A stretch of 64,000 nucleotides of DNA, from contig CAWHXP010000007.1 of NCBI GenBank assembly GCA_963833425.1, positions 192,001 through 256,000 on the forward strand, given 5' to 3'. Shown here in pieces: positions 1 to 64,000 of this stretch. The notes under the pieces were generated by a model. That model made no database searches, was not told the origin of the DNA, and saw only the letters and a program-made list of their open reading frames with translations. The number at the start of each line of letters is the position of its first letter. Position 1 is the stretch's first letter. This stretch comes from an uncultured Methanosarcinaceae archaeon (GTDB lineage: Archaea > Halobacteriota > Methanosarcinia > Methanosarcinales > Methanosarcinaceae). The position numbers and the translations under genes were made by a program.

Positions 1-29
1 CTATTCCTCGTGGAAATTCTATTGAAATC

Positions 30-1006
30 CTTCTAATTGATTTCTGTATTTGGCCGATTTTTTTCTTTTCTGGTTTAGTATCTCTTATTTTTAAAGAAAG
101 CTTCCTATATTCTCATAATACTCCTTTTTTTCATTGTCATCATCCGATAGGGATTAGAACTATAATAAAGCACTGTAAACAACATCTTCAGATTCATTTT
201 TTGAACAGAAGTGACAGGAACTTTCCCTTCTTTGAATATTTTTTAGTTATCATATAACTTTTTACACGAAAGATCTTTTAGAGATTATCCGTTTACTTCT
301 CAACATATAATTCATTACTAGATGAGGTTCTTTAGCTATCGTTTTTTTAATTTGCATAACCGTTTGATTTTGCTCAAAAGTATCCTCTGTCTCTGTAAAC
401 CTCTTCATTTCCTTCTGATAGATTTGCCTTAAAATCATGAAGTATGCAATTGTTGTTTAAACTTCTGATCGTCTTATAACCCCTTTCTGTCGTGCTATGA
501 ATTTTAGATTCAAAGTGCGAATTATAATCTGTTCTATTTCAAAACCAGGGCAACTAAGTTGGCTTTGGAACTGTCCCAATATTTGTTCTTCTTTTCAATT
601 CTCAACAATTATCACTCTGAATGATCAAACTGGTGTAATGTCTACGTATATACTCAAGAAAATCAAAAGATTTCCTAAAAAAATTTGATCAATATATTGT
701 TTCTCAAGTTCATATTCTGGAATGACATACCATTGCTGTAGAGCAAAAATTTTAAAAATATCGATGATATCACTTCAGGTACGCTTCAATAAACTGTTTT
801 ATTTAAAAATACGGATTTAAAAAAACGATAAGATATGAATTTAAATCAAATAAGAAATCAATTTCAACAAGTTTGTCACCAACTGGCTGAAGACGTTTGC
901 ATTTTTCTTTGAGAATAAAATCAATCGGATTTATATGAGTATAGATTATTGCTAAGAGATCTAGACTCTTCTATACAAAAAAGTATATAAATTTATCGAA
1001 GTTCTC
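30..1006 (-). mobile_element. Degenerate IS5-family element (transposase pseudogene)
   Basis: The minus strand reads DRGYF (aagtatcctctgtc at 378), and the tract aligns by eye with the better-preserved copy at 23465-24597. It has a terminal motif ttatcgaagttctc at ~993-1006, and many stops and indels. The left boundary is approximate. Confidence 0.75.
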
Positions 1007-1381
1007 TATAATTTACTAAATTTTATAATACTTGTAACTAAAGATACAGTACCAAATTGCAGTAATGGAATGACTTTCTGTCGATTCACAAAGAATTCTT
1101 ACAAAGCCAAATTTTGATATTATTTTTACTCTCTCTTTCTTAAGGTCAAAACTCGATTCGTCTATTTGTAAGTTATTTATTTGATAATACGGATGCTACT
1201 GCAGTATTCTGTCAGATTTGTGAGTCCTATTCTCTTTGCGGTATCAATTAGCTGACTTTGAAAGTAGTATTTCGAAAGTTTTAAGAATATCGTATTTAAT
1301 GTCACTTTGCTTTCAGACAATATTCTTAGAAAGCAAACAATTTAAACCCACACATAATTTATAGATCATTCCGGTGAGTGA

Positions 1382-2743
1382 ATGAAAACCCCATTAAAGT
1401 ACGCTAAAAATCATAAGGACCAGAAAAACCATAGTAAAGAAAAATCTGATCAAAGGGAACCGGCTAGAGTAAATGATAGATTTAAAGAAGATGGGCAAAA
1501 TGCCGTAAGGTTCAAAGCTGAAGAATTTCATCCCACGTTCTGGATCGAAGGAAATAGGAGCTCTTCACTGATTGGAAAAACTATAGTTCTTGGTGTTACG
1601 GGGAGTATTGGAGCAGTCAAGGTAGTTGAACTTGCCAGGGAACTTATCAGAAATGGAGCTAAAGTAAACGCTGTTATGACTGATGCGGCCAGACACATCC
1701 TGCATCCTGATGCTCTACACTATGCTACCGGAAACTCTGTAATTACTGAGATTGGAGGCCGAGTGGAGCATGTGGAATTCTGTGGACTCAAGGGAAGAGC
1801 CGATATTCTTTTGATAGCCCCTGCAACAGCAAATACCATTGGGAAAATAGCATCCGGAATAGATGATACAACCGTCACTTCCTTTGCATCAACAGCTCTT
1901 GGCGCGGGTATACCGCTGATGCTTGTCCCTGCGATGCACGAGTCAATGTATAAGCACCCAGCTTTAGTTGAGAATCTAATAAAACTGAAAACCTGGGGAC
2001 TTTTTATTGTAGGCCCAAAACTGGAAGAAGGCATCGCAAAAATAGCATCAAATGAAGAAATAGTGCTAGAGGTGGAAAGGACTCTTGGAAGAAAGAGTCT
2101 TGAAAACAGAAAGATAATCATCACGAGCGGTTCTACCGCCGAAACTCTAGACCCTATACGCATCCTCACAAACCGAGCCTCAGGGAAAACCGGCAGGGAA
2201 CTTGCTTTTGAAGCTTACCGCAGAGGAGCTGAGGTAACAGTGGTACATCGTGATATGCTGAGCATTGCAGGAATTAGGGAAATTTGGGTAGAAAGCGCTG
2301 CCGAAATGACAGATGCAGTGCTATCAGAACTGAAGAAAGGATATGATGTCCTTATCAGCGAAGCAGCAATTGCAGACTACACAGTTGAGCCTTCTGCAGA
2401 AAAGATAAAGTCAGGAGGAGAACTTGTGTTAAAGATGCAACCGACCCGCAAATTGATAAAAGAATGCCGTGAAAAGTATTCTGATCTCGTGATCATTGGC
2501 TTTAAAGCCGAAACCGGAGTTGGAAGTGGGGAGCTTCTCAGAAGAGCAACTGAAACCCTTGTGGGATCAAAACTGGATCTGATAGCAGCAAATGATGTCG
2601 GAAAAGGTGGAATGGGTACCGAGGAAAATGAACTTTACCTGATCGGAAGAAAAAAAGGTGAGCCTAAGCACATCAGCGGAAGCAAACGGAAACTTGCGGC
2701 TTCGATTATTGAAGAGACCATCGAGCTTTTAAATGACAAATAA
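1382..2743 (+). CDS. coaBC: Bifunctional phosphopantothenoylcysteine decarboxylase / phosphopantothenate-cysteine ligase
   Basis: Motifs LGVTGSIGA, APATANTIGK, PAMHESMY, DPIRILTNRASGKTG, IGFKAET and IAANDV. Confidence 0.95.
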   Translation: MKTPLKYAKNHKDQKNHSKEKSDQREPARVNDRFKEDGQNAVRFKAEEFHPTFWIEGNRSSSLIGKTIVLGVTGSIGAVKVVELARELIRNGAKVNAVMTDAARHILHPDALHYATGNSVITEIGGRVEHVEFCGLKGRADILLIAPATANTIGKIASGIDDTTVTSFASTALGAGIPLMLVPAMHESMYKHPALVENLIKLKTWGLFIVGPKLEEGIAKIASNEEIVLEVERTLGRKSLENRKIIITSGSTAETLDPIRILTNRASGKTGRELAFEAYRRGAEVTVVHRDMLSIAGIREIWVESAAEMTDAVLSELKKGYDVLISEAAIADYTVEPSAEKIKSGGELVLKMQPTRKLIKECREKYSDLVIIGFKAETGVGSGELLRRATETLVGSKLDLIAANDVGKGGMGTEENELYLIGRKKGEPKHISGSKRKLAASIIEETIELLNDK

Positions 2744-2946
2744 TTTTCTAAAATTATGAGCTCATCTTGAAGTTGAAGCGTATTAATTGATAAGCATATT
2801 AGATGCCAAATATGTATTCGATAGGATTAGCTATATCCAAAGATAAAAAGCTGCATTCAATCCTGAATACACCTACAAAATACGATGCATTCTGCAAAAT
2901 GGAACGAATTTTGAAAAATTGATTAAAATTATAATAGGCGTTCTCT

Positions 2947-3849
2947 ATGCACAAATATCAGAGTGGAGGAGCAGACTCTTATGCAAAAGCCTATGCTCCT
3001 GGACATATTACAGGTTTTTTTCAGATTCACGAACATGAAAATCCTCATCTCAAAGGCTCTACAGGCTGTGGAATTGTTCTGAATGGGGGAGTTACCACCG
3101 AGGTCAATGTTGGGGAATCGGTAGAGAAGACGGAGATATTCCTCAATGGTAAGAAGGTTGAAGGCAGAACAACCCGCACAGTCGCAGAGATGATTACTGA
3201 TTTACCTGTAAGGATTAAGAGCTGGGCAGAAATTCCGATTGGATGTGGATTTGGAGCTTCAGGTGCAGGAGCCCTAGGAACGGCTTATTCTCTTAATGAG
3301 GCGCTTTCCCTGAACCAGACAACAAAAAGCCTGGTTGAATATGCTCACGTAGCAGAAGTTCTCAATTGCAGCGGACTTGGAGACGTTACCGGCCAATCGA
3401 GTGGCGGACTGGTCATTAGAATACAACCTGGAGGATCAAAATTTGGACTTGTGGACAGTATCCCGGTTCCAGAATCCAGAGTTTATTGCATTGTGCTCGG
3501 CGAGATCTCCACGAATTCTGTCCTGAATGACAGGGCTACAGCTGAGAAAATTAATTATGCGGGAAAAGTCGCAATGTCAGAGCTGCTTAAAAAACCTACT
3601 CTTGAAAATTTTATGTACCAAGCAAAGGAGTTTGCTAGTAAAACCGGTCTTATGAGCAGCAGGGCAAAGGATATCATTGAAGTTACAAACGCAAACGGAT
3701 GGATGGCTTCTCAAGCAATGTTTGGGGATACAGTTTTTGTGATTGCCCCTCAATGCCAAGAATTTATTATTTATGAAGTCCTCCAGGAATTCGGACAGGT
3801 GTTGGAATATAGCATCAGCACGTGTGTTCCCAAATTAATGCGTGATTGA
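2947..3849 (+). CDS. pok: Pantoate kinase (GHMP family)
   Basis: APGHITGFF, the GHMP loop PIGCGFGASGA and SGLGDV; lies between coaBC and pps. Confidence 0.9.
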   Translation: MHKYQSGGADSYAKAYAPGHITGFFQIHEHENPHLKGSTGCGIVLNGGVTTEVNVGESVEKTEIFLNGKKVEGRTTRTVAEMITDLPVRIKSWAEIPIGCGFGASGAGALGTAYSLNEALSLNQTTKSLVEYAHVAEVLNCSGLGDVTGQSSGGLVIRIQPGGSKFGLVDSIPVPESRVYCIVLGEISTNSVLNDRATAEKINYAGKVAMSELLKKPTLENFMYQAKEFASKTGLMSSRAKDIIEVTNANGWMASQAMFGDTVFVIAPQCQEFIIYEVLQEFGQVLEYSISTCVPKLMRD

Positions 3850-4264
3850 TCCTTAGGGTAAAAACCCAATTATTTCTTGAATATTAGGCAGAAAAGTCCA
3901 AAGACAATTTCGATAAATCCCTTGTTTTCACGAATTATTTAATATTATTTATAATCATAGAACAAAATTTTGTGTTATATCTATTTCTCCAAAATTTACA
4001 TCAGAGCTCACAAAGCTCACATAAATTTAAAATTAAAAAAGTAGTTGTATTGATAAAATTATTCAGATTATCTTTCAAAGTCTATCTAGGTATAATTCGA
4101 TTATTTAAAAAAATATAATAAGGCAGTGATAATAACAGATATTCCCTAGATTAACACAAAACGCAGAGCACCAACTTTCTGCAAAATCACAATATATAGA
4201 CAGAAAGCACTAAACAGAATAAATGATAGAAATTAAGCTAACAAGCAAAAAGTAGGCAACATAC

Positions 4265-5026
4265 ATGACCGAAATACCTAAAGACCACCCAAGATACGAG
4301 TCCCTGCTAGCCCGTGAAAAAGTTGTAGCTGGGGTAAAATTGGGAATTACAAGCATTCAAGGACTGATTTCACAGGGCAGAGGCGAAAGCTTTGATTACC
4401 TTATAGGCGAGCGGAGCACAGAGTCTGCCCTGTATGCTGAGAGGGCAGCAGTTGCTGCTATTCTTTTAGCAAAGAAACCCGTGATTTCCATAAATGGTAA
4501 CGTCGCAGCCTTAGCTCCTGAAAGAGTGGTTTCTCTAGCAGACATTACAGGGGCAAAGATTGAAGTGAATCTTTTTCACAGGACTGAAGCAAGGGTACAC
4601 CTTATAATAGAGCAAATGAAAGCAAACGGAGCTGGGGAAGTTCTCGGGAAAAATCCAGATGCAAGCCTTGAGCTCTCCAGTGGCAGACGACTGGTAGCGA
4701 GAAAGGGGATCTATACCGCAGATGTCGTGCTTGTTCCGCTAGAAGATGGAGACCGTTGTGAAAAATTAATAAAAATGGGCAAAACTGTAATTACAATTGA
4801 CCTAAATCCCCTTTCCAGAACCTCCAGAACAGCTACTATATCCATTGTTGATGACCTTATCCGAGCTCTTGATAACATGGTCAGATTTGGAAGAGAGATG
4901 AAACAAGAAAAGAAAGAAGAGCTTGTGAAATTAATTATGACCTATGAAAATAAAAGAGTCCTCACGGAGGCAATTTCTGAAATTCAGGAGCATCTAAAAA
5001 TCATAATTGCCGAAATTGGATACTGA
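4265..5026 (+). CDS. pps: 4-phosphopantoate--beta-alanine ligase (phosphopantothenate synthetase)
   Basis: HPRYESL, GRGESFDYLIGE, VPLEDGDR and IDLNPLSRT. Confidence 0.93.
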   Translation: MTEIPKDHPRYESLLAREKVVAGVKLGITSIQGLISQGRGESFDYLIGERSTESALYAERAAVAAILLAKKPVISINGNVAALAPERVVSLADITGAKIEVNLFHRTEARVHLIIEQMKANGAGEVLGKNPDASLELSSGRRLVARKGIYTADVVLVPLEDGDRCEKLIKMGKTVITIDLNPLSRTSRTATISIVDDLIRALDNMVRFGREMKQEKKEELVKLIMTYENKRVLTEAISEIQEHLKIIIAEIGY

Positions 5027-5269
5027 AAATGGTTATTATGTAAAAAAAGGACATATATTACATTTATTCTTGATTATTTATTAAGTACTTAAACCAATCG
5101 ATGAGTACCGGGATTTGATGATATTGTTTTGTGAACAAATCAAAGTTGGTAGTGAACTTTGCTAAAGCGACGGCAACGCCTTATACCTCTTATTTTCAAA
5201 TAAAGGCATCAATTTGGCTTTGTAACTGTTTTCATATTTTCCTTTTATTCACAGAAATCAATAATCTTC

Positions 5270-5660
5270 TCTCTAATGATCAAACTGCGATATCGTTTTT
5301 ATGCATTAAGGAAAACAATGAATTTTCCTGAAAGGGATTAGATCAATGCATTATTTTCTCAAGTCCAAAGCCTTGAAGACCACGCCATTGTGGCAAAACG
5401 AGAATTTTAAACATAATGATGACGTAAGTTTCAATTCGGTATTTTGAAACTGGTTTGTTGAAAAAACACGGACTTAGAAATAATACTAAAAGATTTTCAA
5501 CAATTAGGTAATTAATTTCAGCAAGTTTGTCTCAAACTGACTGAAAAAATTTTATTGTTCTTTAGAGCCAAAATCAGTCTGATTTTTCATGAGTAAGGAT
5601 CAATGTTACAAAATTTAAATTTCCCAATACTCAAATTGTTATATGCTTGCCGAAACTCTC
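5270..5660 (-). mobile_element. IS5-family remnant (5' part of transposase plus one end)
   Basis: Similar to 24250-24597 (ttttctcaag..ccattgt..ttttaaa; atttcagcaagtttgtc..aaaatcagtc..ttttcatga). It ends in the motif ccgaaactctc. Confidence 0.65.
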
Positions 5661-5785
5661 GATACTTAATTTTCTATTAAAAAATTATGATTTGGATACC
5701 ATAATTACGGTGAAATAGTTTCCGGATCAGATTTCACCAAATTTCTCCTAAAATTCTGGAATCATGTTTTTTGCACGCTTTGAAT

Positions 5786-6384
5786 TTATTTGAAGTTCTT
5801 ATCGATTTTCTCCCAGTCGACTATATTAAAGAAAACATCTCTGAATTTGCCTCTGTCATTCTTGTAGTCAATGTAGTAGGCGTGCTCCCATACGTCTAGA
5901 ACCATTAGAATTGGAAAATTTGGGATTATATTTACGTTGTTCTTTTCTATCTGCATGATTCCGAATTTTTTAGTACTTTTGCAAAAGGTTAATACCGCCC
6001 AACTGGAACCTTCAGCAATTTAAGCGACCTGAATAAACTTCTTTTTAAACAGTTAAAAATTTCCAAAATCTTCTTTGATCACTTCAGACAATTCGCCGAC
6101 TGGTTCTCCGTTGGAATTATTTGCAGAAATCATCTCCTACTAAAAATAATCATGAAGTACATGTCCTCCCAAATTAAAGCCAATACTTTTGCATTTGCCT
6201 TGTAATCAAAATTAGTTCCTTATGCTCCTGCTTTGTTCATTATTTACAAAATTGAATTCACATTAGTCACATAAACCTGATGGTGTTTGTCATGGTGAAT
6301 TCGCAACTGTTCCTCCGAAATATAAGGTTCCAATTCTGCATATCCATATTTCAAACTAGGTAATGTATACATTTATTTGGCCAT
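5786..6384 (-). pseudogene. sod: Fe/Mn superoxide dismutase pseudogene
   Basis: Manual translation gives [28 protein letters not shown] and VLDVWEHAYYID. It has TAA at codon 4, an internal TAA, a TAG TAG pair and a frameshift. Confidence 0.92.
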
Positions 6385-7576
6385 ATTTATCCCATTTTCT
6401 TAATTAATTTTATTTACAAAATTTGTTCGATAACCTGATTATGTACATTCCAACTTAATAAATAAATTTTCAAATCCTAAGAACAAATTTTCCCCTTAAG
6501 ATTTTTAAAAAACGTGTCTTTAAATCCACTCTGAGCTTTATCAATAAGATAAATATCTAAATACCGCGTGGCAATCCTGATGTAAAATAAAGTTATACAT
6601 CAAACATATTTAATGGTAAAAGGTAAAGCAGTATTTCTAAATCTCGTCGGTCTCGGAATAGTTCCACAATTCATAGGTGCCGGATAAAATCATTTGAAGT
6701 AATAAAATCATTGATAATGGCAATGAAAAATTACTATGCTTCTAAATTTCTAAATGGTGTCTATTCCCTGTCAATTCCATATTTTATTTTTATCCTGACT
6801 CATTACATTTTCTTTGATTTTTTTTTACTACATCTTTTTGCTTTTATATAAAAAAACAAAAATATATTTGTTCAGCATTGCACAGCACTTTTGAGTTTTA
6901 GATCCGTTTATTTTCTGCTAGTATCCCACCTTAATTTATAGTTGAGATTTCAGGGATATGTACCCAGAAGCTAGTAAAATCAAGTAGCAGAAGATCTCAA
7001 CAGGTAAATAAATTATCATTATCTAGACAAATGTAATCGAACCAACTCCTTTCACTTTAAGATGATGATTTCACTCTACCTATACAAAAAAACAAACAAA
7101 GATGGAAGAAAGATATTTTTTTCCAAAAATAAGATTTATCAATATTGTTTCATCGACAATCAGGTAACTTTGTATTATATGTTGCGAATTTCTTTGCTTC
7201 AGCCCGTAGTGGTTATGAATCTGAAAGTTTATTTTGAAGAAGATAAGCAAAAAAAATTATGCGGTGAGCATTGATTTATAGTAGCATAACAGCGAAAAGA
7301 TTAGATGAATCAAAAAAATATAGATACATGAATAATAAAATTAATGTAACCAAAGTCAGTAAATTTTGGCAAATTATAGACATGAATTTAACTATTCAGA
7401 TAATCTTAGTATGAATAATTGTATTTCAATTGAATTTAAGCTTGCAAAATTCAAATGCGTAAATTATAGTGAAAATGAATCCCAAATGAAGACAAAATAA
7501 TTTCCTCGAATTGCAGAACTGCTAAATAGAAATAGAACACGTGTAAATTCCAAAAAGGACGAAAACAGGAGTAAAC

Positions 7577-9046
7577 ATGTGCGGAATAGCAGGAGCTACC
7601 GGAACTCCTGATACGAATATTAAAGTTAAAAAAATGCTCGTAGCTCTGGAACACAGGGGACCTGATGCCTGCGGAATTTATCAGGCAGAAAATCTGAGTA
7701 TAGGGAATACTTTGCTTAAAATTACAGGAGATATGCCCCAGCCTTTGGCAGGAAAAGGAGCTCTCGTAATCAATGGAGAAATATTCAATTTCAGAGAACT
7801 CGCATATGAATCAGGAATAAGAACAAATTCTGACACTGAAGCGCTTTTTTCCCTGATAGAAACCCGAATTAGTGAGGGATGTATACCGATAGATGCTGTC
7901 TTTTCTGTACTTTCCTCAGTAAACGGAGACTATGCTTTAGCATATGCCTGTGATAACGAACTTGTATTGGCCGAGACCCTGTAGGTGTCAAGCCTCTTTT
8001 TTATTCCACCAAAAAAAGAAAAGAAAAACGAAAAATAATTTTCGCATCCGAAAAAAAGGCTTTGTTTGCTGCAGGAAGAGAAATAAAAGATTTGCCCCCC
8101 GGCAAAATCCTGAGTTTTAATATGAAGAACGGAAGTTTTAAAGAGCGGTCCATCAAAATAAAGCAGCCTCAAAAACGAATCTATGATGAATTTGAAGCTG
8201 TTTTTCATCTGAAGGCTGTCATTGAAAAGGCCTTGGAACTTCGGCTTACATCAACTTCAGGAATTGCATTTTCCGGTGGTATTGACAGCACATTTTTAGC
8301 AGTACTTGCAAAAAGAATTAATCCGGCTACTCTCTCTTTATACTGTAGGGGTTACCCGATTCCCATGATATTACACAGGCTAGAGAAAGCTGCTGAAGCT
8401 ATTGGTATGAAGGATTCTCTGAGAATACATCTCTTGTCTGTCAAAGAAATCGAAACCTTAGTTCCGCAGATTATTCGTGCAACTGAATCCGTTGACCCTA
8501 TGAAAATTGCAATCGGAATTCCTCTATACGTTGTTGCGAAAATTGCGAGAGAAATGGAAAGAGGGTAATCCTTACAGGGCAGGGTGCGGATGAGCTTTTC
8601 GGCGGGTACAGGAGGCATGAGGTTTTCCTTGAACAGGGATCTGAAGTGATTGATAGAGAAATTTATTCTGATATTAAAAAAATTTCAGTGGTCAATCTTG
8701 AAAGGGATGATATGGTTACTATGGCTAACTCTGTAGAGCTCAGAGTACCTTTTCTAGATAAGGATGTAATTAAAATAGGCCTATGCTATCATTCCAGAGC
8801 TAAAAGTGCTGAAAAAGGGCGGCTTGTATATAAGGAAATATATTCTCAGAAAAACAGCAGAGGATCTCCTACAACCGGAACTTCTCTGGAAAGAAAAGAA
8901 AGCAATTCAGTATGGGACAGGAGTTCAAAAAATACTCAATAAGCTTGCCAGAGAAGCAGATTTTTCGCAAAGAGGATGAAAAGCATATTGAAAAGTATCT
9001 AAGGAAGATTGCTTTAGAAAAAGGATTTGAGTTCATAAATTACTGA
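7577..9046 (+). CDS. asnB: Asparagine synthetase B (glutamine-hydrolysing), split by several frameshifts
   Basis: N-terminal MCGIAG, HRGPD, NGEIFNF, FSGGIDS, GQGADELFGGY (off-frame at ~8577) and VELRVPFLD, spread over ORFs starting at 7577, 8062 and 8646. Confidence 0.88.
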
Positions 9047-9283
9047 GAGTAGATACCAAGAGATAGAACGCAAAAATCAAAATCAAATTAGAAAAATAAC
9101 TCATAAAAATTGATTATTTTTTCCTTATTTCTTTTTAAAGCTAATTTATAGCCTAGAATATAAAATAGAGAATCCAGTATACAATCAAAGTAATATTAGA
9201 TAACTAAGATAAATATTTATAGTAAGTATAACGTACTTATATTGAAGTAAAAACGTAAAAAAACTTTACAGTGGGGGAAAAAC

Positions 9284-9691
9284 ATGAAAATTAGAGTAGT
9301 CAGTTCTAGAGAAGAAATATTCACACTTAACCCTAATGAACGTATTGTTCACATGGCTTTTAGGCCTTCGAACAAGGACATATTTGGATTGATCGAAACC
9401 TGCCCAAAAGTTGAGGTGATTCAATTACCTAAATCTTACATGAGCACAGTCTCAAAGTCCATTTTGATGTTTCTTGGGATGCAGAGAATAAGACTTATCG
9501 AAGGTGACGTATGGGGTCACAGGAAGGACATTAATGAATATTACAGCATACCCTCCTCAGTGGTTGAAAAAATACGGATGATGAAAAATGAAGGTAAATC
9601 TACTGAAGATATTGAAACAAAGATATCGAGGGAGAGAAAGCTGAGCCCTGAGATGGTTGCATATATATTGACAAAGGAAACTGCTGCCTGA
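9284..9691 (+). CDS. DUF1699 family protein
   Basis: MKIRVVSSREEI..AFRPSNKD..GDVWGHRKDINEYY, a recognisable Methanosarcinales family. Confidence 0.85.
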   Translation: MKIRVVSSREEIFTLNPNERIVHMAFRPSNKDIFGLIETCPKVEVIQLPKSYMSTVSKSILMFLGMQRIRLIEGDVWGHRKDINEYYSIPSSVVEKIRMMKNEGKSTEDIETKISRERKLSPEMVAYILTKETAA

Positions 9692-10374
9692 ATTCGTAAA
9701 GGACGAAACTTACTTCCAATTATACTATTTAATTTTTTTGAGGGTTTGGCAGTATAAATAAGGTGTTGAATCCTCCAAAAATTAATTTTTGTCCCGAATC
9801 TTTAGTTTGATCTTATCTTTTTGATGAATTGCGTAGTTAAATCGAGGAATGAACTTATGTATTAAATTTACAGTTAACTTGTTAGTTAAATAGCTATTGA
9901 AAAAACAGTTACAAATCTTTTTCCCTGATAAATTCCCTTATACTTGTACTTAGTAGTCTTTTTATGCATGGCAATTGCACCAATAATCTACTTTTAAGGG
10001 GATTTTAGTGGTGATTTTAACCCAAATTTGACAAATTTCACTAATTAAAATAGTTTTTTATTACGAAAACACAGAAGAGTGCCGATTTTTAAGAAGATCG
10101 CAAATCTCGAGAAGTTGATGAGAAGAAAATTCCGCACATAGGAAAAAATTTTAGACAGCATGAAAACATTTAATTCCCAAGTTACAGCAAATTCGAGATA
10201 TGTGAAAACTCATCATGTATTGTACTATTGATGACCTCTTTAGTGCAGGGTCCAGAATCCTCCATACTTTAGAGGGGGATCACATAAAATATCAACTATT
10301 TTTGTATCCTTCTAACCCTCTCAGTTATGACTCCTTTGTAAAATGGGTTTGTTTTTAGCGTCATTCCAGAGGTA

Positions 10375-10930
10375 GTGCCGCTTCCCTCTGGCGGGGATGT
10401 GAACATTCATTGGAACTGAACAACTTTAGTCATGATTATTATCAGATTATCAATCATCTAGTGTTGATGCCTATAGATTATAGATGCATTATGTTCCACA
10501 AAAATCGAATTAAAAAAGATCGCTAGTCCATCTTTACCACTATTTGCATATATCCAGGTTACAAAATTCATGGTACGAAAGTGGTAGATATAGCGCTCAC
10601 CTATTCCTGGAGTTCCATCCAAGCAACTCTCATCAAAGGCAGTTCAATACTTGAAAGGAGGTGATTCATATAGATTTTTAAGCTTCATCATTAACTGAAA
10701 AAAATAAATTGTGATGGAAGTCTATGATCAAGTGTTAATTTTTTTATCTTTAGAAATGCGACAACTGATACGATAAAACACTACATCAGTTATCTTAGAG
10801 GAAACCGGAAGAAGATTTTGAATCGTCTAGATCAAAGAAAGGTGGTCAAAATATGAATCAATGATTTCTGAGTTTCGACAAACTGAGTAGGGCAACTCTA
10901 AGCATATCCCACCATTTAGGGTAGAATGAA
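10375..10930 (+). mobile_element. tnpA: IS200/IS605 element with decayed tnpA (HUH/Y1 transposase)
   Basis: Fragments HLFLEFHPS..KAVQYLKGG..TTDTIKHYI, flanked by GC hairpin-like ends at ~10378-10405 and ~10900-10928. It has multiple stops and indels. Confidence 0.75.
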
Positions 10931-11483
10931 CACAAGTAATTTGATTTATCGGTCATGTCCATGAGACATTGAAAATTGTAGATGTCAGAATCTCATTACA
11001 TCCTCCAAAAAATTTGAATTATGCTAGTTTTTCAAATTTGATAAGTGAAAAATATAACCGATTTTTAGAAAATTTTTTTCTACTATTTCATCTTTTCTCC
11101 TGTCCATACCTCTTGTCAATTTAATTTTTCTGAGTTTTAATTTTTTTAGGAAATATTTTTCTTTGCATACTAGTCTCAGGTAAGAAGGGGCAAAATATAG
11201 ATAAAGAAACAAGACATGATAAGAAGTGAGTAATAATATGTTTGGCGGAGAATTAATGTTAAATTAAATATAATTACTTAACCCCTAAACAGGTATATTC
11301 ATGTTTGCTTCGAATTGTTTAAAATACGTAATTCTCAAACCATTCAAAACGAAAAAAACACAATCTAGCCAATAATTGAAGAAAATGAGCTTAAAAAACT
11401 TTCCATAACAATAAGAATAACTTAAATGGCTATGATGTTATTTTATCAATTTTAAATAGTTTCAATAAAATTGATTAATTTAT

Positions 11484-11720
11484 ATGCGAGATGATTCCGT
11501 GAAAACCTATCTTCTAGTCTGGTTCAGCAGTGAAGGAGCTTGTCCATCAGAGATCAACCGAAGGATGATGTCTCTGGGTTTCGAACCAATGCAAGGCACC
11601 TATGACTTTGTATATAACTGGAATAGCAACTTTAGTATCGACAAAGTTCTCGAGTTCGGGGACAAAGTATACCTTAGCCTTCAGGGTACAGGTGTCATGT
11701 TCAAAATTGAGACAATGTGA
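11484..11720 (+). CDS. Small conserved hypothetical protein (start may be GTG at 11499)
   Basis: Clean ORF KTYLLVWFSSEG..GTYDFVYNW..FKIET, resembling a methanogen-conserved small protein. Confidence 0.7.
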   Translation: MRDDSVKTYLLVWFSSEGACPSEINRRMMSLGFEPMQGTYDFVYNWNSNFSIDKVLEFGDKVYLSLQGTGVMFKIETM

Positions 11721-11769
11721 AATGATAGAAATCGCAAAAAAGAGTCATGATGCATCAATTAGCTAGGTC

Positions 11770-12930
11770 TATGTCGGAATTTAGGCAACAAATGATTTCT
11801 TTCATGGGATTTCAATTATTGAGTGTGATACTGAGATCGTCCTTTAATCAGCATCCTTACTTGTAAATATTCCAGTTCATTTTCTATTAATGGACATGCA
11901 TTCTCTTCATTAACGCAACAATTTCAAGGTGAGTTTCATTATATAACTGGTCTCTATTCCATTACATTAATACTATCACATTGATCCATACTTCAGCAGC
12001 ATTGATTGTGTATGTCTAGGAGTTTAAAGAAATTCTATTTTATCCGAAATCTATTTTGCTTCATCTTCACCTAATGTTTCGTAAAATAATTTTCCTTGTG
12101 GATACTAAGAGGATTTTGATATACTCATTTTTTAGCTGGTTGCTTATAAAGCCTATATCTAGAGATATGTTGAAATCTGATGTTTATAAAAATTCTTACA
12201 ATTATCTATAATCAATCGTATGAGTTAGACTTTAGATATTTTCCAATATCTAGAAAATTCACGCATTGTGCAAAATCTGCCATGAATCTTTTTTGTATCT
12301 GAGTCACCCTTTTTCTCACTTTGATCCTAATGGAGTGGATATATTTGCTGTTCTACTCATGATATATTCATAATCTTATTTTTCTGAGTTTATAGGCTTC
12401 ATAGGGATGGTCCTTCATCTTATCCTTAAGAAGTTGCTTTGGTCCCTCTTCAAGGCAGAGCAAGGAATTTTGGTGTTTATTTTTGTTCATATGGCCAATA
12501 ATGCTGTGCATCTGTTTTGCATTTAGGATAGTTGTCCTAATATACCATATAAATCTCAACCATATTAGTTTGAACGTTTGTTTATTCCTTTTTTCATATC
12601 CAGTAACATAAGCCTGATTATCAAATAGCCGTAATTTTAATGTTATTATTCTACAAAATTTTTCCTCTATTTTTCCAGTTAAGAGTGTAAACTTTATTTA
12701 TAATAGTGCTTTTAACCAAGATAACAGGAAATTTTAATGCTATTATTTCTAAAACAGTATTTCTTAAGAATCAATGTTTTCATCGACTACGTACCACTTT
12801 ATACCTCTTTGATATGGTTATCAGTAGCAGGATATTGAATCTGGTTAGTGATCTTGTTCTTTCAGATCTCTCTAAGAAAGTCCATTAGAAAATTTACATC
12901 AACAGTTTCAATCTTAATTTCAAAAATGAA
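11770..12930 (-). mobile_element. IS630-family transposase remnant
   Basis: Minus-strand fragments RSLTRFNILLL (HTH part), LCLEEGPKQLL, DYEYIMSRTANI, TPRH..INAAEVWINV and FTSKDAD match the IS630 pattern. It is heavily degraded. Confidence 0.7.
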
Positions 12931-13552
12931 GAAATTAAGGGATTCAGAGTTTATCCCGATGATCAATAATTAAACTATTTGATACGAGTGTAAAGACATA
13001 ATTGAAGAATTATACGATATTCAAGTAAGATTAATCCTGAATTACTTAATGAAATTTGATAGAGAAAGAAATGCAACTCTTCGCTCTCAGTTTAATAAAT
13101 ACATAAACTCAAAAATATACTCAAAAGAATCACAAAATAGTTTAGAGGATCCTTGTTATAATCCCTTCTTCAGAACTCCACTATATAAATCTTAGAGACG
13201 ATTACAGAAAAAAACTAAGATGTATTGATGAATTTTTTACTTGCGAACTATTGAGTAAATATTGTAAACCAATAAGCATAATCATTCTGAAGTAAAGCAA
13301 ATAGAAACTATGTATGGATTTATAGAAATCCCTATATTTTAGTGTTTACCGAAATTCTCTATAATAAAATTGATCGAACATTTATATCACAAAGCTATTA
13401 TTAATGCTTAATTTCGATTATAAATCCTTTTTAGGGTTTTATCACCATTATAAGTTTCCTAAGTCTTGTTTCATTTAGATCTTTTTCAGTTCAGTGGTTT
13501 TTACGAGCATTTAAGAACTTCATATACTTGCAAGAGTCCCCATCAAGAGTAA

Positions 13553-14020
13553 TTATCCTGCCGCATATACATTTTGATTCTCAATTGTGAGTTCCACAAC
13601 ACTGGGACTTGACATCCTGGGTTCAGTAGGAGATCCAGGGCAAATAAGAATTGACTCATTTTTTTCAATCAAAGGCCGGTGCAGATGCCCGAATATCAGG
13701 ATATCTACATCCATTTCTTTTGCGAGATAATTCTGTGCAGTTGTATCAATCAGCGAAAGTCCTCCTTCATGCACCAATCCGATTTTCAACCCTTCAACTT
13801 CAAATATAAGCCTCTTGGGAAGAAGCCTTTTTAGCTCGGGAACATCATCATTTCCGAAAACAGCTTTTAGTTTGCTGTAGGCTTTAAAGGACTGATAAGC
13901 TTCCATAGTACTGAAATCTCCTGCATGGACAATTAGGTCACACTCATCAAGAAATTTTTGAAGCTGCAGAGGGATATCTCCTGTTTTCAGATGAGTATCA
14001 GAAAGTGCAATAAGATTCAT
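13553..14020 (-). CDS. YfcE/MJ0936-type metallophosphoesterase (C-terminus probably frameshifted)
   Basis: Motifs SDTH, HAGD, GNDD, FGHLH and PGSP. Confidence 0.9.
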   Translation of the reverse strand: MNLIALSDTHLKTGDIPLQLQKFLDECDLIVHAGDFSTMEAYQSFKAYSKLKAVFGNDDVPELKRLLPKRLIFEVEGLKIGLVHEGGLSLIDTTAQNYLAKEMDVDILIFGHLHRPLIEKNESILICPGSPTEPRMSSPSVVELTIENQNVYAAG

Positions 14021-14260
14021 AGAAAATCTCCAGATTTTGAAATAAAACGGCCTTGAATATTAAAATATGAAATAAATTAAGGAAATATGAAATATACAGC
14101 AAATGTAACTGTTCTGTATGAATATCAGAAGATTTCAATAAACATTTGATTTTCACGAATCATTATATACAAATTATAGGCATGTGACAAAATGTAAGTA
14201 TTAATGCAAATACTAAATCTTTAATGCTCCAACACTGAGAATTTGGAATATATTACTCGA

Positions 14261-14351
14261 GAGGATTTCGATAGACACAAAAATTTCGTCATGTTCTTAT
14301 AAATAGTATATAACTATAATTCGTGAAAATCAGAGATTTATCGAGATGCTC
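14261..14351. mobile_element. ~90-bp MITE with IS5-type terminal inverted repeats
   Basis: Ends are gaggatttcgata ... tatcgagatgctc. The internal sequence is shared with other copies in the window. Confidence 0.7.
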
Positions 14352-14375
14352 TCTAAATTAAAAATCCAAAGTAAA

Positions 14376-15168
14376 TTACTCAACTGTCAGATCTACGAGT
14401 TCATATTCAATATTCTCAGTTTCTAATCTACTAAGAAGCAAAGAAACCTGCTCGTCCACCGAAACTACAAGAGACGAAAGCCCGTGGTATGCAGCTTCGA
14501 TAACTGACTCATTGGTTCCAAACATAACATTTGGGTTTATCCCAACCTTACGCAGAGCGATAAGCGCTTCCACACCAATAGCTGCTATATAGGGTTTTGA
14601 GTTTGCCAGCATTTTCAGGCGTTCAAGCTGCACTTTTCTTGACCCCCCACGCCCAACTCTGGGAACTTTGCATATCGTAATAGTCGCATTTTCCATGTCA
14701 ATGAGACCTTGGAGACTGGATACCCCTACATCTTCTCCTACCGATGCATCGGAGATTACATTGCCTGAAGCACCTGTATTTCCCGTCCTACTTACATATA
14801 GAAGTCCATTTTTCCATTTTCAGGTAAACCTGCTGGCCTTCTTTTACTTCTTCGGTTGTAATAGCTGTCCAGGTAGAAACATGGCTTATTATATCCTCCA
14901 TTACAAAAAGAGCATACCTTTTCATTTCTATAGCATTTTCAAGGACCCATTCAACACCCTCTTTTGTTATTCTGTATCTAACACGTCCCTCAGTGATTAT
15001 CAGTCCATCATTTACAAGTTCTTTAATATATTCTGAAACCGCTTGAGGAGTTATTCCAATTTTTGTGGCAATTTCTTTTTGTTTTACATTGGGCTGATGT
15101 GCTGCAATTTCAATAAGGACCTGAAATTTGGTTACTCCGCTTTTAGTCTGGAGAATTTTTATCATCAA
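14376..15168 (-). CDS. Winged-helix (MarR-like, COG1497-type) transcriptional regulator with one frameshift
   Basis: HTH KQKEIATKIGITPQAVSEY. Removing one A from an A run near 14810 joins the two ORFs in frame (MENGLLYVS...). Confidence 0.8.
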
Positions 15169-15686
15169 TCGTAATTCTCCTCAACATCTTCAATTAATTT
15201 TAATCTCTGACCCATTACAGAAAGTTTTTCAGATCTACGAGCAACAGCACATATATAGAAAGGGTTTTTATTAAGGGTCCTCGTTAGGTTGCTCATGGAA
15301 GTATTGCCCTCATCAACAAGCCTTTCCAGTTCTTCCATAGCATCTTTGACTTCTTCATATGGTTTGAAGGTCAACATTATGATATCGCTTAGATCTTCAA
15401 AAGAACACTGAAAGTTGACCTGAACCTTGGAATAAGAACTGTGATATTCTTTTGAGGGTTTTTGTCCTGCCTCTGGAACTCTCCACTGACTCTCAAGAAG
15501 TCCGGCTTTTTTCAGTATATGAAGGCTTTTTGATGAGTCTGCACCCATGAATTCGTCTATTTCTGCCCTGGTCATCCATTTATTTGAAAGTGTATCGAAT
15601 ATTTTTTTGTGAGTTCTTGACCCAAAAGTCCTGAGTAATGGTACTAAATAGGAAGGATCGTTAACTATTCGAGTTCGTTTACCCAT
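15165..15686 (-). CDS. ArsR-like HTH protein, conserved in methanogens
   Basis: LHILKKAGLLESQWRVP..KPSKEYH; overlaps the downstream gene by 4 bp. Confidence 0.8.
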   Translation of the reverse strand: MGKRTRIVNDPSYLVPLLRTFGSRTHKKIFDTLSNKWMTRAEIDEFMGADSSKSLHILKKAGLLESQWRVPEAGQKPSKEYHSSYSKVQVNFQCSFEDLSDIIMLTFKPYEEVKDAMEELERLVDEGNTSMSNLTRTLNKNPFYICAVARRSEKLSVMGQRLKLIEDVEENYD

Positions 15687-15748
15687 TTATCCCTCTCCTT
15701 CTCGTCTTATATATAAGTTTTCAAATATGATAAAGATTTGTGGTGTGA

Positions 15749-16786
15749 TTATTCGCTATATACTATATTAAGCCCTTCGGACCCTTCCCAGTTAAAAACA
15801 GGGGCTTTGCGCTTAAGTTCATGACATTTTTCATCCAAGGCGTGGGCAACTATTGGAAGAGCAATTGTAGCATCTACAAAAATCTGCACTTTTTTTGCTC
15901 GGACTGCAATTTTTCCCCAGGAAACAGCTTCATCAAAAGTACAGCCTGAAAGCCCTCCCCAGTGTGGAGAATCGGAAGTATACTGAATTGCATAATCGTG
16001 CCCACTGGTATTTATTCCTAGAATGGAAGCTATCACTTCAGTTTGCTGAATAAAATTTTTTGGAACTCCGCCTCCAACATAGATGACTCCGGTTTTTCCT
16101 GATTTTTCTACAATTTGTGTAATCTCGTCAACGTCTTTGATCTGGTCTACCTCAAGTTTTGATCCTCTTCTTCTTGCAATAGTAAGCCCTATGCCAATTG
16201 AACTATCTGAGAGTGCCGGAACAAAGATCGGAACTTTATGCCTATATGCACTTACAACTATAGAATCCTCTGCTGCTCCAAAGCCTACAAGTTTCTTCCC
16301 TAGCAGATACACGAACTCCCTTGATGAGCAGGAAATTTCTCCGATTTCTTCTGCAAAATTCGCAATCAGGTCATCTGCCGCTCTGAACTCCTCTTCCACC
16401 GCAAAGACATCATATATTCTATCCACACCACAATCGAAGAGTTTTTCATCATCAGCTAGATGTGAACCCATATAATGCTTTTTGCCTAGAGCTTCATGCG
16501 AATCATGGAATAGATTTGCTCCTGTGCTTACTAGGCAATCTATCAGTCTCTTTTCAATCATATAGGAAATGACCTTGCGCATACCAGCGGGAACCATCGC
16601 TCCGGATAGGCCCATAAACACTGTAATATTATTTTCGTTGAGCATGTTGTGCCATATCTGTACGGATTCTGCCAATTTCCTTCCCTGAAAGCCAGTTTTG
16701 AGCATCCCATCCAACAATTCGCTTATTGATCTTTTCTTTACATCTACAGGTACTGTGGGATTTTCTGTGAATACACCATGATGCAT
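15749..16786 (-). CDS. dys: Deoxyhypusine synthase family protein
   Basis: GLSGAMVPAG, STGANLFHD, DSSIG, GGGVPKN and GGLSGCTFDEAVSWGK. Confidence 0.93.
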   Translation of the reverse strand: MHHGVFTENPTVPVDVKKRSISELLDGMLKTGFQGRKLAESVQIWHNMLNENNITVFMGLSGAMVPAGMRKVISYMIEKRLIDCLVSTGANLFHDSHEALGKKHYMGSHLADDEKLFDCGVDRIYDVFAVEEEFRAADDLIANFAEEIGEISCSSREFVYLLGKKLVGFGAAEDSIVVSAYRHKVPIFVPALSDSSIGIGLTIARRRGSKLEVDQIKDVDEITQIVEKSGKTGVIYVGGGVPKNFIQQTEVIASILGINTSGHDYAIQYTSDSPHWGGLSGCTFDEAVSWGKIAVRAKKVQIFVDATIALPIVAHALDEKCHELKRKAPVFNWEGSEGLNIVYSE

Positions 16787-17859
16787 GCAATTTCTCCATA
16801 ATAAACAGATAGTTATGGTGGCCTGTGACTCCTAAAGCCTGCAGACATTCCGCCAACAGACGGTAAGAAACACAAAAACATTATTTGATATATAAATTTT
16901 ATTAAATATCAATATATGTGGACTCTCTAACAGGATGATATACATAAGGATGAACAATTTTCTAGGGAATTTATTTGACAAGTTCGATAAATTTGGTCGG
17001 AAGTATAATAATTTCAAAGGATGATGATCATTTTAGTAGTCTTATTGATGACTAAAGTAATCTCGGAAATGAATGCGAACATACATATAATATTCAGATT
17101 ATGAAAACTACTATGTACTTAATAGTCTTCCCAATCTCCTCACGGTCTTGCCAAGATAGTTGCTGATTGCTGAAGGGCTTCATAGGTACATAGTTAATCC
17201 ACTTGCTGTACATGCTTCTATCAAGTTTCCTGCAAGTTCCCAGATATCTTATGCTTTTTCTAATACTGATATTCTCAGAAATGATCGTCGTTTTTATTGT
17301 ATTAAGGATTTAGCTAAACCTCTAAATTTAAAATATGCTTGCAAATGATATCTAGATGACTCCAGAAAAGCAGAGGTTTATAAAAATTATTTATTTATAT
17401 CAGTATGTACCACACAGCAGTGATAAGTGCATTTCCAATGAATTGAAAGATATTCCAGAAATGTGCAAATCACGATATATCAGAAATTTAATTGCTTTAA
17501 ATCCTCCCCCTCTGGACACAATTTTGCATTTATGCTAGGATAGAGCTCCAGTCAAAAAATTTAATTTTTAAATACGTGCATCTCGGAATCAAATTTCAAA
17601 CGATTCAAGATATTTCGATTTATACCAACTCCACTATACTAGATACCTTCCTGCAAACTAGTTCTGATATAACTTTGAATCCTCATGAGATCACAAAAAT
17701 AAGCTTAATCCACATGGCAATTATTACTTTTAAACATTGTCCTTGAATTTTGCCATAAAGAAACTCAATTTTCAATTATTCAAGTATCACCAGTATAATA
17801 GGCTTATATTTTTGATATTATTTTCTGATTTTGTTTCTCTACGAAGCTTATAGATTAGA

Positions 17860-17947
17860 GAGGATTTCAATAAACTTCTGATTTCATCAAAATATTTACT
17901 ATGCCATTATGAGCATAGGAAGAAATTTAGGCACATTCGAAATCCTC
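17860..17947. mobile_element. ~90-bp MITE copy
   Basis: Inverted ends gaggatttc ... gaaatcctc. Confidence 0.7.
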
Positions 17948-18281
17948 TAAAATTTCACGATATATTTTTCCCATTAAGATTAAAGAATCAAACAAAATAT
18001 AATTACTATAAATTTACTAGTAACATTTTAAATTTATTAAATAGTAGACAATTTCGAACTTTTTCATAAGATTTATATTTCTAGAAGAATTATACAGTTT
18101 TATTACATCCTTTAATTTTCTTGCTAACTTATCTTCCAGGACATTAAATGTTCCTGCATTGTTCCAAATTTTCGGAAAAAATAAAGTTGAGTGTGTTTAA
18201 ATTACTTGGGTGGTAGATAATTTTTTACTGCCCCAAGCCTGATAAATCAACTACGAACAATTAACCTTGATGTCGGTATAG

Positions 18282-18923
18282 ATGGAAAAAAAGCTCAACC
18301 TTAAACTTCTGGAACTACTTGAGGGCAGACAGCTTTCAATTAGTGGGCTAACTAGAGAACTGAAAGTCGACGGCATAGATGAACATCGTCTAGTCCTAAC
18401 AGGCTACCTCAGGGCACTCAGGGATCTTAAAATTCTGGAGGAAATTAAAGTTCCGCCCTCCAAAATTTATTATTTACCTGAAAAAAACAATGAATCTTTA
18501 TCCCAAAAAGGTAAGGATATGAGGACTTCGGATTCTGAAGATGTTTATTCTATATTCAGAACTCAGCTCCTCAAAATTGACCTGGAACTCAGGATCCCAG
18601 TCGGAGTTTACGTAGTTTCCAGATTATTTGAAAGGCCATGCTTCCGTAAGGAGTTAAAACTTATAGGAATCACTCAAAAACATCTTGATCAGTACCTGGA
18701 AAAGCCCAGCTTAGTCTGTGCGGTTCCAGATGCTCGTCTCCGAAAGGCAAGAGCAGATATCACAAAAATTGAGATTCCCACAGGTAACCCAGCATACGAA
18801 ATCAGGGAGTACGGGGAGGAGGTAACAAGACTTGCAAATGAAGTATTTGTAGGGCTGATAAAACATATTATTAACTTTGAGGGTCTGCTAGCAAAGAGTA
18901 AACAAACCACATTGACTCCTTAA
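18282..18923 (+). CDS. Hypothetical protein with N-terminal winged-helix-like domain
   Basis: 213-aa ORF; LSISGLTREL..HRLVLTGYLRAL..PPSKIY is wHTH-like. Confidence 0.7.
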   Translation: MEKKLNLKLLELLEGRQLSISGLTRELKVDGIDEHRLVLTGYLRALRDLKILEEIKVPPSKIYYLPEKNNESLSQKGKDMRTSDSEDVYSIFRTQLLKIDLELRIPVGVYVVSRLFERPCFRKELKLIGITQKHLDQYLEKPSLVCAVPDARLRKARADITKIEIPTGNPAYEIREYGEEVTRLANEVFVGLIKHIINFEGLLAKSKQTTLTP

Positions 18924-19142
18924 AAAATATTTATGTGATTATATTCTGAAAGTTGATGCTGATCAGACTCAAAAATGAAACTGAAAGTTAAAATATAGGA
19001 TTGTATGTACCCAGAGGGAAGTACATAGATACAAAAATAGAAAATAGGCTATACAGAACTCCTTAATTCAATGCAAATAATTTATGCTATCTTTTTATTT
19101 AAATTATAGATTATCATTTTAAGTTTTACTTCTTTTACTTAA

Positions 19143-19405
19143 TTATGGAACTTTCTCGTCAACTTCAGCGACATCATTCAACCACTGGAGACACTTCAGA
19201 GCCCTATCAGCATTATATTGTTCGATATGCTTATGGAACTGAAAATACTCTCAAGATGTTGAATTTTTCCTTTCTTCATCCAATCGTTAAGGTTTGATAT
19301 GTTATTCCGGAGGATGCTGCTACAAGAGAGTGTGGAAGTCCCAATGAAACATTATTACCAATTAGCTGGGTGTATCAGGAGTTAATTTAGAAGGTCTCGC
19401 TATTA
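19143..19405 (-). pseudogene. Degraded HTH protein resembling virus-derived (terminase small subunit-like) genes
   Basis: Frame-stitched reading: ARPSKLTP..QLIGNNVSLGLP..AASSGITYQTLNDWMKKGK..EYFQF. Confidence 0.5.
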
Positions 19406-19846
19406 TAAGAACACGTTTCATTTCTTTCTAACACACCTTGCATAACATTAAAACAGTACAGTTTACTATTCCATCGCATTTACATTTCACTAGTTGATAC
19501 CATAATTATCTGAATATTTTTTTATAGTATTCCATATAAAAATCTCTTCTGTATTTCATTTTATCGAATAATAGTTTAAATCACGTGTTTAAAGTTTTAT
19601 ATTGCATAGGCAGTTAAAGGGGCATTTCTATAAACTCTTATTTTTATAAATTAGTTATATATGATTTACAGCACCGGGCGAAATTTAGGTAGATCAGAAT
19701 CCTTTAAAATATAAATCAGTTAGTTAATAAAATTTTCTGAGGAAGTTTCCACCCCCGTTGCTAGCGGCCGAGTACTGACTTGAATAACCCATAATTGTTT
19801 CACTTTTAAACATCTATAAATCAGGGCAGAAATATAAAGTTAAAAT

Positions 19847-20182
19847 ATGCCCAGAGAATTTACAACAAAAGATATTGAGATTTTTAACAAGCTTGCCCCA
19901 GAAGCCGGGAATAAACTCATTTCCAAAGAAGCAGGACATCAATTCCCTTTCATCCTGCGCCCAATTTCGCACAAATTTGCCAAGTCTCCTGAAGATTTCA
20001 GAGAAAGGTTGATGAGACTTAGCCCTGAAGAACTCGATTATTTAGTAGGACTTGTACTAGAAGGAAAGGAGGACGTCCGATCGATGATGGATGAAGACCT
20101 TGAAGAGTTGGTTGCAGTAATTTTTGAAAAACTATCTTCTGAAAGAGCAAACCAGTTAAAAGACTTTGTAGAAACTCACTGA
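19847..20182 (+). CDS. Conserved hypothetical protein
   Basis: 111-aa ORF 13 bp upstream of the endonuclease IV gene. Confidence 0.75.
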   Translation: MPREFTTKDIEIFNKLAPEAGNKLISKEAGHQFPFILRPISHKFAKSPEDFRERLMRLSPEELDYLVGLVLEGKEDVRSMMDEDLEELVAVIFEKLSSERANQLKDFVETH

Positions 20183-20195
20183 AAAGGATAATAGA

Positions 20196-21027
20196 ATGAC
20201 CTCGAAAAAACTGCTTTTCGGAACTGCTGGAGTTCCGGAAAGTACAAAAGGAAAAAATAGTGTATCAGGAATCGAAAGAGTCCATGAACTAGGCCTTGAC
20301 TGCATGGAACTGGAGTTCGTCCAGGGAGTTCGCATGAGTGAAAAAGGAGCAAGAAATGTAATGGAAGCAGGAAATAAACAAAATATAGGCCTTAGTGCCC
20401 ATGCACCTTATTATATCAATCTGAATTCTCCTGAAGAAGAAAAGCTCAAGGCAAGTATGGAGAGGATTTACCAGGCCGCCAGGATAGGTAGCCTCTGCGG
20501 GGCTGAGTCCATTGTTTTACATGCAGCTTTTTATCAGAAAAACAGCAAGCAAGGCACCTACAATATGGTATCAAAAGCTCTGCAAAAACTTACAGAAAAA
20601 CTCCTTAATGAAGAAATTTTTGCAGTCCTGCGCCCTGAAACCATGGGCAAACGTACTCAATTTGGAACTCTTGAGGAGGTGCTTTCCCTGAGTTCAGAAA
20701 TTGAAGGGGTAATGCCCTGCATAGACTTTTCTCATATGCATGCAAGGGAAGGAAAAGCAAAATTCCTACTATGAGTTTATCACAATACTATCGAAAGTAG
20801 AAGAAATCCTTGGAAAAGAAGGACTTTTAAACATGCATATGCACATTTCGGGGATAGAATACGACAGTAATGGGGAAAAGAAACATCTGACTTTGAAAGA
20901 ATCTGACTTTAATTACTCAGAACTTTTAGCGGCTCTTAAAGAATTCAAAATTACAGGAATGGCAATATGTGAAAGTCCAAATCTAGAAGAAGATGGGCTT
21001 CTGCTAAGAAATATTTACTACAAGTAA
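20196..21027 (+). CDS. nfo: Endonuclease IV / AP endonuclease family 2 TIM-barrel, one frameshift at ~20757
   Basis: FGTAGVP, HAPYYINL, RPETMGK, CIDFSHMHAR, HMHISGIEY, EKKH and ICESP. Confidence 0.88.
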
Positions 21028-21180
21028 CATTTCTTAAATCTTTTTTTGAATTTTCGGCGATTCCAGAAGATATTAAAAAGTCTCTAAAAATAATACAACT
21101 ATGAAAATGTGATTTGAGATTATATAACTAGAGATTTATTTGAAAATATGTTGAATTATTAGTTATCAGACACTAAAAAT

Positions 21181-22042
21181 GGTTCTGTTGCATAAAATCA
21201 TAATATAAGCAAAAATTTAGTTTCACAGCAAAGAACATAAAAAAGCAGAATATTTCTCGGATAACATCTAGATTTAGGCAGCTGTTCCGAATAACTTGTC
21301 TATAAAATTGACTTCAGCAAAAACAAATAAATTTAAATTGTCAACCTGTCCTTTTCTTATCATGTGCATGATTTCAATCCTTTTAAAGTCTTACTGGCCG
21401 TATAAAAAGACTGAAAACCTAACAATGGACTAACTATCTATTATATAGACCTATGATCCTGTTCAACAATATTATTCAAATACTTGATTTGTCGAAGGCT
21501 TAAATTTTCAGGTAACATTTTTTCATCTTTCAGTTCATATATAGCAGGTGGATAAGCTAGATTTTTATCAACAGTCATTACCTTTGGAATTTGATTATGA
21601 TTAGAACTCAAAGCTTTCTTAAAGAAACTTTTTGCAGCCGTTCTATCACGTTTTGCACTTAGCATAAAATCAACTGTATTTCCAGTTGAATCAACTGCAC
21701 GATACAGATATTTCCATTCACCTTTTACCTTTATGTAGCTTTCGTCCACTCTCCAAGAGTCATTGGTCGGTTTTAAATATTTACGTATCTTTTTTTCAAT
21801 CTCAGGAGAATACTGATGCATCCTTCTCATTATAGTAGTGTGATCAACTTTTATTCCTCTTTCTGCCATCATTTCCTTCAAATTTCTATAACTAACTGGA
21901 TATTTTAGATACCAACTTACGTTTAATAGGATAATTTCTCCTTCGTAATGTTTCCACTTAAAGGCACTAGATAGCAGATTATCATTCTCTTGATTTCTTC
22001 CTTATTTATTGCACATTTCTGATGAATCTTTGCAACAGAACA
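21181..22042 (-). mobile_element. IS6-family element with a pseudogenised transposase (~21274-21985)
   Basis: TIRs ggttctgttgca / tgcaacagaac. Protein motifs FKWKHYEGEII, WRVDESYIKVKGEWKYLYRAVD and NNIVEQDHR. There is a premature stop at 21441. Confidence 0.93.
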
Positions 22043-22539
22043 ATTTTTGCCATTTTCCTCACCAGGGTAGACCGTTACAAACGCCATTATCTAATAATGA
22101 CACTACTGTTTTCTACGGAACTTGGGGGTATTCGCCGTTAATAAAATCATGGAATATAGGAGCTGTTAGCTACCCATTTTCTACAAGTTAATCGAGAAAT
22201 TCTAGTAGACCATTATAGTTTACTTTTTTATGTAAATACCACAATATAGAAGAGATTTGGTTTTGTATTAGCTTCCTCATGAAATTTCCTCAAATCTTAG
22301 ACTTGATTATACAAATCTACTTCACAAATAAATGCAGAAATTATCCTCAATGCCATATCAGCAGAGTATTATATAATATTCTGCAAAGGTTTTTGGCACA
22401 AAATCTGTGCATCTTACATCACTAGGAATTATGCACTTGGTGCACAAAATCAAATACAATAAGCTGTGAGTCTAACTCATTTTTAAGGAACTATCAATTT
22501 AATGCAGTTGATTTTTCAGTTCAACTGCTTAAGCCCTAA

Positions 22540-24775
22540 TTAATTGATGATTGTTTTTTTCTTTTACTGTGAACTTCATAGCGAATTCAGTCCCATTGTT
22601 CCTTTTAAGTTAAGTTCACCATCTTACTGATTTATAAGGGAAGTTATCAGCTGGAATCCCAGACTTTCATTACCATCAATCTCAATTTTTTTGAGGTATA
22701 CCTACTCCATCATCTAAAATTGTCAGAATAAAACTAGTGCATTATAATTTTCAATTTTATTTTCTTCTTTGCGATTTGTACACTCACCCATTTTTTGACG
22801 GCATAATTTGATTTTAATTTCTCCTTTATCTATGCCTAGAAATGCATACTTAAGGGAGTTCAAAACTACTTCATTAACAATCATTCCTAAAGGGATTGCA
22901 GTATCCATATCAAAGAGAAGGTTATCTTCCATATCCATGTTTAAGCTTATAGTGGTATTTACCAGCTCATAAGTCTGGAAAAAATTTTGAGTCGGCTTCT
23001 CTAGGTATGGTGAAAAATCTAGACCTTCGAGCTATCCACCTTTGTATAATTCTTCATGGATAAAGGGTTATAGATATTATTCGATCTGACTTTCCCTAAA
23101 AGCACCTATAACTTCTGAACTCGTCAATTCAATTTTGCTCCTGAATTTATCAGCTTGAAGTTCCAGAAGTGAAGATATTACCTGTAAGTTATTCTTAATC
23201 TGTGAGGAATTTCCTTTTTACGAGCAATCAGATATTTGCAAGTAATTCTTCTATCTTTTTGCGCTCACTAGAATATTGGATAGAACGTTTCAATAATCTA
23301 CCATCTATTTGTCCATTGACTAAATAGTCCTGAGCACTTTTCTTTATAGCATCAATCCCAATTTTTTCATTATTTGACGCAGTAAATATTATAATCGAAA
23401 TTCGTGAATTCCTTGCATAAACATCAAGAAAAGTGTCAATGCCATCACTATCTGGCAAACCTAAGAGGATTTCGGTAAACTTCGGATTTTATTTCTTAGC
23501 AGGAATTTCTCATATCTTCCCCTCAATTTCTCTATTTAATTCCTCTTTTTGGCTTTACTTATTCTCAATTCTTTGATTTTAAAGATAGCTTCAGCTATCT
23601 TCAATATACTTTTTTTATTTTCAATGTCCTCAATTGATGGAGATTATAACAAAAAGCCGTACACAACATTTTTAGATTTACTATTTTAACAGTAGTAACA
23701 AAAACTCTTCCTGCTTTGAAAATTTCTTTTGTTACTGAATATACTCTTTCTCCTGGACTCTTTTTGAGCTAATTCTCTTATTTCTTAATATATCCTTTAT
23801 TCCCAGCGTATGTCCTTTTACTGCTCTTTTCATTGTTGCATTATACCCTTTCGTTTTTGCTCCAAAGTATCCTCTGTCCCTATAAACCACTTCATTTTCC
23901 TCTGTCAAATCTACATACGAATCATGTACTTACGCAGTTGTTGTTTTGAATCTTCTGATCAGCTCATAATCTCTGTCTATTATATTATGAAGCTTATATC
24001 CAAAGTGAGACTTACCTCCCTTCTTTGTCCATGTTCAGTCTCTGCTTCTTCTTGTTTTTGCCTCATCTCTCTCCTTTTGCATGTCCTGGATCTGAATGGA
24101 TAAAAGTAGCATCCTGAATCATTCCCTGCTTTATCTGTAAACCCAGAGTATCAAGTTGGCTTTGCAACTTTCCCCATATTTTCTTTGAAATTCTCGATAA
24201 TTCTCTCCCTAAATAGCCATACAGTAGTACTGTCAGATATGTATTCCGGAAATCCAAGGAATTTCCTAAAAGAAATTCGATCTATACAATGTTTCTCAAG
24301 TTCAAAATCAGAGAGCCCATGCCATTGTTGTAAAACAAGCATTTTAAATATCACAATGACATCAGTTTCAGGTCTCCCTCCTGAAACGGTTTTGTTAATA
24401 TACATAAGCTCAAGAATAATACGAAAAGTTTTCCAATCAATTAAGGAATCAATTTCAGCAAGCTTATCTCCAACAAATTCAAGATGTTTATACTCTTCTT
24501 TAAGAGCAAAATCAGTCAGACTTTTCATGAATATACATAAATATTTACAAATTCAAAGCCAACCTCGCTCAAGAGCAGGAAGTTATTCGAAATTATCCTA
24601 AGTTTGTCAATATTAAGTCAAATTGACATTCTTTAAGAAGAGTCAAACCTTAGTTAAGTGTTTTAACGTTTATAAGTTCATATGAGAAGTCGGCGAATTC
24701 TTCTAGCATCTCTTCGATCAGACTCGCATATCAAGAATTGTACTCAAAGAGCAAGATTTCAACCTTTTCATCCAT
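22540..24775 (-). pseudogene. Receiver + HisKA_2/HATPase hybrid kinase pseudogene, interrupted by IS5
   Basis: Receiver pieces MDEKVEILL.. (24775) and LGLPDSDG..AQDYLV. Kinase motifs HRxKNNLQVISSLL, AIPLGMIVNE..NSLKYAF and GTEF. It contains frameshifts. Confidence 0.85.
23465..24597 (-). mobile_element. IS5-family element, transposase pseudogene starting at 24528
   Basis: ORF fragments GGRP..FKMLVLQQWHGLSD..DRISFRKFLG, IQDATFI and DRGYFG. Imperfect TIRs gaggatttcggtaaacttc / gaagttattcgaaattatc, with CTAA directly repeated on both flanks. Confidence 0.9.
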
Positions 24776-24944
24776 AATTTAATCACATCTTATCGGAGTC
24801 ACATTAATTTAATTTGATAGTAACTTCACAAATTCAAGCTAGAAAAATTATGTACTCATTTTGTAACTTAGTTTACTCATTTTGTAACTTCGTTAATGAT
24901 AAACCCTGATATAAATTTGAATTATATTTATTATGTATTTACTT

Positions 24945-26020
24945 TTAGCTTTTGAACTTCTGTGGGATTTAATGGTAAAGTAAGATAAAAAGTCAAACCT
25001 CTACTTAATTCAGATTCTACCCGTATACATCTCCCATGTATCCCTACAATTATTTTAAAATTGCAAGCACCATTCCGTCCCAAAATATTCCTCCCTTTTA
25101 TGAATCTTTTTAAAATTTAAAGATTCTTTCAGAATATTGCGAGTTAATTCCAATTCCGCTATCCTGAACTGAAAAATACTCATTCAATCGCTTTCTTCTT
25201 GCAGACAAATGGATTTTGGAAGCCTTTTCATTGTGGAATTTTATTTCGTTGAGTATCAGATTTGAAGTACCTTCACCAGCTGGGTTGAATCAGCCATTAC
25301 TTCAGGTAAAGGATCATTAGAAACTGTAGCTTTATTGTCTTTTATCATAAATTTGAAATTGGATAGTGCCTGATTCAAAATAAATTCACAATTCGTAGTT
25401 TCAGGTTCCCTAGCACCTCTAGTCACTAAGGAGAATTCTAAAAGATTATTTATCAGACTTTGCACACATACAGTCAATCAACAGCAAAGTGAATGTACTT
25501 ATCAGCCTTATCATCGAGATCGCCATGGTATCTTCTTTGCAAAAGCTGCAAATAACTTGAAATCATCCTTAAGGGTTCTTGTGAGTCGCGAGATAAAACA
25601 AAACAAATTGTTCTAATTCTTCATTTGAGCTAGTAAGTTCTTCTATTTTCAACTTCAACATTTTTTCTGCTTTCTAATGTCACAGGCATAAAAATTAACG
25701 TAGCCAGATTCCAAATGATGTGACTTTCAAGTCGCAAGTACTTGATATGATTCGCAGAACTCACAAGGCTTTGTGAATCCAAATCGAAATTGGGGTCTTA
25801 CCCAAGTGCGAACAACTGAGTATGTTTGTACCATCACGCCAATGATAAAGGAATTGTTGAAAATCAAATATTTTCATTTGCTTATATGCTCCTTTTTCTC
25901 CCTGGTTTCAATGATCTCCAACTGATTTTAACGGTATCGAGAGTCACACTATCACTAACAGTTCTAATATAACCTCCCTTACCCCATAAGTTACAACATA
26001 ACTATTTTTAATCGCATTGC
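24945..26020 (-). pseudogene. PAS-HisKA-HATPase sensor kinase pseudogene
   Basis: A SHDLQEPLRMISSYLQLL-like box at ~25540-25600 and DPLPEVMADSTQLV. It is a close paralogue of 49385-50862 and has many lesions. Confidence 0.85.
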
Positions 26021-26684
26021 ATCTCTTAATGATTTTTCTTTCTGTTATGCCTTTTATAATCTTAATCATTCTTCAAGAAAAATTATGGTTAATAAGCAAT
26101 GAAAAAATGTGCATTGCCATATCAGTACAAATTGCATCAAATTCAAAACACTACGGTCTACTAATTTTCGAAATATGTACATTTTAAAGTTGATTATGTT
26201 ACTGACTTGAATAAACTTTTTCAGAGACTTCACAGTAAAAAATATTGAAAAATCATCTATGGACAAAATGATTTGTACGTCGTAGTTCTATTTATAGTAC
26301 TAATGTAGATTAAAGTATAAATCTATTAGTTAATAACCGCCTTTTTGTAGATGCACACATTTGATAGAAATTTTATTAGACACCTAAATTTTGTCATATG
26401 ACCATAAATGAGTTATAAGCAAACCGTGAAAATAAGGAATTTGCTAAAATCCTCTAATGATTGCAGATTTTTAATTCACTGCCCTTCAAATTGATACTAT
26501 AGGATCTCGATAAGCCCCTGATTTCCATGAGTCGTTTGATAAAAAGTAGAGATTCATCGAAATTCTCATGAGTAAAATTAACAGTATCAAGGCAACAGCC
26601 AACTAGTCAGAAGTTATAAAAGCAGAAACTGGATCTGTGGACAGAGGACCATTATTAAATATAAGGGTTATATTTAATACAAAG

Positions 26685-27596
26685 ATGATAGACGAAACAC
26701 GAAGGATTTTTAAGGAGCTTGATTCAAAGAATTTAAGAATTCTATCTGGTATCGAAATAGGAATGAAGCATTTTGAATGGGTGCCAATAGAAGAACTAAA
26801 TAAATACACTAAGTTGCCCTTTGATAAGTTGGAATATAGGCTGAAAAAGCTTGTTCAGAACAAGCTTGTTATCAGGAACACTAAATCTTATGAAGGTTTT
26901 CAGCTTTACTTCGAAGGATATGATACTCTTGCCATCAATGCCTTTGTCAAGAGGAAGAGTATCAGTGATATAGGAAGTGAAATCGGGGTAGGAAAGGATT
27001 CAATAATTTTTGAAGCTATCAGGCAGCCGGAACTTGCAATTGGAAAATCCACTTCAGTCATAATTAAATTTTACAGGGGAGGCAAAAGCAGTTCCAATCA
27101 ACTAAAGAGATTGAGTGAGCACATGGGCAAAGGAGAAAACTTTTCACGGATTTACGCCTCCCGCCTCGCTGCCCACCGGGAGTATGAGATCATGAGCAAT
27201 TTATACCCAAAAGTCTCAATCCCAAAGCCTTTTGATCAGAATAGGCATGTGATAGTCATGGATCTTGCAAAAGGTAGCCTCCTTTCAAAAACAAAACTTC
27301 TTGATCCGGAATGGCATCTCAATGAGATTCTCAAACAGGTAAAAATCACCTATTCAATGGGAATCATCCATGCCGATTTAAGTGAGTTTAACATATTTGT
27401 TTCCGAAGAGGGGGTCCAGATCATTGATTGGCCACAGTATATCACTCAGGAACACCCTCAAGCTGGTGAAATCCTCGAAAGGGACATTTCGAATATACTG
27501 ATCCATTTCTTCCGGAAGTATGGAATTAAAAGAGAACTTAAAGAACAAATCAATAAAATTAAGATTGAAGCAAATAAAGGAGGATCTTTGCCTTAG
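26685..27596 (+). CDS. rio2: RIO2-type serine/threonine kinase (N-terminal wHTH + RIO kinase)
   Basis: GMKHFEWVP, GYDTLA, IGVGKDS, HADLSEFNI and IIDWPQY. The ATG at 26685 is preferred over the GTG at 26637. Confidence 0.9.
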   Translation: MIDETRRIFKELDSKNLRILSGIEIGMKHFEWVPIEELNKYTKLPFDKLEYRLKKLVQNKLVIRNTKSYEGFQLYFEGYDTLAINAFVKRKSISDIGSEIGVGKDSIIFEAIRQPELAIGKSTSVIIKFYRGGKSSSNQLKRLSEHMGKGENFSRIYASRLAAHREYEIMSNLYPKVSIPKPFDQNRHVIVMDLAKGSLLSKTKLLDPEWHLNEILKQVKITYSMGIIHADLSEFNIFVSEEGVQIIDWPQYITQEHPQAGEILERDISNILIHFFRKYGIKRELKEQINKIKIEANKGGSLP

Positions 27597-27801
27597 TAGT
27601 TAATCGAAGTAATTATTTCACCAACTGTCTCAGATACTCAGTAAATCTTCAATCCATTATTATCGATTTTACGGAAAAGTAATGTTGCTATTAGTTTTTT
27701 TTCTTTCGCAGTATTCGTATCAATTAGAGTTGATAGGTAAATATAAAATACCCTTTTGAAATTATCCTTAAACGCACAAAATCTGCTTGTTTTTGTATAT
27801 T

Positions 27802-27858
27802 ATAATTATAACAATAATAATAATAAGAATAATAATAATAACAATAATAATAAATAAT
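27802..27858. repeat. Imperfect (AAT)n microsatellite
   Basis: ataattataacaataataataataagaataataataataacaataataataaataat. Confidence 0.8.
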
Positions 27859-28102
27859 CATCCATCTATACAATATCTTTTGATCGTATCTCCAGAGCTA
27901 AACTAAGCTGATTTATTTCGTTCAGTCACGTATGATGCTGATTATATTAATCGCTCCTTTTGAGACCTAAAAATGTGTTCTAAATAATACCAAGCATCTT
28001 AATCCCATTTTTTTTGTAACCGTCTCAATTTTACTCAGATGTACACAAGAGTTCCAAATATTTTTTCTAATATGACAGTAGCTTAAAAAGTAATCTAATT
28101 CT

Positions 28103-29094
28103 AGCTCCGTAGAAATTTTTAATTTGATGCAAATTATTTCTATAACTTTTTTGTTTATGTTGCATAATATTAATTTAATTTTAATCTCCTTTACTTTATA
28201 ACAGAATTTTCTTGTCCTAAGTGTTTCTCCTAATTTTATTTTAACTACAGAAAATATTGTTTCCACAATATTTCTCTGATTATATTTAATTCTGTCAAAA
28301 ACTAGGTTCAACTGTTTTCTATATTTCTCCGTATTTTTTTCCTTTTTCTCTCTCTTACAGGTATAATTGTATCTGCTTTGATTTTCTTCTCTAATTATTT
28401 AATGTATTTTCTCTGAATCGTATCCTATCGATTACATAACAATCAAACTTTCTCATCTTATTTGATTGACTTATCAGAACATTTGCATGTTTGATTTCAT
28501 GGTCTGTTTTTTGACTAATTTTCCATCCCAATATTACCTTTTTACTTGTGTCTACTAATATTGAAGTTCTCAGGAAGCTCCCTCGATCTTCCCAGTTCTT
28601 CTGTTATAAGAATAACTTAAATATAAACTCGTAAATCCTGTTGTATCAATTGCTGCAATAGAAACAGTTTCTTTATATGAGTAAAACAGCTTTAGAATCC
28701 TTGACAGAAGAAAGTTAAATAGAGAAGATGAAATCCTGGTTACATACTTTTGAAGGGGAGTGAAATGTGGAATCTTATCAAGAGCAAGTTTTTTTATATC
28801 GCTCATAAGGTCAATAAGTTCTACAAAATCTCGATAGGCTGTACTAATATACTCTTTCAATAAAACCAGCGCAAGAAGTTGATGCTGGATAAATGTGTTT
28901 TGAATACTTGCAGGTAAAGCTTCAGTCTCGAAGACTGAGCAATTTCAAGGCTGGTATCTACAAATTTAATGTACTTATTAAGTTTTAATATTGAATGTTC
29001 CTTCGTTTTTAGCTGAAAAATAAGAAAAGTATTCTAACTGAACAATTATAATAATGTAGTGTAAAAGTTAGATTTAGAGCATTTCTACAGAGCC
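28103..29094 (-). mobile_element. IS5-family (IS903/ISH1-like) element, transposase pseudogene
   Basis: TIRs agctccgtagaaat / atttctacagagcc. Fragments YRDFVELIDLM..IPHFT, AIDTTGF and RNIVETIFSVVK. Confidence 0.85.
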
Positions 29095-29809
29095 CGATTT
29101 TAATACATTTATAAATTGAGTACACTGCTACAATAATATGGGTACTATGGGAATCAACAGCAGAGCTTTTAACTTTGGATTAATGATAGTTCACCTTAAA
29201 AAAGTCATTTTTTAGTTCTTAGATTAAGGTAATACTATTTTTAATGTAATTGGACTTAATTTAATTAAAATTAATATCTTTGAGAGGAATTTTTGTTCCC
29301 GACATTTTTGACCTTGTATCATTGATTGAAGATTCAGGAGAATCAGCTATAAGATGTTGCAGCAGGGAATAATCCAGAAGATTAAGACTGTAAACTGGCT
29401 ACATCTATCCTAAAACCAGAGTAATTTTTGTTTCACAAACAACTGTTTATTACCTCAGATAATTTATATAATATTTTCCTGATTTGTAGAAATAATTTTG
29501 AAATTGACAAAATTTGTAACTACTGTTTATTCTAAGATATTTACTTTAGTTGAAGCGTACGAGAATAAAATAGAAGGGAATAAATATCACAAACAATTTT
29601 ACTTGATTTAAATATCATAAAAAAAAAATATCATGATCAAAATTTGAAATCATTAGGATCTCTGTAGTTGGACTGAAAAATCAATAGTATCGAAACCATT
29701 AATGTCTGAAATGCAGATTTGATCACAAAATCTATTGTACATAATTTCGCACCCAACGCAAATTCTAATTACATAAAAAACGAGGTATTAGGTCATAAGG
29801 TAGGTAAAA

Positions 29810-31268
29810 ATGGAAAAGAAAAATGTTTTGATCTTGGGAACGGCCTCACATGTTGGGAAAAGTTCAGTAGTGACTGCCTTATGCAGGATACTGTCAAGAA
29901 AATACAGGGTTGCTCCCTTCAAGGCTCAAAATATGAGTCTAAATTCCTGGATTACAAAAGATGGAAAAGAAATTGGAATTGCTCAGGCAATCCAAGCAAA
30001 AGCTGCAGGTTCCGAACCAACTGCTGATATGAATCCTGTTCTCCTGAAACCCAAAGGGGATTTTGTTTCCCAGATAATCCTTCTCGGAGAGCCTTATTCT
30101 GACAAAAGTGCAGGCCAGTACTATGATTCCATCTCAGAAATGAATGCAGTCCTTGAATTAGCTCTAGACAGGCTTTCTGTAGAATATGACATAATTGTTA
30201 TGGAAGGAGCAGGCGCAGCTGCCGAAATTAATCTATATGAAAGAGATATTGTAAATGTAGGCACCGCGAGGCTTACGCAAGCTCCAATAATACTTGTTGG
30301 TGATATTGAGAGAGGAGGCGTTTTCTCAAGCCTTTATGGAACAGTTGCACTTTTGCCTGAAGATGTACAGAAAAACGTCAAAGGGTTTATTATTAATAAG
30401 TTCCGAGGAGACATGGAAATTTTGAAGCCAGGACTTAAACAACTTGAAGAGAAGACTGGAATTCCGGTACTTGGGGTTCTTCCTTATTTCAAGCTCCATA
30501 TTCCCTCAGAAGATTCAGTTTCACTTGAGGATAAAAAAAATCCAAAAAATGAAAAAGGTATAGAAATCATAGTCATAAATCTACCCAGAATATCAAATTT
30601 CACTGACTTCGAACCTCTGGAGGAACTAGCCAATATTCGCTATGTGAACCTTCACGAAGAACTCGGAACCCCTGATGCAATCATAATCCCAGGTACAAAA
30701 AATACTGTTAATGATTTGATCGACTTAAAAGCAAGCGGAATGGCTGAAAAAATCAAAGCTTTTAAAGGAAAAATTCCTATTTTCGGGATATGTGGAGGCT
30801 ATCAGATAATGGGGAAAACAATTTTCGATTCAGGGGTTGAAAATGGGATTGAAGCAGAATTTAAAGGCCTTGGCCTTCTGGATGTGGCGACAAAGTTCGG
30901 AACATACAAAAAGAAGACGATTCAGGTCACAAAAATAGTTAATCCCTGTGGCCCGATCCTCACTCCCATATGTGGGGAGGAAATAAAAGGATATGAAATC
31001 CATATGGGAATTACGGATTCCCTTCTGCAGCATATTTGGGGACGATGGTGCAATTGACAAGGAAGGCCTGGTAATTGGCACGTACATTCATGGTCTTTTT
31101 GAGAACAAGAATATCAGAGATGCACTTGTGCAGTACCTCTACAAGAAAAAAGGACTCGAATTCATGCCTGAAGATGTTATGACCGAAAACGACGCTTACG
31201 ACGAGCTCGCAAATTTTGTTGAGAGGAATTTGGATATGAAAAAAATTAACAAAATAATAGGAATATGA
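29810..31268 (+). CDS. cobQ: Cobyric acid synthase, one frameshift at ~31022
   Basis: GTASHVGKS, PFKAQNMSLNS, EGAG, DIERGG, RISNFTDF, GICGGYQ and GYEIHMG, then GTYIHGLF in the next frame. Confidence 0.93.
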
Positions 31269-31315
31269 AAAAAATGTGGAGATATAATTTGTTAAAGTTA
31301 TGCAATTGAATTGAG

Positions 31316-31402
31316 GGGTATTTTCGATAAATCCTAAATTTTGTCATCTTCCAATGGATGTACATGGATGACTCGTGAAAACAGAGATCCATAGAAATCC
31401 TC
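31316..31402. mobile_element. ~90-bp MITE copy
   Basis: ttttcgataaatcctaaattttgtcat...tcgtgaaaacagagatccatagaaatcctc. Confidence 0.65.
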
Positions 31403-31519
31403 TAGAAAGAAATGAGCTTAAGATATCAAACTGTTTATAAAGTAAATGTGATTAGAACACCTATTGTACTTTCTTTTACGCTTTAAGTGTGTGAATACTA
31501 CTATTTTTCAAGTTAAATG

Positions 31520-31786
31520 GTGACTACTCCCCTGACTAGAGTGAGGGGCAACTATCGGCTTTACGAATAAATTCTAACCCCTATCTGAGAATGTTAATAG
31601 CAGCATTATGATCTCTATCAAGAATAAAACCACAGAAAAGACACTATTGCTCTACCTTTCTAAATGTTATGTGAATCTGTTATGTGTTCGTGATATTTGA
31701 TTTATATGTTTACAAATCTGATACTAACTGTTGTTTTATTTTCACGATCATACTGCAAGGTGCCCACTGCTTCAGATGTGAGTTCA
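31520..31786 (-). mobile_element. tnpB: Non-autonomous IS200/IS605 remnant retaining the tnpB 3' tail and right end
   Basis: The minus strand reads LDRDHNAAINILR (TnpB RuvC-III), followed by a hairpin cccct..agggg and terminal ...gtagtcac. Confidence 0.75.
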
Positions 31787-32217
31787 CCATTTTATAATCG
31801 TAATGAGATCGATATCATTTGGATTTGTTAATTTTACTGATGTGTTTATCAAGCCATCAAGGTATCAATGCTTATAGATACAGAGTAACGAGCTTTTGAT
31901 TGAGAATAGAATTCAAACCGCTTTTCAAAAAAATATTTTTGTGCAAGAAGACTATTTAATCTGATAAAGGATCTGTCAATAAATTATCAATTTAAATTTA
32001 TAATTCTAATATTGTATAACATATTTGACTTGACACTTCAAGCATATAGATACTAACAAAGAAAAAAAAATAACCTTCTCTAATTGCGGAGCCTGCATTT
32101 TACAAGCTTTCAGAAAGATTTCCTTGAGGTTTTTGAAGCCGCGGAAACTGAAAATTACACAATATGGAAAAAATTAATTTAAAGTCTAAGTTTTGGCAAC
32201 CAAATTTGTATAAACGA

Positions 32218-32583
32218 TTAATCACGGATTATCTTTGGAAGGCAATGAGTACAGACCCAAAGACTCTCCCTCTTGTGTCTGAGAGGCAAGAGACAATTAA
32301 TGTTTTCTCCGGTTCCGCAGGAAAAGCGGTGAACAAAGATATCTTTTTCTTGGGTTGAACTTCTGCTTTTTCTCTATTAAACTCAATGGTATGTCTTCCT
32401 TCAACTGAGATCGCACCCTCGAGGCAGAGGCAAAGACAAAAACCCATTATTCATATAGTTTTTAAGATAGAACCTTCTCTTTTCGGTCAATGATTTGAAT
32501 AGCGCCTCAGCACAGGGTGCTACATATTTTCCGCAGCCTTTGCAGTTTTCTTCGTCAAGTTTCAATACCATTCGTTTTACCAT
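32218..32583 (-). pseudogene. 4Fe-4S dicluster ferredoxin-domain protein pseudogene
   Basis: CKGCGKYVAPCAE, GFCLCLCLEGAI and a C-terminal WVCTHCLP-like motif. It has frameshifts and lost cysteines. Confidence 0.75.
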
Positions 32584-33224
32584 AAAGCCAAATGCATTAA
32601 TGATATTATACCAAAATTTTACCTTCCGACTTATGCAATTGGAATGAAAGATCGATAATATTAGAATTGTAACTATCCAAAATCGGTCTTGGAATTACAA
32701 CGTCCATCATGGTAAATTTTAATCATCGAGTACATAAATTTTAATTAAATAAACTTGAATTTATTTATTTGCTATCTGTTAACTAATTTTATGCACATCT
32801 ACGAACCACATATAATGATTTTCCAACGTGAATTATTAATATAGGATTTCTACAAAGCAGGATTCATTGCCTTAAGATACATTAAGAAAAACAAGTCTCG
32901 TATGTGACCTATTTAAAAGGCTACAGGCTCTCAAATTTTTGTATCCTGCTTCAAGATCTCATTGGTGCCTTTGATAGTTCATTAATATATGATTAATGTT
33001 TCACGAGATTTTCTTCAATACAACTTTTGTGTATTTTTATATGTCCATAATTTTCCTGGAAATTAGGTACTGCTAGAGATTTGAAGATTTTAGTCGTTTA
33101 AATTCGAAATTTATTTAGTATGGATACCGGTTTCTATTTCGAAACTCTCATTTTTTTTATATAGAAACAAATAATTATGTAGTATAATTCAAATAATATT
33201 ATCGATGAAAGGAGATATTTAAAT

Positions 33225-33437
33225 ATGCACGATTTAGCAGGAAAAGGTCCAATGATGCAGACTGTGATGACTCAAACGTGGGAACTTCTGACTGAAGAAC
33301 AGAAGAAAAAAATTTCAGTGATGAGAATGGATATGATAATTAAATTTTTAGAAATGAAAATATCTGGTATGGAAAAGATGATCGAACTAAAAAAAGAAGC
33401 TATAGCCAATGTTCGAAAAACCCAGAAAATGATCTAA
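33225..33437 (+). CDS. Small helical hypothetical protein
   Basis: 70-aa ORF with an aggag RBS and an upstream TATA-like box. Confidence 0.65.
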   Translation: MHDLAGKGPMMQTVMTQTWELLTEEQKKKISVMRMDMIIKFLEMKISGMEKMIELKKEAIANVRKTQKMI

Positions 33438-33807
33438 CACGACAAATAAGTCCAATAGAAGAATGTTATCTGAATTTAAGCTATGTGGAAATTCCCTGAA
33501 ATAACAAATTTCCATAACTATTCAAGTAGGGCAGCGTGCATAATTTTATATACAATCTGCCTATACCCTTTATCTTCTGTTTTTTGGTTCAACCGCGTTA
33601 ATTCTAAAAATAATTGGCAATAAAAATGAATACTGCTAGAACTAAGCATTAATAGTTTCTAAGGATCTTCGCGAACAGTTCAGCGAAAATTGGTTTCCAT
33701 TCTTTGAGGTTTTTGTTGGAAATTCAATGAGATTTAGAATTTTTTCATCTACAACGAAAGAAAAATTACAAAATAATCTTTAAATCCCCTTTAAAAGGAG
33801 TAAATCT

Positions 33808-34585
33808 ATGCGGATTCTTAGTACTTTATACGGGCGAACTTGGGAGAAAGGTTATCCAGAATCTGATCAACTCAAGCAATTTCTGCGTGTCCTGTGGGGA
33901 TCTATGTAACCACTGCAGGCAAGCCAGAAAGTCCTATGCAAATATGATTGTGGGAATTCATGAATTTCCTGAAGACCTGCCCACATTTATAGAAGAACCA
34001 GAACAGTATATTCCAACAGAGCTTCCGGAATGTGACCTGATACTTGCTATTGGCATCCATCCAGATCTTCTTGCATATCTTCCGGATGTCGTGAAGAAAA
34101 CTAAGGCTAAAGCCGTTATTGCACCTGCTGAAGATTCGAAGAAAACTCCGGCAGGGGTTCTTGAGCAACTCAGGAAAGAGCTGGAGGCCACGGGAGTAGA
34201 GTTTGAAGGACCAAGGCCTTTCTGTTCACTCGAAAAAACCGGAAAACCGATCATAGATTCTTTTGTTGACCTTGGATTCGGAAAGCCTGTACTTAGGATC
34301 AAAACAAGTCTTGATGGGAAGATGTTCATAGGAGTAGGGGTAATTAGGGATGCTCCCTGTGGTTCTACGTGGTTTGTGGCGAAAAAACTCGGTTGGTCCG
34401 ATATTCCAGGATATAAAGAAACCATTTCAGGTGCACATCACTCCTATCCCTGTACCGGGAGTATGGACAAGGATCCACAGCTCGGTGATACTATCCTGCA
34501 TAAGGCTGGATATACCATAAGAGAAGCAGTTGAAGCGGGAATAGAGTCTGAAAAGAAGGAAACGAGTCAACAGTCTGCAACCTAG
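33808..34585 (+). CDS. DUF166-family protein (+1 frameshift near the start)
   Basis: RBS aggag plus ATG at 33808; CVSCGDLCNHCR, IHPDL, PFCSL, APCGST, HHSYPC and LHKAG. Confidence 0.8.
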
Positions 34586-34837
34586 CCAATAAAATCTCAA
34601 GCCTTAGCTTCTGAAAATCAAGTTTTCATTATTGAGGTTTCCTTATCGAAACTGTCTCCTATATATGATCTAACATCATATGAAAAATGGTCTCCTAAAT
34701 GCAGCGATGCTAAAAAATATCTTTCTGTTATTAATGTAGCTACACATTACTGATTATGGAAATGAAATATTTTATGAAACTTAATTAAAGAAAAAACGTG
34801 GATTAAACCGAATTATCATTTTTGAGGGTAAACAAAT

Positions 34838-36460
34838 ATGTTTTGTAATCAATGTCAAGAAACTCTTAACTCACAAGGTTGTACGAAAAATGGGGTATGC
34901 GGCAAAAAAGGGGAAGTTGCAGACCTTCAGGACAGACTTCTCTATGTTCTCAAAAGCATCGCGTTCTATAACCTGAAGGCTAGAGCTGAAGGCACTAATG
35001 AAGAAGCGACAGATAGATTTGTACTGGACAGCTTTTTTGCTACCCTTACAAATACTAATTTTGACAGACAAGCAATTGAGTACATTATTATAAAAGGGTT
35101 TAATTTAAGAGATGCGATTAGAGCAAAAATTCCTGCTGATAAGTTAGCTGCCGAAAAAAATCTACCGGCTGTGGCTACTGTTACCCTTGAAAGCATACAA
35201 GATATGGATGTTGCGGTTCATTCTACGCATGATGAGGATATAAGGTCGCTCCGAGAACTTCTGACCTACGGCCTTAAGGGAATGGCTGCTTATTCTCACC
35301 ATGCTTACGTGCTGGGTTATAAGGACGAAGCAATCTTCGAGTTCATAGAAAAAGGGCTGATTTCGACCACAGATGATAGCTTGGGATTAAAAGACCTTAT
35401 TAGCCTTGTTCTGGAATGCGGGAAAAAAGGTGTTTCAACTTTGGCTCTGCTTGATAAAGCTAACACTGAAACATATGGAAACCCTGAGCCTACTGTTGTC
35501 AATATCGGGGTGAGAGATAGGCCAGGGATCCTTATTAGTGGCCATGATCTACGTGATCTAGAACAGCTTCTTGAGCAGACAAAGGGTAAGGGAGTTGATG
35601 TTTATACCCATGGAGAGATGTTGCCTGCCAATTCGTATCCTGCTTTCAAGAAGTACGATAACTTCGTAGGCAATTATGGGAGTTCTTGGTGGAAACAGAA
35701 TGAAGAGTTTGAGAAATTTAATGGACCTATTCTGCTGACGACAAACTGTATAATCCCGCCAAGAGAATCCTACCGAAACAGGATTTACACTACAGGAGTA
35801 GTGGGTTTTGAAGGACTTACCCATATATATGAAAAAGAAAATGGTTCAAAGGATTTCACTCCTTTGATTAAACAAGCAAAAACAAGCAAGCCCCCGGAGC
35901 AGCTGGAAAGCGGAACAATTACTTGTGGCTTTGCACACGAAGCAGCCCTATCAGTTGCTGATAAAATAATAGACGCGGTAAAATGTGGAAAAATAAGCAG
36001 GTTCATAGTTATGGCAGGCTGCGACGGAAGGCACAAGGAGAGAGCTTACTACACTGAATTTGCAAAAACTCTCCCAAAAGACACAGTTATCCTGACCGCA
36101 GGCTGTGCCAAATACCGCTACAATAAACTGGATCTTGGCGACATCGAAGGAATTCCAAGAGTTATTGATGCTGGCCAGTGTAATGATTCTTACTCACTTG
36201 TAGTAATAGCCCAGAAACTTGCAGAAGCCTTTGGTATCAAGGATATAAACGATCTACCTGTATCCTATAACATCGCTTGGTACGAGCAAAAAGCAGTTCT
36301 CGTTCTGCTTGCTCTCTTGAGCCTTGGAATAAAGAATATCACCCTTGGTCCTACACTTCCGGCCTGTATATCTCCGCAAGTTCTTAAAGTGTTGGTAGAT
36401 AATTTCAACATAAGACCAAACACAATCGTCGAAGAAGATATGAAAATACGTTTGAATTAA
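34838..36460 (+). CDS. hcp: Hybrid cluster protein (hydroxylamine reductase)
   Basis: [43 protein letters not shown] and WYEQKAV. Confidence 0.96.
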
Positions 36461-37379
36461 GTATGAGTCTAGGGAAAACTGGAGAATCTGAGGGAGAAAA
36501 ACAAATATTTTTTTTCAAGCTTTGGTTCTCTTTATTTTTGATTACAAGCTTCTAGTTACAATTAAGATAAAAGAAGAAGGGACAAAGAATATCAAGACTT
36601 CAAGTTACTGAGAATGCTTTTTATCGTTTTATTCGCTTGCATCAAAAACAGCGGGTAGCTACACAGGCACAATTGCAAGACTTGAAAATATACGCACTAA
36701 TTTGCTTTAAAAGAATCCAATTCTACATAGAATTGCAAGGTGGGATTAAAGTCGTTGAGACACTAGCATCTCAACCTGCGACCAAAGCTGATCATTTCCA
36801 GGAAAAAAGTGATAGAATTGAAAAGGAGATAGAACTTCTGAGAAAACGATATGCTACCGAAAAAATCGAAGTATTCGAAGCAACAACAATCAAATTTCGG
36901 GCTATTGCTATTGGCCATTAATTTCAGGCACACGGAAACCATTCATTCAGTAAGCATATTATCGTTGATGCATGATAGCACAAAAACAGCTGAAGATGTT
37001 GTTGCTGTCAATAGCTAGGCTGTCTTTGACCTACCCAATAGTTTTAAAAATAATAATCCAAAGGTCTAAGAGAAATTAGTCGATAAATTAGAGAATTTTT
37101 ACTTTTTGATCAATAGAGTTTATATAAATAGAATTCCGATAAGCCAATAAATTTAGTCATACGTTTATAAAACCGCATATTAATGACTTGTAAAACTCAG
37201 AGATACATGAAAGCTTCTAAATTTTTATCGATCTGTATATTAATCACGACCATCTAGGGAATTTATCATTTAGACAATAAGATGAATTTATTAGAATGTA
37301 TGCTATGTTACCAAGCCAAAAAGTTGCTATATTTATATCGAAAGGATAGAAATAAATGAAAAATAAGTAATTACTTAAC

Positions 37380-38064
37380 CTAGAAATCAGATTTATCTAA
37401 TCTTTTTAAGGCAAGTCCTTTACCGTCCCAAGCTGCTGGATTCTGTGAATCAATTTCAATTGCTTGGTTAAGTGCTGCTATTGCTTCTTCATGCTTGTTT
37501 AAAGTATTAAGAGCAAATCCTCTATTGCACCAAGCTATTGAATTATGCTGGTTAATTTTAATTATTTCGTCAAATGCTTCTATGCTTCATCGTATTTATT
37601 TCCAATAATTAGAGAAAGTCCTTTACCGTCCCAAGCTGAGGGATCTTGTAGATTAATTTCAATTGCTTTGTCAAATGCTTGTATTGCTTCATCAAATTTA
37701 TTTAAACCAATTAGAGTAAGTCCGTTACTTGTCCAAGCATCCGGTTTCTGCGGATTAATTTCGATTGCTTTGTCAAATGCTTTTAGTGCTCCTTCAGGTT
37801 TTTGTAATATAACTAGATCAAGTCCTTTTAGGTACCAAGCTTCTGAATCCTGCGGGTTAATCTCAATTGCTGTGTCCTGGGTTTTCATATCTTTTTCGAA
37901 ATAATTTTTTAAATCAAGGTGATTGTTGCTGCCTGAGTTTGGAACATCTGCAAGTTGCTTAGCACCTGAGGTGCCCACTAGGATAAAAACTACCAGTGAA
38001 ATATCCCCTAAAACCGCTAAGCTCTATGCTTTCTACTTACGTTATCACATTTGTCTTCGTTCAT
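37380..38064 (-). pseudogene. Tetratricopeptide-repeat protein, frameshifted
   Basis: Repeated A..AFDKAIEINP...AW..KG units, with frameshifts near 37580 and in the N-terminal hydrophobic segment. Confidence 0.8.
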
Positions 38065-38499
38065 TTTCAATCTCTCGATTCTTATTTAGATATTAATTCT
38101 CAAAAATAACTACAAATGACAAATTAATAATACTTCACTCTGCAAAGTAAACCTTTTACTAAATAAATATATTTATATTTAAATTAAAAGATCAATTACG
38201 TTACTTTTAGCTGTTATATTTTTAAAAAATTTTAAGATTACCAACAGGACAACAGCATTTTAACTTGCAAAACAGGTATTTTGAAAAAATTAACCTAAAT
38301 TCCAACACAAGCCAAAAAAAGCTGCATTGTAAGGTAGAACCTAGTCATCTAAAAAACAATGACGCATAGTTTTTATAGTAAAAACCTATGCATTTTAAGG
38401 TTCCGATAATTCAAACTCATGGATCAACACTTTACAGCTGTTCAATCATTTTAGCATGAAATCAAAACACTCGTAGTACTTATGACAGGTTACAAATTT

Positions 38500-38628
38500 T
38501 TAGTGTCCTTTGTTGCTGTGATGGAATGCGTTTTCGCTTATTGCAGGAGATATTATTGTTGCTACAAAAAAAACAACTAGTAAAATACCCAGTAGTTTTT
38601 TCGTTTGGTTGCGTGCTTGCTTTCCCAT
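38500..38628 (-). CDS. 42-aa ORF that is almost entirely a signal-peptide-like sequence
   Basis: Manual translation: MGKQARNQTKKLLGILLVVFFVATIISPAISENAFHHSNKGH*. Confidence 0.45.
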   Translation of the reverse strand: MGKQARNQTKKLLGILLVVFFVATIISPAISENAFHHSNKGH

Positions 38629-39873
38629 TTGTCTAGATTCCTAACTCTTGTTCAATTTTATCATTAGTTCGATAAACGCCATTTTTTTAGTATATCAAAA
38701 TGTTAATGCAATGGCTATGGAGACACGGTAATGATGATAGTGATGATCATCTTGTTCCTAACAACCTGTGTTGGCATTTGTCGCTGTCTTAGAGAATAAC
38801 AACACTCAAAATTAGAGTGCAATTAATTTCTTAGACATAATACGAATTATATAATCTATATATAAAAAATTTTAGCAGGATAAATATGTAAGATGGAGAA
38901 ATTTCTGGTTTTAATCGGGGAAAAAAGGTAGTGAAAAAGTAAAATAAAAGTTAATGAATAATATTGGTAGCAATTTTTGATTTGGCCAGTGTATCGAAAG
39001 GTCAGTAAATTCCTATTGACTTTGTACCTTTTCTTTACCAAAAAAATAAGATTTATCTTGTTTAATGCATAGGTTTTATCACAAAACCTGTTTATGTAAT
39101 GAATTTAAGCCAGTAAATCATTAGTTGTCCTGGTGAGCTGCAGTCTATTGATGTCTTTGAGACCTGGTTAAAATCATAAAAGAATACTAGCCAGGAATGA
39201 AAATAAAGCTTTACTTATGAATAAAATTCGAATTCGCCCAAAAAAAATAGTTTAAATTTATGTATATGTAGCACTTGACAATCTAAATTTATAAGAACAT
39301 TCTAGAAATTACTCAGCTGACGCGCAGAATCAAGTACACATGCATTATGAATTGATTTTTTTGTTTGTGAGCATAAACCGTTTTTTACGATTGATTTTTC
39401 AGTTTAACTGAGTGATTCCAGCTTAATTTTTAATGCTCTTGATTCTCCACAAGCAAGCTTAGATTTTCTCACAAAAACATATGTGTTTTCGATTTTCATA
39501 TTTGCTATCATCTCTTTTTTTCAGATGCTTAGATTATCTTTATTTGTTTTTTGTTCTGTAAGCTACAGACGTTTGAGAAAAATATGGATTTTTTGTTACA
39601 TCCTTGGAAGTGGGATATGAGCAAAAAAAAGATTCAATTTTGAAGAGTTCCTTTCGTTTTTGAGGTCTACACTATTTTTGATTTTAATGAATTAAGGGAT
39701 CTATCCTTAATTTTATGACAGATAGGTAATGACTTTTCTTGTGTCTTTTAATTAGAGCGCAGAAGAATTAAAGACTCTGATCTATCCATCACATACAACT
39801 ATTGTCGTCATAATTTGTGTCACCATTATCACTTTAAGACTCCCATCCATTCTCACGATTATTGCATTAACAT

Positions 39874-40485
39874 TCATATCCAAATGGTTGGAATTGCGCC
39901 AACTGCTGGGGTTGCAGCAGTCGCTGGGGTTGCAGCAGTCGCTGGGGTTGCAGCAGTCGCTGGGGTTGCAGCAGTCGCTGGGGTTGCAGCAGTCGCTGGG
40001 GTTGCAGCAGTCGCTGGGGTTGCAGCAGTCGCTGGGGTTGCAGCAGTCGCTGGGGTTGCAGCAGTCGCTGGGGTTGCAGCAGTCGCTGGAGTTGCAGCAG
40101 TCGCTGGGGTTGCAGCAGTCGCTGGGGTTGCAGCAGTCGCTGGGGTTGCAGCAGTCGCTGGGGTTGCAGCAGTCGCTGGGGTTGCAGCAGTCGCTGGGGT
40201 TGCAGCAGTCGCTGGGGTTGCAGCAGTCGCTGGAGTTGCAGCAGTCGCTGGGGTTGCAGCAGTCGCTGGGGTTGCAGCAGTCGCTGGAGTTGCAGCAGTC
40301 GCTGGGGTTGCAGCAGTCGCTGGAACTACGCCAATTGTACCCCATTCCCAATCTGGACCCCCATAATCATCATGATATGGATATGCGATTGTTGCTATAG
40401 CTGTCAAAGACACCAAAAGGGAAACTGCCAGCAAAATAGGCAGTGCTTTTTTTATTATACGTGCTGATTGTTTCAACAATTTCAC
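39874..40485 (-). CDS. Putative secreted (PATAAT)23 repeat protein, antifreeze-glycoprotein-like backbone
   Basis: GTG start, a basic plus hydrophobic signal-like N-terminus, a short aromatic/acidic linker, 138 aa of perfect PATAAT and the tail PAVGAIPTIWI. Repeat variants are synonymous in this frame. Confidence 0.75.
   Translation of the reverse strand: MKLLKQSARIIKKALPILLAVSLLVSLTAIATIAYPYHDDYGGPDWEWGTIGVVPATAATPATAATPATAATPATAATPATAATPATAATPATAATPATAATPATAATPATAATPATAATPATAATPATAATPATAATPATAATPATAATPATAATPATAATPATAATPATAATPATAATPATAATPATAATPAVGAIPTIWI
39910..40323. repeat. 18-bp tandem repeat, 23 copies
   Basis: Unit ggttgcagcagtcgctgg, with only three G>A variants (~40090, 40234, 40288). 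Confidence 0.97.
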
Positions 40486-41380
40486 TCCTATGTATTACTC
40501 AAATTATACTATATACGGATTTAATAGAGTTTGTTTTTCATTAGTTTTTTTATTTATCTATCATGAATATGATGAATAATAATAATGCTTATGCGTTTGA
40601 GGAAGAAAATAAGGCACTACAAGAGCGAGAAAATTTATCATAAAGATTGTGCTTAAGATAATTTTAACTTTCATACTACTTTTTTCGCATTTCAACCCAT
40701 AAGCACTATAAAATATATCGATTAAAATTTAAAGTTACTTATAAAATTTGAAAATTTATCATTAGTTAATTACAACACTTTAAAGCAGAGTCGTTTGTTA
40801 GAATATAACTAAATTGATTATTAACCGCAATAAACTCTGAATCTCTTAATATCTCCTATCAGAATGTTAGCAAGAAGCAGCCGAAAATTACATACGAAAT
40901 CATGGGCGAAGTTAACGCTTATAATCATCTGGATAAAAATCCATTTTTATATGTCTATAAAACGCAGAACAATTGAATATAATATTAGTGTTCTTGCTAC
41001 CCCCACTCACCTAATTTCAATCCACTTGAAATATGTAGGGTAGATTTAAAGAAGGGCATTTAAAGAAATATATCTAGTCAATTACGCTACTTAGAAAACT
41101 AATAAGGGATGAATATACAAAATTGACTAAATCAAAACCTCTTGCTAAGAATTAGATGGAAAAATTTGAAATATAAACAAAAAATGCAGTAACTTACTAA
41201 TATAACCACAAAAGATTTCGATAAACCCTAATTTTTGGCTGTTGGTTCATAAACTACATGCTAACAACCTATTGAAATCGGACGTCTATCGAATTTCGCT
41301 ATGAAACAAGAACTATTTGAAAAGTGTTCTCCAAAAAAATTCAGGCAAACATTTCCGAAGAGTTCTAAGAAACTCAAAAA

Positions 41381-41839
41381 TCATTCCTGCTTCTTTAATT
41401 TGGATTTATCCTTTTGCTTAGACCTCCTTTGTTTGAAAACCGAGGGCAAGTGCAGGGCATAAGAACCTTCTTCTCTGATTGCCATAACTAGCTCTTTCCT
41501 TTCCAAAAGAGAATCAAGATTAAGTTCATAAGACCCTGGTCCAAGAATCCTCACAGATTCTACCCTTTCTTCTTCTACTATCCCCTCGGTTTCAAATTCC
41601 TTTTTTTTGTTTTCCTGCTCAGAGGCAAGAGCCTCATCAATACTCCTAACAACTCCATCCAGAGAGGATTCAAGATCCAATTTCTGTTCTCCCATAGCGG
41701 GCTTTCGTTGGATTTCCGAGCTTTCTGACTCCTTTTTAGCGTAAAGGAATTTGTTCCAGCCGCAGGTAGGGCAACCGCTCAAGATGACAGAATCTCCGTC
41801 TTCAAAAATGGTTCCGCATCTGGTGCATCTGTGGGGCAT
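41381..41839 (-). CDS. Zn-ribbon protein (DUF2072/OapC-like)
   Basis: MPHRCTRCG..GCPTCGWNKF and ESVRILGPGSYELNL. Confidence 0.85.
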   Translation of the reverse strand: MPHRCTRCGTIFEDGDSVILSGCPTCGWNKFLYAKKESESSEIQRKPAMGEQKLDLESSLDGVVRSIDEALASEQENKKKEFETEGIVEEERVESVRILGPGSYELNLDSLLERKELVMAIREEGSYALHLPSVFKQRRSKQKDKSKLKKQE

Positions 41840-42246
41840 GAATTCACCGATCAATATATGAGTATAAACTAATTTGTTGAAACTGATATAAGCATACAGT
41901 CGGTAACTTAAAGCAAGTTTAAATTAATATCCTAAACGATATATCTATGTTATACATCTCAATTGTACTTTTAATAAACACTCTGAACAGATATCTATAT
42001 TTGTATTTGCTGCTTAATATTTGCTTTTAAGAGGAAAAGCTATTCTCACTGGTAAAGGCAAAAAAACCATATACGATCGTAAAATCTCCTTAACTTTTCG
42101 GTAGACAAATATAGAGCCTCCATTCTGATGATGCACAAGTCTATATAATTTGTTTGCCCATTTGCCCACTGTTCATAAGTATCTATTGCATCAAAATAGT
42201 TATACTACATCTGATTTTTTGTGGGCTGGATAGTTATATAAATTCT

Positions 42247-42972
42247 TTATAAAATTTGCCAGTACTGTTTCCCCCCGGTTATTTTGGAGCTGACTCTGCA
42301 AACTCTTTCCATCTCTTCCATAACTTCAGGAATCCGTCCTGGCTGGGTGATTTCAAAGACTATTGGATCAATTGCATGGTTTATGTAAAGGCTGTGTTTT
42401 AGATCTTCAAGGCTCCAGCATTTTTTAGGATATTTTTTCATACATTTGGTAAGGATACTAATCATATCTTCCATAAAGTTCCAAGGATAGACAATCCAGG
42501 CCCAATCTTCGAGTCGCTCTCCCACATAATCAGGGTCAATTTTTGAACTTCCAAGATACTGCAGTGAAGCTGTTCTTACTTCTATAGGATTCCGGCTTTC
42601 CACGTAAGTTTTAGCACTTAGCATACTCTCTCCGGTATCGACAATATCATCCACTATAAGCACTTTTTTGCCTTCCATAACATTATCTGGGAGAGGATAT
42701 TTAATAAAAGGCTCACCGCTGTAGATAGCCATGGTTCCTATATAATGCTCTATTTTCAGACTGGACAAGTCATCTAAACCCAGAAAATCACAGATTACAC
42801 GCCCTGCAAACCAGCCTCCTCTGGCAAGCGCAATAATTACGTCAGGTTCATATCTTGAATGTTTTATTTTCGTCGATATTTTTCGACACAAACCATAAAT
42901 GTAATCCCAATTAGTAAGCACACATTTGAATGATTCTATGCAAATCCCCCCATAATCCGGAATTTGGCGCAT
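42247..42972 (-). CDS. Type I phosphoribosyltransferase (purine-salvage-like)
   Basis: IALARGG, the PRPP loop VLIVDDIVDTGES and WIVYPW. Confidence 0.9.
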   Translation of the reverse strand: MRQIPDYGGICIESFKCVLTNWDYIYGLCRKISTKIKHSRYEPDVIIALARGGWFAGRVICDFLGLDDLSSLKIEHYIGTMAIYSGEPFIKYPLPDNVMEGKKVLIVDDIVDTGESMLSAKTYVESRNPIEVRTASLQYLGSSKIDPDYVGERLEDWAWIVYPWNFMEDMISILTKCMKKYPKKCWSLEDLKHSLYINHAIDPIVFEITQPGRIPEVMEEMERVCRVSSKITGGKQYWQIL

Positions 42973-43441
42973 ATGGAGACGCTCAACGTTTCATGAGCAT
43001 TCATTTTTCAAGTTCCTTCTACACATATAAAACTTAAACTGGTAAAGAAAATCCTTTGTTCAATACAATGCTTATTATATTACAAATAAATATATTTTTA
43101 CTCGGTGTCTATGAAAAATTAATTCGAGAACTACAAGTAATCCTCGTATTAAAAAATGTTTTTAAAATATATCGTTCTATAAATTTAGTAAGTTGAAGGA
43201 AATTTGAGCAAATTTAGGATAATTTTGATAAACCTTTTACCTCAATGAACCCCGAATTTACTCCATAGAATTAACAGACCAAAAAATGAATTTTTTGAAA
43301 TCCCTTTTAAAAATTTGCATCTAATTTCTATTCTAAAAAATCTAACTTTTCGATTAAAAAGATATCAACCACACAAATATTTATCAGAAATCATTTTTTA
43401 CCATCATTATCGGGCGGTAATAACTTTTTTATTCAAATGAT

Positions 43442-44479
43442 CTAAATTACTAACAAGTCATTTTTCACCATCATTCTGACCAGTTCTTCGAAACTAACTT
43501 TTGTTTTCCATCCGAGTTTTTCTCTGGCTCTTGAAGAATCTCCTATCAGCAGATCCACTTCTGTGGGTCTATAAAAAGTCGGATCAACTTCAACAAGTAT
43601 TCTTCCACTGTCAACATCTCTACCTATTTCGTTAACACCTTCACCTTCCCACTCCAGATTAATGCCAGCTTCTTTGAATGCAAGTTCAGTAAATTCTCTA
43701 ACGGAATGAGTCTCTCCTGTTGCTATGACATAATCATCGGGTTTATCTTGCTGCAAAATAAGCCACATGGCTTCTACATAGTCACCTGCAAAGCCCCAGT
43801 CACGTTTGGCATTGAGATTTCCAAGGTACAGCTTATCTATGAGTCCTTTTTTAATTTTTGATACAGCTATTGTAATCTTCCTAGTAACAAAATTTTCTCC
43901 TCTCAACGGAGATTCATGATTGAAAAGGATACCATTGCAAGCAAACATACCATAAGCTTCACGATAGTTTATTGCAATCCAGTAAGCATATAGTTTAGCT
44001 ATTGAGTAAGGACTTCGAGGATAGAAAGGCGTAGCTTCATTTTGAGGAATCTCGCGTACTTTGCCAAATAATTCACTTGTTGATGCCTGATAGAATTTAG
44101 ATTTATCTTCAAGCCCCAAAATTCTTATTGCTTCTAAAATACGAAGTGTTCCTAGTCCATCAGAATTTGTAGTATATTCAGGAGTCTCAAAAGAAACCTG
44201 AACATGGCTTTGTGCGCCAAGATTATAGATTTCATCCGGCTCTATGTCTTTAATGAGCCTTACAATGTTCGCTGAATCCGTCAAGTCTCCATAATGCAAT
44301 AAAAGATTAGAGCCATTTTGATGCGAATTTTCTTTCAGGAGATGATCTATACGTTTTGTATTACTCAGAGACGCGCTTCTGTACATTCCATGCACCGTGT
44401 AACCTTTATTCAGCATAAATTCTGTAAGATAAGCTCCGTCCTGCCCGGTTATACCTGTGATTAATGCTACTTTAGACAT
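43442..44479 (-). CDS. gmd: GDP-mannose 4,6-dehydratase
   Basis: [36 protein letters not shown] and RDWG. Confidence 0.95.
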
Positions 44480-44510
44480 TTTACCACACTACATTAAACA
44501 AATATAAGTC

Positions 44511-45536
44511 CTAATATTTTGCAAATTCAAGATCGTCTTTAACCATCATTTTGACCAATTCATAAAAATTCGTCCTGGGTACCCATCCGAGTTTTTCTCT
44601 AGCTTTTGAAGGATCCCCAACTAATAAGCTTGACTCTATAGGCCTGTAAAACTGTGGATCCACTTCAATAAGGATCTCACCTGTTGCAGCATTTCTCCCT
44701 TTTTTATCTAGCCCTTTTCCTTCCCATTTGATTTCGATTCCAGCTTCCCTAAATGCAAATTCCGCCAGATCCTTTACCGAATGTGTTTCACCTGTAGCGA
44801 TCACATAATCATCCGGTTTATCCTTCTGCAACATGAGCCACATAGCTTCAACATAGTCTCCTGCAAAGCCCCAATCTCTTTTTGCATTTAGATTTCCCAG
44901 ATACAGTTTCTTCTGGAGTCCTTCTTTTATTTTAACTGCGGCCTTGGTAACCTTTCTCGTAACAAAACTATCTGGTCTTATTGGTGATTCGTGATTAAAC
45001 AATATGCCATTGCAGACGAACATTTCATAAGCTTCGCGATAATTCACACAGATCCAGTACGCATACAACTTTGATACTGCATAAGGGTTTAGGGGGCTGA
45101 AGGGAGTATTTTCATTTTTTGGGGTTTCCAGAGAGTTTCCGAATAATTCGCCAGTGGAAGCCTGAAAAAACTTTGTTTTGTCTTCAAGTCCGAGGGTTCG
45201 AATCGCTTCTAGGAGGCGCAGGGTGCCTAATGCATTTATTTCTGCGGTATATTCCGGTCGGTCAAAAGAAGTGGGTACATTGCTTTGAGCCGCTAGGTTA
45301 TAAATCTCGTCCGGACGTACCTCTTTGAGAATTCTTATAATTTTTGAATAATCTGTCATGTCACATAAGTGAAACTGTTGATTATTATTTATTATATATT
45401 CTTTCTTAGATCCTGTGCTAGTAGCAGAAGATTCTCTCTTTATTCCATGCACGACGTACCCTTTATCTAATAAAAATTTTGAAAGATACGTCCCATCTTG
45501 ACCTGTTACGCCTGTGATCAGTGCAATCTTTGTCAA
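44511..45536 (-). CDS. gmd: GDP-mannose 4,6-dehydratase, second divergent copy
   Basis: [29 protein letters not shown] and LFNHESP. Confidence 0.92.
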
Positions 45537-45963
45537 GGAATCACCTTATTTTGCTCCTATATCTATCCTGCAGAAAATAGAACATTTATTTATCAAAAAG
45601 TTAACTCCCTATGCAGAAAGCATACTTCTTAAACTATATAAATTATTTGATACATCCAATATTTTCGAATCTCTTCATTTTCTGAACCTTCGCAAATAAG
45701 ATGAAAATCGAAAAAATTATTTAAAGTAATGGAGTTATAGTTTGTGATAACTAAAAACTACTCACCCTTGTATGGAGTTAGTCACTTTATTGTCTGTATT
45801 CCTGATTTATACAGCATGTTAGATATAATAAATTTACAAACAATCATATTATAGCACCAAAATTTTTTTTATTATTTCATGTATAACATCACTATCAATT
45901 CCATAAAGTTCGTGATCAGAGATCTTGGGTAAAATTCTTCCAGTTCAAGGACTTTGCGCAGAC

Positions 45964-48900
45964 ATGCTTAAGAGAGCGATGCGTAATCTGCTTTTTAATA
46001 CTAAAGCCACGTTGAATAAAATTAATTAATACTGTTCATGATGAACTTGCTTTTAAATGCAAGGCAGAAAAAGCTGAAATAACGCTCAGAAACAACCGTA
46101 TTCTTAAGGCAATCAATCGGATCTTCAGCATTGTAGTACAGGATAAGACAGAAGAAGATCTGGGAAAAGAGTGCCTTGCTGTAGGTCTATAAGTGACAGG
46201 CAGTCCGCTCGGTTTCGTCAATTTAATGGGTGATTATGGGCTACTGCTCGATATTTTGATCAGCGACATTTGGTTGGAACAGTGCCTGATGTACGACAAG
46301 ACTGGCCATCGCCGTCCTCCGGGAAATTTTGTCGTGCATGGCTTGTATGGTAATGTCATTAAAAACGGGAAGGGATTTTTTACTAACGATCCACTATCAC
46401 ATCAAGATAGTATCGGCGTGACACACGGTCATCCCCAACTCACTTCATTTCTTGGCGTACCCCTAAATCTTAGATGAGAAAATAGTAGGCATGCTGGGGG
46501 CTGCAAACAGAGAAGGGAGCTATAGATGCGAGCAGCAGGAAGATCTTGTAACTATCGTACCAGCAATTGTGCAAGCTCTACATAGGAAAGGAGCCGAAAA
46601 GAAACTGCAGGAAAGCGAGGAGCAATAAAAGGCATTTTGAGAATAGTATTGATGCCGTTCTTCTCACATCACCAGATGGAACCATTGTTGCAGCTAATGC
46701 AGACGCCTGCCGGATCTTCGGTATGACCGGGAGGGAGAAATCATCAGAGCTGGTAGAGAAGGGGTTGTAGATACATCTGATCCAAGACGCCATCCTGCCC
46801 TGGAGGAAAGGGCCAAGACGGGCAAATTTAAGGGGGAGCTCAATTACAAGCGGAACGACGGTACAATTTTTTCAGGCGAGGTATCGACTACATTATTCAA
46901 GGGTAAAGATGACTCGATGAGAACCTTTACGATCATTAGGGATATTACCGAGCGCAAACAGGGACAGGAGATACTACAAAAGAACGAGTATTAGTACCGT
47001 CGTCTATTTGAGAATATTCAGGAAATGATCACTGTTTACGAGGTAGAGCGAGACTATGAGGGAAGGATCATCGAGCGCAGGCTGATCGATGGCAATCCAT
47101 AATTTGTTCGCACAACTAAATACGCTTCCATAGACTAGATTCGTACCAAGACTTCTAGCGAGGTCTTTGGGGAGAATGGGCGGACAATCACTTGTAGGCT
47201 GTTAAAGAAGCTATGGATAGAAATGAGGTGTGGACTCCGGAAGTGTACTTGAGCGAGTCAGACCGCTACTATATCACCATCATCATCCCTTTAGACACAA
47301 ACACCTACATTGGAACTGACCGAGACATCACCGAACTAAAAAATATAGAAAAGGCCCTTAAAGAAGGCAAAAATATCTACCGTGCGATAGGCGAATCCAT
47401 CGACTACGGCGTGTGGGTATGTGATCCAGATGGACGCAACACTTACGCCAGCCCTTCCTTTCTCAAGATGATTGGCTTAACACAACAACAATGTTCGGAT
47501 TTTGGATGGGGTGATTCCACCTCGACGATGCCGAACGCACCATCGCAGCGTGGCAGGAGCGTGTCAGGACCGAAGGCAGCTGGGATATCAAGCATCGCTT
47601 CCACGGTGTGGACGACAAATGACATAAACATATTGGCGCATGGCGTCCCCGTTCGGGACGACGCGGGGAAAATTGCGTGTTGGGCCGGTATCAATCTCGA
47701 CATCAGCGATATAGCGAAAACCTAAATGGCCTTGCATGAAAGTGAAGCGCGGTTCCGTACGATGGTTAGTGCGATCCCACAATTGGCTTGGAATGCTCAT
47801 CCAGATGGCTATATTTACTGGTATAACGAGCGCTGGTATTCTTATACTTGCACAACACCGGAGCAGATGGAAGACTGGGGCTGGCAGAGCGTTCACGATC
47901 CTGAAGTGCTACCAAAAGTACTGGAGCAGTTGAAGGCTTCGATTGCTACTGGCCAGATGTTTGATATGGAGTTCCCACTTCGCGGCGCCGATTGTATTTT
48001 TCGCCCCTTCCTTACGCGTGTTTTGCCTTTGAAAGATGTCAATGGAAATGTCATTCAGTGGTTTGGGACAAATACGGACATCACTGAGCTCAAGAGGGGA
48101 GAGCAGGAAAGTGAGACTACGGTGGAGTTTTTGGATCTCATAAGCGAGACCACGGGGATGGTAGATTTGGGTCATTCTGCCGATAATTTCTTCCAAGATC
48201 GCTCCGGCTTCGAAGCCGTAGGCATCCGACTCAAAGATGGCAATGATTATCCTTACTTCGAAACTTCTGGTTTTTCCAAGTATTCATGAGGTTTGGAAAC
48301 AGTCTCTGTGTACTGAACGATTTTGGACAGCCTATATGCGATAGTGATGGCTATCAGATTCATGAATGCATGCATGAAACGTCATCTGCGGAAGATTCGA
48401 CCCCTCTAAACCCTTCATCACAGCGCGGGGAAATTTCTGGGCCAACAGTTCCGTGGTACAGTTGGCCACTACTACTGAAGCTGATCACCTAGCCCGCACG
48501 CGCAATAGATGCAATGGTGAAGAGTATGAATCCGTAGCCATGATAGCTTTACGCGTGGGTAAGGATAGACGGGTTTTTCTCCAGTTGAAAGATAGACAAA
48601 AGAGCAGTTTACCGTGGAAACTATTTCAATGTGGGAACGGCTAGCAGACTATTTGTCCGTTGCCCTTACCAAGGCGCAGGCTGAGGAATCTTTACAGGAA
48701 GCATACGAGAATCTCCAAATGAAGTCCGAGGAGTTGCATGTTCAGTCTGAAGAAATTCAGGCACAAAACAAAGAGTTACAAACTCAATCAGAGGAATTTC
48801 GCAAAGCATATGAAACCCTGCTGGAGAGTGAGGCAAAGTACCGCGACCTATTCGAGACTGTGAGGAGGTCTTCTACATTGATCTGCTCATCTACGATGAA

Positions 48901-50862
48901 GATGGTAACGTCGTAGAATGGGGTTTCGAGGATTTCAACCCGGATGGATTAAAGCTCCTCGGTTTGAAAAATATTGATGATGCCAAAGGAAAAGGGGGTC
49001 AGAAGTGCTCGGTTGTGAGACACCTTCATTCTATCTTCCCTTGATCGAGAAGGCTCGGCTGTCGAGTAAAGCTGTCATGTTTCAGTACCATAGCCCTTAC
49101 GTGGACAAGGAATTTTTCACATCTTATATTGTTCGTGGCGACCGCCTAATTTCCGCTCAGATGGACATCACAGAGCGTAAACAAATGGAAGATGTCCTAC
49201 GCGAGAGCGAAGCACAGCGTCAGGCTACCAAAGCTATCGACGATGAACGGCAGCAGCTCTTTGACGTGCTAGAGACTCTTCAGACAATGATATGCCTGTT
49301 GACACCTGATTATCATGTCGCTTTTGCCAACCGCGCTTTCCGCGAAAAGTTCGGTGAGTCTGACGGAAGATGCTGTTATGGATATCGTTTTGGACTCACA
49401 AAGCGGTGTGAGTTCAGCGAATCCTATAAAGTACTTGAAACCGGAAAACCCCATAATTGGATGTAGTATACAGGCTTTACATTGGAAGAAAGCTATGGCC
49501 ATGGTTGGAACAAGCCCTTTCACCCAGATGACCAAAAACGTGCTTGGAATGCCTGGCAAAATGCGGTGCACAACAACGGCCCTTATTCTCTTGAATGCCG
49601 GCAACACGGTGCAGACGGCTTCTATCGCTGGTGGCTGATTCGTGGAGTGCCATTCTTAAATGAGAGTGGAGCGATAGATAAGTGGTTCGGTACTTGTACA
49701 GACATCCACGAGATCAAGCAGGCTGAAGAAAAAATTAGGTTATCCAATATTTATAATCGTAGTTTGATCGAAGCTAGCTTGGATCCTTTAGTAACCATTG
49801 GTCATGATGGTAAAATTACTGATGTAAATGAAGCTGCAGAACAAGTTACTGGTTATTCACGGATGAGCTCATTGGTACCGACTTTACGAACTATTTCACT
49901 GAGCCTGAGAAGCTCAGAAAGGATATCAAGAAAATTTCACTGAGCCTGAGAAAGCTCAGAAAGGGTATCAAGAAGTGTTTAAGGAAAGATTTGTGTCGGA
50001 CTATGCGCTTGAAATTCAGCACAAAAATGGAAAAATAACACCAGTTTTATACAATTCTTCAATTTATATGGATGAATTTGGTGATGTTATTGGTATTTTC
50101 GCTGCAGCACGTGACATCACAGAGCAAAAAAAAGCAGAAGAAATTTTAAAGTTGAAATTAAAAGAACTTAACCGCTCAAATGAAGAATTAGAGCAATTAG
50201 CTTACGTTTCATCTCATGATTTACAAGAGCCCTTGAGGATGATTGCAAGCTATTTGCAGCTTTTACAAAGAAGATACGAGGGTAATCTTGATGGTAAGGC
50301 TGATAAGTACATCCACTTTGCAGTTGAAGGGGCTTGCCGTATGCAAAATCTAATATATGATCTTTTAGAGTTCTCTCGAGTGGCTAGAAATACTAGAGAA
50401 CCTGAGACCGTGAATTGTGAATTTATTTTGACTCAAGCATTATCCAATTTAAAATTGATGATAAGAGATAATAAAGCCACCGTATCTCAGGATCCTTTAC
50501 CTGATGTAATGGCAGATTCTACTCAGCTAGTTCAAGTATTTCAGAATATAATTATGAATGGAATAAAATTCCACGGTGATGAAGCACCAAAAATTCGTGT
50601 CTCTGCAGAGAAAAAAGCGAATGAATGGATATTTTTGGTTCAGGATAATGGAATTGGGATTGATACACAATATTTTAAGAAAATTTTTGAAATTGTTAAA
50701 AGATTGAATAAAAGGGAAGAATATTCTGGAACAGGAATAGGGCTTGCAATCTGAGGGCTTGCAATCTGTAAGAAAATTTTAGAAAGGAATGGTGAACATA
50801 TATGGGCAGAATCTGAATTGGGTAAAGGTTCAACTTTTTATTTCACTCTACCAATCAATTAA
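45964..50862 (+). pseudogene. Large multi-GAF/PAS histidine kinase, heavily disrupted
   Basis: GAF (HPQLTSFLGVPL), many PAS/PAC units (WFGTNTDITE, DITERK), HisKA SHDLQEPLR and HATPase DNGIGI..GTGIGL. It has many stops and frameshifts, and the start is approximate. Confidence 0.9.
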
Positions 50863-51677
50863 TCGAAGTTCAGAGACTAAATTATAGCACATAATAAATG
50901 ATCACTGCTGTAGAAAAAAATGATCTCAAAAACTTATGTGCAGTCCTGAAATAATAATAGTCGCAGCTGTGGTTTCAGAGAAGGCTGTGACGCCTTCCAC
51001 ACACATGCACTTGTACAGACGCTCTTTACATATACAAAAAAATCACAACATATATATTGAAGAAACAAGATTATATTTTTTCCACTAGAAATCCCTTGTT
51101 TTGAATTTACTATATATGTTCTATTAATGATTAGGTTCTTATAATTTTTGTGAATCTATCTTTAATTAGCTCATAATAGTAGAATAATTAAGTTAGCTTG
51201 TTTATGAAATTAATAATTTCCTTATTTGGCTTACACTATTTTAATGAGTTTCCATCCTCAATATTAGAGTTTTATCATAAAAAATACATTTTTGATGTCT
51301 TTATATTTAATCGAATACAAGTGAGAATTTATAACTTACTCAGGTCACTATTAACCTTTTTGTATAGGCTTTACCACTTTATAGAAGCCAGATAACATTT
51401 CTGCATATAGAAATATTTTTATATGTTTACCTCATTTCTCGAAAGAGGATTAAAAGGATTTCTAATCTAAAAAAGAAATTGTAGATAAATTGTCATTTGA
51501 TTCCTGATTGATTTAGTTCCAGAAAATATTAGAAACATAACCTTTCATATTTTTAGAGTGATACGGATTATTATGTACGGTTCAAAATGTCAACTAACCG
51601 ATCGAGATATTTCTACGAAGGAAAGTCCGCCCGTCTATCAGTCGGCTAATTTTATCCCAGAAAATTACGGATGTGAC

Positions 51678-52622
51678 ATGCTCGATCTATCGATTATCAT
51701 TCCAGTACATAATGAAGAAGAAAACATAGTTCCGCTATATGAGAAATTGTACTGCACTCTTTCAGGACTTGAAATAACACATGAGATCATTTTTATTGAC
51801 GATGGATCTACAGATAATACTTTCAAGGAAATAAAGTCAATTAGAGATAATCGGATAAGAATAATAAGGTTCCAGCGAAATTTTGGAAAAGCTGCAGCTC
51901 TTTCCTGTGGGTTCAACAAGTCAAAAGGAGAAGTTGTAATTACTATGGATGGGGACTTGCAGGACGATCCAAAAGAAATTCCAAAATTTCTTGAAAAATT
52001 AAAAGAATTTGATATGGTTTCGGGTTGGAAAAGCAAAAGATATGATCCTGTTTCAAAGACACTTCCTTCTAGATTCTTCAACAGATTAACTAGTTGTGTT
52101 ACAAGAATCAAAATTAATGATTTCAATTGTGGATACAAGGGATATAGAAGTGATGTTGTAAAGAATATCAACTTATATGGAGAGTTTCACAGATATATTC
52201 CAGTTTTAGCCGATTGGAAAGGTTACACTGTTGGAGAAGTAAAAGTTGAACATCATCCAAGAATTCACGGAAAATCAAAATATGGAATTGAAAGAATTCT
52301 TAAAGGGTTTTTGGACTTAATCACAGTTACATTTCTAATGCTGTACAAAAAAAGACCGCTGCATATTTTTGGAGGGGTAGGTCTCTTACTGGGATTTGTA
52401 GGAATATTAATATCCGGATATTTGTTCTTGTTATGGATTGTAGGTGCGAAGATAGGGGATAGACCTCTTCTCAGTTTAGGAATATTACTTACAGTTATAG
52501 GAGTTCAATTTATATCGATGGGATTAATAGGAGAACTGATCACAAATTCCAGGAACAACGACGATTACATCATAAAGTTTGATAGTCATGAATTGGAAAA
52601 CAGTATGCAAAATCGGAGTTAG
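51678..52622 (+). CDS. GT2 polyprenol-phosphate glycosyltransferase (DPM1/ArnC/GtrB-like) with two C-terminal TM helices
   Basis: IIPVHNEE, IDDGSTD, RNFGKAAAL, MDGDLQDDP and DFNCG. Confidence 0.9.
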   Translation: MLDLSIIIPVHNEEENIVPLYEKLYCTLSGLEITHEIIFIDDGSTDNTFKEIKSIRDNRIRIIRFQRNFGKAAALSCGFNKSKGEVVITMDGDLQDDPKEIPKFLEKLKEFDMVSGWKSKRYDPVSKTLPSRFFNRLTSCVTRIKINDFNCGYKGYRSDVVKNINLYGEFHRYIPVLADWKGYTVGEVKVEHHPRIHGKSKYGIERILKGFLDLITVTFLMLYKKRPLHIFGGVGLLLGFVGILISGYLFLLWIVGAKIGDRPLLSLGILLTVIGVQFISMGLIGELITNSRNNDDYIIKFDSHELENSMQNRS

Positions 52623-53502
52623 TCTGGGACTAATAATATATCTTATAAGTAAACTGGATATAAAGGCTATATATGAAGCCTTCGGTAAAATGGATATATT
52701 TTTACTTTCTTTCTCTCTACCTTTTATTGTTGTCATGTATTTGATAAAAGCAAGAAAGTGGCAGGCTTTACTTAACTGCATTGACATCGAAATTTCGATG
52801 CGTAAGTCACTGGAAATTGTTCTGATTGGTACTTTCTATGGAGCGATTACTCCAGGCAGAGCCGGAGAAGTCTCAAGAGCTTTTTATTTAAGTTCTGATA
52901 GCTCAAGAAGCATACCAACAATTATAATGGATAGAATTATAGACATTATCTGTCTTCTGTTATTGAGTACACTCTCAATAGCTTTCGTTTTTAAAGACCG
53001 GAATTTAATTTATCTGACGGCTCTAGCTATGGCACCTTTCATTGCTGGAATTATTCTGATTACAAACGAAAAATTTGTATCGTTTATATTTAAAAAAATT
53101 TCTAAAAGTCTAGAATATAAAGAGAATTATATAAGAACCATTAGAGAAATTACTAAGAATAAAAAAGTTTTGATTTTCGTTTTTTTAATGACCATTGGGT
53201 ATTATTTAGTAAACATTGTTGTTTATTGGGTAGTAATTAAATCATTAAGTTTAGCTTTAAACAATATACTCGTATTTTCTCTGCCAATAATTATAGTTTT
53301 GGGCAATTTCCCGATATCGATATCAGGGTTCGGAGTCAGAGAGTTTGTGAGTGTAACAATCTTCAATTTGCTGAATGAGAACTCAGAATATGGTTTTTCC
53401 TGTTCTGTAATTCTCTACTTATTGACAATTTTATCTCCTGCTTTATTTGGATTTTTGCTTACTTTGAAACAGAACCTTAAACCAAGCTGTATTTTTCAGT
53501 GA
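52588..53502 (+). CDS. Lysylphosphatidylglycerol-synthase-TM / UPF0104 flippase-like membrane protein
   Basis: ARKW, TPGRAGE, MDRIID and PISISGFGVRE; multi-pass; overlaps the GT2 gene. Confidence 0.88.
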   Translation: MNWKTVCKIGVSLGLIIYLISKLDIKAIYEAFGKMDIFLLSFSLPFIVVMYLIKARKWQALLNCIDIEISMRKSLEIVLIGTFYGAITPGRAGEVSRAFYLSSDSSRSIPTIIMDRIIDIICLLLLSTLSIAFVFKDRNLIYLTALAMAPFIAGIILITNEKFVSFIFKKISKSLEYKENYIRTIREITKNKKVLIFVFLMTIGYYLVNIVVYWVVIKSLSLALNNILVFSLPIIIVLGNFPISISGFGVREFVSVTIFNLLNENSEYGFSCSVILYLLTILSPALFGFLLTLKQNLKPSCIFQ

Positions 53503-53630
53503 TATTGTTCAAAAAGAAATCAAGAAATGATGTGAATTACAAACCATCAAACATAAATTTTAAAAGTTATTTGGAACTATTAAATATAAAATAATTTCAA
53601 AATAAATCCATATAATTGATGATAATTTAA

Positions 53631-54210
53631 ATGAATAACTATCAGAGTAGAAATTATAAATAAATACAACTCTAAAAATTCGCTTCTGTAGAGTCATTCA
53701 TAACTTTATTAAAAACTTAAAAGAAATTATGGTCTCATTTGGATTCGTAAATGAGACCATAGGTACAGGTGTAGCGAAGGTATTGTCATAAATTGTCTAG
53801 TTCTGCCATATTGACGGATGTTTATATTTCCAAAAGTGCACTAAAAATTGCAAAAGACTCAAATTCAAAATGTAAATTGTGCAACGGAAGTGTATATGAT
53901 TTCTATTCAGAAAGAGCAGTTTTGACCTTGTAATCTCAACAGAATTGCTGACCATCTTAAAAAGCCGAATTCGACCCTCAAGGAAATTAGAAAAGCATCT
54001 AAAATTATTGCATATCCAGTTATCTAAAGAGCCTTATTTTCAGACAACTAAATTTGGAGAGGTAATAATTTGATACCTCTTGAGAAAGACATTGAAAATA
54101 TTCAAAATTTGAATTTAAGGGAATTCGAGCGATTAATAAATACCACTTAATTGTATTGGAAATTCGAAAACTTTCCCTGAAATGCGATATTGTTCAAAAA
54201 CGAAAATAAT
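53631..54210 (+). pseudogene. Class I SAM-dependent methyltransferase pseudogene
   Basis: Stitched fragments CSEG, ISKSALKIAK, GSVYD, SFDLVISTELL.HLKKP..TLKEI and EPYF; many lesions. Confidence 0.65.
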
Positions 54211-54428
54211 GAAAAGATAAATAAGACAGTCAATTAAATATTGCAAATTTGCAGGTTCATTTGAAATCAGATCCGAATCGAGGAGTGAATTAATGGAATT
54301 AAATGTTCAGAGAAATAATTACAGAGGTGTAGAGCACCAACACAATTAAATATTTGTAATTGTTCTTTTGATATCTGTATCAAATTCATTTGTTCTGACT
54401 CTTTATACTCTTATTTCGGAGAGGTAAA

Positions 54429-56657
54429 ATGGTAGTCGATACCCAAAAAAATGAAGAACAAAAAAAATGCCCAATTGAAAAATGGATATCGTATTTAAAA
54501 AGGCAAGATTTAAAAGAACATATTGAAATTTTAATCCTATATACTTTATTAACCTTTATATTCACTTATCCTGTAATTTTTAAAATAGGGACATTTATTC
54601 CGGGAAGTGGTGATGCATTTCAGTGGATGAGAACACTTTGGTATACACCAGTAGCTATATTCAATCCGACTCTCACAAAATTAACACATGATTACTTAAT
54701 ATTCCATCCCTATGGAATACCTTCATTACCTTTTCAATCTGCATTTAACCAAGTCGTTTCATACGTATTGTCTATTATTGTTGATATAGATGTAGGATAT
54801 ACTCTATTATGGCTATTCTCATTTATTTTTGGAGCGTATGGCACATATTTACTTGTTAATAATCTATCTAATAACAAATATTCATCATTCATAGCCGGAC
54901 TTGTGTTTGCGTTTTCGCCATTTCATTTTGCACATGCTGCTGGTCATTTGGGAGCAACCAGTATCGAGTGGATACCCTTTTGTGCTCTTTATTTAATGAA
55001 AATGTTTAAAGAGGGAGGGGGGCGAAATAGTTTTTTTGCAGGAATATTCTTCATTCTTGTAGCTATGAGCGACCTTCAATACATGATGTTCATGGGAATT
55101 TTCGTAATGTTATTGTTTTTGTATGAAATCTACACCTTTTCAAGAAATGAGAAAAAAAATTGTAAAGAAAGTTTGGTACGAATATATTATAAGTACTCAT
55201 TATTTGGAGCAATTTCACTCTGTGGTTTAATACCCCTCACGTTAGGCGATATTATTATAAATGGTGCTAATAATAACTTTTTAAAATTAGACCCTTTTGA
55301 GTCTGTTACTTTCTCAACTGATTTTTTGAGTTTTTTTCTTCCACCTTTTTTACATCCCTTATTTGGGAATGTTACGAAGGGTATTTACCACGACATATAT
55401 TCAAACACAAGTGAGCGTACAACTTATATTGGATACATCGTCATATTACTCTCTTTGTTCGCGATTCGTAGACTAAAAGAAAACAAATATGTAAAATTTT
55501 GGTCAATTGCTGCGTTGCTTTTTTCGTTACTTAGTCTTGGTCCACTTCTTCGCGTAAAAGGTAACACATCGTTTACAGTGTTCCATACTTCGATTCCTCT
55601 TCCATATTTAGGCTTGTATTATATAATCCCATTTCTAGACAATTGTAGAACGACTGGGAGGTTTTTTGTAATTGCTTCACTCTCATTCGCAGTTTTGGCC
55701 GGTTATGGAATTTCAGAAGTTTTAAAGACCATCAATACTAATAAAAAAATAGTTGCAATTGTAATAAGTAGTTTGATAATTTTTGAATATTTAGCGATTC
55801 CTTTCCCAGTATCAGCTGTCAACAAACCATTATTTTATAAAGAGATCTCACAAGATAAAGATAATTATGCCCTACTTGAAATACCTGCGACTTTACGCTA
55901 TAGTGCAAGTGGTGAGATCATTTATTACCAAACAATACATGGAAAACCCGTTGTCGGTAACTGGGCTGCTAGAATGCCAGCAAATGCGAGAAACTTTGAA
56001 TTAAATACACCTGTCATAAAAGAATTAACTTATTTACATCCCTATGCTGCTGATATCCTGAACCAAGATATGAATCAAATTGGAGTATCCATTTTCAATT
56101 ATTATAATATACCATATATTATTTTGCATAAAAATTATATGAATGATACACAAGTCAATTTTGCCGAGACATTCATACAAAAAACACTCAACACAGAAAG
56201 AAAAATGTATGAAAACGATTCTCTAATTGTATATCATGTAAAAAAAGAGGTTATAAAACCATTCATGATTTTAAAAGATAATTGGTATGATACAGAAGAA
56301 TGGAATGGAGTTCCAACAAGGTGGATAGCAAGCAATGCCAACCTTTTAGTTTATTCAGGCGAAAATCATCATGTAAGATTACTTTTTAATGCAACAAGTT
56401 TTGATCATGCTAGAAATTTAAGTATCATTAGTGAAAACTCGTCAATTTCTACGATAAAGGTACCTACTGACTTGAAATCCAGAACTTTCAGTTTTGAGAC
56501 CCCAGTGAAATTGCATAAAGGTGAAAACCTCATTAGTTTTCAAGTGATGGATGGATCTGATAGACCGTGCGATATCCCAACATTAAATTTCCCTGATCCT
56601 CGAAATCTAGGTGTAGCAATACAAAATATAACACTTGTTAACTTTTCAGCATCTTAA
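54429..56657 (+). CDS. GT-C-fold multipass membrane glycosyltransferase (YfhO-like) with extracellular C-terminal domain
   Basis: First loop with GDAFQW, AGLVFAFSPFH, YIG, RTTGRF and YYQTIHGKP; many TM segments followed by a soluble tail. Confidence 0.75.
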   Translation: MVVDTQKNEEQKKCPIEKWISYLKRQDLKEHIEILILYTLLTFIFTYPVIFKIGTFIPGSGDAFQWMRTLWYTPVAIFNPTLTKLTHDYLIFHPYGIPSLPFQSAFNQVVSYVLSIIVDIDVGYTLLWLFSFIFGAYGTYLLVNNLSNNKYSSFIAGLVFAFSPFHFAHAAGHLGATSIEWIPFCALYLMKMFKEGGGRNSFFAGIFFILVAMSDLQYMMFMGIFVMLLFLYEIYTFSRNEKKNCKESLVRIYYKYSLFGAISLCGLIPLTLGDIIINGANNNFLKLDPFESVTFSTDFLSFFLPPFLHPLFGNVTKGIYHDIYSNTSERTTYIGYIVILLSLFAIRRLKENKYVKFWSIAALLFSLLSLGPLLRVKGNTSFTVFHTSIPLPYLGLYYIIPFLDNCRTTGRFFVIASLSFAVLAGYGISEVLKTINTNKKIVAIVISSLIIFEYLAIPFPVSAVNKPLFYKEISQDKDNYALLEIPATLRYSASGEIIYYQTIHGKPVVGNWAARMPANARNFELNTPVIKELTYLHPYAADILNQDMNQIGVSIFNYYNIPYIILHKNYMNDTQVNFAETFIQKTLNTERKMYENDSLIVYHVKKEVIKPFMILKDNWYDTEEWNGVPTRWIASNANLLVYSGENHHVRLLFNATSFDHARNLSIISENSSISTIKVPTDLKSRTFSFETPVKLHKGENLISFQVMDGSDRPCDIPTLNFPDPRNLGVAIQNITLVNFSAS

Positions 56658-56877
56658 AAAGGATCTATTGATTTCAATTAAATCATAGCCTAGAATGGCA
56701 ATCTACCAAAAGTTCGGTCAAATATGATAGACTCTGTATCCTTTTTCTTTCACTACAAATATCCATATAATCGTTTTGGTATGGTGGCAGGAAAAAGATC
56801 CATCCTGAGTCGGATTTTACAGACATCTCGATACACCGCCAAGTTTATCAAAAAAAGAGAAAAAATTCACCTAATTT

Positions 56878-57385
56878 GGATCTAAATTTATTATTCTTTT
56901 AAAATTGAAGAGAAGTGAAAAAACTAAAGTTCGGTTCTCTGTACAATGGTTGTTTTTGTATCCTGGTTTATTCTATATAACAAATATGAATCGGAATTCT
57001 CAATGAAAAATTTTTATAAAAAAATTTATGGCTACACTTATACCCTATCTTATTCCCTCAGTACTCTATTGCGTATTGAATACACAATTAAATTTAACTT
57101 CCAGTCTTAACATAAATTCAGTAATCTCTAACACTTTTAATTTTCAACGCATCGGATCAGTTTTGATTTATTTGCTCACATTAACATTTGATATTTTTTT
57201 ATCCAATTATTGTTACTTACTACGAAATTATAAAAATTCGTTTTGGGATTTACACATTTAATGCACTTTTTTATCCATATCAACCATGTATATCTTAGTA
57301 TCGTTTATACATTCATTCAGAACGATGCTCAAAATTTAGTTTAAGTATTTGCTGTACTTTTTATTCGGGATATATAAAAACTAGA
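56878..57385 (+). pseudogene. Partial decayed duplicate of the acyltransferase at 59323
   Basis: TLIPYLIPSVLYCVLNTQLNLTSSLNINS versus TLIPYLIFSVLYCIVNTQLGLTSNLNINS; the upstream non-coding sequence is also duplicated. Confidence 0.85.
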
Positions 57386-57544
57386 ATTATTAACTAATAT
57401 TACATCCTGCGTTTTTTTACAAATATTTCTAAATTAAATAATGTCCGATTTAAATGAATCCACAATTTGTATGTCTAAGTTTACAGGCTTGTGGGGGGTT
57501 CCCACATTTAGCCGGCTGATAGAGATTTGACGAAATAAAATCCT

Positions 57545-58846
57545 TCAACTAAAAGTTTTTGAAATATTTAAGAAAATAGAAAATATATATATATAAATTA
57601 CGGTTGTTGACAACAAAAACATCTGGTTTTTTACATTACTCACTAGGTGCTTATAAGTCCATCTTCCAAACAAAAATGTACTACACGTTTCATTAAGAGA
57701 AAGGATTAACGAACAAATAAGTGAAGTTGATAAAATTATCATTGTTCCGCTTAATATAATTAAGGTTCGATCTCCAAACCAAAAATTAATCCGAGATAAC
57801 TGAAAAAGAAGCATCAAAGCATTTGAAGTAACATAAATTTCTAACGAAAAATTTCCACACAAAACAAAAAAATCGTAAAGTCTTGTGTTCCTTAATAATC
57901 TGACAACATAATATGATAATATTATTCCAAATAAAGCTAATATAAAATTAATTAATAAATGAATGATTCCTACATATGCAAACTGATTTACCCTTATATC
58001 CCAAAAAGGTAACAATATAGGGAATGAAAACAATGAAATTAAAAATAGTTTATTTTTATAGTTGAATATATATTCTTTATATTCAGCAATGAAATATCCA
58101 ATTAAAACAAATGGAGAAAACCACCGAATGGCTAGAAAACCCTGAACAGTTGGTTTAGCAATCAATATCCACATGAAGATTATATAGCTAAATAAATAAA
58201 CTAAGATCGAAAAATAATTTTTAGAGAATTTTGATAAAAAATTTACTGTCCACACATAAAATATTAAAAGAATAAATGAAAAAAAAAGAACTGGAAAAAA
58301 CCATAAATTTGTGTAGGTGTATAAACTTTCAAAAATTGTGTGGAAAATACTTTGTTTTATTCCAAAAGAATCAGCAATTAATAATCCAATAATGATCCAG
58401 CTAAAATATGGTATAAATAAACCTTTAAATTTTTTTACAATAAATGCCCAAATAGGATTAATGGATTTACCGTATGCAAGATAACCACTTAATGAAAGTA
58501 GTAAAGGCATATGGAAAGAATAAATTAAAATAAATAAAAAATTGGATTTAAGCTCATTTGGATTATGATAAGCTATAACATGTCCTAATATCACAAGAAT
58601 TATTGCATAACCCTTTAAAGCATCGATAATATCAATTCTTTTAAAGCCACTGTAATTTTTAATTTGTTCAGTGGGTCCTATATGCGTTAAATTATTAATT
58701 TGAGGTATACTTATTTGAGTTATAGTTTGATTTTCATCTGTCAAGAAAGCACCTTCAATGGCTATATCACTTGTACTAGGCAGTAGCATAACCGTAGAAA
58801 ATCGTTGATCGCCTAGATTCGTAGCATACAATTTTAGAGTAGACAT
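57545..58846 (-). CDS. Acyltransferase-3 (OafA/NolL-like) membrane protein
   Basis: IDALKGYAIILVILGH, YSFHMPL..SGY, LWF and SLEIY. Confidence 0.88.
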   Translation of the reverse strand: MSTLKLYATNLGDQRFSTVMLLPSTSDIAIEGAFLTDENQTITQISIPQINNLTHIGPTEQIKNYSGFKRIDIIDALKGYAIILVILGHVIAYHNPNELKSNFLFILIYSFHMPLLLSLSGYLAYGKSINPIWAFIVKKFKGLFIPYFSWIIIGLLIADSFGIKQSIFHTIFESLYTYTNLWFFPVLFFSFILLIFYVWTVNFLSKFSKNYFSILVYLFSYIIFMWILIAKPTVQGFLAIRWFSPFVLIGYFIAEYKEYIFNYKNKLFLISLFSFPILLPFWDIRVNQFAYVGIIHLLINFILALFGIILSYYVVRLLRNTRLYDFFVLCGNFSLEIYVTSNALMLLFQLSRINFWFGDRTLIILSGTMIILSTSLICSLILSLNETCSTFLFGRWTYKHLVSNVKNQMFLLSTTVIYIYIFSIFLNISKTFS

Positions 58847-59322
58847 ATAAATAATTATTGGGATGTATGCCTCACTTTAAATTTTACAATACAAGGAAAA
58901 TAAAAAAGTTTTTATTATCAAAATCTCATAAGTGCTTAAATTTTTTTTAAAGTACTAATGTTCTTTTTGCCCTAATATTACCTTAATATCTTATTAAAGG
59001 CATAAATCCTAGACATTTAATTTCAAACATTTATATATTTTGTAGATGGATTAAGGATAATCATTAAGATCTTCCACTCTCTCTATCTATATTTGAAATT
59101 TGCCCAGCCATGTCAAAGGCTGCGGAGTTTAGCAACAACATGAAAGACTAAAAGATATGTTGAAGTAAACCTTAGCGAAAAGAAATAAAATAAAAGAACT
59201 CAATTAATGTGGATCTCATTTTATTATTCTTTTAAATTTGAAGAAAAAGCTATATAGTCTAAAAAAGATTATAATGATATTCATTCAAATTCCCTTTGTA
59301 TAACTGAAAATTTAAAGGCAGT

Positions 59323-60447
59323 ATGATTAGATTGGTTTTTGAAGGAGAATTTATTTTGATTAAACCTTCTAATAATTGGTTTGGTGAAATTAATTATTTG
59401 CGCGCTATGGCTATTATAGGAGTGCTTATTATACATTGCACCGATCACATAGGTGCAGTATATAAATTAAACGGAATGACTTTTTCCCTTATTTATATTG
59501 AAGAGTTGGTTCGGTTCGCTGTACCAATGTTTGTTTTTATATCCGGGTTTGCTCTATATAATAAGTATAAATCAGAATTACCAATGAAAGATTTTTATAA
59601 AAAAAGATTTATGGGTACACTTATTCCATACCTCATTTTTTCAGTACTCTATTGTATAGTGAATACACAATTAGGTTTAACTTCCAACCTTAACATAAAT
59701 TCAATAATCTCTAGCATTTTTAATTTCAATGCTTCGGGTCAGTTTTGGTTTATTCGCCTCATATTAGCATTTTATATTTTTTATCCTGCCATCGTAGCTT
59801 ACTACGAAATTATAAAAGATCGTTTTGGAATTTACACGCTTACTGCACTTTTTTTATCCATATTAATAGCGTATCTCTTCGTAGCGTTTATACCTTCATT
59901 CAGGATGGCACTCGTTAAGTATTTGATATACTTCCTATTTGGGATATATGTAAACGACAATTATGAACAAATATGCCGAAGTTTGGAAAGAATTTCGATG
60001 AAAAAAATTATACTATTGAGCATTTTAATTTTAGGCCTTCCACTCTTTTCTATGCTTTATTATGTAGATGCAAGATGCGGCACACAATTCTCAACTTCAA
60101 TTCCATATTATTACCAACTGGCATTGATAAGTGCAAATATACTACATTTATCAATATTTCTTTTTTGTTTGCATCAGTTGTTAGTATACAAGCCCAATAT
60201 CGAAATATTGCAAAAAATAGGAGAATATTCTTATGGAATATTTTTAGTTCATGCGTTTTTTCTTAATTTCTTTACTTCATACATATTCCCTCGATTTTCT
60301 ATTTTTGCTACAAGCTTAAATTTCTACATCATTTTATTTACAGTAATGCTAACAATGAGTTATTTTACGGTTAAACTGATGCTAAGCAACTGCTTTACAA
60401 CTTACATGATTACAGGAAAATTAAAACATGATCAGCACTTAGGTTAG
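59323..60447 (+). CDS. Acyltransferase-3 family membrane protein
   Basis: LRAMAIIGVLIIH, FAVPMFVFISGF, FWFI and SYGIFLVH. Confidence 0.9.
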   Translation: MIRLVFEGEFILIKPSNNWFGEINYLRAMAIIGVLIIHCTDHIGAVYKLNGMTFSLIYIEELVRFAVPMFVFISGFALYNKYKSELPMKDFYKKRFMGTLIPYLIFSVLYCIVNTQLGLTSNLNINSIISSIFNFNASGQFWFIRLILAFYIFYPAIVAYYEIIKDRFGIYTLTALFLSILIAYLFVAFIPSFRMALVKYLIYFLFGIYVNDNYEQICRSLERISMKKIILLSILILGLPLFSMLYYVDARCGTQFSTSIPYYYQLALISANILHLSIFLFCLHQLLVYKPNIEILQKIGEYSYGIFLVHAFFLNFFTSYIFPRFSIFATSLNFYIILFTVMLTMSYFTVKLMLSNCFTTYMITGKLKHDQHLG

Positions 60448-61168
60448 AGCTTTTAATAAGAAGATGTTATTTTATTAGAAAACGAAAATACGTCTTATTT
60501 TTACCAGACATTTAGATCTGAGCAGCCTGAACATAATAAAACAGCTAATAATTTTTATATCAAAGTTACTTGATTATTTTCTTTTTCATCATCAGAATTT
60601 CTACCCAGGCCTCTCCACGCCTGATGCTTCAATTACTCTCTGAGTTATCAAGATATGTATAAGCCTTGTAAGCAGAAAAGCAAATTGAATTAAAAAGAGT
60701 GAATTTGTTTAAAATCAAATTGATTTGCGTTTCTCTTAATGTGCTCAAGCTTGTAAGTTAGGGTAATATTACAAAAAATTGCAATGGCAAGTTGAAGTCG
60801 ATAATATACATATATTTTAAATCGGAAACCTGTGTATTTGTTTAGGTAGTCATTTTTTGCATCATTAAGGCTTATGCACTTCGGACGCAAAATCAAAATA
60901 CACGGTAAAGAAACAAAGATTACCGATTCACTCTGTTTTTTGGATATGGCGATAAAGCCATATATTTCCTGAATACGACAGTGGCTAAAATATTGATCTA
61001 ACCTTCACTGGATAATAGGGTGCAAGTAACCAAACAAATTATATACATATGTATATCTTTGAAATGTCAAAAAAATTGTAGAATTTGTGCTCAATAAAAA
61101 ATTACTCCGAAAGTTATATAACTCTCGATTTAAATCTAATATTAAATAATTAAAAAAAGAGAAAAAAC

Positions 61169-62239
61169 ATGAAAAAAGCTATTTTCCATGATTATTTCGG
61201 AGCTATCGGCGGTGGAGAAAAAGTTGCGATCACCCTTGCAAAATTATTGAATGCTGATATTATTACTACAGATGTAGATGCGGTTAGTAAACTGGATACA
61301 GAAGTGGATGTTAAATCTCTTGGACACACATATAAAATCCCTCCACTAAAACAGATCTCTGCAACAAAAAAATTTTATTCTTCCGATTTTTCAAATGATT
61401 ATGATTTTTTCATCTTCACAGGAAACTGGAGCCATTATGCAGCCCATAATCACCATCCAAATATGTGGTACTGTTACACGCCTGTAAGGCCATTTTATGA
61501 TCTATACGATACTTTCTTACATAGACAGGATTTGATAACTCGGCAATTTTTTCGTGCCTGGGTACATGGACACAGATGGATGGATCAACGATCGGTAAAT
61601 AATATAAACCAAATTTTCACTATTTCAAAAAATTCCCAGAAAAGAATTGAGAAATACCATCACAGAACTGCTGACATAATTTATCCTCCAGTTGATGTTT
61701 CAAAGTTTAAATATAAGGAGTATGGAGATTTTTGGCTCTCGGTAAACAGACTTTACCCTGAAAAAAGGATTGAATTGCAAATAAATGCTTTTAGAAAAAT
61801 GCCTGATGAAAAACTTATCATTGTGGGTGGATATGCAAAAGGTGATCACGCTGAAAAGTATGCAAAAAATATAAGTAAAGGACTGCCTCAGAATATTAAA
61901 ATACTTGGAGAAATTTCTGAACAGGAATTGATTGACCTTTACGCCAGATGCAAAGGCTTAATCTGCACAGCGGTTGACGAAGACTTTGGTCTAACGCCTG
62001 TAGAAGCAATGGCAAGTGGAAAGCCGGTTGTAGCGGTAAATGAAGGTGGATTTAGAGAGACTGTTACCGAAAAAACGGGTATACTGATAAATGCAGATCT
62101 CCATAGCACTATAGAAGCTGTCAAATTCATATCAAATAAACCTGAAAGTTATAGGAATTTCTGTCTTGAGCAAGCAAGACGTTTTGATCTTTCGATTTTC
62201 AGCAAAAATATACAAAATGTGATTAATAATGATTTTTAA
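61169..62239 (+). CDS. GT4 glycosyltransferase (WbaZ-like)
   Basis: GGGEKV, YPPVD, RLYPEKR and [17 protein letters not shown]. Confidence 0.92.
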
Positions 62240-63008
62240 GCACCTAAAAGAGTTATACAGCTACAGAAACCTTATTTGGCAATTAGCGTGGAGCGATTTT
62301 AAATTAAGGTATAAAAATTCTATGCTCGGCTATTTATGGTCTCTTTTGGAACCTCTGCTTATGCTCCTAGTCTTATATGAGGTTTTCACTAACATAATGA
62401 AAAATCAGATAGAACATTACCAATTATTCTTGTTTGTTGGACTTATCTTATGGGGTTTTTTGAGTAGATCTACTAACTCTGGGATGTTTTCAATTGTAGA
62501 AAAAGCAGGTATTGTTAAGAAAATTTACTTCCCACGGGACATCTTTGTTATTTCTTCATGCATTACAGCTCTGCTCATGAGTATCTTTGAGTCTTTAGTA
62601 TTTATCATGTTCATGGTATTTTACAGAATACCAATCTCCATCAACTTGGTATATGCACCGCTTATCCTGATCTTCCTGTGCGCCATTTCACTTGGTCTCT
62701 CTCTAGCGCTTTCAGCATTAAATGTATTTTATAGAGATGTCCAGTTTATCTGGCAGGTACTTTTGCAGATTGGATTTTATTTAACTCCTATAATCTATAG
62801 CATCGACGTATTTCCTACGAATTTCCAACGATTTGTCCTATTGAATCCAATTGCACGGATTATTATTTCTGCAAGAGATACTGTTATTTATTCGTCTCCA
62901 GCTAAAATGGAGGATCTATTATATATGCTTCTATCATCGATAGTCTTCCTAGTTGTCGGATATATCATTTTTTTTAGATTCGAATCCAGATTTGCGGAGG
63001 AGATCTAA
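62229..63008 (+). CDS. wzm: ABC-2 polysaccharide exporter permease (Wzm/TagG)
   Basis: [36 protein letters not shown] and LNP. Confidence 0.9.
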
Positions 63009-64000
63009 TGGTAGCAATAGAAGTTAATCATTTGCACAAAACATTTCGCATACCTCATGAAAAAAGAACAACTATATTTGAAACTTTGACAGGAGCCTTC
63101 AATCCTCCGATGTATGAAAATTTCCATGCACTCAAGGACATCAATTTTACAGTTGAAGAGGGTGAAGCTCTAGGAATTATTGGAGAGAACGGAAGTGGGA
63201 AGAGCACCTTATTGAAAATTATTGCAAATATCTTACGCCCATCAGCAGGGAGTGTTACAACCATGAAGAGACTCACTCCTTTCCTCGAACTTGGGGTTGG
63301 CTTCCAAATGAATCTCACGGCTGCAGAGAACGTAAAAATTTATGCAACTATCATGGGTATGCAGAAAAGAGAAATTAATAATAAAATAGATGGTATTATC
63401 GAATTCGCAGGACTTGAGAAATTCAAGGACACGAAACTAAAAAACTTTTCATCAGGTATGCTGGTAAGACTTGCTTTTTCAACAGCAATCCAAACTAATC
63501 CAGAAATCCTTTTGATGGATGAAGTTCTGGCAGTGGGAGACATGGAGTTTCAACAAAAGTGTCTGGATGTCCTTAGTCAATATCGGAAAGATGGAGTTAC
63601 AATTGTTTTCGTTTCACACGATCTTGGGGCAGTAAGGAGGTTCTGTGATAAGACTTTACTTCTTAATAAGGGGGAACAGGTAATTTTAGGAAATACAGGA
63701 GAGGTTATTGACTGTTATGTATACGGTGGCGGAAACGAAGCAATTAATTCTTCTGAAAAACTGAAGGAATCAGAGATAGCTGAACTAGAGGTGGAGTCTG
63801 AGGACAAAACTACTATGTTGGGAAATAAGAAAATTGAAATTACCAATGTAGAGTTTTATGATAAATTTGATAACAAAGGAGTCAGATTTAACTCTTTTGA
63901 TCCGATGACAGTAAGGATTTTTTACAACGCACATATGAGAATATATGACCCAGTGTTCGGGATTGCTCTTTATTCTGAAAATGGAGAAAACCTTTTTGGC
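63008..64000 (+). CDS. wzt: ABC polysaccharide exporter ATPase (Wzt) with C-terminal carbohydrate-binding domain, truncated by the window end
   Basis: Manual translation from ATG 63008 gives GENGSGKS, FSSGMLVRLAF, LMDEVLAVGD and VSHD. The frame is open to the window end. Confidence 0.92.
   Translation, partial: MVAIEVNHLHKTFRIPHEKRTTIFETLTGAFNPPMYENFHALKDINFTVEEGEALGIIGENGSGKSTLLKIIANILRPSAGSVTTMKRLTPFLELGVGFQMNLTAAENVKIYATIMGMQKREINNKIDGIIEFAGLEKFKDTKLKNFSSGMLVRLAFSTAIQTNPEILLMDEVLAVGDMEFQQKCLDVLSQYRKDGVTIVFVSHDLGAVRRFCDKTLLLNKGEQVILGNTGEVIDCYVYGGGNEAINSSEKLKESEIAELEVESEDKTTMLGNKKIEITNVEFYDKFDNKGVRFNSFDPMTVRIFYNAHMRIYDPVFGIALYSENGENLFG

Follow-up and report, generated by a model that had tools for sequence, protein, structure and literature searches.

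A (PATAAT)23 repeat between conserved ends: a predicted secreted protein of an uncultured Methanosarcinaceae archaeon and its apparent leader-sharing family

The locus

The window, that is, the whole 64,000-nucleotide stretch of DNA that was analyzed, comprises positions 192,001 to 256,000 of the forward strand of contig CAWHXP010000007.1 (assembly GCA_963833425.1, here genome G000) from an uncultured Methanosarcinaceae archaeon. A gene-poor, AT-rich part of it, at about 36.5-41.4 kb, contains a gene for a 203-residue repeat protein, with the following features in and around it.

39874..40485, minus strand: whole open reading frame, GTG start, 203 aa plus stop (ORF list, translation)
40384..40485, minus strand: signal-peptide-like leader, residues 1-34 (AF2 helix 2-33, leader-profile match, alignment)
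40324..40383, minus strand: acidic aromatic linker, residues 35-54, YPYHDDYGGPDWEWGTIGVV (translation, orthologue comparison)
39910..40323, minus strand: array of 23 x 18 bp, (PATAAT)23, residues 55-192 (Tandem Repeats Finder, translation)
39877..39909, minus strand: tail PAVGAIPTIWI, residues 193-203 (translation, orthologue comparison)
40486..40761, minus strand: non-coding block upstream, conserved in four species (alignment)
38500..38628, minus strand: second leader-family member, 42 aa, MGKQARNQTKKLLGILLVVFFVAT..., 1.2 kb downstream (hmmsearch with the leader profile, E 3.4e-6)
41381..41854, minus strand: OapC, neighbour of the repeat gene

Residues 55-192 are 46 [P/A]-A-T tripeptides in which PAT and AAT alternate strictly, and the translation reproduces exactly the anatomy given in the initial annotation (leader, 20-aa linker, 46 X-Ala-Thr tripeptides, 11-aa tail). 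Tandem Repeats Finder identified a single array at 39905-40323 (period 18, 23.3 copies, 98% matches, 0 indels, score 817), which is far beyond chance; the unit count of this 419-bp near-perfect repeat depends on the assembly. On the coding strand, 20 of the 23 units read CCAGCGACTGCTGCAACC and the remaining three differ by a synonymous ACC to ACT change alone, and unit 24 of the array codes for PAVGAI. The G+C content is 0.59-0.61 in the array versus 0.27-0.31 in its flanks. The array is open in four frames because the repeat is perfect, and the minus-strand frame is taken as the genuine one since it is the sole frame joined to a leader and linker conserved in orthologues and paralogues; the plus-strand ORFs across the array (183 and 170 aa) and a second minus-strand frame (189 aa) have no conserved flank and were rejected. 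The true start is probably the TTG at 40477-40479, giving a 201-aa product beginning MLKQ, since both the family consensus and a database relative (P0007) begin MLKQ and the GTG sits within a GGAGTG Shine-Dalgarno-like motif. Motifs of the GGAG type pair with the end of the 16S rRNA.

The leader has a basic n-region (K2, K5, R9, K12, K13) followed by a hydrophobic core, and its end, ...ATIA, precedes YPY. Single-sequence prediction with AF2 gave a helix at residues 2-33 (pLDDT 76-85) and coil for the remainder (pLDDT ~50; mean 55.3), a picture that fits a cleavable signal or N-terminal anchor attached to a chain predicted to lack a fixed fold. The body has an entropy of 2.22 bits. Counted from YPY, the mature chain would contain three Asp, one Glu and one His, with neither Lys nor Arg, and would therefore be invisible to tryptic proteomics. 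The tail consists of one ancestral-type PAVGA[VI] unit and a hydrophobic ...W-I end, its 11 residues being too short for a membrane anchor, while TIGVV in the linker resembles a remnant A/V-G-A-V unit. Pfam and NCBIfam searches of the protein returned no family and no globular domain. The archaeosortase-substrate feature (PGF-CTERM and kin: C-terminal motif, transmembrane helix and basic tail) is absent from the 11-aa tail, again with 0 NCBIfam/Pfam matches. The earlier description of a signal-like leader without globular domain or C-terminal anchor is thus borne out by the sequence, the AF2 helix and the domain searches.

OapC has 88-89% identical relatives in Methanosarcinaceae and Methanosarcina, which places the window in the genus Methanosarcina. 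Upstream on the same strand lie a phosphoribosyltransferase gene and two GDP-mannose 4,6-dehydratase (GMD) genes, 3 kb from the repeat gene. A glycan-type cluster at 51.5-63 kb is composed of GT2, LPG_synthase_TM, two Acyl_transf_3, GT1 and an ABC-2 transporter.

A large family sharing the leader

Searching the own genome with the whole protein returned many short ORFs that match residues 3-50 alone. Among the 12,813 own-genome ORFs with 50 aa or more, phmmer queried with the first 54 residues found 36 at E<=10, most of them carrying the same leader in front of very different bodies. Alignment of 21 own-genome leaders, one row of which is the window protein itself, gave a mean column identity of 66% and the consensus MLKQSxSxMKKxLAILLAVLFVVSLTAVAASA; the window protein matches the leader profile with E-values of 7.1e-15 and 7.4e-15. 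At E<=1e-3 the profile matches 80 of 65,810 own-genome stop-to-stop frames (>=30 aa), of which 65 are no longer than 150 aa. Their leaders mostly end in ASA. The bodies are mostly Gly/Trp/Tyr-, His-, Cys/Gly-, Lys- or Pro-rich repeats, along with YPN and PSTVPV repeats; in some members a Cys-bounded Trp-rich motif forms the end, and a few of the 80 frames carry apparently ordinary globular domains. One paralogue (on C13) ranges in length between 181 and 475 aa, depending on the species.

The leader profile finds matches in 57 of 59 Methanosarcina genomes. Matches number 85 in G000, 87 in G019, 96 in G064, 94 in G065 and 125 in G067, compared with 0-33 in the other 54 genomes; these are counts of profile matches rather than copy numbers, and the profile, built from G000, favours near kin. 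For a typical member of 109 aa, a collection of 5.8 billion proteins contains 51 homologues, unnamed or hypothetical save for three automatic labels, and a few of them carry PF23379. A literature search for the leader family, including sections of PMC4158269, found no description of it. With its N-terminal leader match and its short low-complexity body of no known domain, the window protein is, judged by sequence, a member of a large unnamed Methanosarcina family in which a near-identical leader precedes unrelated low-complexity bodies. Such a family forms a visible share of the genes in this peat-associated Methanosarcina subclade and may shape the envelope or matrix.

A conserved leader with unalignable bodies, expanded strongly in one lineage, is also the pattern of toxins, antimicrobial peptides and pheromones, and the family could be a diversifying arsenal of secreted effectors of competition or signalling. 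The Cys-bounded Trp-rich ends of some members agree with this, and animal families of such design are described in parts of PMC4558851. However, (PATAAT)23 lacks the cysteines, amphipathicity and charge pattern expected of peptides of this kind, neither immunity nor processing genes were seen adjoining the gene, and the near-total lack of names among the 51 homologues provides no family annotation in its favour. We consider an effector role decidedly unlikely.

Orthologues and repeat replacement

A query of the Methanosarcina genomes with the first 52 residues gave matches at E<=1e-5 in five of 59 genomes, G000 included, and so located orthologues. In three of 80 OapC loci (L042, L027 and L066), as in the window, OapC is followed by the gene at a distance of ~1.2-1.4 kb downstream. 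These loci are probably from the same genomes as G019, G065 and G067, since the translations are equal.

The four orthologues share their leader with the window protein, carry the aromatic linker YPYYDDYGGPAWGWG, YPYYDDYGGP(A/V)WG(W/G)G, and follow the same plan as the window protein at a length of 140-152 aa. The repeat differs. Its unit is (P/S)A(V/F/I)GA(V/A/I), of which each of the three intact genes has 14-16 full copies, and none of the four orthologues has Thr in it; the proteins end in PGFWF, PGLWI or SGLWI. In the G067/L066 copy the leader is interrupted by a frameshift or stop. Two fragments from a library of 1.84 billion representatives agree with this. P0019 (86 aa) has the PAVGAV form. 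P0007, of 75 aa and with 86% identity to the window protein, reads ...GTIGVV PATAAT PVTAAT PAAGALPSIWI, with two units only. That the Thr-bearing body might be the linker of a larger protein truncated here, a possibility raised in the initial annotation, was rejected because the orthologues share the same small architecture.

The change from PAVGAV to PATAAT amounts to the replacement of both Val by the isosteric Thr and of Gly by Ala, and relics of the older unit stand on both sides of the PATAAT array, TIGVV ahead of it and PAVGAI behind it. The DNA units for PATAAT and PAVGAV differ at 7-8 of 18 positions in frame and at 6-7 of 18 on the reverse strand, and 9% of shuffled units come within 7 of 18 differences of the PAVGAV unit. 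This distance is no better than that of the reverse strand, so it is position and not DNA similarity that argues for descent of the array from older units. An origin by frameshift or inversion of a PAVGAV unit gave best distances of 6-8 of 18 on either strand, to be set beside the 9% of shuffles at or below 7. Over the first 50 codons, the three intact orthologues differ from one another at six synonymous and 2-4 non-synonymous codons, and the corresponding comparison of G000 with the orthologues over leader and linker (50 codons) gave 5-7 synonymous and 17-18 non-synonymous. The G000 lineage has changed fast in its ends too. Instead of a simple swap of the spacer, this could reflect relaxed constraint, with the gene decaying, or a newly acquired function, ice binding for example. 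Since the orthologues are Thr-less and about 80 leader-sharing genes carry many other bodies, the Thr repeat is best read, from these comparisons, as a change that is recent, specific to this lineage and located in a labile spacer, and not as a conserved functional module. In these sister species the locus offers a clean natural case of a repeat body swapped (Val to Thr, Gly to Ala) while the ends on either side stayed conserved.

Upstream region and RNA evidence

The upstream block conserved in four species includes an SD-like GGAG at 40485-40488, a putative 5' leader of ~205 nt and a TATA-like TTTTATAG at 40705-40712. Positions 40694-40761, which include TTTTATAG, are almost invariant among the four species; the motif itself is cheap because the region is AT-rich. 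The consensus fold of the upstream leader (-9.2 kcal/mol, positive covariation term) showed no convincing structure, an Rfam scan of 36500-41400 gave two chance-level matches far under the gathering score, and a sigma-70 promoter and terminator scan, with models not suited to archaea, found no more sites than in shuffles. A small upstream ORF (40561..40695, minus strand) was rejected, as G019 and G065 carry a stop at its fourth codon.

Reads were searched in 20 runs with small shares (<=0.10) of the words of 39300-41000, four of which were compared over 40270-41000. A ~95% identical relative with PATAAT-coding units is present in contigs of two DNA runs and two metatranscriptome runs. Contigs from the two DNA runs, one of them labelled peat metagenome, span all of 40270-41000 and have 37 other letters in ~730. 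In one RNA library a 522-nt contig (word depth 42) extends over 40271-40691 and leaves 40695-40944, where the DNA contigs continue, without cover, and a contig of a second RNA study lies at 40534-40688. The RNA contigs of two studies end at one place where the DNA contigs continue, which hints weakly that a transcript ends near 40690, ~205 nt upstream from the start codon. The occurrence of a close relative in RNA libraries supports the initial annotation to that extent, with the RNA contigs carrying no information on strand or level. In loose contig ends the relative's tail reads ...GALPSIWI, and its array was broken or collapsed by the assemblers. In DNA runs X1 and X2 the summed word depth over the array is 8-15x that of the flank, a rough figure and not a copy number, which suggests that the relative's array has many units rather than two.

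These data bear on one alternative, namely that the protein is a neutral or decaying product of repeat instability, in which slippage or unequal exchange fixed the Thr unit by chance and little or no specific function is served. In this view the family tolerates almost any low-complexity body and the likeness to antifreeze glycoproteins (AFGPs) is a coincidence of GC-rich Ala, Pro and Thr codons. The extreme diversity of bodies among the 80 family frames, the length range of the C13 paralogue, the disrupted leader of the G067/L066 copy, the non-synonymous excess in the leader and linker of G000 and the two-unit form of P0007 all go in this direction. But in four species the leader, aromatic head, ...W[FI] end and 200-nt upstream block have been preserved along with the ORF, all three unit variants are synonymous and the relative is found in RNA contigs; the two-unit form, in turn, may be an assembly collapse, given the word depth of the array in X1 and X2. 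On balance we regard the neutral explanation as unlikely.

The antifreeze-glycoprotein likeness

Fish AFGPs are (Thr-Ala/Pro-Ala)n with n = 4-50 and Gal-GalNAc on each Thr, and are secreted as polyproteins from amplified 9-nt units, as outlined in sections of PMC6410882 and PMC3721219. The backbone of the window repeat is identical to this definition, and the likeness drawn in the initial annotation holds to that extent. Hits of the repeat were counted by HMMER at E<=1e-3 in the library of 1.84 billion representatives, which comes from genomes and metagenomes and may not hold fish AFGPs; in the best 150 of 373 hits the longest [AP]-A-T run has four tripeptides versus 46 here. When residues 55-203 were used as the query, three of 8000 scored candidates reached E<=1e-3, all of them loose matches to irregular Pro/Ala/Thr linkers (an actinobacterial-type protein, a yeast wall protein and ComEA). 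The homologue search with residues 1-54 gave nine candidates, none at E<=0.01. The whole-protein locus search gave 599 genome-contig and 598 metagenome-contig pattern matches, 0 of which were confirmed by tblastn, and a search of the ESM Atlas gave no usable match. A literature search found no AFGP-type protein from archaea or bacteria, in line with the earlier statement that no archaeal example was known.

The most far-reaching reading would be that an archaeon independently evolved the AFGP backbone, with (PATAAT)23 exported, O-glycosylated on its 46 Thr and, in peat that freezes seasonally, active on ice by recrystallisation inhibition, ice binding or a hydration shell. Its precursor would have been a hydrophobic matrix protein of the elastin-like type, from which a small number of substitutions and a single sweep of the repeat separate it. 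The tripeptide backbone is present and a secretory signal is predicted (n-region, helix 2-33, shared leader). A run without equal among the hits compared, the scarcity of even loose matches and a recent array expansion like that of fish AFGP genes are in keeping with the idea, as are the presence of the relative in peat-metagenome-labelled runs and RNA libraries, the two GMD genes 3 kb off and the glycosyltransferase/ABC-2 cluster.

Against this, the repeat of all four orthologues is Thr-less, including that of L042, from a record titled bog MAG, and the antifreeze reading is weakened further because the leader family has unrelated bodies. Among the 64 OapC loci with the phosphoribosyltransferase, L042 alone has the dehydratase pair alongside, and since the orthologue next to that pair is Thr-less, there is no tie between these sugar genes and a Thr repeat. 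The gene codes for no polyprotein, residues 35-203 having no Lys, Arg or cleavage spacer. PMT (PF02366) was found in none of the five subclade genomes (completeness 76-92%), the control being positive in M. acetivorans, and PMT_2 (PF13231) was found in all five and is for that reason not specific to G000. The protein has no Pfam match to PF11999 (DUF3494 / Ice_binding), and a search of five genomes for this domain gave no match in any, but as the control gave none either, that search carries no information. Archaeal O-glycosylation is documented for haloarchaeal S-layer proteins only, as stated in part of a 2014 review (PMC4245038). We hold an ice-active AFGP analogue to be very improbable.

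A true AFGP analogue would mean that AFGP had arisen convergently for a third or fourth time, and for the first time in a non-animal. It would belong to a family, not described before, whose secreted low-complexity proteins share a leader and number 80-125 per genome. If it were glycosylated and ice-active, the textbook convergence case of AFGP would reach archaea, and an archaeal Thr O-glycosylation pathway, unknown according to sections of the 2014 review (PMC4245038), would be exposed.

Proposed role

The explanation that we prefer, with a probability of about 0.55, is that the ORF is a genuine, expressed Methanosarcina gene for a Sec-exported, disordered and possibly O-glycosylated polymer of the envelope or matrix, derived by recent repeat replacement. 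The anatomy, the place in the leader family, the repeats of the orthologues, the young age of the array and its occurrence in RNA libraries are observed here; export, cleavage, disorder in the cell, location and role are inferred. The mucin-like spacer or envelope accessory that the initial annotation had listed as its alternative is the better fit to the leader-family and orthologue context. In this scheme the leader would direct the protein through the Sec translocon and signal peptidase I would cut after ...TIA, although the leader could alternatively be an uncleaved membrane anchor. The released product would be an acidic chain of ~167 aa with an aromatic and acidic head, YPYHDDYGGPDWEWG, and a short hydrophobic ...PTIWI end. 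The ~138-residue Pro/Ala/Thr part between them may form a rod or coil of no fixed fold, extended, polyproline-II-like and strongly hydrated, and would be an obvious substrate for Thr O-glycosylation, provided that the cell has such an enzyme.

The conserved ends would probably retain the chain in the envelope or extracellular matrix, a role assigned by analogy, and the repeat would then be a spacer or brush that can vary freely in its chemistry. The spacer in the sister genomes is the hydrophobic, elastin-like (P/S)AVGAV; here a Thr-bearing unit seems to have taken over and to have been amplified or homogenised very recently.

Comparison with known systems

Pro/Ala/Thr-rich linkers of actinobacteria, secreted O-mannosylated proteins and the PT linkers of cellulases are extended, protease-resistant and extracellular, and their Thr residues are sugar acceptors; they are irregular and connect globular domains. 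The weak database matches of (PATAAT)23 are of this linker type. The window protein differs from it in its run of 46 tripeptides (<=4 elsewhere in the best 150 of 373 hits), and differs from the O-mannosylated actinobacterial proteins in that PMT was not found in the five subclade genomes.

Elastin-type repeats are made up of Val, Gly, Ala and Pro. So are the (P/S)AVGAV repeats of the orthologues, predicted to be secreted and to have no fold, with no homology implied; the window protein, in contrast, has Thr for both Val and Ala for Gly. At the family level, the design resembles that of secreted families in which the signal is conserved and the mature part hypervariable, for example mussel MgCRP-I; in the archaeal family a leader is kept nearly letter for letter in front of an unalignable mature part in many paralogues. 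The animal members are peptides with a Cys framework, and the archaeal bodies are low-complexity repeats.

Among archaea, O-glycosylation of Thr-rich stretches is documented for the haloarchaeal S-layer glycoproteins, by a pathway unknown as of 2014, and sections of PMC4245038 describe a surface-exposed Thr-rich stretch with disaccharides on its Thr, to which (PATAAT)23 can be likened. That stalk is a short segment of a large protein, located by the membrane or lipid anchor, whereas here the repeat is the whole protein and has no anchor. The sections of PMC4245038 cited here document no Methanosarcina counterpart.

Compared with the fish AFGPs as presented in sections of PMC6410882 and PMC3721219, the archaeal unit is of 18 nt, not 9 nt, with strict PAT/AAT alternation, and codes for a single chain instead of a polyprotein with Arg/Lys or spacer cleavage sites. 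The archaeal protein also has an aromatic head and a tail, its orthologues are Thr-less, and it has no common descent with AFGPs. What it shares with the notothenioid and gadid proteins is a (predicted) secretory signal followed by (Thr-Ala/Pro-Ala)n, its 46 tripeptides falling inside the natural range of 4-50, and a short coding unit that was amplified and is still flanked by relics (PMC6410882, PMC3721219, in part).

Leader-sharing protein family

A near-identical leader, MLKQSxSxMKKxLAILLAVLFVVSLTAVAASA, combined with unrelated low-complexity bodies, defines an unnamed family of small proteins in the genome of the window (G000) and its genus. A whole-genome search with the leader profile, built from 21 G000 leaders, returned 80 frames in G000 (stop-to-stop, at least 30 aa, E ≤ 1e-3). 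Profile matches, which are not copy numbers, range from 85 to 125 in five related genomes, whereas 54 others have 0 to 33.

Example locations of the leader family in G000
C10:7430-106676, leader match
C2, leader match
C7:69006-72001, leader match

The leader closest to that of the (PATAAT)23 gene (39874..40485, minus strand) belongs to a paralogue at G000:C13:6607-7680, also found at loci L112-L116, which begins VKLLKQS... and has a body of repeat blocks PS(T/G)V(P/A)VPS..., PSAVSDPSAVAI and PGxVxL. Across five genomes this paralogue varies from 181 to 475 aa, with C-termini reading ...PGPWI, PGPCI or TGPCV. In G000, several family members carry a Trp-rich motif at the C-terminus, in many cases with Cys on either side; it takes the form C-D-W-V-W-x(5-6)-W/Y-V-W-x-C or YEWVYNPxTLVWDWTY and is preceded by His/Gly-rich stretches.

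Members with the Trp-rich end (G000)
C10:18719-19015
C8:363116-363433
C2:204669-204899
C2:252263-252784

Assembly quality and other features of the window

Neighboring short ORFs share out a single PAS/PAS/PAS/HisKA-HATPase domain set at 47213-50754, and GATase_7 plus Asn_synthase at 7577-8565; both look like genes split by frameshifts or assembly indels. The completeness score of G000 is 80%. A 146-aa DDE_Tnp_IS240 transposase fragment lies at 21444-21881. The gene for OapC, an origin-associated protein (41381-41854), adjoins an AT-rich, gene-poor stretch, and a domain scan of window ORFs of at least 120 aa identified no Orc1/Cdc6.

Block upstream of the gene

About 100 nt preceding the start of the gene in the other species compared are missing from the (PATAAT)23 locus of G000. 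Rfam and fold searches with the non-coding block 5′ of the gene (40486-40761) gave no family and no convincing fold. This block is nearly invariant across four species and is better kept among them than the coding leader of the gene itself.
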